Below are positions 1 through 32,000 of a DNA stretch of 32,000 bases, piece after piece. The DNA is from Candidatus Heimdallarchaeota archaeon. Lineage in GTDB: Archaea; Asgardarchaeota; Heimdallarchaeia; Heimdallarchaeales; Heimdallarchaeaceae. The stretch is taken from assembly GCA_030668875.1 (NCBI GenBank), contig DAOVER010000014.1, positions 37,911-69,910 on the forward strand. The letters are read 5' to 3'. A model generated the notes under the pieces. That model was not told the DNA's origin. It did no database searches and worked only from the letters and a program-made list of their open reading frames with translations. Position 1 is the first letter of the stretch. Every line of letters begins with the position of its first letter. The translations under genes and the position numbers were made by a program.

Positions 1-152
1 TGGCCTTAGCTGAAGGAAGCTCAGCAATCACAACAGCTAGATTAACCAATCACACCAAAACAAACATAGAACTAATTCAGAAATTTACTCAAGCAGTTTT
101 TAATGTAAATAAAGAAAATGGGCGTTATCTCATTTCTGTTAAACAGCCCTAG
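1..152 (+). CDS. rtcA: RNA 3'-terminal phosphate cyclase, C-terminal end (partial, runs off the window start)
   Basis: The frame from position 3 reads ALAEGSSAITTARLTNHTKTNIELIQKFTQAVF...KQP* (TAG 150-152). This matches the RtcA C-terminal pattern (M)ALA-G-s-f-t---T-H--TNi-vi--F. Not in the ORF track. Confidence 0.75.
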   Translation, partial: ALAEGSSAITTARLTNHTKTNIELIQKFTQAVFNVNKENGRYLISVKQP

Positions 153-328
153 ACTAGCTGAATGTTCATTTTTCTCTATTTCTTTCTTAACGACATATTT
201 ATATGATACTATACAAGTCGGAGTACGACATAGGAGTATAGTTTCTGTAAAAATTTTACTCTATTGAATATGTTTAGTAAAATAAATCAATCAAAGAAAT
301 TTAAATGAAACATTAAGACGTGAAAAAT

Positions 329-1330
329 ATGGGGCATAGAAGGGTAAGCGCACCCCATCGAGGATCTCTAGGATATCGAAGGGTAAGAGCGAGAAGAATA
401 GTACCTGCACCTCGCGCATGGCAAACATACGAGGGTGTTCCTAAGTTACTTGGTTTTCTTGGTATTAAAGCTGGAATGACACATTGCGAATATCTTGAAG
501 ACAAACCGAGAAGTCACTTAGTAAATAGGGAAGTTACTGTGGCGGTAACATGTATTGAAACACCACCAAACGTTGTGTTTGGTTTACGTGGTTATAAAAA
601 ATCACCTTATGGTCTCAAAATTGTTGCTGATTTGATTACAACTGAGACAAAAGAAGAGCTTAAGAGAAGGGTTAAACCTCCTAAACAATACGATCTTGAG
701 AAAGCAAAGAAAAAGTTTGAGAATCACCTTGAGGAAATAGTTGAACTAAGAGCAATTGTTCATACTCAACCTTACCTTACAGGAATTGGTATGAAAACTC
801 CTCAAATTGCAGAAATTAAAATTGGATGCTCAAAAATTGAGGAAGGATATCAGTATGGTCTTTCTCTTCTTGGAAAAGAAATGCTTATTCGAGATGTATT
901 CAAAGCTGGTGAATTTGTAGATACTATTGGTGTAACAAAAGGAAAGGGTTTCCAAGGGCCTGTAAAACGACATGGAATAAAAATCCTCCAACACAAATCT
1001 AAAGGAACTAAAAGGGGTGTTGGTTCAATTGGTCCATGGACTCCTTCAAGAACAATGTGGACTATTCCAAGATCTGGTCAGATGGGTTTCAATATCCGAA
1101 CTGAGTATAACAAAAGGATAATGCAGATTGGTTCTGATGGATCACAAATCGTTCCTAAAGGAGGATTTGTAAGATACGGTGTTGTGAAAAACAATTACGT
1201 TTTGCTTAAAGGGTCGGTTCCTGGTCCTAAAAAGCGTACAATTCTACTAAGAGAACCCGTTAGAAAAGCTCCTCAACATGAGAAAGAGCCACAAATCCTC
1301 TATATCTCAACAAGGAGTCAACAAGGTTAG
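329..1330 (+). CDS. rpl3: 50S ribosomal protein uL3
   Basis: N-terminal P(H)RGSLG, GIKAGMTH, DTIGVTKGKGFQGPVKRHG and GQMGFNIRTEYNK motifs. ATG 329 preferred over GTG 320. Confidence 0.98.
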   Translation: MGHRRVSAPHRGSLGYRRVRARRIVPAPRAWQTYEGVPKLLGFLGIKAGMTHCEYLEDKPRSHLVNREVTVAVTCIETPPNVVFGLRGYKKSPYGLKIVADLITTETKEELKRRVKPPKQYDLEKAKKKFENHLEEIVELRAIVHTQPYLTGIGMKTPQIAEIKIGCSKIEEGYQYGLSLLGKEMLIRDVFKAGEFVDTIGVTKGKGFQGPVKRHGIKILQHKSKGTKRGVGSIGPWTPSRTMWTIPRSGQMGFNIRTEYNKRIMQIGSDGSQIVPKGGFVRYGVVKNNYVLLKGSVPGPKKRTILLREPVRKAPQHEKEPQILYISTRSQQG

Positions 1331-1346
1331 GATTGAGGCGATAAAG

Positions 1347-2144
1347 ATGAAAACAAAAATATATTCCATCAAAGGAAAGAAACTTTCAGAAACAATAGAA
1401 CTTCCAGAAGTATTCCAAACACAATTACGACCAGATATAATTAAACGAGCCGTACTTGCTGAACAAAGCTGGAAGAGGCAACCAAAAGGTGTTAGCACTC
1501 TAGCTGGAAGATTAGTTGCTGTTGAGAATTGGGGACCTGGTCGGGGTGCTGCAAGAGTTCCAAGAATAAAAGGTTCTAGAACCCACAGTGCTCAACGAAC
1601 AGCTTTTATTCCACAAGCACGAGGTGGTCATAGAGCCCATCCCCCTAGAGCAGAAAAGAAGATAGTAGAAAAAATCAATCGAAAGGAACATTTACTTGCT
1701 TTGAAATCTGCGATAGCATACACAGCACAAAAAGAATCTGTTGGTCAAAGAGGACATCGTTTTGATGACAAAACTGACTTCCCAATTGTTATTGAATCAA
1801 AAGCAGAAGAACTGGTAAAAACTCAAGAAGTTGTCACTCTGTTAGATAATTTGGGTCTGTCTTTAGAATTGTTAAGAGTGAAATTTGGTAAAAATGTTCG
1901 TCCCGGCAAAGGTAAAGGAAGAGGTCGTAAATATAAAGTGCCAGTTGGTCCGTTGATAGTAGTAAGTAATAGTGAATGTTCTTTGGTTAAGGCAGGAAGA
2001 AATATTCTAGGTACCAATGTTGTTACTGTAAACAAACTTACAACTGAACTTTTAGCCCCAGGAACTCATCCTGGAAGACTAACAATCTGGACAGAAGATG
2101 CAATAAAATCTTTGAATGAACGCTTTATTTCAGGTGATAAATAA
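1347..2144 (+). CDS. rpl4: 50S ribosomal protein uL4
   Basis: RPDIIKRAV, WGPGRGAARVPR, ARGGHRAHPP and LAPGTHPGRLTIWT motifs. ATG 1347 follows an SD-like TGAGG; the track start at 1278 overlaps rpl3. Confidence 0.98.
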   Translation: MKTKIYSIKGKKLSETIELPEVFQTQLRPDIIKRAVLAEQSWKRQPKGVSTLAGRLVAVENWGPGRGAARVPRIKGSRTHSAQRTAFIPQARGGHRAHPPRAEKKIVEKINRKEHLLALKSAIAYTAQKESVGQRGHRFDDKTDFPIVIESKAEELVKTQEVVTLLDNLGLSLELLRVKFGKNVRPGKGKGRGRKYKVPVGPLIVVSNSECSLVKAGRNILGTNVVTVNKLTTELLAPGTHPGRLTIWTEDAIKSLNERFISGDK

Positions 2145-2404
2145 TGGATCCGTACAAAATAATAATAAAACCTCTTATCTCTGAAAAAGACTTCGAGCTA
2201 ATTGAGAAAGAAAACAAATTAGTTATACAAGTTGCTTTGAATGCTACTAAACACCAAATTAAAGAGTCAATGGAAAAATTGTACGGGGTTCAAGTTCTCA
2301 AAGTAAACACCTTGATCACACCAAAAGGAACAAAGAAAGCTTATGTAAAATTAAGCGAATTCGATGATGCTGCAGATATAGCGTCACGAATGGGATTATT
2401 CTAA
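2144..2404 (+). CDS. rpl23: 50S ribosomal protein uL23
   Basis: IIKPLISEK, KVNTLITPKGTKKAYVKL. Start overlaps the rpl4 stop (TAATG). Confidence 0.98.
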   Translation: MDPYKIIIKPLISEKDFELIEKENKLVIQVALNATKHQIKESMEKLYGVQVLKVNTLITPKGTKKAYVKLSEFDDAADIASRMGLF

Positions 2405-2418
2405 AGGAAGTGAATTAG

Positions 2419-3156
2419 ATGGGTAAAAAAATATTAGTCCAAAGACGAGGTAGAGGAACATCGCAATTCCGAGCTGCTTCCCATAAGAGAAAAGGTAGTA
2501 TCAAATATAGAAAAATCACCAAAATTGAGTATACTGACGAAATAATAATTGGCTCAGTAAAGGACATTGTACATGATCCTGGAAGAGGAGCACCTGTAGC
2601 AATAATTCTTTTCCAAGATGGATTGAAAAAAGTGATATTACCCTCTGAAGGATTAAGAGTGGGACAAACCATTGAATATGGTGCTGGTTCGTCAGTTGTC
2701 ATTGGCAACACAATGCCCTTACAAGCTATACCTGATGGATCTCCCGTCTTCAATCTAGAATTAACTCCTGGAGATGGAGGCCGTTTAATCCGAGCTAGTG
2801 GTGGATACGCAACTATCTTAGGTCGTGACAAAGGAAAAGTAACTCTTCAATTACCAAGTGGTGAAATGAAGGAAGTTCCTCAAAGGTGCCGAGCAACAAT
2901 TGGTATTGTTGCAGGTGGAGGAAGAACTGAAAAGCCATTTGTTAAAGCGGGAAATAAACATTATCTCAAAAAAGCAAAAGGTCATTATTATCCAAGAGTG
3001 AGAGGTGTTGCAATGAATGCAGTTTCTCACCCACATGGTGGTGGTGCGCATCAAAGCCCTCCACGTGCAACAACAGTTTCAAGACATGCTCAACCTGGAA
3101 GAAAAGTTGGTCTTATTGCAGCAAGAAGAAGTGGAAGAAGAAGAGGCAAGAAATAG
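2419..3156 (+). CDS. rpl2: 50S ribosomal protein uL2
   Basis: MGKKILVQRRGRG, HDPGRGAP and VRGVAMNAVSHPHGGG motifs. Confidence 0.98.
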   Translation: MGKKILVQRRGRGTSQFRAASHKRKGSIKYRKITKIEYTDEIIIGSVKDIVHDPGRGAPVAIILFQDGLKKVILPSEGLRVGQTIEYGAGSSVVIGNTMPLQAIPDGSPVFNLELTPGDGGRLIRASGGYATILGRDKGKVTLQLPSGEMKEVPQRCRATIGIVAGGGRTEKPFVKAGNKHYLKKAKGHYYPRVRGVAMNAVSHPHGGGAHQSPPRATTVSRHAQPGRKVGLIAARRSGRRRGKK

Positions 3157-3198
3157 TTTTGTCTTTTTATTTTTTATTTTTTATTTTTTTACTTTTTT
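3157..3198 (+). terminator. Oligo-T archaeal-type terminator closing the rpl3-rpl2 cluster
   Basis: Consecutive T4-T7 runs separated by 1-3 other bases directly after the rpl2 stop codon. Confidence 0.65.
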
Positions 3199-3253
3199 AA
3201 AACATAGTCATTAAAAACTCAAAGCTAAGATATACTGATAAGGAGTATTAAGA

Positions 3254-3997
3254 ATGCAAAGTAGGAAAACATATGGAGATGTCGAGTTTATATTTGAAAA
3301 GCCTCAAAAATTTGAAGGTTGTGTTCTATTAAACGGCTGGCATGGAATTGGAGAGTGTGGTTTTATATCGATGAGTCATTTAGTTGAAAACCTTGGACTA
3401 GAACGTATCGGTTTCATTATTACAAATAATTTACCTCAATTTATTTCTATCAAAAATGAACAAATTACTTTTCCTTTTGAAATTTATCGCAAAGACAATT
3501 TGGTCGTAATATTGCCTATTTTTGAACCAATAAAATCTGAACACTTGCTTTTTACTAAGACTATTGTTGAATGGTCTATTGAAGAGAAGTTCCAACAAGC
3601 TATTCTTATTGGTGGGTTGGATAAGCGTTTGCAAGGTGAACACGATGTCAAGGGGATTTATACTCGTTCTTTCAAGAGGGGTGATTCCACTTCTGCGATT
3701 CCAGTTCTTGATGAAGGTCTATATGTAACTGGCCCCTTAGCTTACATGCTCATGTTTTACGAGCTCAATCAATTCCCTGCTTTAGCCCTCTTACCATATG
3801 CGGAAAGATCACGACCTGATCCTGTTGCCGCAAGTGTTGCAATAGAACAAATAAATCTCTTATTAGGAATAGAAATTGACACAGAAGGATTGTTGAAAGA
3901 AGCAGAAAAGATAGAGAAGGAAATCGAGTCATTAATTCAAGCAAGTAAACCTCAAAGAGATAGAGATAAAGATTCTGATCAAGGAATGTTTGTGTAG
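3254..3997 (+). CDS. PAC2-family proteasome assembly chaperone (PbaA/PbaB-like)
   Basis: GWHGIGECGFISMSHLVENL (G-x-x-G-x-G-x-x-G motif), ILIGGL, TGPLAYML, PDPVAAS and a C-terminal coiled tail ending in a hydrophobic-aromatic-x motif (MFV). Confidence 0.88.
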   Translation: MQSRKTYGDVEFIFEKPQKFEGCVLLNGWHGIGECGFISMSHLVENLGLERIGFIITNNLPQFISIKNEQITFPFEIYRKDNLVVILPIFEPIKSEHLLFTKTIVEWSIEEKFQQAILIGGLDKRLQGEHDVKGIYTRSFKRGDSTSAIPVLDEGLYVTGPLAYMLMFYELNQFPALALLPYAERSRPDPVAASVAIEQINLLLGIEIDTEGLLKEAEKIEKEIESLIQASKPQRDRDKDSDQGMFV

Positions 3998-4011
3998 AGA
4001 AATAAGAGAAG

Positions 4012-4104
4012 TGGCGGACCAGACAGGATTTGAACCTGCGAACCCCGGCTTTCTTCGATAGATCTCCGGAGGCCGGCGCCTTATCCAGACTAGACTACTG
4101 ATCC
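4012..4104 (-). tRNA. tRNA-Arg(CCG) with a 15-nt intron at position 37/38 (intron 4051-4065), CCA encoded
   Basis: Reverse complement: GGATCAG...CCGGC CT CCG G[AGATCTATCGAAGAA]A GCCGG...GCAGG TTCAAAT CCTGT CTGGTCC G CCA. All arms pair. Confidence 0.95.
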
Positions 4105-4160
4105 TTTTTCCTTTTCATATTATATAGAATTCATTAAACTTAATTCATCAGTATAAAAAG

Positions 4161-5276
4161 CTAAATGTCGTAAGAGAAGTCCTCCTCTTCTTGGGGAAGA
4201 AACTCTTCAGAAATTGACAATTTAGCAACATCTTTGAACTTATCTTTAGTTTTTAACACAGTTAACACTGTAGTCTTTAATGCTTCTACAAGCTCTTCTA
4301 ACCCTTTACCTTCCATAGTAGAGACATGAAATTCAGTCTTGAGCTCAGTTTTAGCCTTTGTAATTTGCTCATCAGTGAGCAAGTCTACTTTATTGAGCAC
4401 TCTAAGAGTAGGATTATCACTAAACTCGTTGGAAATATCCTCAAGCAAATGATTTTGTTCTTTTACTGGCAATTCAGCATCTTTCGAACAATCGAACATG
4501 TAAACAATAACGTCTGAAATATACTTGATTGAAGCTATGCTTTGACGTTCAATTAAATTGCGTTCATCAAAAGGACGATCAAGTAAACCTGGGGTATCAA
4601 CAATCTGAACGAGAGTCAAACCAAAATTTGCATGACCAAATACTATCTGTTTTGTAGTAAAAGGATACTCACCAACCTCTGGCGATCCTGAAGAAATACA
4701 CCTAACAAGAGAAGATTTGCCAACGTTAGGGGCACCAGCAATGACTATCGTAGGAAGTGTAGTATTGAAATCCGGTACAGATTTCAATTTTTTAACAATT
4801 CGGATAAGATATTTCACATCTCCTTGAGCCTTTTTAACAAGAGATACATATCTACCTCCTGTTTCCTTTCTTACTGAAGCCATAACATTAGGGTGATTTG
4901 TGTCAGATATTTTCTGTAATTGTTCCCTCTCAATTTCACGTAGCTGATTAGATATACCTTTTAATCTACCAAGAACTTGCTTGATTTTATCAACACTACC
5001 AACTAAATTGCATAATTCTTGATAAAATGGATGAATATCTTCAACCCAAGGAAACTGATCAAGGATACTATCAATCTTTCTGGTAAATTCATGAGTTAAG
5101 ATTGAAATTCTATCTTTTTCAAGAAAAGCTAGTTTTTGTTCTCTGCTTATTCTTTTTTTAATACGAGTACGTCTAACTGCTTGACTTTGTTGAAAAGCAT
5201 TGTCTATGATTTCGCTTATGGGAGAAATATACGTAACTCTTCTAAACGGGTTACTTGTTTTAAGGTTCTTTTTCAA
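4161..5276 (-). CDS. NOG1-family (OBG-class) GTP-binding protein, large-subunit biogenesis
   Basis: N-terminal helical domain with HPFY, then G1 GAPNVGKSS, G2 YPFTT, G3 DTPGLLDRP and G4 NKVD. TTG start 2 nt after the trpS stop. Confidence 0.92.
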   Translation of the reverse strand: MKKNLKTSNPFRRVTYISPISEIIDNAFQQSQAVRRTRIKKRISREQKLAFLEKDRISILTHEFTRKIDSILDQFPWVEDIHPFYQELCNLVGSVDKIKQVLGRLKGISNQLREIEREQLQKISDTNHPNVMASVRKETGGRYVSLVKKAQGDVKYLIRIVKKLKSVPDFNTTLPTIVIAGAPNVGKSSLVRCISSGSPEVGEYPFTTKQIVFGHANFGLTLVQIVDTPGLLDRPFDERNLIERQSIASIKYISDVIVYMFDCSKDAELPVKEQNHLLEDISNEFSDNPTLRVLNKVDLLTDEQITKAKTELKTEFHVSTMEGKGLEELVEALKTTVLTVLKTKDKFKDVAKLSISEEFLPQEEEDFSYDI

Positions 5277-5278
5277 TG

Positions 5279-6400
5279 TTAATCACTTTCTAAATCTAGC
5301 ACTGTCATGTCAATTTCGTGATCAAAATACTTGGGAAGGTTTTTTATTACTTCTTTTCGTCGAGCTTTGTGTTCTTCTTGATATTTTAGTACCATCTCAA
5401 GTAAACGGGGTTTGCAATCGAGGCCACAAATAAGTTTACCACCTAAACAACCTTGACGAGTTTCTTCCAAATCATCATCATCTTGAATGAAGTATTTTTC
5501 AAACCAATCAAAAATTGTACAAATGTAAGGATTTGCTCCAAGTTCTCTTTGTTCTTTAACTGTAGTTCTTCCACCAGTGAAAGCACTCATTATCTTTTTC
5601 TTCACAGTTTTAGGGTTATCTCTTAGGAATACACATGTTTCAGGGGAAGATGAAGACATAGGTCCTCCTGTAAGACCCTTCATATATCTGATGTATAAAG
5701 ATGCAGGTAAAGTAATTTTACGCTTTCGTGCAATGTCTCGAGTTAAACGCATGTATACATCCTGATCAAGGCCAATAGGAACAACGACTGGGAATTTATC
5801 ATCTACCGTGGGCTGAAGAATATGAGCAGCTTGAATGCAGGTATAATAAATGGTACCAGCATTTTCCTCACCAGTTAGCCCTAAGGCAGCTTTAATAGCA
5901 TTATATGTTTGGTTAATAGAAAAAGTTAAAGCTAGATACTGGATCTTCGGTGTAACACTAGAAATGTAAGCATGAACATTGTTAGGTTTAAAACCTAAAG
6001 CAAAAATGTCAATAGCATTCTCTAAAGCAAGTTTGGCTGTGCCTTCTAGATTTTCAACTTTACGAAAAACATATTTTTCATCATCAGATAAGGGCATATA
6101 ATACTTGCAATCATATTTCTTTTGCAAGTAACGTATTAACTCAAAAAGAATCAAATGACCAAAATGTAAATCATTTGATGGACCGCGACCACTGATAATA
6201 GCAAATCCTTTGTTTTGCTCAATTCTGTCAAGGATTTTATCAAAGTCTCTATGTGCAAAGACTACTCCTCTTCTAAATAATAGGTGATCCTCTCCTATTC
6301 GAGGTAGAACATTATCTATTTTAGCAATGCCAAACTCCTTGAGAATAGTTTCATAATCAGTTCTTTTCTCTATATCTCGATTTCCTGCATTCTTGCTCAT
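5279..6400 (-). CDS. trpS: Tryptophanyl-tRNA synthetase, archaeal/eukaryal type
   Basis: SGRGPSNDLHFGH (HIGH), SDDEK, VPIGLDQDVYMRLTRD, GLTGGPMSSS and AFTGGR motifs. ATG 6400 is preceded by AGGTG. Confidence 0.96.
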   Translation of the reverse strand: MSKNAGNRDIEKRTDYETILKEFGIAKIDNVLPRIGEDHLLFRRGVVFAHRDFDKILDRIEQNKGFAIISGRGPSNDLHFGHLILFELIRYLQKKYDCKYYMPLSDDEKYVFRKVENLEGTAKLALENAIDIFALGFKPNNVHAYISSVTPKIQYLALTFSINQTYNAIKAALGLTGEENAGTIYYTCIQAAHILQPTVDDKFPVVVPIGLDQDVYMRLTRDIARKRKITLPASLYIRYMKGLTGGPMSSSSPETCVFLRDNPKTVKKKIMSAFTGGRTTVKEQRELGANPYICTIFDWFEKYFIQDDDDLEETRQGCLGGKLICGLDCKPRLLEMVLKYQEEHKARRKEVIKNLPKYFDHEIDMTVLDLESD

Positions 6401-6540
6401 TCTAAACACCTTATGAAAAATGAGAATAAAATTCTTTTCAAAGAATAGCGATTTGGTCTGGTCACTATGTGTATTCTGTAATTAATGAAACAGGAGAAAG
6501 TCATTGCCAGTCCAAGTTACCACTCTCAATATCTTTTTAC

Positions 6541-6557
6541 AAAAAAGTCTTTATAAG
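6541..6557 (+). promoter_or_regulatory. Candidate BRE/TATA promoter for the ADP-dependent kinase gene
   Basis: AAAAAAGTCTTTATAAG: an A-rich BRE followed by TTTATAA, about 20-25 nt before the ATG cluster at 6575-6583. Confidence 0.55.
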
Positions 6558-6574
6558 ATTGTCGAACAAATAAA

Positions 6575-8002
6575 ATGATGATGAAACATTGGAAAAATAG
6601 CTATCTAGAAGCGTTGCAACTTATTGATAATGATAGTATTCTTTCCAAAGGTGTCATATTAGGTTTTAATGTCAATATTGACAAAATTATCAAAATAACA
6701 CCTGAAATTCTCTCAAATATCCTCCAAACGGCTGGAGTAGAAGATAGATTGTCAGACAATTGTCGTCCAAAAAAGATTACGAATATTGAAGAATTGCTTA
6801 TTTGTCTACTTCAATCAATTAATGATGGCAAAGCAGATGAGGTACTTATAAACTCAGATCAGGTTGCTATCTGGATTGAGGAGAACTTTGTAATCTCTAG
6901 AACAATGATGGGGGGCCAAGCAGGAATAATGGCAAATCTTTTGAGAAAAATTAAAGTAAATCCTGTATTATTAAGTACTCCACTTTCAAGCCCAGATTTA
7001 ATTAAATTACTTAATCCATCAATTATAGACCCAACAACAAACTATGATACATTTCGATCAGAATCAGAAGAAGCAACAGAAAAAATCGAACCAATAACAC
7101 ACTATGTCTTTGAATTCTCTGCAGGAAAGTATATGGTAGCTAACAAGATAATTAATTGTGAAAGATCAAACCGTTTTATTGGTTCATATGATGAAGTGAA
7201 CTCCCTACTTATGTTTTCGGAAGAATTTAGAAAATATAGTGTCGATAATATATCTAATTATGCCTTGTGTGTTATAGCCGGATTTCATCTTATTGATTTG
7301 GAAATCCACACTTCAAAATCATATACAGAGGTTTTTGAACCTGTATTAAGTTTAATAAGAAAATGGAAAGAGAGAAATCCTTTCCTAGTTGTCCATCTAG
7401 AACTTGCTGCAGTAAGAAATAGAGATTTGAAACAAGCGATAATCGATAATCTATTCTCAGTTGTTGATTCTATTGGATTAAATGAACAAGAACTTGTATC
7501 TTTTCTGCATTGTATTGATAAATCGCTTTCAGTATCTATACATTCAACCATTTCTTCAATTAATTTATTCAAAGGAATGCTTGCTATTTTTTCCAAATAC
7601 CCTCATCTCCGTTTACATCTCCACTATCTTGATTATTTCTTGCTTCTATCCCCGTTAATCTCAGAACAATTTGCTCTTATACGAAAAAATTCATTGATCG
7701 TTTCTTCACTTTTTGCAGCAGTCAAAGCAATAAATGGAACTATAGATAGACGAATAGACACTAAATTGCTCGATTATAATATATCGAAAAAAGGTTTAGA
7801 AGAGTTGCAGAATCTAGAAAATTATCTAAAAAGTGAATGGAATGGTGATAATAGCCTCATAAATGATGGTTACATACAGACAAAATCATTTGCTATGTTT
7901 GGAATACCAACCATAGTTATACCCTCTCCAAGGTATTTAGTGGGTCTCGGAGACACCATCTCTCTGATATCAATTTTGTATGAATTCAATAAACTTGAGT
8001 AA
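6575..8002 (+). CDS. ADP-dependent phosphofructokinase/glucokinase family
   Basis: LGFNVNID, MGGQAGIMANLL, HYVFEF, RSNRFI, VHLELA, SIGLNEQEL and the catalytic VGLGDTIS motif. Sugar specificity cannot be read off by eye. Confidence 0.92.
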   Translation: MMMKHWKNSYLEALQLIDNDSILSKGVILGFNVNIDKIIKITPEILSNILQTAGVEDRLSDNCRPKKITNIEELLICLLQSINDGKADEVLINSDQVAIWIEENFVISRTMMGGQAGIMANLLRKIKVNPVLLSTPLSSPDLIKLLNPSIIDPTTNYDTFRSESEEATEKIEPITHYVFEFSAGKYMVANKIINCERSNRFIGSYDEVNSLLMFSEEFRKYSVDNISNYALCVIAGFHLIDLEIHTSKSYTEVFEPVLSLIRKWKERNPFLVVHLELAAVRNRDLKQAIIDNLFSVVDSIGLNEQELVSFLHCIDKSLSVSIHSTISSINLFKGMLAIFSKYPHLRLHLHYLDYFLLLSPLISEQFALIRKNSLIVSSLFAAVKAINGTIDRRIDTKLLDYNISKKGLEELQNLENYLKSEWNGDNSLINDGYIQTKSFAMFGIPTIVIPSPRYLVGLGDTISLISILYEFNKLE

Positions 8003-8116
8003 TCAGAGAGAGTTTTATTATGTTCTGTCTTAGGAAATATGTATTGATTTCTCGGTGTTTAAATAACTTCTTCTAATAAGGATAATGAGTTTCAATTCAA
8101 ACTAACTGATTCTAAG

Positions 8117-9526
8117 TTGATGACGATGATGGTTGTAGAACACCTTTCAAAAGAAAAACATAATTCTTTAGATTGGAAGCAGAATACTGACATTGTTACA
8201 ATACAAGTATTTGAGATTAGTTTGAATGGAAACCAAGATCAACTCACAAATCTGTTAACAGAATTGAAGTCAAAAAACGTCATGTTCACTCTGAAAATAA
8301 CAAAAAGCAACCTCTTTCTTTTGATTTATTCTTTGAACAATTCAAGAAACACCAACAAAGAAACTGGCTTGATAAACTATTTTGTGCAAACTTATTCTCT
8401 CAAGGATACAGTTAATGCAGAGGAATTTTTCATTCAAAATGTGAAGAAAGTAGTTCAAAAGGATAATATTCTACAATTCTTTCAGGAAAATGGAAAACAG
8501 TCTTATACACTAGCTTTTTTGCTTTCCTCAATAGATTCAGACTCAAATAGTTTTTCTAAGCGTTTTACTAATTTTACAACTAACCTTGTGAAAGCTGATA
8601 TATTCTCAATAATTATTTCTTCTATCCCTTCTATTGACAGAACGGCATCAAAAAACTCAAAGTGGGCGTTAATGCTTCTTGCTCAAGATGACAACCGTAT
8701 TCAGATAGAAAAAAAGGAAGAAACATTTCATCGCTTCCTTAATGCGAATTCATCGAAACTAAATTGTAAATTGTCATATATAACAAAGAAAGAATTCGTG
8801 AGGCATAAAACAAATTTTAGATATCTTGTTCCTTGGCATTATCTTAAAGGTGAATTTACAGATAATGTTGAGATAAACAAATTGCTAAAAATTGATCACC
8901 CCTCTCTTAATCCAGCAACAGGACATTGCACAAAAACACTTAGTAAAAACCAATCTCCTCCAGTTCAAGAAAAGCTAAAAACCAAGGAAGATCAAGTGGT
9001 TAAACAACCCTTTCCTTCTGTCAAAGCTTCAAAATCTAACAAACACATTTCTAATCCAGTTTTTGCTAAAGTAGAGAAAAAATCATACACAAAAAGAATA
9101 AAGAGGGACAACTACATGGTAAGTAATTTAGATGATATTTCAATTCCAATGCCAAAAACAGTGAATGTTGTTTTTGATCTAGAGTATTTAAAGGTAAGAA
9201 TTAGTAAGATGTTTAAAGATTTCGAATTTAAAGAAACAGTGATTTTTGAGGATAATTTTGATCTGGTTCTTAGAAAAGGATCCTTTTACATATTTACTAA
9301 ATTCTATAAGGAGATTCTAAATCAAGCTGAAGCCTACAAAATTATTGAACATTTAGGTAGCATAGCTGGGTTAAGGAACCAATTTTTATGCATAATAGTA
9401 GCTGATAATATAGAAGAGAAATCTATGAAGATTCTAAATGAGTTCAATGTGCTTCATTTAACTTTAAGCGATGTTTTGCTTGAGGATACGCTTAAAAGCA
9501 AGATTTATAATACTATCTTAGCCTAG
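8117..9526 (+). CDS. Hypothetical multidomain protein with a C-terminal restriction-endonuclease-like (PD-(D/E)xK/Mrr-cat) fold
   Basis: 469-aa ORF: alpha/beta N-terminal region, a K/S/P/Q-rich linker, then FDLVLRKGSFYIFTKFYK...LCIIVADNIEEKSMKILNEFNVLHL, whose secondary-structure pattern fits an REase-like fold. The fold call is inference. Confidence 0.55.
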   Translation: MMTMMVVEHLSKEKHNSLDWKQNTDIVTIQVFEISLNGNQDQLTNLLTELKSKNVMFTLKITKSNLFLLIYSLNNSRNTNKETGLINYFVQTYSLKDTVNAEEFFIQNVKKVVQKDNILQFFQENGKQSYTLAFLLSSIDSDSNSFSKRFTNFTTNLVKADIFSIIISSIPSIDRTASKNSKWALMLLAQDDNRIQIEKKEETFHRFLNANSSKLNCKLSYITKKEFVRHKTNFRYLVPWHYLKGEFTDNVEINKLLKIDHPSLNPATGHCTKTLSKNQSPPVQEKLKTKEDQVVKQPFPSVKASKSNKHISNPVFAKVEKKSYTKRIKRDNYMVSNLDDISIPMPKTVNVVFDLEYLKVRISKMFKDFEFKETVIFEDNFDLVLRKGSFYIFTKFYKEILNQAEAYKIIEHLGSIAGLRNQFLCIIVADNIEEKSMKILNEFNVLHLTLSDVLLEDTLKSKIYNTILA

Positions 9527-9682
9527 AAAATAGACTGCTTTTCTACCCCCATTTGTTTATGATGCTGTATATAGTTTCTGTGGATAACACAACTAGAAAA
9601 ACTGGGGGAATGGCGGTTTCTTTCTTGTTGTCTTTTAGTATGTTCTTACTCTTCTAAGTATGACTTAATCGAGTGATGAACA

Positions 9683-9754
9683 ATGATGAAACAAGTATAT
9701 GACCCCGAACCTGGCGACGATGATATAGGACCACCATTGTGGTTTCCTAATTAA
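9683..9754 (+). CDS. Candidate 23-aa small protein MMKQVYDPEPGDDDIGPPLWFPN
   Basis: GAGTGAT SD-like motif at 9671-9677, ATG 9683, TAA 9752-9754, T8 run at 9755-9762. Positions 9701-9748 are 26/48 G+C in an AT-rich intergenic region. Confidence 0.45.
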   Translation: MMKQVYDPEPGDDDIGPPLWFPN

Positions 9755-9915
9755 TTTTTTTTCTTAATCTATTTTTGATAGATAGTTTATATCAAAGATT
9801 CCTAATTATTTATTACCCTAGTTTATATATGAAATGTCGGATTAATTTATAGATAACTGTAGCACATGTGCATTGAAACAAAATAATTGTGTAATAAATC
9901 AGTTTTCAAGGAAGT

Positions 9916-11504
9916 TTGGTGAGTGTTGTGTTGGATCCTAATCTATGGAATAAAGTCAAATTAGTTAAAACAAAGGAAGATTTAAGATGTTTTATTGATG
10001 TCTTGAGAATTATTGCAGCTAATGAAAAATCAGAAGAAGTAAGAGAGCTCATTAATGAAACGATTAAGAAATCTCTAGAAATTGAGGATGGTATTTCTCG
10101 TATTCATCTGTACAAATTGGAAATAAAGCAGGTTTTTCATCAAATTACAGAATTACCTAAAGCTGAGAAAAAACTAAAAGAAATGAAAAACAGTCAATTG
10201 AGCGAAATTACAAAGATGGTTTAATTCTTAGCCTTTCAATTGAATGGGGAATTGAAAAACTAAAGGGAAACAAGGAGGATAGTAAAAGAGCCATTACTCA
10301 ATGCATGACTCTGTTAGAAAACAATAATGCACGCGATGAATATATCTATCATATTTGCAGATACATTTATGCAACTGAACAGTGGATAGAAGAACACAAC
10401 TACCAATGTTCAAGCATCCTTGAGGAGCTTATTCCTTATTTTCATCGAAAAGGTTTCCACAGAAGCATTGCACAAATTCTAGGAATATTGTCAATTATAT
10501 ATCAACACACTCAAAATGAAGCAAAAGCAAGTTATATAAGCGAACAGTTATTTAGCAATAAATATCAAATTAATCAACAGTCTGATGATTTCCAAGTAAT
10601 ATCTTATTATTTGGCTGGTGTAGGGAAATTATTAGGTCACAATTTGAAACAAGCAGAGAATCTGTTTAATGAATCTTATGTCTTGTTAAATAAACAACTA
10701 CAGCAGAGTAGTTACTACTCTTATTATTACATTAGATTGTTATCGCATATGGCGACTGTTCAAGCTCTGCAAGGTAAAATTGCTCTTTCATATGGAAATA
10801 TTGGGAAAATTGAAAAATTACTTGAAGATGATTTCTTTTCAAAAAATATGGAACCATATAGCAAGAAACAAGTTCCACACTCTTTGAATTTAGTCAAATT
10901 CTATGTAAAATCGCGGTTTTATGGCTTTAAAACAGAGAACATTCAACAACTTATAGGACAGATATGTAGAGGAATTGAAGGTAATTATAGTGATTCAATC
11001 CTTCTCAGTGAATTCATTCTGAATGCAGAATTAAATAAAAAACTGCTAGAAAAACTAATTGAATCAAATAATGCAAGCTTACTACGAATTAAACACATCA
11101 TAGAATATATGTTACTAAAATCACAGAACAATAATGAAGATGTTGTCGATTCTTATACAAATGCTCTGAATAGAAAATTGAAGACTAAAAGGATTACATT
11201 TATTGAACGAGCATTTGCTAAACTTCTACTTGCTCAAGAACTCTTTAATAGGTAAAAATATTCAGAAATCACCCCTCTATTGAAGAAATACGAGAGCAGG
11301 CTACAGCGAATTGAAGTCTTGGAAATGCGGGTTTTTATGGAAGCTTTCATCCAAGTAGGAGCGTATAAGAACGGAGATCCTCTTGGTCCAGCTTTACAGT
11401 ATATGGCAATAAAGAAATGTAGAGATTATGGGTTCTCTAGATTGGAAAACAAACTGCTAGATTACTTACAACTACAGCGAAAGGAGATTACAAGAACAAT
11501 ATAG
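9916..11504 (+). pseudogene. Disrupted TPR-like alpha-helical repeat protein (about 529 aa if repaired)
   Basis: Track ORFs 9916-10224, 10305-11255 and 11280-11504 join into one gene. The frame of the second ORF is open back to 10167 (1-nt deletion near the A-runs at 10168-10190), and TAA 11253-11255 is in frame with the third ORF (ELFNR*KYSEITPLLKKYE). Helical repeat-like segments, e.g. YYLAGVGKLLGHNLKQAENLFNESY. Confidence 0.8.
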
Positions 11505-11524
11505 AACTCAGGTGAGGGGTTCTT

Positions 11525-11629
11525 ATGCTATTTGGAGGTTTTTTGTTTGTCAAAACTCTTCAAGTTACACTGAAATTTTTCTTGAATTGGTTAGACCTTA
11601 GCAGAGTGAGTATAGACACCTTGCGATGA
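11525..11629 (+). CDS. Possible 34-aa hydrophobic small ORF MLFGGFLFVKTLQVTLKFFLNWLDLSRVSIDTLR
   Basis: AGGTGAGG SD-like motif at 11510-11517, 20 nt after the TPR-like stop. No recognisable homology; could be chance. Confidence 0.25.
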   Translation: MLFGGFLFVKTLQVTLKFFLNWLDLSRVSIDTLR

Positions 11630-11780
11630 TCTCTAAGAAATACTCTCAACTAGCTCTTGTCTAAGGCGACAGGGGAACAACAACTCATCATAAATCCTAT
11701 AAATATAGCATTTAAATTTTCTTTGAGAATCGTCTAATAAATTCACTACAAGGTTATTGTATTACAGAAGATTATCAGTC

Positions 11781-12194
11781 ATGAAGAAAAGAGTTGTTAT
11801 TATGGAGGCAAAATCTAAGCTAATAACATCGTATATTGCTAGTATTGTTAAGAAATACTTGCCGAAAAACGAGGAAATTATCCACAGCGGCTTATTCCTG
11901 TTGTCTACGAGAGAAGAACAATTAAAAATTCCAGATTGGTATTATAACGGATATTCAGTAATTTCAGAAACTGTATCCAGTTATCTCCAAACTCTTTGCA
12001 TTGATAAGGCTCTTACATTCACAAATGATGGAATGTACTTGTTTAGAGATGATCAAAATACAATTTCAAGTGAAGACATAGAAAAGGCTGTTTCTACTGT
12101 CAATAATATGCTACCTGATTATGAATCAGGAATAAAAATAGTAAAAGAAGCAAATAGAGAGTTTCAATTGAAACATATTGGCGCTGTAAGATAA
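11781..12194 (+). CDS. Small winged-helix protein, weakly Panacea/SocA (DUF4065)/YwgA-like
   Basis: IIHSGLFLLS...IPDWYYNGYSVISETVSSYLQTL resembles the K-L-Q-K-L-L-Y/F...W-x-Y-G-P-x-S-x-E-V pattern. TATA-like CTATAAATA near 11697-11705. Start uncertain (11781 or 11802). Confidence 0.45.
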   Translation: MKKRVVIMEAKSKLITSYIASIVKKYLPKNEEIIHSGLFLLSTREEQLKIPDWYYNGYSVISETVSSYLQTLCIDKALTFTNDGMYLFRDDQNTISSEDIEKAVSTVNNMLPDYESGIKIVKEANREFQLKHIGAVR

Positions 12195-12198
12195 TCTC

Positions 12199-13575
12199 CT
12201 AGTATGATGTTAAGGAAACATCTCTTTCTTTATCTTCTTCGCTTGGTCGAATTTTTTTCCATATATCAGAGATGATTTTTGATTCATCTGGATGGGCATA
12301 GACTCTCACCAGCGTGAACAATGAACGATATGCTCTTGGGCCTGAGAACGTTGTAATGTATGTTGTTGTATTAAGGGCCTCATTTAATGTAAAAGAACTA
12401 CTTCCTGAACGTATACGATCGTGAGGGTCATATATATAAATATTTGAAGCCTGAAATTCTTGTTCGTTTATAGTTGAGAGTTTGTATGTGGAATCTATCT
12501 TCATTTTGTTTTCAAGAGTGATGTTATTATCCTTACAGTGTTGGTTGATTCTCTTAATAAATGACTCTTGAGCGGTTAGATTACACAACCCTTCCACATT
12601 AATTCCTAGATTTTCAGCTGTAGATTCATCAATTATTTTTTCCCAAACCGATTTATAGAGCCGTCTATCGAACAAATCCTTGGCTAGTGACTTTGCTTTC
12701 TTGAGTTCATCTGAATCCTTTGAAAAGAGTTCTCCAAGTAGTGTATATTCATTTAGATAAGTATATTCTGCTAAATCATTAGTTCTCTCTATAAGATTCA
12801 GTGGATCACAGGCTTCTCCTAGCATCTCATGAATTGTAATATCAGCTGCTCTTGCTGTTTTATGAAAATAGACATTTTTGTATTCGAAAAACCTACCAAT
12901 CAGTGATGAGTAAATATCATCTAGACATTTCCAATTATAATGAATTGCATCTTTATCAAGATGTTTTCTGATTGTAGTGTTATTAATAATCCTATTTACT
13001 GCAATTATTCCAAAATGCAATGTTCCTGCAAAAAATGAATCTCTTAACATAAAATCTAATCGATCAGCACCTAAAGCTCCTTGAAGTAAGGGATGTAAAA
13101 GATAGTTTTCACCATTCCAAACCTCCATTAGCTCTTTTGGATTCATGAATTCTTCAATAATCGGAAGAAGAAATTCTGACATGACCATTTTGTCACGGTG
13201 AACGTCGTGACCATGAGGTGCTTTTGGATATACTCTCTTAAAAACTACATCATCGTAAGTGTGGCTAAATGGACCATGACCTATATCGTGAAGTAATCCA
13301 GCTAAACGTGCTAACTGAACTTTTTCAACAACGTCATCGTCCTCTCTAAAAACTTCCTCCGCATAACGGCCAGCTAAGTGCATAACACCAACACTGTGAG
13401 TAAATCTAGTATGAACGGCAGAAGGGTATACTTGACGAACTCCTGATAATTGGCTAATCCATCTTAATCTTTGAAAAATAGGTGTGTCAACAATTTTATT
13501 TTCTAAGACGGTCATTCGTATTTCATCATAAATTGGGTCTCTAATTGTGCGAACGAAGTTTAGAACGTCCTTCAT
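12199..13575 (-). CDS. HD-domain dNTP triphosphohydrolase (SAMHD1/YwfO-like)
   Basis: IRDPIY, FQRLRWISQLSG, HTRFTHSVGVMHLA, GLLHDIGHGPFSH, DRLDFMLRDS and VYFHKT motifs. Confidence 0.93.
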   Translation of the reverse strand: MKDVLNFVRTIRDPIYDEIRMTVLENKIVDTPIFQRLRWISQLSGVRQVYPSAVHTRFTHSVGVMHLAGRYAEEVFREDDDVVEKVQLARLAGLLHDIGHGPFSHTYDDVVFKRVYPKAPHGHDVHRDKMVMSEFLLPIIEEFMNPKELMEVWNGENYLLHPLLQGALGADRLDFMLRDSFFAGTLHFGIIAVNRIINNTTIRKHLDKDAIHYNWKCLDDIYSSLIGRFFEYKNVYFHKTARAADITIHEMLGEACDPLNLIERTNDLAEYTYLNEYTLLGELFSKDSDELKKAKSLAKDLFDRRLYKSVWEKIIDESTAENLGINVEGLCNLTAQESFIKRINQHCKDNNITLENKMKIDSTYKLSTINEQEFQASNIYIYDPHDRIRSGSSSFTLNEALNTTTYITTFSGPRAYRSLFTLVRVYAHPDESKIISDIWKKIRPSEEDKERDVSLTSY

Positions 13576-13718
13576 ATCAATTCCTCTTTGTTTATCTATT
13601 TGATATTACAACCTTTTAATCTTTTTCCTCTTAACTAAATTCACGACAAAAAACATTTTAGGGCTTCTAATGGGAGAAAAGGCGTATAATTTGTCCTTTT
13701 TTATTTGTAAAAAAACAG

Positions 13719-13795
13719 TGGTGGACCGACCGGGATTTGAACCCGGGGCCTCTTCGTTGCGAACGAAGCGATCTTCCAGACTGATCTACCGACCC
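13719..13795 (-). tRNA. tRNA-Ala(CGC), CCA encoded
   Basis: Reverse complement: GGGTCGG TA GATC...CTTCG TT CGC AA CGAAG AGGCC CCGGG TTCAAAT CCCGG TCGGTCC A CCA. G3:U70 alanine identity pair present. Confidence 0.97.
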
Positions 13796-13911
13796 AATCT
13801 TTTACATATTTTTTCTGTGATTGAACCTGAAACTTCAAGGTGTCTAACTATGGATTCTACTGTGGATCACTGTTTATCCTATAAGAAAAAGAAAAGATAA
13901 GGTAAGTAAAA

Positions 13912-14325
13912 CTAAGAAGCCGGTTTGACTCTCATGATTTTTCTTTTACCGATGGCATTCCAGTATTCAACTTCCGCCCCTTCTGTGAGTAATTTTTTCA
14001 GTTCCTCTTCACTTGGAAATGCAGCTTCGAATGTATCGTATGTTTCAAGATCCATTAATTGAACGCTATCATCCCCCATAGAGATAACTTGTGCGTTTCT
14101 TTTGTCAATAATTGGGGATTGTAATTTCGTATCGCCCGGAATAGAAATTTCAGTTTTACTACCAGTAAAAATGTTCTCAATCTTCATTCTGCACTTAGCA
14201 TGTCCGTGTTTTCCTGTTTTTGATTTTTCGATTCCACGAACTAAATAAACCTCGTTGTTTTGAATTATATAGTTGCCTTCTTTAACCTGACCAGCTTTAA
14301 CTGGAGTAATATCTTGTTCTGACAT
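13912..14325 (-). CDS. eif5a: Translation factor aIF5A/eIF5A
   Basis: Hypusination motif KSKTGKHGHAK; AQVISM...VQLMDLETY. Confidence 0.97.
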   Translation of the reverse strand: MSEQDITPVKAGQVKEGNYIIQNNEVYLVRGIEKSKTGKHGHAKCRMKIENIFTGSKTEISIPGDTKLQSPIIDKRNAQVISMGDDSVQLMDLETYDTFEAAFPSEEELKKLLTEGAEVEYWNAIGKRKIMRVKPAS

Positions 14326-14551
14326 GTTATTCTCCTCTTCTTTATTTAATTTTGGTAGCTGTTCGAAATATTGATTTTATACACTACACATTAGGGAGTA
14401 CCACATATAAGTGGTTGTTAATCATGTTTATTTCAATATTTTTAAAGGATTTTGGTTTTCTTCTATGAATAATATTGATTTATAAGGATTTTTTTAATTT
14501 AAATGGAACTAGCACATTAAGAAAAATTAAATTGAATAAAAAAAGATGTAG

Positions 14552-14995
14552 TCATCTTTGAGGTTTAGCTTTACGACCAGTTACTAACTGACTAACCGCA
14601 ATTCCATTAATATGTGTAACTTGCCATTTAACACCTGGAATGTCTCCCATAGCTCCCTTTTGAGCACCTCCAATACTGCATACAAGAACTTCATCATGTT
14701 CATCTATGTATAGAAGCCCTCCGTCATGAGGAACAAAAGCTCCAACCTGTTTGCCATTTTTAGTTAATCTTACTCTGACACATTTTCGTAATGCAGAGTT
14801 TGGTTGCTTACTTTCTACACCGTATTTCTCTACAACGATTCCTCTTGCAGCGGGACTACCTTCGAGGGGATCTGTCTTCTTATCTAATCTTAACATTCTT
14901 CGTTTGTAATGAATATCTTTCCAGCGAAAATGCTTTCTCTTATTTGATAGTTTTCGAGCAGCAAATTCTCCTTTTGGACTCTTTGATCCAGTCAT
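14552..14995 (-). CDS. rps12: 30S ribosomal protein uS12
   Basis: [31 protein letters not shown] and GDIPGV motifs. Confidence 0.98.
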
Positions 14996-15164
14996 TTTAA
15001 ATCACGTATTTTATAGATTCTATTACCCTTAAATTATCTTAAAGCTATTAGTCAGTCATTCCTCATATGCTTTTAATAAAAACCTTCTGTTCTTTTACTA
15101 CTACGTGACAAGAAAGAACATTGAGGAAAAAATAAGAAAGAAAAAATATGTGCAAAAAGACTTT

Positions 15165-17951
15165 CTAATCCTTTTTCTCTTTGCTAAATTCTCTGTAATT
15201 CGAGCTCATGGTTAAATCAACAATACCTGTTCCCAGAGCAATGGTTTGACCAACGATAACATTTTCTGTGATGCCTTCTAGAGGATCATACTCACCTCGA
15301 ATTGCAGCATCCAAAAGATGTTTTACAGTTACTTCAAAAGCAGCTCTTGCAAAAACCGAACTTTTCTTTCCAGAAACACCATGACGACCAATTTGTAATA
15401 TTTCACCAGTGTGAGTCATTAAATCAGCAACTAGCATTACGTGACGTTTATCGACATCCAATCCTTGTTCTTTCATAACAGATAGTGATTCTTTAACTAA
15501 TGCATTTCTTGAAGCTTCAATACCAAGTGTTTCTGCAATTTGATTTATATCTGTTGTATAACATCTTGTAGGATCTACACCAGGAATACGAAGCAGTTCG
15601 CTGAAATTACTTCCTTCACTTTGCAAGAAATATTTTCCTTTTCTGTCTTTCATCACAACAACACGAGAGACGTTTTTTATCCCCTTTATTGGTATTTCAC
15701 GAACTTTTTCAGCAAGCTTAGGTAAATCAGAAAATTTCAACTCTTTAAGGGGCGAGATAATAATTGTATTCGTTTCTTCTGGGTCAATTTCAACTTTACA
15801 TTCTTTTCGTCGCAATTGTATTTTCTTAACAACTGTTTGAGGTTCAATTCCTTTATCTTTTAAGAGTATTTCATCTAATCTGATTCTTATTGTTCCTTCT
15901 GAAAAACTATGAATGATACTTTGAGCAATTTTGTTGACAGTTGTAAGTTCGATTCTTCTAGAAACCTGTTTTGCTAATTCTTCCTCTTTCTCAGTGTGTT
16001 GGTCAAGATAGATTAACATTGTTGGAGTGCTTGGATTTTTTCTGGCATCGAGAATTTCAATAAGACGTGGTAATCCTCGTAAAACAGACATCTCTGCAAC
16101 ACCCGAATAATGGAATGTTTGAAGAGTATTATGAGTGATTAATCCTTCTGCAGTCATAAATGTCTCTAACTCTGATACAGCGAAATCGTAAACATAATCT
16201 GTTGGAGAGTTAATAGCCTCAAGTTTTACTATTTCATCCCAGATAACATCACTATTATACACACGTTCTAAGATTTTGATTTTATCAGAGATATCAATTT
16301 TCATTTCATTAGCTTTTTGCTTGAACATACCAATATATCTACCGCAGGTACGACGACCAATAAGCTGTTTCGTAGTAAATTTCTTTGTCAAGCGAGAGGG
16401 GATCTTAAGCAGTACTTGTAATTCATCAAATAGAGTGCCAATACCAGGAATCATATCTAATAAATCATATGTTATACCACCATTCGTTATTCGTTCCTCT
16501 TCAATCTCTGCTAGTTTATAGAGTGCTTCTTTTTTATAGGGTATTTCAGCACCAATTAAATCTCTGAATTCTGGAGCATATCTTGCTGGAATAGCAAGTG
16601 TATATTCTACATTCTTCTCTGATTTTGTTGTAAAAATCCCTAACCGGGATAAAAGAAGGCATATTCCATCCCTCAATCTTTTTGATTTTGAGCTAGCTCT
16701 AATCATTCCACGTTCAACACTAATGTTACCATCGCCATCAAAATATCCTCTAAGAATGCTACCAATAAAGTTAGGATTAGTGTTGAGTATCCAAGTAGGA
16801 GCAAATTTTGTTTCAGAAGTCCTTCCACACATCCTTTCAAAGAGTTTTGAAAGAAGGGTTGAATGTAGGTGTGTTGTTATACTTGCTCCATATTCACCTT
16901 CTTTTTCTGTAGTATGATGGTTTATTCCCAAGGATTCTGCATATTCAATAGCATGCTCTCTATATTCTTCAAATTTATTCGTAATAGCAATAGTTGTACC
17001 TGTATTATTCCCTTCAGCCAAATATGCGCCAATAAACCAACCAAAAGTCTCATTAAGTTCAAATTTTTCTGGAATCTTTGTATGAGCACTGTGATGAACT
17101 TTGGGGTAAACATATCCAGACTCCAATGTTTCATCTTTATTAGTTTTTAAAGCTACCCTCAAACCATCTTCTTTCACTGGTACAGTATACGATTTACCAT
17201 ATCCTTTATGACAATTAGTACCTAAAGAAGCTGCTATCGCAATTTCAGTGCCATACCAAACTTCGTTTTTAGGTAGATATTGTTCTAAAGATAGAAAGGT
17301 CATTGGATTATGTGCTGGTAAAGATGCAACTACCGGAATTCTATCACCAATTCTCAAATCCCGTCCTTGAATAGGAACAATTTCATTACTTTTACGTATA
17401 ACAAAGGAGTGTGCAAAAGTCGCGACTATTTTTCTCCCGCTTCGTGTTGCTATTTGAAGCAATTCACCATTAGGTAAGTGTCTGCTGACTTGTAATAATT
17501 TTTGCCAGTTAATTGTTTCATTTTTCCCTAATCCGGGAACATAAACTTCTATGTTAGGCGGAATATCACACACTATACTTTCGATATAGTCATCAAGCTC
17601 GTAAGCATCATGTTGTTCAATTAATTCATCAACAAACTCACCAATTTTAACAACATCTGTTTTATCACCAATTTTAACAACTACTAATTCGTTACCTGTT
17701 AAACTCATCTGTGTTCCCGGTTCTCCAATAGATTGGGCAGCGACTGTTCCTACCGCACTGCCCGGGTCTATTTGAGCAAACTCATAACTGTTAATAATTT
17801 CTGTAATTATCTCTTCAAGTTGATTTTTCCTTACTCTCTTACCCTTTAACTCCTTTCTTAACACTTCAACAATTGAATCTGGAACAAGTTTCTTCTTCAA
17901 AAATATATTCAAACGATTTTCAATTTGGTCTTTATCAAGTATTTGTGCCAT
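15165..17951 (-). CDS. rpoA2: DNA-directed RNA polymerase subunit A'' (Rpo1C), intein-containing precursor (402-aa mature protein)
   Basis: AVGTVAAQSIGEPGTQM|intein|TLQTFHYSG, GLPRLIEILDAR, RHVMLVADLMT, ARAAFE and ENVIVGQ motifs. Confidence 0.98.
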   Translation of the reverse strand: MAQILDKDQIENRLNIFLKKKLVPDSIVEVLRKELKGKRVRKNQLEEIITEIINSYEFAQIDPGSAVGTVAAQSIGEPGTQMSLTGNELVVVKIGDKTDVVKIGEFVDELIEQHDAYELDDYIESIVCDIPPNIEVYVPGLGKNETINWQKLLQVSRHLPNGELLQIATRSGRKIVATFAHSFVIRKSNEIVPIQGRDLRIGDRIPVVASLPAHNPMTFLSLEQYLPKNEVWYGTEIAIAASLGTNCHKGYGKSYTVPVKEDGLRVALKTNKDETLESGYVYPKVHHSAHTKIPEKFELNETFGWFIGAYLAEGNNTGTTIAITNKFEEYREHAIEYAESLGINHHTTEKEGEYGASITTHLHSTLLSKLFERMCGRTSETKFAPTWILNTNPNFIGSILRGYFDGDGNISVERGMIRASSKSKRLRDGICLLLSRLGIFTTKSEKNVEYTLAIPARYAPEFRDLIGAEIPYKKEALYKLAEIEEERITNGGITYDLLDMIPGIGTLFDELQVLLKIPSRLTKKFTTKQLIGRRTCGRYIGMFKQKANEMKIDISDKIKILERVYNSDVIWDEIVKLEAINSPTDYVYDFAVSELETFMTAEGLITHNTLQTFHYSGVAEMSVLRGLPRLIEILDARKNPSTPTMLIYLDQHTEKEEELAKQVSRRIELTTVNKIAQSIIHSFSEGTIRIRLDEILLKDKGIEPQTVVKKIQLRRKECKVEIDPEETNTIIISPLKELKFSDLPKLAEKVREIPIKGIKNVSRVVVMKDRKGKYFLQSEGSNFSELLRIPGVDPTRCYTTDINQIAETLGIEASRNALVKESLSVMKEQGLDVDKRHVMLVADLMTHTGEILQIGRHGVSGKKSSVFARAAFEVTVKHLLDAAIRGEYDPLEGITENVIVGQTIALGTGIVDLTMSSNYREFSKEKKD
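16128..17705 (-). mobile_element. Intein (526 aa) with a LAGLIDADG homing endonuclease in the RpoA'' trigger-loop site
   Basis: Starts with Ser (SLTGNE, codon 17705-17703) after GTQM and ends with ...TAEGLITHN before Thr+1. Block B ATFAHSF, block C GWFIGAYLAEG, block E GSILRGYFDGDG, block H LLLSRLGI. Confidence 0.96.
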
Positions 17952-20645
17952 TTAATCTTCCCCCCCTTCAGCTTCATCTGGATGCGTTTCTAAGATTTTG
18001 TTTACGATAATAGAAACATTTACAGCTTTACCGTGATCGCTTTTAGCTGGATCAACATTATCCTCTCCGTACAAGAATTGTACAATCTCACCTGTAGCGT
18101 TTCGAACAGTTTTATCATAACTTGATGATATGTCTTGTAGAGCATTTACCAATCTTCTTTGCATATATCCGCTCTGGGATGTACGAACAGCTGTATCAAC
18201 TAACCCTTCTCTTCCACCTGCAGCGTGCATAAAGAATTCAATTGGATTCAAACCACTTCTGAAACTACTATCAACAAAACCATGCGCCTCAGCAGAAAGA
18301 TCTCCTCGCTTAAAGAAAGGAAGAACTCTATCTCTATAACCACGTTGGATTCTTTGACCTCGGACAGCTTGTTGTCCAACACAAGAACTCATTTGTCCAA
18401 GATTTAACATATTCCCTCTAGCTCCAGTTTTTGCCATGATTAAGGCCTCATTTTCGGGATTAAGATAGTTTGCTCCTATGTCCGAAGCATCAGTTCTCGC
18501 TTTTGCTAAAATTTCCATTATTCTTGCTTCTAATGTTTCTTCTTCAGTACGACCTGCTTGTCGTTCAAGAGTCCCATCATCATATTTTTTGATAATATTT
18601 TGAACATCCTTCTTTGCCTTTCCTAGAATTTCATCAATCTTCTTTTCAGCTTCTCTTGGAAGGTTAATGTCACTACCACTCAAACTGAACCCTCTAAGTG
18701 TAATATTTGTGATTAACATTCGAGTAACACTGTCAAGAAAACCTCTAGTAACGTCCGCACCATACTCTTTCAGTATTCTATGAAGAACACTATCTGGTAC
18801 TTCTGCTCCGAAGGCTTTTTTATCAATAATACCGGAAACTAAAACTCCATCTCTAATAAGAATATAGCCCTCTATTTCACATTTTGTCTTCTTACATGTT
18901 TCACGCTTTTCACAGAGATTATTGTACATTGTGAAGTTAAACGTATCTGGAAGAAGAGCACTGAACAGAGTTTTTCCACTCCATAATTGTTCACCATTTT
19001 TACCCTTTAAGTCCGGTTTAGGAAGTTCTTCTAGTCCTGCAGCAGTAAGCAACTGTGCTGCTTCACTCTTAGAATATTTAGCATCTTTTCGGGTTAGGTA
19101 GTATCCACTTGTGATAAAATCTTGAATGGCTCCAATAATTGGCCCTCCATATCTTGGGGTGCTAATTTGTTCTTGAACCCTCATCAAGATACGCGCCTCA
19201 GCTTGAGCTTCTTCACTTTGTGGAACATGAAGATTCATCTCATCTCCGTCAAAATCTGCATTATATGGTCTGCATACTGGAAGAGTTAATCTGAAGGTTT
19301 TATATGGAACAACCTTCACTTCATGAGCCATAATACTCATTCTATGCAGACTTGGTTGTCTATTAAAAAGAACAACGTCTCCATTTCGTAAATGTCTTTC
19401 AATTATGAATTCAGGTTGAAGAGAATCGGCAACAGCTTGTAAGTTTCTTGCATATCGTAAGTCAACTCTTCGTCCATCGGGACGAATTATGTAATTTACG
19501 CCGGGGAATGTACGAGGCCCCTTCATTACAAGTTCTTTCATTTCTTCAATATTCCATTCTGTTACTCTTTCAGGAACAGTTAATATTTCTGCTATGTCTC
19601 TAGGGACCCCTACTTCATTAATGCTAAGCAAAGGATCGGGGCTGATAACCGTTCTCGCACTGAAATCTACTCTTTTTCCGCTAAGGTTAGCTCTAAACCT
19701 CCCTTCTTTACCTTTCAATCTCTGTGTGATTGTTCTCAATGCTCTACCACTTCTATGTCTTGCAGGAGGAATACCGCTAATTTCATTATCAAAATAAGTA
19801 CTTACGTGATATTGCAATAATTCCCATAAATCTTCTACAATAAGTTGTGGAGCACCGGCTTCACGGTTCTCTAATAATCGTTGGTTAATTCTAATAATAT
19901 CCACAAGTTTGTGAGTTAAATCGTCTTCAGATCTAATACCATTCTCGAGGGTAATGCTTGGCCTGACACTTACTGGAGGCACTGGTAAAACCCAGAGTAT
20001 TGTCCATTCTGGTCTTGCAACGCTTGGTTTAATACCCAACAGTCTGCAATCTTCGTTTGAAATATCCTTAAACCAACTATGAATGTCAAGTGGAGATAAT
20101 TTATTTGTTTGTTTTTGACCTGTTTCCGTTTCGATTTCTTCGAAATAAGTTGTAGGTTTTTCAAGCCTAATTTTATTCTGAGGTTCACTGCAATAAGGAC
20201 ACTCAGCTTTCTTTGCTGCTTTTTTCAAGATTTCCTCTACTAAATCATAATCAGGTACTCCCCATTGTTCTTCGTATTCATTCATCTTTGCAGTAATTTC
20301 TTTAATTTCTTCTGGGTCAAGTAAAATTCTGTGACATGACCGACATGTTGCACGTAGAACTTTGTAAAGGAGTTTATTAAAACCAACATGAATAACAGGT
20401 CGAGATAACTCTATGTGACCAAAATGACCAGGACATCCTCCTACTCTAGCTCCACAAGTCTTACACCTCTGGCCAGGATCAATAGTACCTAAAAGACCAT
20501 CCATTAAACCGGAGGTAACAGGAGTCCCATCTGCATCGTAAGTGTCAGGAGTAATAATACGTTCAACCGATAATTTTCTAATAGTATCTGGATCAAGAAG
20601 ACCAAACCGGATTCCAGATATTGACTTATAGCTTTCTGAGCTCAT
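17952..20645 (-). CDS. rpoA1: DNA-directed RNA polymerase subunit A' (Rpo1N)
   Basis: Clamp Zn motifs CKTC...CPGHFGH and CRSC...CPYC, GKRVDFSARTVI, NRQPSLH, the catalytic YNADFDGDEMN, and TSQSGYMQRRL. Abuts rpoA2. Confidence 0.99.
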   Translation of the reverse strand: MSSESYKSISGIRFGLLDPDTIRKLSVERIITPDTYDADGTPVTSGLMDGLLGTIDPGQRCKTCGARVGGCPGHFGHIELSRPVIHVGFNKLLYKVLRATCRSCHRILLDPEEIKEITAKMNEYEEQWGVPDYDLVEEILKKAAKKAECPYCSEPQNKIRLEKPTTYFEEIETETGQKQTNKLSPLDIHSWFKDISNEDCRLLGIKPSVARPEWTILWVLPVPPVSVRPSITLENGIRSEDDLTHKLVDIIRINQRLLENREAGAPQLIVEDLWELLQYHVSTYFDNEISGIPPARHRSGRALRTITQRLKGKEGRFRANLSGKRVDFSARTVISPDPLLSINEVGVPRDIAEILTVPERVTEWNIEEMKELVMKGPRTFPGVNYIIRPDGRRVDLRYARNLQAVADSLQPEFIIERHLRNGDVVLFNRQPSLHRMSIMAHEVKVVPYKTFRLTLPVCRPYNADFDGDEMNLHVPQSEEAQAEARILMRVQEQISTPRYGGPIIGAIQDFITSGYYLTRKDAKYSKSEAAQLLTAAGLEELPKPDLKGKNGEQLWSGKTLFSALLPDTFNFTMYNNLCEKRETCKKTKCEIEGYILIRDGVLVSGIIDKKAFGAEVPDSVLHRILKEYGADVTRGFLDSVTRMLITNITLRGFSLSGSDINLPREAEKKIDEILGKAKKDVQNIIKKYDDGTLERQAGRTEEETLEARIMEILAKARTDASDIGANYLNPENEALIMAKTGARGNMLNLGQMSSCVGQQAVRGQRIQRGYRDRVLPFFKRGDLSAEAHGFVDSSFRSGLNPIEFFMHAAGGREGLVDTAVRTSQSGYMQRRLVNALQDISSSYDKTVRNATGEIVQFLYGEDNVDPAKSDHGKAVNVSIIVNKILETHPDEAEGGED

Positions 20646-20863
20646 TTTTAATCTCCAAAAACCTTTGAATCTCTACACTAATTTAACATAATGTAGCTAA
20701 CCTTATTTCTCTCCCTTAGCGATTTGATAAAAATCTTTTGATTCTCAACCAGTTGTGAAAATCTAACTCATTTTTGGTTATAATTGATTTTGTTCAATTA
20801 GCATAGAAAGATTCGGTAACTACTTAGAATTTATTAAGCGTTTTTAGAATCGTACGAATGTAA

Positions 20864-21826
20864 GTGGAAAAAATGAGTTTGAATAAAGTAAAATCAAAAA
20901 AAATCGATGGCAAATTATTTGCGCAAGAGTATTTGGATAAAGTGTTAAAACCACGTTGTGAAACATTTGCTGATACTTATAAAAAACTACCAAAGTTATC
21001 AACTATACTAGTTGGAGAGAGTCTTGCTTCAGAATCGTATCTCAAACTTAAGGAAAAATTTTTTGCTAAACTATGTGTTGAATCAGAAGTATTTCGTTTA
21101 CCTGAAAAAACTACCGAAGAAGAACTCTTAGCATTTATCGATAAGCAAAATCATGATGATCAAATAGATGGGATATTAGTTCAAGTACCTTTTCCTTCAC
21201 ACATTGATGAAGATACAATCAGTGAAAGCATTGCACCAAGTAAGGATGTTGAAGGTCTATCTCCAGGTAATGTACATGCTTGGACTAAAGCTCTATCAAA
21301 CTTAGTTCCACCCACAGCTTTAGGAGTTTTAGCCCTGTTAAAATTCTATAAAATTCAAATTGAAGGTAAGCACGTAGTAATTGTTGGCAGAAGCATGATT
21401 GTAGGCAAACCAGTTGCACATCTTTTACTTAAGGAAAATGCGACAGTTACATTGTGTCATTCAAGATCAAAACCTCTTGAGGAGTATACAAAGCAAGCAG
21501 ATATACTTATTGCAGCAGTAGGGCGTCCTCATTTAATTAAGAAAGGCATGATAAAGGATGGGGCCATTGTAGTGGATGTAGGAATAAATTTTGAAAATTG
21601 TAAAATAATGGGTGATGTGGATTATGATGATCTTTCTGAGACAGCAAGTTATATTTCTCCAGTTCCTGGGGGTAGTGGTCCAGCAACTGTTTGTATGTTA
21701 GCTAGTAATCTATTGCTTGCTTTTGAGCTAAAACATATTAAGAAAAACGAAGAGAGACTAGACTGTTTAAGAGATTATTATACAAATTATGATACCATAG
21801 GTGAGACAGGTTTCTGTCTAGAATAA
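20864..21826 (+). CDS. folD: Bifunctional 5,10-methylene-THF dehydrogenase/cyclohydrolase
   Basis: YLKLKEK, DGILVQVPFP, KDVEGL, PPTALG, VGRSMIVGKP, TVTLCHS, DVGIN and SPVPGGSGPATV motifs. Confidence 0.95.
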   Translation: MEKMSLNKVKSKKIDGKLFAQEYLDKVLKPRCETFADTYKKLPKLSTILVGESLASESYLKLKEKFFAKLCVESEVFRLPEKTTEEELLAFIDKQNHDDQIDGILVQVPFPSHIDEDTISESIAPSKDVEGLSPGNVHAWTKALSNLVPPTALGVLALLKFYKIQIEGKHVVIVGRSMIVGKPVAHLLLKENATVTLCHSRSKPLEEYTKQADILIAAVGRPHLIKKGMIKDGAIVVDVGINFENCKIMGDVDYDDLSETASYISPVPGGSGPATVCMLASNLLLAFELKHIKKNEERLDCLRDYYTNYDTIGETGFCLE

Positions 21827-21896
21827 CTAGCAGATTCCATTGCTGCTTATCCTTTTTTCAGAGATAAAATTAATAGTTAAGATCATATATGTAAAG

Positions 21897-22247
21897 ATGA
21901 TGAGTGATATAACCGAATCAAAATCCTTTGAGATTGAAGAAAGGAAATTTGGATTAACTTTGACTTCTTTTGAAAATGCTATAGCTTTGTACATCTACGA
22001 GGAGACTCCGCGGATAGGAACTTTTGGTGTTTCAGTCCCCGGTACTTCCATAATGCCTGCTTCAACACTTTACATTACTGGAGCAAAGAATGAACATTAT
22101 GCAAAAATGATGGGCGAAAGATTTGCTACAAAGCTTCAGAAATTAGTTCTAATCTCATTGAGCGTGAAAGATATTGATAATGAATTAATCATAGAATTTA
22201 TGCAGAAAATTGAAACAACTTTTTTCGATAAAAAAAATGAAAATTAA
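21897..22247 (+). CDS. PAC4/PSMG4-like proteasome assembly chaperone
   Basis: FGLTLTSFENAIALYIYEETPRIGTFGVSV...PASTLYITG...AKMMGERFATKLQKLVLISLSV parallels PSMG4 as I recall it (FHVMRLTDSLFLWVGATPHLRNLAVAM...PVSTSLLG...LAQRLARKTNKQVFVSYNL). ATG 21897 or 21900 preferred. Confidence 0.7.
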   Translation: MMSDITESKSFEIEERKFGLTLTSFENAIALYIYEETPRIGTFGVSVPGTSIMPASTLYITGAKNEHYAKMMGERFATKLQKLVLISLSVKDIDNELIIEFMQKIETTFFDKKNEN

Positions 22248-22295
22248 ATATTTGATTAAATTGAAAAAATGGAAGAGAGGGTAATATTTTGATGA

Positions 22296-23624
22296 TTATT
22301 TCAAAATTGATAACCCTGGATAGAGTGGAAACTGTTTTGTAAGTTCAAGAATATTCTCCCTAACTTTTTCGCTTACTTCTGCGTCACCCTTCGATTTAAT
22401 GACCTTTTTTATGCCTTCTGCAATTACTTTCATTTCTGATTCTTTCATTCCTCTTGATGTTATTGCAGGTGTCCCTAGTCTAAGTCCTGATGGATGGAAG
22501 GGACTTGAGGGCTCATATGGGACAGTGTTTTTGTTAACTGTTATACCTGCTTCATCCAAAGCATTTTGAATTGGTCCACCTTTACCAGTTAAATCTTCAG
22601 GACGCAAATCAATGAGGATCAGATGGTTGTCAGTTCCATTTGTAACTAGTTTTATATCAAGAGCCATTAATTCATCAGCCAAAGCCTTAGCATTCTTGAC
22701 AATTTGTTTTGCGTAATCCTTAAACTCTGGTTTAAGTGCTTCAGCAAATGCAACAGCTCGTGCAGCAGTAGAATGGTCGTGTGGTCCTCCTTGTAGTCCA
22801 GGAAATACCGCAGAATCTATTAATCTTGCTAAACTAAATGGTTCTCCGGTTTTTGTTTTTTTCTCGGGATGGTGAATCTCATGTAATCTATCTTCCATTT
22901 TGCTCATTATAATGGCACCACGGGGACCTCTAAGACTTTTATGAGTTGTAGTTGTTATAACATCAGCATAAGGAACAGGACTTGAATGAGCTCCACCTAC
23001 AACCAGACCAGAAATGTGTGAAATGTCTGCAAGTTGATAAGCATCAACTTCTTCTGCAATTTCTTGAAATGCTTTGAAATCTATTTTTCTAGGATATGCG
23101 GTTAAACCCGATACGATCATTTCTGGCTTCTCCTTTTTAGCTAACTCGTGAATAACAGCCATATCTAACATTTCTGTCTTTTTATCAACATCATAGCTAA
23201 TGCAAACGTAATTTTTACCTGAGAAGTTTACCCGACTTCCGTGAGTAAGATGGCCTCCCGATGTAAGACTGAAACCTAGAAATTTATCTTTAAGGTTAAG
23301 CAAAGCAAAGAAAACTGCTTGATTCGCTGGGGAACCAGAATAGGGTTGAACATTAACATGCTCACAACCAAAAAGTTTCTTGGCGCGTTCTATAGCCAAT
23401 ATTTCAACTTCATCAACAATTTCATTTCCACCATAATATCTTTTCTTGGGGTAACCTTCAGAGTATTTATTTGTTAAAACACTACCCATGGTTTGAAGAA
23501 CAGATCGATAGGTATAATTTTCAGAAGGAATAAGTTCAATGCCTTCTTCTTGACGTTTTAATTCTCTCAGAAGCATATCAGCAACTTCTGGGTCGGAATT
23601 AGCTAAATCATTCATTAAATTCAT
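22296..23624 (-). CDS. glyA: Serine hydroxymethyltransferase
   Basis: ELIPSEN, NKYSEGYP-KRYYGG, NVQPYSGSPAN, GGHLTHG, ADISHISGL, TTTHKSLRGPRGA (PLP lysine), FPGLQGGP and GLRLGTPAITSRG motifs. Confidence 0.97.
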   Translation of the reverse strand: MNLMNDLANSDPEVADMLLRELKRQEEGIELIPSENYTYRSVLQTMGSVLTNKYSEGYPKKRYYGGNEIVDEVEILAIERAKKLFGCEHVNVQPYSGSPANQAVFFALLNLKDKFLGFSLTSGGHLTHGSRVNFSGKNYVCISYDVDKKTEMLDMAVIHELAKKEKPEMIVSGLTAYPRKIDFKAFQEIAEEVDAYQLADISHISGLVVGGAHSSPVPYADVITTTTHKSLRGPRGAIIMSKMEDRLHEIHHPEKKTKTGEPFSLARLIDSAVFPGLQGGPHDHSTAARAVAFAEALKPEFKDYAKQIVKNAKALADELMALDIKLVTNGTDNHLILIDLRPEDLTGKGGPIQNALDEAGITVNKNTVPYEPSSPFHPSGLRLGTPAITSRGMKESEMKVIAEGIKKVIKSKGDAEVSEKVRENILELTKQFPLYPGLSILK

Positions 23625-23706
23625 ATGTAATCCTCAGAAGAATACAAACTGTTTTCTTTAAATGTTTTTTCAATCGCACTATTGTACAAAAATGTAATTT
23701 GCAATG

Positions 23707-23740
23707 TCTTACCACGTACAAAATAATAAGTGTGGTAAGA
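23707..23740. repeat. Perfect 9-bp inverted repeat with a 16-bp spacer between the UbiD-family gene and glyA
   Basis: TCTTACCAC (23707-23715) and GTGGTAAGA (23732-23740). Confidence 0.7.
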
Positions 23741-23815
23741 TTTTATTATTTCCAACGCGGCTTCAAAAAAGAAGTTTCTTTAGAAACAAAAATAAGATTT
23801 AGAGAAAGTCACTAA

Positions 23816-25096
23816 TCAAAAAGGTATGACTCTTTCATATCCCGCTTTATCCTTCTTCTTTGTTGCATCAACTATTATCTTGATTGAAGTGTTATCCTCT
23901 CTATTTCGTGAAGGATCAAGAGAAGAACCTCTCACATTTTCAAGTATAGTGATGTCATTAGATCCAGCTCTAGTAATCCTTGCCCATTCAACAGCTGAAC
24001 TATTACTTGTGTCTATATCTTCATCTACAACTGTACACCATTTCAGTGAAGGATGTGCTTCAAAAGCTGTCAAACCTACTTTTTTAGCATCCCCGTCATT
24101 CTCAATTGATACAGAAATAACGCAATTTAACCATCCACATCCACTTGGTGTTAAATAAACTCCGTGTACTTTGGGGACAACTTTGCTTACTCGGTTATGA
24201 ATTTCTGCTTCTCTTGGAAAACCCATAAGTATGAAATGTTCTTCATATGCAGGTAGAATGGTCTGAAAGATTGCTTCATCACGATACAATATCTCCTCAA
24301 ATTGAATTATAGGCTGAGTTCGGACATCATCATAGGTGCCAGTAATGTCAACAAAAGGTCCTTCCTTTACCTCTTCGTCCGCTAGAATTTTCCCTTCCAA
24401 AATAAATTCAACATCGGAGGGAACAGTAATGTTATAGCGGGGTGTTTTAACAGTTGAAAGTTTACCTCTCATAAGCGTGTTAGCTATAGCCAATTCTGTT
24501 CGATTTAGAGGAGTAGGAGAAGATGCTGCTAAAGCTAGTATGGGATGATAACCATTTACGACAGCAATTGGTGTATCCAAACCATTATTCTTATTTTCTA
24601 GAAAGATTTTATGTAAATCTCTGGGAACAATTCGTATAGTTCCTCTCTGATCATCAAGGATCATAATCCGATGAATACTCATATTGGGAGTATCAGTTCC
24701 AGGAAATTCTGCGAAAACGATACCAGACGAGAGATATCTGCCTCCGTCAATAGGAAAGAATTTCGGGATAGGCAGATGTGAAAAATTTACTTGTTTCTTG
24801 TTAGAAAAAGTAAGACTAGTCTCAGTCTTGGATGGTTCTTTTGGAGTGAGAAGCGCTTGTTGAAAGAAACCATAGTAGTTTTCCTGTTCATTTAAAGCTA
24901 ATTTAAGCTGTTCACGAGAAGAAAGACTATTTCCTAATAGAGGAAAATGAGAGCCTTCTACATTATAAAACAGAACAGCTTTATCTTTGTTTGTTTGTAG
25001 ATGTTCGGTAACACCATATTCAAATTCAACTTTATCGTGAATCTCGATTATTAAATTAGATTGTTTGAGTGTCTCAATATAAGGTCTTAAACTCAT
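23816..25096 (-). CDS. UbiD-family prFMN-dependent decarboxylase (possibly anhydromevalonate-phosphate decarboxylase of the archaeal mevalonate pathway)
   Basis: DGGRYLSSG, NMSIHRI, RDL, VP---EFILEG and the catalytic EGPFVD motif. The specific substrate is inference. Confidence 0.88.
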   Translation of the reverse strand: MSLRPYIETLKQSNLIIEIHDKVEFEYGVTEHLQTNKDKAVLFYNVEGSHFPLLGNSLSSREQLKLALNEQENYYGFFQQALLTPKEPSKTETSLTFSNKKQVNFSHLPIPKFFPIDGGRYLSSGIVFAEFPGTDTPNMSIHRIMILDDQRGTIRIVPRDLHKIFLENKNNGLDTPIAVVNGYHPILALAASSPTPLNRTELAIANTLMRGKLSTVKTPRYNITVPSDVEFILEGKILADEEVKEGPFVDITGTYDDVRTQPIIQFEEILYRDEAIFQTILPAYEEHFILMGFPREAEIHNRVSKVVPKVHGVYLTPSGCGWLNCVISVSIENDGDAKKVGLTAFEAHPSLKWCTVVDEDIDTSNSSAVEWARITRAGSNDITILENVRGSSLDPSRNREDNTSIKIIVDATKKKDKAGYERVIPF

Positions 25097-25188
25097 AACT
25101 TATAACATCCTTTGAATACAAAAGACATAAGATACAATGACTTAAATATCTTGTTGGAAAAAAAATGATTGAAAATTCAGATACTTTA

Positions 25189-25273
25189 GCGGGGATTGCC
25201 GAGTGGTCAAAGGCGCTAGATTCAGATTCTAGTCCTTAGTGGTCCGGGAGTTCGAATCTCCCTCCCCGCACCA
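25189..25273 (+). tRNA. tRNA-Leu(CAG), type II, CCA encoded
   Basis: GCGGGGA TT GCC GAGTGGTCAAA GGC G CTAGA TT CAG AT TCTAG [variable arm] GGGAG TTCGAAT CTCCC TCCCCGC A CCA. Confidence 0.96.
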
Positions 25274-25324
25274 ACTTATGAAATCAAAACAATTTTTAAC
25301 TTGAAATTTATTTGAACATAAGAA

Positions 25325-25343
25325 TTGTGAGCGATTCTCACAA
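25325..25343. promoter_or_regulatory. Palindrome TTGTGAG-N5-CTCACAA upstream of the m5C methyltransferase gene (candidate operator or 5'-UTR hairpin)
   Basis: Perfect 7-bp arms, about 10-25 nt downstream of a TATA-like AAATTTATTT and about 25 nt before ATG 25369. Confidence 0.45.
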
Positions 25344-25368
25344 CAATTTGGAACTGATTGATTAACTG

Positions 25369-26541
25369 ATGTCATCAATAATACCAATGGTCTCTGTGGA
25401 GTTAAAAAACTATCTAGCAATTCTTCTTGGAAGTGAAGTTTCTAAGAAATACCTTCAAAAAGTCGTAACACCAATGGAGGAATACAGTCTTCATGTATAT
25501 AGGGATGTTTCTAGAGTAAGTGACATTATTGATAATCTTGAATTGAAAGGTTTTGATGCACACCAACATGAGATTTTTGATAATTTAATCATCACTGCTC
25601 CAAAGGGACCATTTGAGTTAACACATTTAGAAGGTTCAAAAGAAATAATTGTTGATAATAGAGCAGCTGAGATGATATATCAAGGAGCCAATGTATTTGT
25701 TCCAGGTGTAAAGAGGGCAAATCGAGTTAAGATGGGGGATGTTGTCAACATTCTCAATCAAAGAAACATATTAGTTGCTAGAGGCGAAGCAGCAATGAAT
25801 CACAATCAGATGTTAAGGAAAGGTCAGGGGATAGCAGCAAAGAACATTCTTTCCCCTTATATCGTTCCCAGTCTTGAATTATTAGATGATGAAACTCTCC
25901 CAATATACTTTCAAAGTGTTCCAGCGTATCTTGCAAGTATAAATCTTGATCCTAAGCCAGAGGATAAGATTCTTGATTGTTGTGCTGCCCCTGGGAACAA
26001 AACTTTTCACTTGAACGAGCTTACAAAGGATCAAGCTCAGATTATAGCGGTGGATAGATCTAAGAGAAGAATTGAAAAAATCAAGAGTAAAATTAGGAAA
26101 TATAGAACATCGAATATAACTGCATATGTTGGAAATATAATAGAACTAAGTAAGGAATGGAATATTAAATTTGATAAAATACTCGTTGACCCTCCTTGTT
26201 CTTCCCTTGGATTAAGACCTCGTCTGGTTCACAATATTGATGTTAAAACAATAAAATCAATGGCAACATATCAGAAAGCCATACTATTTGCTTGTGATAA
26301 ACTGCTAAAAGATAATGGTACAATTGTTTATTCAACCTGTACAGTTACAAAAGAAGAAAATGAAGAGATTATACATCATGCAGTTGAAAATATGAATTAT
26401 AGAGTAATTGAACAAAATTTTGTTTTTTCAAAAACAGATATCTCTATAGCTAACTTCACTTTTCCAGTTCAGAGATTTATTCCTGGAATAGATAATACTC
26501 TAGGTTACTTCATAGCAAAACTTCAAAAATCAAAGAGTTAA
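25369..26541 (+). CDS. RsmB/NOP2-family RNA m5C methyltransferase with PUA domain (NSUN6-like)
   Basis: PUA-like AAEMIYQGANVFVPGV, SAM-binding DCCAAPGNKT, DPPCSSLG and YSTCT (both catalytic Cys present). Confidence 0.9.
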   Translation: MSSIIPMVSVELKNYLAILLGSEVSKKYLQKVVTPMEEYSLHVYRDVSRVSDIIDNLELKGFDAHQHEIFDNLIITAPKGPFELTHLEGSKEIIVDNRAAEMIYQGANVFVPGVKRANRVKMGDVVNILNQRNILVARGEAAMNHNQMLRKGQGIAAKNILSPYIVPSLELLDDETLPIYFQSVPAYLASINLDPKPEDKILDCCAAPGNKTFHLNELTKDQAQIIAVDRSKRRIEKIKSKIRKYRTSNITAYVGNIIELSKEWNIKFDKILVDPPCSSLGLRPRLVHNIDVKTIKSMATYQKAILFACDKLLKDNGTIVYSTCTVTKEENEEIIHHAVENMNYRVIEQNFVFSKTDISIANFTFPVQRFIPGIDNTLGYFIAKLQKSKS

Positions 26542-26589
26542 AACCGAACTATTTTTAATGCTTACTTTTTTCTTTTGAATTGATGCCTA

Positions 26590-27438
26590 TTGGTTTCTAA
26601 AGATTCTTGTATTCTAATAACGAGTTCAAGTCAAGAAAGAGTAAAAAAAATTGCTCTTTCGGCCTATGATAGGTTAAAAGAAAGAGGATTTAATGTATTT
26701 CTTGATTCCTTTCTTGCAGAAAGGGTGGCTGATGTAGAACCAGTTTGTTCAGAGATAACTGTTGAACTTATTTTGGTTTATGGAGGAGATGGAACCATAT
26801 TGAAGACTTTCAAAAACTGGAAAAACATTCCAATTTTAGGCGTTAATTGTGGAAGAGTTGGATTTCTCAGTGAAATAAAACCTGAAGAGTTAGATGAAGC
26901 CTTAGACAAAATAGAACAAAAAGATTTTTTTACAGAATTTTATTCTGCTTTAGCTGTTTCAACAAAAGCCTTTCCTACCATCTCTGCTGCAAATGATGTT
27001 GTTGTTACTTCAGATAAAATAGGTCAAATTATCTCTCTTAAAGTTCAAGTGAATGACAAATATTTATACACATTAAACGGAGATGGACTAATTATCTCAA
27101 CCTGTGTGGGATCTAGTGCATATTCTCTCTCAGCCGGTGGATCTCTAATAATGCCAACTGTTGATGCTTTTAACCTGGTACCTATCTGTCCTTTTTCTAG
27201 AAGACTGGTATCCCTAGTTATTTCATCAGATGCTCAACTAATTATTACAAATCTGAGTGATTATAGAGCGGGTCATGTAGTAGTTGATGGTGCAACTTAT
27301 TACAGCCTTGGACATGGCGAATCTATAATTGTTCAAAAATCAACTGATAAAATCGGTTTCTTAAGGTTTTCAGATAGTTATGTAAAACGTGTAAGAAACA
27401 AACTATTAAAATACGATCCTGATGATTTTAATGAGTAA
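26590..27438 (+). CDS. nadK: NAD(+) kinase
   Basis: GGDGT, LGVNCGRVGFL, NDVVV, GDGLIIST-VGSSAYSLSAGG and PICPF motifs. TTG start. Confidence 0.94.
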   Translation: MVSKDSCILITSSSQERVKKIALSAYDRLKERGFNVFLDSFLAERVADVEPVCSEITVELILVYGGDGTILKTFKNWKNIPILGVNCGRVGFLSEIKPEELDEALDKIEQKDFFTEFYSALAVSTKAFPTISAANDVVVTSDKIGQIISLKVQVNDKYLYTLNGDGLIISTCVGSSAYSLSAGGSLIMPTVDAFNLVPICPFSRRLVSLVISSDAQLIITNLSDYRAGHVVVDGATYYSLGHGESIIVQKSTDKIGFLRFSDSYVKRVRNKLLKYDPDDFNE

Positions 27439-27955
27439 GGACAAACAAGAAAAAAGGACTTACATAATTGATTCTACTGCAATTATGCATTTTTTTCCAA
27501 ACGACAAAGTTGCAAATGAGGATTCTTATCTTATCATCCCTGATATTCTCAGATCTGAAATAAAATCCTTTCAAGCTAAAGCAGTATTGGAAGTAATGGG
27601 TGATGATCAACGCCTTATTTATACATCACCTTCAGAACACTCGTTAAACACTGTAAAAGAAAAAGCAAAATCATCAGGAGACATTTCCTCTTTATCGGAA
27701 GCAGATATCCATGTTGTTGCTACCGCACTTGATTTTCCTGGTTCCCATGTTATAAGTGATGATAGCGCTGTTCAGAACCTATGTTCTTTCCTAGGAATAC
27801 AAATTGAAACATTCTCCTTTAAAATTAAAACTAGACGGGTTTATTTCTGGAAGTGTATAGGTTGTAGTAACAAATTCAAAGAAAAAATTGTTGTGTGTCC
27901 TGAGTGTGGCAATAAATTAAAACGATTTTATAAGAAAAAGAAAATCAAGGGCTGA
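27431..27955 (+). CDS. nob1: Nob1-like PIN endonuclease with Zn ribbon (SSU rRNA 3' maturation)
   Basis: PIN motifs IIDSTA, EIK, LSEADIHVVATA and SDDSAVQN, followed by CIGC...CPECG. Confidence 0.92.
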   Translation: MSKDKQEKRTYIIDSTAIMHFFPNDKVANEDSYLIIPDILRSEIKSFQAKAVLEVMGDDQRLIYTSPSEHSLNTVKEKAKSSGDISSLSEADIHVVATALDFPGSHVISDDSAVQNLCSFLGIQIETFSFKIKTRRVYFWKCIGCSNKFKEKIVVCPECGNKLKRFYKKKKIKG

Positions 27956-27975
27956 TATCTTGAAAATTAGTCTCT

Positions 27976-29088
27976 CTAAAGTATAGATTCTAATATTTCT
28001 ACAATTGCCATAATCAACTTATCGTTGATTTCTGAATCGCCTAGAGTTACTAAAAAGGATTTTTCGCTATCTTTGAATGGTGGGTATTTCTCGAATGTTT
28101 GAATAATTATTCCTTTACTACATAGTTGTTCATATAACTCCTTAACGTCTTTCTTAAATTGAATTAAGAGGAAGTTTGTATCACTACTATGAACTTTAAG
28201 TCCATTTAACATGCGAAGATGTTCTATAACTCTTTTACGTTCAGCTTTGAAATTATTAATTAGTTCAACAAACCTGTAGGGTGCTTGAAGAATATATTTG
28301 GTTGCTAATAGGTGAATTGGTGGTATTTCTTCTATAATATAGTTCTCCTTTAGAACCTCAATGCTTTTTGCATTTGAAACTAGAAAGGCAGAAGAAAAGG
28401 CTCCTAATCCCCAAGCTTTAGAAAAAGATCTAACAACCGTTAAATTGTCGAAATTTCGCACTTGGTTTACTAATGAATATTTACCGAATTCAACATAGGA
28501 TTCATCTACTATTAGGGGAACCTCTGTCTCTCTAACCAATGCCAGAACATCTTCTCCCTTCAGCTGATTTGCAGTTGGATAATGAGGAGAAGAAAATACA
28601 ATTACTTTTGGATTTTCGCTTTTTATTTGTTCTAAGATGAGATTAATGTTAAGTTCATAATCCGATGTTAGTTCTGTTGTAAGAATGTTTAATTGTTGAT
28701 TTTTAGCAATTTGGTAATAGATGTCTTTATCAGGAATAATTAAAGAAACGGCATCCTTTGGTTTTGTGTTAACTCTAATCATTCTTTGAATTAATTGGTT
28801 ATGTGTTAGCCCAGGGTAGACAGAAGAGGTCTCAACACTTACAAATCTAGAAATCTCTTCAATTAGAGATAAGTAATCAATTGGGTATTGTTCTCTGGGG
28901 TCTATTGATTGAATCTCTTTAATTATGATTTTTTGAATTAAATTAGGTGGTATGAATAAATTATCACCAATACTTAAATCAAGTATCTGATCCAGTGATA
29001 GATTATATTTCTCTGCAACTTCTTGACGAGTTAATAATCGGTCTAGAGCATATTTTGTTTCTGAGATTCTATTAGACAGATGATTCAC
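27976..29088 (-). CDS. HisC-like fold-type I PLP aminotransferase homologue with a degenerate active site
   Basis: DESYVEF and VRSFSKAWGL (PLP lysine) are retained. SPHYPTA, GAFSSAF, GIIIQ and FLVTLG replace SPNNPTG, AGLRLGY, GILVR and LRITIG. Confidence 0.85.
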   Translation of the reverse strand: MNHLSNRISETKYALDRLLTRQEVAEKYNLSLDQILDLSIGDNLFIPPNLIQKIIIKEIQSIDPREQYPIDYLSLIEEISRFVSVETSSVYPGLTHNQLIQRMIRVNTKPKDAVSLIIPDKDIYYQIAKNQQLNILTTELTSDYELNINLILEQIKSENPKVIVFSSPHYPTANQLKGEDVLALVRETEVPLIVDESYVEFGKYSLVNQVRNFDNLTVVRSFSKAWGLGAFSSAFLVSNAKSIEVLKENYIIEEIPPIHLLATKYILQAPYRFVELINNFKAERKRVIEHLRMLNGLKVHSSDTNFLLIQFKKDVKELYEQLCSKGIIIQTFEKYPPFKDSEKSFLVTLGDSEINDKLIMAIVEILESIL

Positions 29089-29286
29089 CCATTTACGATG
29101 GAATTAGTACTGCATCAAGCTTGAATTAAAAAAACCTATTGGTTAGATGTACCTCTACATAAAATCATACATTTCTAACTCCTTTTTGAACTTCAGTTAC
29201 ACAAAAAACAAATAAAGGGGCAACACTAAAAAGAAACAGTAAAAAGCAATAAGGAAAATTAACCTCTGCTAATAAGGGTGGAATTA

Positions 29287-30177
29287 ATGGTTCACAAATT
29301 TACAGTTGAGTTTCCGGAAAGAATATGGAAAGCAATAAAAGATAAGAAAGGGCAAGGCTCAATTAAGGACTTTCTAATCAAACTTATCGAAAAGGAACTA
29401 GAACTCAGAAAAATTAAAGCTTTCATTCTCGCAGGAGGAGAAGGGGCTAGGTTAAAACCTTTAACAGAGGCAATACCAAAAGCAATGATCCCTGTTGGAT
29501 ATAAACCTCTTCTCGAGTACAACTTGGAGCTAATATCAAATAGTGGGATAACCGATGTTGTACTTCTAATTGGAAAACTGGGAGATAGAATAATGAAACA
29601 TTTCGGGCAAAATTGGAATGGACTAGACATAAGTTATGTAAGCGAATCTACTATGCTGGATACTGCTGGTGCAATCCATAATGCAAAAAATTTAGTCTCA
29701 GGAACTTTTCTTGTTATGAATTCCGATATTCTCACAGATGTCAACTTATCACATATTATTGATTTTCATAAGAATCAAAGAAGAGAAAATATCGCTACTA
29801 TGTGTGGAGTGGGTGTTAATGATTATTATCAACTGATGGGAAAAACTAGTGATAAAGGAATCTTTGCAGATTATGGTGTGTTCTATATGAATGACCAAAA
29901 AAATAATAGAATCACCAAATTTGAGGAATCACCAACCAAAGCCCAGCAAAGTGGTTATATTAATACAGGAATATATGTTTTTGAGCCTGATATAATGGAT
30001 TATTTGGTCGATTCTGAAGGAAAATCCATTTCAAGTGATATTATCCCTGCTCTAATTAAAGATAGAAAATTACAAGGATATATATGCCCAAAAAACGTTT
30101 TCTGGATTGATGTAGCTCATCCAGAACGTTGGAGCAAAGCTTGGGATGTCCTATTTTCTGGAGCTATGGAAGTTTAA
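29287..30177 (+). CDS. Sugar-phosphate nucleotidyltransferase with an N-terminal ribbon-helix-helix-like extension
   Basis: ILAGGEGARLKPLTEAIPKAMIPVG, TAGAI, MNSDILTD, INTGIYVF and WIDV motifs, preceded by HKFTVEFPERIWKAIKDKKGQGSIKDFLIKLIEKEL. No left-handed beta-helix tail. Confidence 0.88.
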   Translation: MVHKFTVEFPERIWKAIKDKKGQGSIKDFLIKLIEKELELRKIKAFILAGGEGARLKPLTEAIPKAMIPVGYKPLLEYNLELISNSGITDVVLLIGKLGDRIMKHFGQNWNGLDISYVSESTMLDTAGAIHNAKNLVSGTFLVMNSDILTDVNLSHIIDFHKNQRRENIATMCGVGVNDYYQLMGKTSDKGIFADYGVFYMNDQKNNRITKFEESPTKAQQSGYINTGIYVFEPDIMDYLVDSEGKSISSDIIPALIKDRKLQGYICPKNVFWIDVAHPERWSKAWDVLFSGAMEV

Positions 30178-30303
30178 CTACAACATATTATCGTTATGTA
30201 TTTTCACATATTTTTTGTTATCTGAAAAATTATTCTCAAAAGTAAAAATATTTAATAGTTTAAGTTTTGAAACAGCAACAAGCAGATATACTGGTGACAA
30301 TCA

Positions 30304-30606
30304 ATGGATTTGAACAGAAGCATAAGAATAGCTGTAGACACTGGAAAAGTTTCCTATGGTGTAGACTCAGCTAAGAACGCTCTATTAAATAAACAAGCTA
30401 AATTAGTTATAATCGCGAAGAACATTCCCGATGATTTAAGAAAGGATGTTACAAGATATGCATCTTTATCTGAAGTACCCATACTCGAATATTCTGGTTC
30501 TTCACTTGATCTTGGAGGAATATGTGGAAGACCGCATTTTGTTGCAGCAATGACAATATTCGAATTGGGTGACAGCGATATTCTAAAAGCAGTTGAGAAA
30601 AAATAG
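30304..30606 (+). CDS. rpl30e: 50S ribosomal protein eL30
   Basis: AVDTGKVSYG, KLVIIAKN and LGGICGRPHFV---I-ELGDSDIL motifs. Confidence 0.97.
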   Translation: MDLNRSIRIAVDTGKVSYGVDSAKNALLNKQAKLVIIAKNIPDDLRKDVTRYASLSEVPILEYSGSSLDLGGICGRPHFVAAMTIFELGDSDILKAVEKK

Positions 30607-30817
30607 TAAAAGGTGAATTTATTTTTTCCTTTAAATTTTCTTTACTTATACATCTAAAACAATAGAACCTTCAATGTAGGCTTGGTAAAAGTCAAGATTC
30701 TACATATCTTTAAATAGTGTATAACAGAAAGAAAAAATAAGGGCCACTAATAAATTTATAAAGGCTAGTAAAACAATTCAAACTAGGTTAAACACAAAAT
30801 TAAGTTTCATAAAATGG

Positions 30818-31261
30818 ATGAATAACATGCCAGCAGTCAAACTATCTCAAACAGAAATGCAATTTATTACAATTTTCCAAGGAATTGTTAATGTAATGAT
30901 TAAAGACTGTCTAATTGACGAGGAAGATAACAAAGTTACTTTTGTAGTCTCTGAAGGACAAGCAGGTTTAGCTATTGGAAAGAGAGGAATCAATATTAAT
31001 AGACTAAAAGAATTAATCGCAAAAGATGTAGAAATAATCGAATATTCTTTGGACACTGCTAAATTTATACGAAACTGTTTCTTACCTATTGTTACTAGAA
31101 ATGTGACTCTCTTGGATCGAAAGAGTGGAAAGGTTGCGACAGTAGAGGTAGATAATAGAGATAAAGGTCGTGCAATAGGGAGAAATGGAAAAAACATAAA
31201 TAAAGTCAAAAACCTTGTTTTAAGACAATTTGACATAGTTGATGTAATGATCAAACAGTGA
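30818..31261 (+). CDS. nusA: Archaeal NusA (two KH domains)
   Basis: GLAIGKRGINI, DVEIIEYS and GRAIGRNGKNI motifs. Confidence 0.96.
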   Translation: MNNMPAVKLSQTEMQFITIFQGIVNVMIKDCLIDEEDNKVTFVVSEGQAGLAIGKRGININRLKELIAKDVEIIEYSLDTAKFIRNCFLPIVTRNVTLLDRKSGKVATVEVDNRDKGRAIGRNGKNINKVKNLVLRQFDIVDVMIKQ

Positions 31262-31360
31262 GAGAGAAAATTTTTTCACTCATGTCACTTAATATCTCTC
31301 ACCTTCAGATTTTCTAGTTTCAAGAAAAATTAAAATAAGAAGGATTCTAGGCTAGTTCAC

Positions 31361-31765
31361 ATGACCTCTTCTTCTGATGAAAAGAAATTAGCAGAATTAT
31401 TGGCTATAATTGGGAAAGAGAAGAATCTAACAGAAGTTTTGGAAAATGAAATACTATCTATTTTTGATTCAAGGGGAGAAAACGCTGTAAAAGTACTCAA
31501 AGAAAATAATTTGCAACAATTAATTTTAGATGAAAACATTAGTATTTGGGAAGTTAAAGGTAGAAGCAAAACTTACCTCGTAATAGAAAATAACTTCTGT
31601 GAATGCACCGATTTCCAATTTCGGGTGTTAAGAAAAGGACAAAAAACTTTGTGCTATCATCTTTTAGCCAAAATTATTGGAGAGAAACTTGAAGTTTACA
31701 AAAATAGGTATTTATCTGCTGACGAGTACGATCAAATATTGAAACAAAGAATAGAAAATAAATGA
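31361..31765 (+). CDS. SWIM zinc-finger protein
   Basis: VKGRSKTYLV...FCECTDF...LCYHLLA (CxC...CxH). Confidence 0.88.
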   Translation: MTSSSDEKKLAELLAIIGKEKNLTEVLENEILSIFDSRGENAVKVLKENNLQQLILDENISIWEVKGRSKTYLVIENNFCECTDFQFRVLRKGQKTLCYHLLAKIIGEKLEVYKNRYLSADEYDQILKQRIENK

Positions 31766-31853
31766 AGTTAGAAGTATTTATGATATGCTTTTGTCTTTTT
31801 GTCTTATTAGTGTGTAAATTGAGTAACATTTTAGTGATAGTACGGGTGTTTTT

Positions 31854-32000
31854 ATAGTGAACTCTGGGTTAACTATGGATGGCAAAGGTACTGCGTGCAG
31901 AACGTATAGAAGTGGAGTATCATCCGGCACTGAGCAGAGTTTGTCATCAAGCAAAAAATCTCTATAATCGCGCAAATTTTCTGATAAAAAGTGAATTGAA
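31854..32000 (+). mobile_element. Left part of an IS200/IS605-family (IS1341-like, tnpB-first) element; exact left end not determined
   Basis: Imperfect hairpin ATAGTGAAC-TCTGG-GTTAACTAT (31854-31876) just before tnpB. No room for tnpA between the SWIM gene and tnpB. Confidence 0.6.
31879..32000 (+). CDS. tnpB: TnpB RNA-guided endonuclease, N-terminus (partial, runs off the window end)
   Basis: MAKVLRAERIEVEYHPALSRVCHQAKNLYNRANFLIKSEL matches the IS200/IS605 TnpB N-terminal C-H-x-(S/A)-K-N-L-Y-N-x-A-N-(Y/F) motif. Not in the ORF track. Confidence 0.85.
   Translation, partial: MAKVLRAERIEVEYHPALSRVCHQAKNLYNRANFLIKSEL

What the first reader, a model, noticed from the sequence alone, without database searches (positions are those of the whole stretch)
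29287..30177. Ribbon-helix-helix plus nucleotidyltransferase fusion: possible metabolite-sensing regulator
Seen: about 40 extra N-terminal residues with an alternating beta-strand (HKFTVEF) followed by two helices (PERIWKAIKDKK, SIKDFLIKLIEKEL), fused to an NTP-transferase domain with an intact GxGxRL...PK motif. Established: this strand-helix-helix pattern is the CopG/Arc/MetJ RHH fold. Inference: a trigger enzyme or one-component regulator sensing NTP or sugar-phosphate. It shares a divergent intergenic region with the degenerate aminotransferase, so the two may form a module.
Basis: partly seen in the sequence, partly recalled or inferred. Interest (0 to 1): 0.6.

Follow-up and report, generated by a model that had tools for sequence, protein, structure and literature searches.

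The report
DNA-binding-type domain fused to sugar-nucleotide enzyme
A Heimdall-type Asgard archaeon makes a sugar-nucleotide-forming enzyme with a small ribbon-helix-helix (DNA-binding type) domain at its front end, which probably lets the enzyme double as a gene switch for itself and for the unusual aminotransferase-like gene that always sits beside it.

Summary
Window 29287-30177 (+) encodes a 296-aa protein: a conserved 43-aa N-terminal domain, then an NTP_transferase domain (PF00483, aa 44-279). The start codon is secure.

The N-terminus is very probably a ribbon-helix-helix (RHH). Fold search puts RHH proteins on top. A profile chain links it to RHH families: P=2.7e-8 to a sister clade, which reaches RHH_1 at P=3.5e-4, and P=9e-5 to VapB/DUF217.

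The fusion is in 27 of 30 Heimdallarchaeaceae genomes. It always lies next to a family-specific, degenerate HisC-like gene, in three different gene arrangements.

Sister clades keep the N-terminal motif but often lose catalytic residues, and they sit in other operons. One clade has a conserved inverted repeat over its promoter. A separate, unnamed RHH_1-nucleotidyltransferase family in CPR bacteria and DPANN archaea carries GTATGA repeats upstream (14-fold enriched).

Together this favours an enzyme-regulator hybrid of the PutA/BirA/NikR kind. DNA binding is not shown, and no convincing operator was found in this window; there is only a candidate, AAAAACCTATTGGTT. I found no paper describing this architecture.

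The parts
29287..30177 (+). CDS of the RHH-nucleotidyltransferase fusion (296 aa plus stop)
   Evidence: Full-length orthologues in 27 of 30 genomes of the family.
29287..29415 (+). N-terminal ribbon-helix-helix-like domain, aa 1-43. Strand HKFTVEF, helix 11-20, G-x-G-S turn, helix 26-41. Predicted outward-facing ribbon residues are K4, T6 and E8.
   Evidence: AlphaFold2 models. VIA-align top hits are RHH proteins, Z 4.6-3.4. hhalign to VAPB_antitox P=9e-5. hhalign to sister-clade N-termini P=2.7e-8, and these reach RHH_1 at P=3.5e-4. H3, E8, F9, W14 and F29 are invariant across clades.
29416..30123 (+). Sugar-1-phosphate nucleotidyltransferase domain, aa 44-279. R55, K65, D147, E214 and D275 are kept; the E-K-P lysine is replaced by S215; there is a family-specific insert around aa 178-195.
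   Evidence: Pfam PF00483 E=2.3e-37. Best PDB match 8x7s, E=5.5e-27. Foldseek TM 0.74. Column table.
29274..29281 (+). Shine-Dalgarno-like AAGGGTGG, 5 nt before the ATG
   Evidence: A GGTG-containing element is conserved at the same place in relatives.
29217..29233 (+). Conserved block 2 (GGGGCAACACTAAAAAG), read as the BRE/TATA of the fusion gene, about 54 nt before the ATG
   Evidence: Conserved across genera in the upstream alignment. The promoter role is inferred.
29123..29146 (+). Conserved block 1 (GAATTAAAAAAACCTATTGGTTAG), about 40 nt from the start of the divergent HisC-like gene. It is a candidate operator and/or that gene's promoter.
   Evidence: Present in 17 of 26 family loci. A similar AAAAA-N2-3-TAT(T/C)GGTT stands upstream of the sister-clade operon. 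Only 3-7 sites per genome, mostly inside ORFs.
27976..29088 (-). Divergent neighbour: a HisC-like class I/II aminotransferase-fold protein with the Schiff-base lysine kept but other ligands changed. It is the obligate genomic partner of the fusion gene.
   Evidence: Pfam PF00155. TIGR01141 scores 159.7 bits against a cut-off of 276.55. Adjacency. Family-restricted co-occurrence. K224 is invariant.

Best explanation
The gene encodes an enzyme-regulator hybrid. The first 43 residues form a ribbon-helix-helix domain. As in other RHH proteins, it should pair with a second copy to make a two-stranded ribbon that reads DNA, with K4, T6 and E8 facing outward. The remaining 250 residues are a sugar-1-phosphate nucleotidyltransferase that still has its nucleotide-binding and metal-binding residues.

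The proposed working: occupancy of the transferase domain by NTP, a sugar-phosphate-like substrate or the NDP product changes oligomerisation or domain arrangement. That in turn changes binding of the RHH ribbon in the 198-bp region shared with the HisC-like gene. The protein would thereby tune its own gene and its partner gene.

Shown here: the architecture, the fold-level and profile-level RHH assignment, retention of catalytic residues in this family, and obligate linkage with the HisC-like gene.

Inferred: dimerisation, DNA binding, the operator, the ligand, and the direction of regulation.
For: RHH fold. Of about 48,000 PDB representatives, the best matches to the N-terminal model are almost all RHH DNA-binding domains: CopA_SO, omega, ParD2, PutA 2rbf, NikR, TraM and AmrZ. 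Profile links are A3 to sister-clade N-termini at 95% probability, P=2.7e-8; that clade to Asgard RHH_1 proteins at P=3.5e-4 over 39 columns; and A3 to VAPB_antitox/DUF217 at P=9e-5. DUF217 was assigned to the RHH superfamily by Makarova et al. 2009 (PMC2701414).

Selection on the N-terminus. It is more conserved than the enzyme domain. The outward ribbon positions stay K/R, T/S and E across clades that share only 31% N-terminal identity.

Sensor-like behaviour. Sister clades lose R55, K65, E214 or D275 yet keep the N-terminal motif. Gene context changes between clades: the HisC-like gene here; a polyprenyl synthetase plus GT2 operon; an ECF S-component.

DNA elements. The homologous metagenomic clade has CATA-N6-8-TATG over its TATA box in 24 of 39 loci, against 0.008 expected per 80 bp. 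The analogous RHH_1-transferase family of CPR/DPANN has GTATGA/TCATAC repeats at 7.42 per kb upstream against 0.51 per kb elsewhere.

Module. Adjacency is kept through three arrangements, and the two genes have the same distribution.
Against: No Pfam or PDB sequence match to aa 1-43, and PF01402 does not detect it in the genome. Fold-search Z scores are low (4.6 or less), and the monomer model has no strand.

In this window the only conserved intergenic blocks look like two core promoters. The block-1 motif is missing in one subclade and in the co-directional arrangements, and it defines no regulon. Its enrichment in the sister clade is modest, 6-fold within a single genus.

Operator evidence from other clades is by analogy or homology, not for this protein.

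Sugar nucleotidyltransferases usually oligomerise through extra domains, and this protein lacks one. The RHH could therefore be only a dimerisation device.
Confidence: 0.5

Rival explanations
1. The protein is an ordinary sugar-nucleotide-forming enzyme. Its RHH-derived N-terminus serves only to dimerise or tetramerise the enzyme, replacing the beta-helix or helical oligomerisation domains of other family members. It does not bind DNA.
For: The protein lacks the C-terminal left-handed beta-helix seen in its closest solved relatives, which are 360-400 aa. Catalytic residues are kept in this family. No clear operator was found in this window.
Against: The solvent-facing ribbon residues K/R4, T/S6 and E8 are conserved across clades; a pure dimerisation role does not require this. 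Sister clades lose catalysis but keep the N-terminus. Conserved repeats lie at promoters of the homologous and analogous families.
Confidence: 0.25
2. The N-terminal domain is a protein-protein interaction module of antitoxin type. It docks the transferase onto the HisC-like neighbour, and the two altered enzymes form one complex that makes or senses an unknown metabolite.
For: The best profile match of the N-terminus is to VapB-type antitoxins. The two genes are linked and co-occur without exception in the genomes that have them. Both proteins have altered substrate-phosphate ligands.
Against: In VapB proteins the toxin-binding part is the C-terminal tail, not the RHH (recalled knowledge). 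Sister clades have the same N-terminus without any HisC-like neighbour.
Confidence: 0.1
3. The N-terminal extension is not made: the true start lies downstream and the upstream frame is open by chance.
For: None found.
Against: There is no alternative start codon before the G-loop. Stops lie immediately upstream of the shared ATG in many relatives and a Shine-Dalgarno is conserved. The 43 aa are more conserved than the rest of the protein.
Confidence: 0.01

Closest known systems
PutA (proline utilisation A) of Escherichia coli and Salmonella
   Same: An N-terminal RHH domain is fused to a metabolic enzyme, and the protein represses divergently transcribed genes, its own included. The PutA RHH-DNA complex 2rbf is among the top fold matches (Z 4.2, 42 of 45 residues aligned).
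   Different: The enzyme domains are unrelated (proline and P5C dehydrogenases), PutA is about 1,300 aa, and its switch works by membrane association on flavin reduction (recalled knowledge). Here the enzyme is a 250-aa nucleotidyltransferase and no switch is known.
BirA and NadR (enzyme-repressor hybrids that use nucleotidyl transfer)
   Same: One polypeptide both performs adenylyl or nucleotidyl transfer and represses genes of the same pathway, with the nucleotidylated product or substrate acting as co-regulator. NadR and BirA regulons include vitamin transporters. This recalls the ECF S-component next to the sister clade.
   Different: They use helix-turn-helix DNA-binding domains and unrelated catalytic folds. 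The resemblance is functional and recalled from knowledge, not tested here.
NikR
   Same: An N-terminal RHH is followed by a C-terminal ligand-sensing domain. NikR (1q5v) is among the fold matches (Z 3.8).
   Different: The sensor is an ACT-like nickel-binding tetramerisation domain, not an enzyme fold.
Unnamed RHH_1 + NTP_transferase family of Patescibacteria (CPR) and DPANN archaea (for example P0164, P0331; annotated only as 'sugar phosphate nucleotidyltransferase')
   Same: Same architecture and size (about 277 aa), with the RHH in the same position directly before the G-loop. Repeats lie upstream of the gene.
   Different: Its N-terminus is a canonical RHH_1 type (RLTITL...IRNRSHAIEY; hhalign to RHH_1 at P=4e-6) and is not detectably similar to the Heimdall type (P=0.13). 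The transferase domains are only 31-34% identical. The repeat motif is different (GTATGA). The fusions are probably independent.
VapB antitoxins of the COG1753/DUF217 type (Pfam PF02697)
   Same: This is the best profile match for aa 6-36. It is archaeal, with the same K-T-I-T-V strand and K-G-x-x-S-F/I turn pattern. It belongs to the RHH superfamily according to PMC2701414.
   Different: VapB proteins are stand-alone 70-90 aa proteins with a toxin-binding tail, paired with a PIN toxin gene. Here there is no tail and no VapC partner. The PIN_6 plus zinc-ribbon gene at 27422-27955 looks like the rRNA-processing nuclease Nob1 (Pfam; the Nob1 reading is recalled).
Sugar-1-phosphate nucleotidyltransferases of the GDP-mannose / CugP-type UDP-glucose pyrophosphorylase group (PDB 8x7s, 7x8j, 7d72)
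   Same: Same catalytic fold and signature residues.
   Different: 28% identity or less. There is no C-terminal beta-helix domain, the E-K-P lysine is replaced, there is an extra insert at about aa 178-195, and the RHH is added.

Membership tests
Ribbon-helix-helix superfamily (CopG/Arc/MetJ) | About 45-aa strand-helix-helix unit with an alternating polar/hydrophobic N-terminal strand and a G-x-S/T/N turn that starts helix 2 | tested here: met
   Strand HKFTVEF alternates. Helices at 11-20 and 26-41, with G24-S25 before helix 2. hhalign and MAFFT place it in the same register as RHH_1 proteins.
Ribbon-helix-helix superfamily (CopG/Arc/MetJ) | Fold similarity to solved RHH domains | tested here: met
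   VIA-align against 48,161 chains: most of the top 21 rows are RHH proteins (6iya Z 4.6, 1irq 4.5, 7b22 4.3, 2rbf 4.2). The Z values are low in absolute terms, as expected for 45 residues.
Ribbon-helix-helix superfamily (CopG/Arc/MetJ) | Sequence-profile membership in a curated RHH family | tested here: inconclusive
   No Pfam hit at E up to 10. PF01402 does not find it in the genome. Indirect links only: P=9e-5 to PF02697 members, and P=2.7e-8 followed by P=3.5e-4 via the sister clade to RHH_1.
Ribbon-helix-helix superfamily (CopG/Arc/MetJ) | Obligate intertwined dimer and DNA binding through the two-stranded ribbon | not testable with these tools
   Only single-chain prediction was available, and the monomer model leaves aa 1-10 extended.
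Sugar-1-phosphate nucleotidyltransferase (Pfam PF00483) | Profile match above the curated cut-off and the Rossmann-like fold | tested here: met
   129.3 bits against a cut-off of 21.2. Foldseek E=5e-22, TM 0.74 to 8x7s.
Sugar-1-phosphate nucleotidyltransferase (Pfam PF00483) | Catalytic set: G-x-G-T-R-L arginine, P-K lysine, two metal-binding aspartates, E-K-P lysine (roles recalled from the RmlA literature) | tested here: inconclusive
   R55, K65, D147, E214 and D275 are present and conserved in the family. The E-K-P lysine is S215 and is variable. K218 is invariant and might substitute for it. Activity was not assayed.
Trigger enzymes / enzyme-repressor hybrids (PutA, BirA, NadR type) | Enzyme domain and DNA-binding domain in one polypeptide | tested here: met
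   Architecture shown.
Trigger enzymes / enzyme-repressor hybrids (PutA, BirA, NadR type) | Binds an operator at its own or its pathway's promoter in a ligand-dependent way | not testable with these tools
   Only a candidate motif at 29130-29144. Repeats in related families count as supporting analogy only.
RHH_1-NTP_transferase family of CPR/DPANN | N-terminal RLTITL...IRNRSHAIEY motif and GTATGA repeats upstream | tested here: not met
   The motif is absent from the window protein. hhalign gives P=0.13-0.41. GTATGA/TCATAC occurs 0-1 times upstream in the family loci.
VapBC toxin-antitoxin system | Small antitoxin gene followed by a PIN (VapC) toxin gene in one operon | tested here: not met
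   The domain is fused to a 250-aa enzyme. The neighbours are the HisC-like gene and ribosomal protein L30e/L7Ae.

The most novel reading that the evidence does not exclude
The Heimdall-type proteins, and independently the CPR/DPANN proteins, form a so far undescribed class of one-component transcription factors. In this class a sugar-nucleotidyltransferase fold is the ligand sensor and an RHH is the output. The class spans active enzymes (this window) through to catalytically dead sensors (the sister clades). Different lineages have wired it to different targets: a family-specific HisC-like pseudo-aminotransferase here, a polyprenyl synthetase plus GT2 glycosylation operon in a sister clade, and a vitamin-type ECF transporter component in another.
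Probability: 0.4. Interest if true: 0.65.

Novelty: new variant of a known kind. Interest (0 to 1): 0.55.

Why it matters
Enzyme-regulator hybrids are few, and each characterised case (PutA, BirA, NadR) has shown how metabolism feeds back on transcription.

An RHH-nucleotidyltransferase class would add a new sensor fold. It would give a handle on regulation in Asgard archaea, CPR bacteria and DPANN archaea, where almost no transcription factor has a known ligand or site.

The CPR/DPANN GTATGA repeats and the CATA-N7-TATG palindrome are directly testable operators.

For this window, the strict pairing with a Heimdallarchaeaceae-specific HisC-like protein whose substrate ligands are changed points to an unknown two-gene function. 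It deserves biochemical work.

Tried and rejected
Direct sequence tests on aa 1-43:
- Pfam on 12 N-termini found nothing relevant.
- A profile against PDB sequences found nothing.
- The ESM Atlas gave no usable hit.
- hhalign directly against Asgard RHH_1 proteins aligned in the right register but was not significant (P=0.07).
- hhalign against the CPR N-terminus was not significant (P=0.13). A control, VapB versus RHH_1 (related according to the literature), was also not significant (P=0.02). These shallow profiles therefore have little power.

Other negative results:
- No stand-alone paralogue of the domain exists in the genome.
- Block-1 motif as a regulon marker: only 4-5 sites in the genome, at or below control counts, and most are inside ORFs. 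The other intergenic sites are dnaK/dnaJ and a gelsolin-like gene.
- Repeats within 29060-29300: nothing convincing.
- RNA element in the intergenic region: no Rfam match and folding z = -0.12.

Hypotheses dropped:
- A CobD/CobY (cobamide loop) reading of the gene pair. The neighbour scores higher as HisC than as CobD (159.7 versus 99.1 bits), and the transferase is a PF00483 sugar-phosphate type.
- A VapBC reading. There is no toxin partner.

The literature searches found no paper on an RHH-sugar nucleotidyltransferase fusion.

Full report
**What is there.** Window 29287-30177 (+) encodes a 296-aa protein. Pfam places an NTP_transferase domain (PF00483, E=2.3e-37) at aa 44-279 and nothing on aa 1-43. 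Names attached to near-identical database proteins put the organism in the Asgard family Heimdallarchaeaceae. Neighbouring genes fit this: ribosomal protein L30e/L7Ae, a KH-domain NusA-like gene, RNA polymerase subunits, NAD kinase and a PIN_6 plus zinc-ribbon gene.

**The start is real.**
- No ATG, GTG or TTG lies in frame between the ATG at 29287 and the G-loop.
- In relatives, stop codons lie immediately upstream of the same M-V-H-K start.
- A GGTG Shine-Dalgarno sits 5-9 nt before it.

**The N-terminal domain is conserved and is very probably an RHH.**
- Full-length orthologues (query 1-296, 62-98% identity) occur in 27 of 30 genomes of the family. The three genomes without it are 78-82% complete.
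- Within the family the N-terminal 39 residues are more conserved than the enzyme domain: 78% versus 68% mean pairwise identity.
- AlphaFold2 gives aa 1-10 extended, helix 11-20 and helix 26-41 (pLDDT about 71-88 in the full-length model; 66.7 for the domain alone). This is what a monomeric RHH looks like, because the strand forms only in the dimer.
- The domain model was aligned to 48,161 PDB representatives without a Foldseek prefilter. The top of the list was almost entirely RHH DNA-binding domains: CopA_SO 6iya Z 4.6, omega 1irq 4.5, ParD2 4.3 and PutA 2rbf 4.2, followed by TacA, NikR, TraM, SvtR, PrpA, AmrZ and CdbA. The Z values are low, as they must be for 45 residues, so the weight lies in the enrichment.
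- Direct sequence searches fail, but a chain of profile comparisons holds.
  - The family's N-termini match those of a metagenomic sister clade (KHRTSIEFP...RKRSAFIIEAVREKL) at 95% probability, P=2.7e-8.
  - That clade aligns over 39 columns with bona fide RHH_1 proteins of the same Asgard genomes at P=3.5e-4.
  - The family also matches 29 Asgard VAPB_antitox (PF02697, formerly DUF217/COG1753) proteins at P=9e-5. Makarova et al. assigned that family to the RHH superfamily (PMC2701414).
- The weak outside hits of the N-terminal profile in 399 Asgard genomes are stand-alone PF02697 and RHH_1 proteins.

**The enzyme domain.** It has the sugar-1-phosphate nucleotidyltransferase fold. The best matches are the CugP-type UDP-glucose pyrophosphorylase 8x7s and GDP-mannose pyrophosphorylases, at 25-28% identity. 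R55, K65, D147, E214 and D275 are conserved within the family. The lysine of the usual E-K-P motif is S215 and varies, while K218 is invariant. The roles of these residues are recalled from the RmlA literature. There is no C-terminal beta-helix domain. The genome holds four other PF00483 genes, so this one is a specialised paralogue.

**The module with the neighbour.**
- The HisC-like gene at 27976-29088 (-) is adjacent to the fusion gene in every family member examined, in three arrangements. They are divergent in genera g1, g2 and g3. In G004 the order is fusion gene then HisC-like gene on one strand, 59 bp apart. In the two complete genomes of g5 the order is HisC-like gene then fusion gene. 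The other neighbours change.
- Orthologues of the HisC-like protein were found in 24 of 27 sampled genomes of the family and in none of 52 genomes of six other families of the class. They are missing from exactly the three genomes that lack the fusion gene.
- The protein keeps the Schiff-base lysine (K224, invariant) and the D-E-x-Y motif. It has S-P-H-Y-P in place of S-P-N-N-P and lacks the G-L-R arginine.
- It is the best HisC match in the genome, but no gene reaches the TIGR01141 cut-off.

**Relatives outside the family.**
- A profile search of 1.84 billion representatives found only about ten clusters at 50% identity with a matching N-terminus.
- The Heimdall type has three clades.
  - (a) This family.
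  - (b) A genus of another order of the same class (20 of 22 genomes). There the gene always sits between a polyprenyl synthetase and a 510-aa GT2 glycosyltransferase. R55, K65, E214 and D275 are all replaced.
  - (c) The metagenomic KHRTSIEFP clade. It mostly lacks R55 and is followed by an ECF-transporter S-component-like gene.
- All clades keep H3, E8, F9, W14 and F29, and they keep K/R4 and T/S6. So the N-terminal function is retained where catalysis is lost. The context also varies as it does for transcription factors rather than pathway enzymes.

**DNA elements.**
- In this window only two intergenic blocks are conserved across genera.
  - Block 2 (29217-29233, GGGGCAACACTAAAAAG) fits a BRE/TATA about 54 nt before the ATG.
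  - Block 1 (29123-29146, containing AAAAACCTATTGGTT) lies about 40 nt from the HisC-like start.
- A similar AAAAA-N2-3-TAT(T/C)GGTT stands in the divergent region upstream of the clade (b) operon. That pattern has only 3-7 sites per genome, most of them inside ORFs. Its presence at both loci is therefore unlikely by chance; my own rough estimate is about 1e-3.
- However, block 1 is absent from one subclade and from the co-directional arrangements. Its enrichment in clade (b) is only 6-fold within one genus, and it may simply be the neighbour's promoter.
- Clade (c) has a much clearer element. CATA-N6-8-TATG embraces the TATA box in 24 of 39 loci, against 0.008 expected per 80 bp, often with a further TGCATAAA copy near the start codon.

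**An analogous family.**
- Three representatives (P0164, P0225, P0138) led to a large, unnamed family of about 277-aa proteins in Patescibacteria and in DPANN archaea (Altiarchaeota, Woesearchaeota, Nanoarchaeia, Aenigmatarchaeota). A canonical RHH_1-type N-terminus (RLTITL...IRNRSHAIEY) precedes the same kind of transferase. hhalign links that N-terminus to RHH_1 at P=4e-6.
- GTATGA/TCATAC hexamers stand directly upstream of these genes, as direct repeats about 10 bp apart or as palindromes overlapping -35/-10-like boxes. Their density is 7.42 per kb there and 0.51 per kb in the rest of the loci. 32 of 53 loci have at least one and 16 have two or more.
- This family is not detectably related to the Heimdall type at the N-terminus. 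The RHH-transferase combination therefore probably arose at least twice.
- No solved structure covers such an N-terminus, and the two literature searches found no description of the architecture.

**Reading.**
- Enzyme-regulator hybrid of the PutA/BirA/NadR/NikR kind: about 0.5.
- The RHH is only an oligomerisation device for the enzyme: about 0.25.
- The RHH docks the protein onto the HisC-like partner: about 0.1.
- Start-codon artefact: excluded.

The RHH fold itself I put at about 0.85. The ligand, the operator and the biochemical role of the gene pair remain unknown.

Noticed in passing
L166-L218 (genome-contig loci of Patescibacteria and DPANN archaea); proteins P0164, P0225, P0138, P0331: A large unnamed family of about 277-aa proteins with a canonical RHH_1-type N-terminus (RLTITL...IRNRSHAIEY) fused to NTP_transferase. 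GTATGA/TCATAC repeats lie directly upstream of the gene and are 14-fold enriched. They look like an autoregulatory operator.
   Followed up: partly
L248-L300 (metagenome loci of the KHRTSIEFP clade): The sister clade of the window protein has a conserved inverted repeat, CATA-N6-8-TATG, around its TATA box (24 of 39 loci). An ECF-transporter S-component-like gene lies about 60 bp downstream. The source organisms are unknown, and this clade was not found in 399 Asgard genomes.
   Followed up: partly
L103:5654-9342 and the same region of L104-L106 and L143-L157: In another order of the class, an RHH-transferase-like protein lacking R55, K65, E214 and D275 always lies between a polyprenyl synthetase and a 510-aa GT2 glycosyltransferase. 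In the loci examined (L103-L105), a divergent Rce1-like protease carrying a double zinc ribbon lies on the other side.
   Followed up: partly
window 27976-29088 (-): The HisC-like neighbour is the best match to the hisC model in the whole genome (159 bits), yet no gene reaches the model's cut-off of 276.55. Either histidinol-phosphate transamination is done by a divergent enzyme or the pathway is incomplete. Orthologues are restricted to this family.
   Followed up: partly
window 29144-29157: A near-palindrome, TAGATGTACCTCTA, lies directly after the block-1 motif. It is a perfect 14-bp palindrome (TAGATGTACATCTA) in two close relatives (L007, L008). Other lineages have unrelated inverted repeats at the same place (L009, L023).
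   Followed up: no
window 29818-29871 (aa about 178-195 of the protein): A family-specific insert (DYYQLMGKTSDKGIFADY) in the transferase domain is absent from all other nucleotidyltransferases aligned. It is predicted as two short helices with low confidence.
   Followed up: no
L027:7774-7991 (G006, spacer between the HisC-like gene and the fusion gene): A perfect 9-bp inverted repeat, GAGATAACA...TGTTATCTC, with a T-rich loop lies in the 218-bp spacer of the co-directional arrangement. It could be a terminator-like element or a binding site.
   Followed up: no
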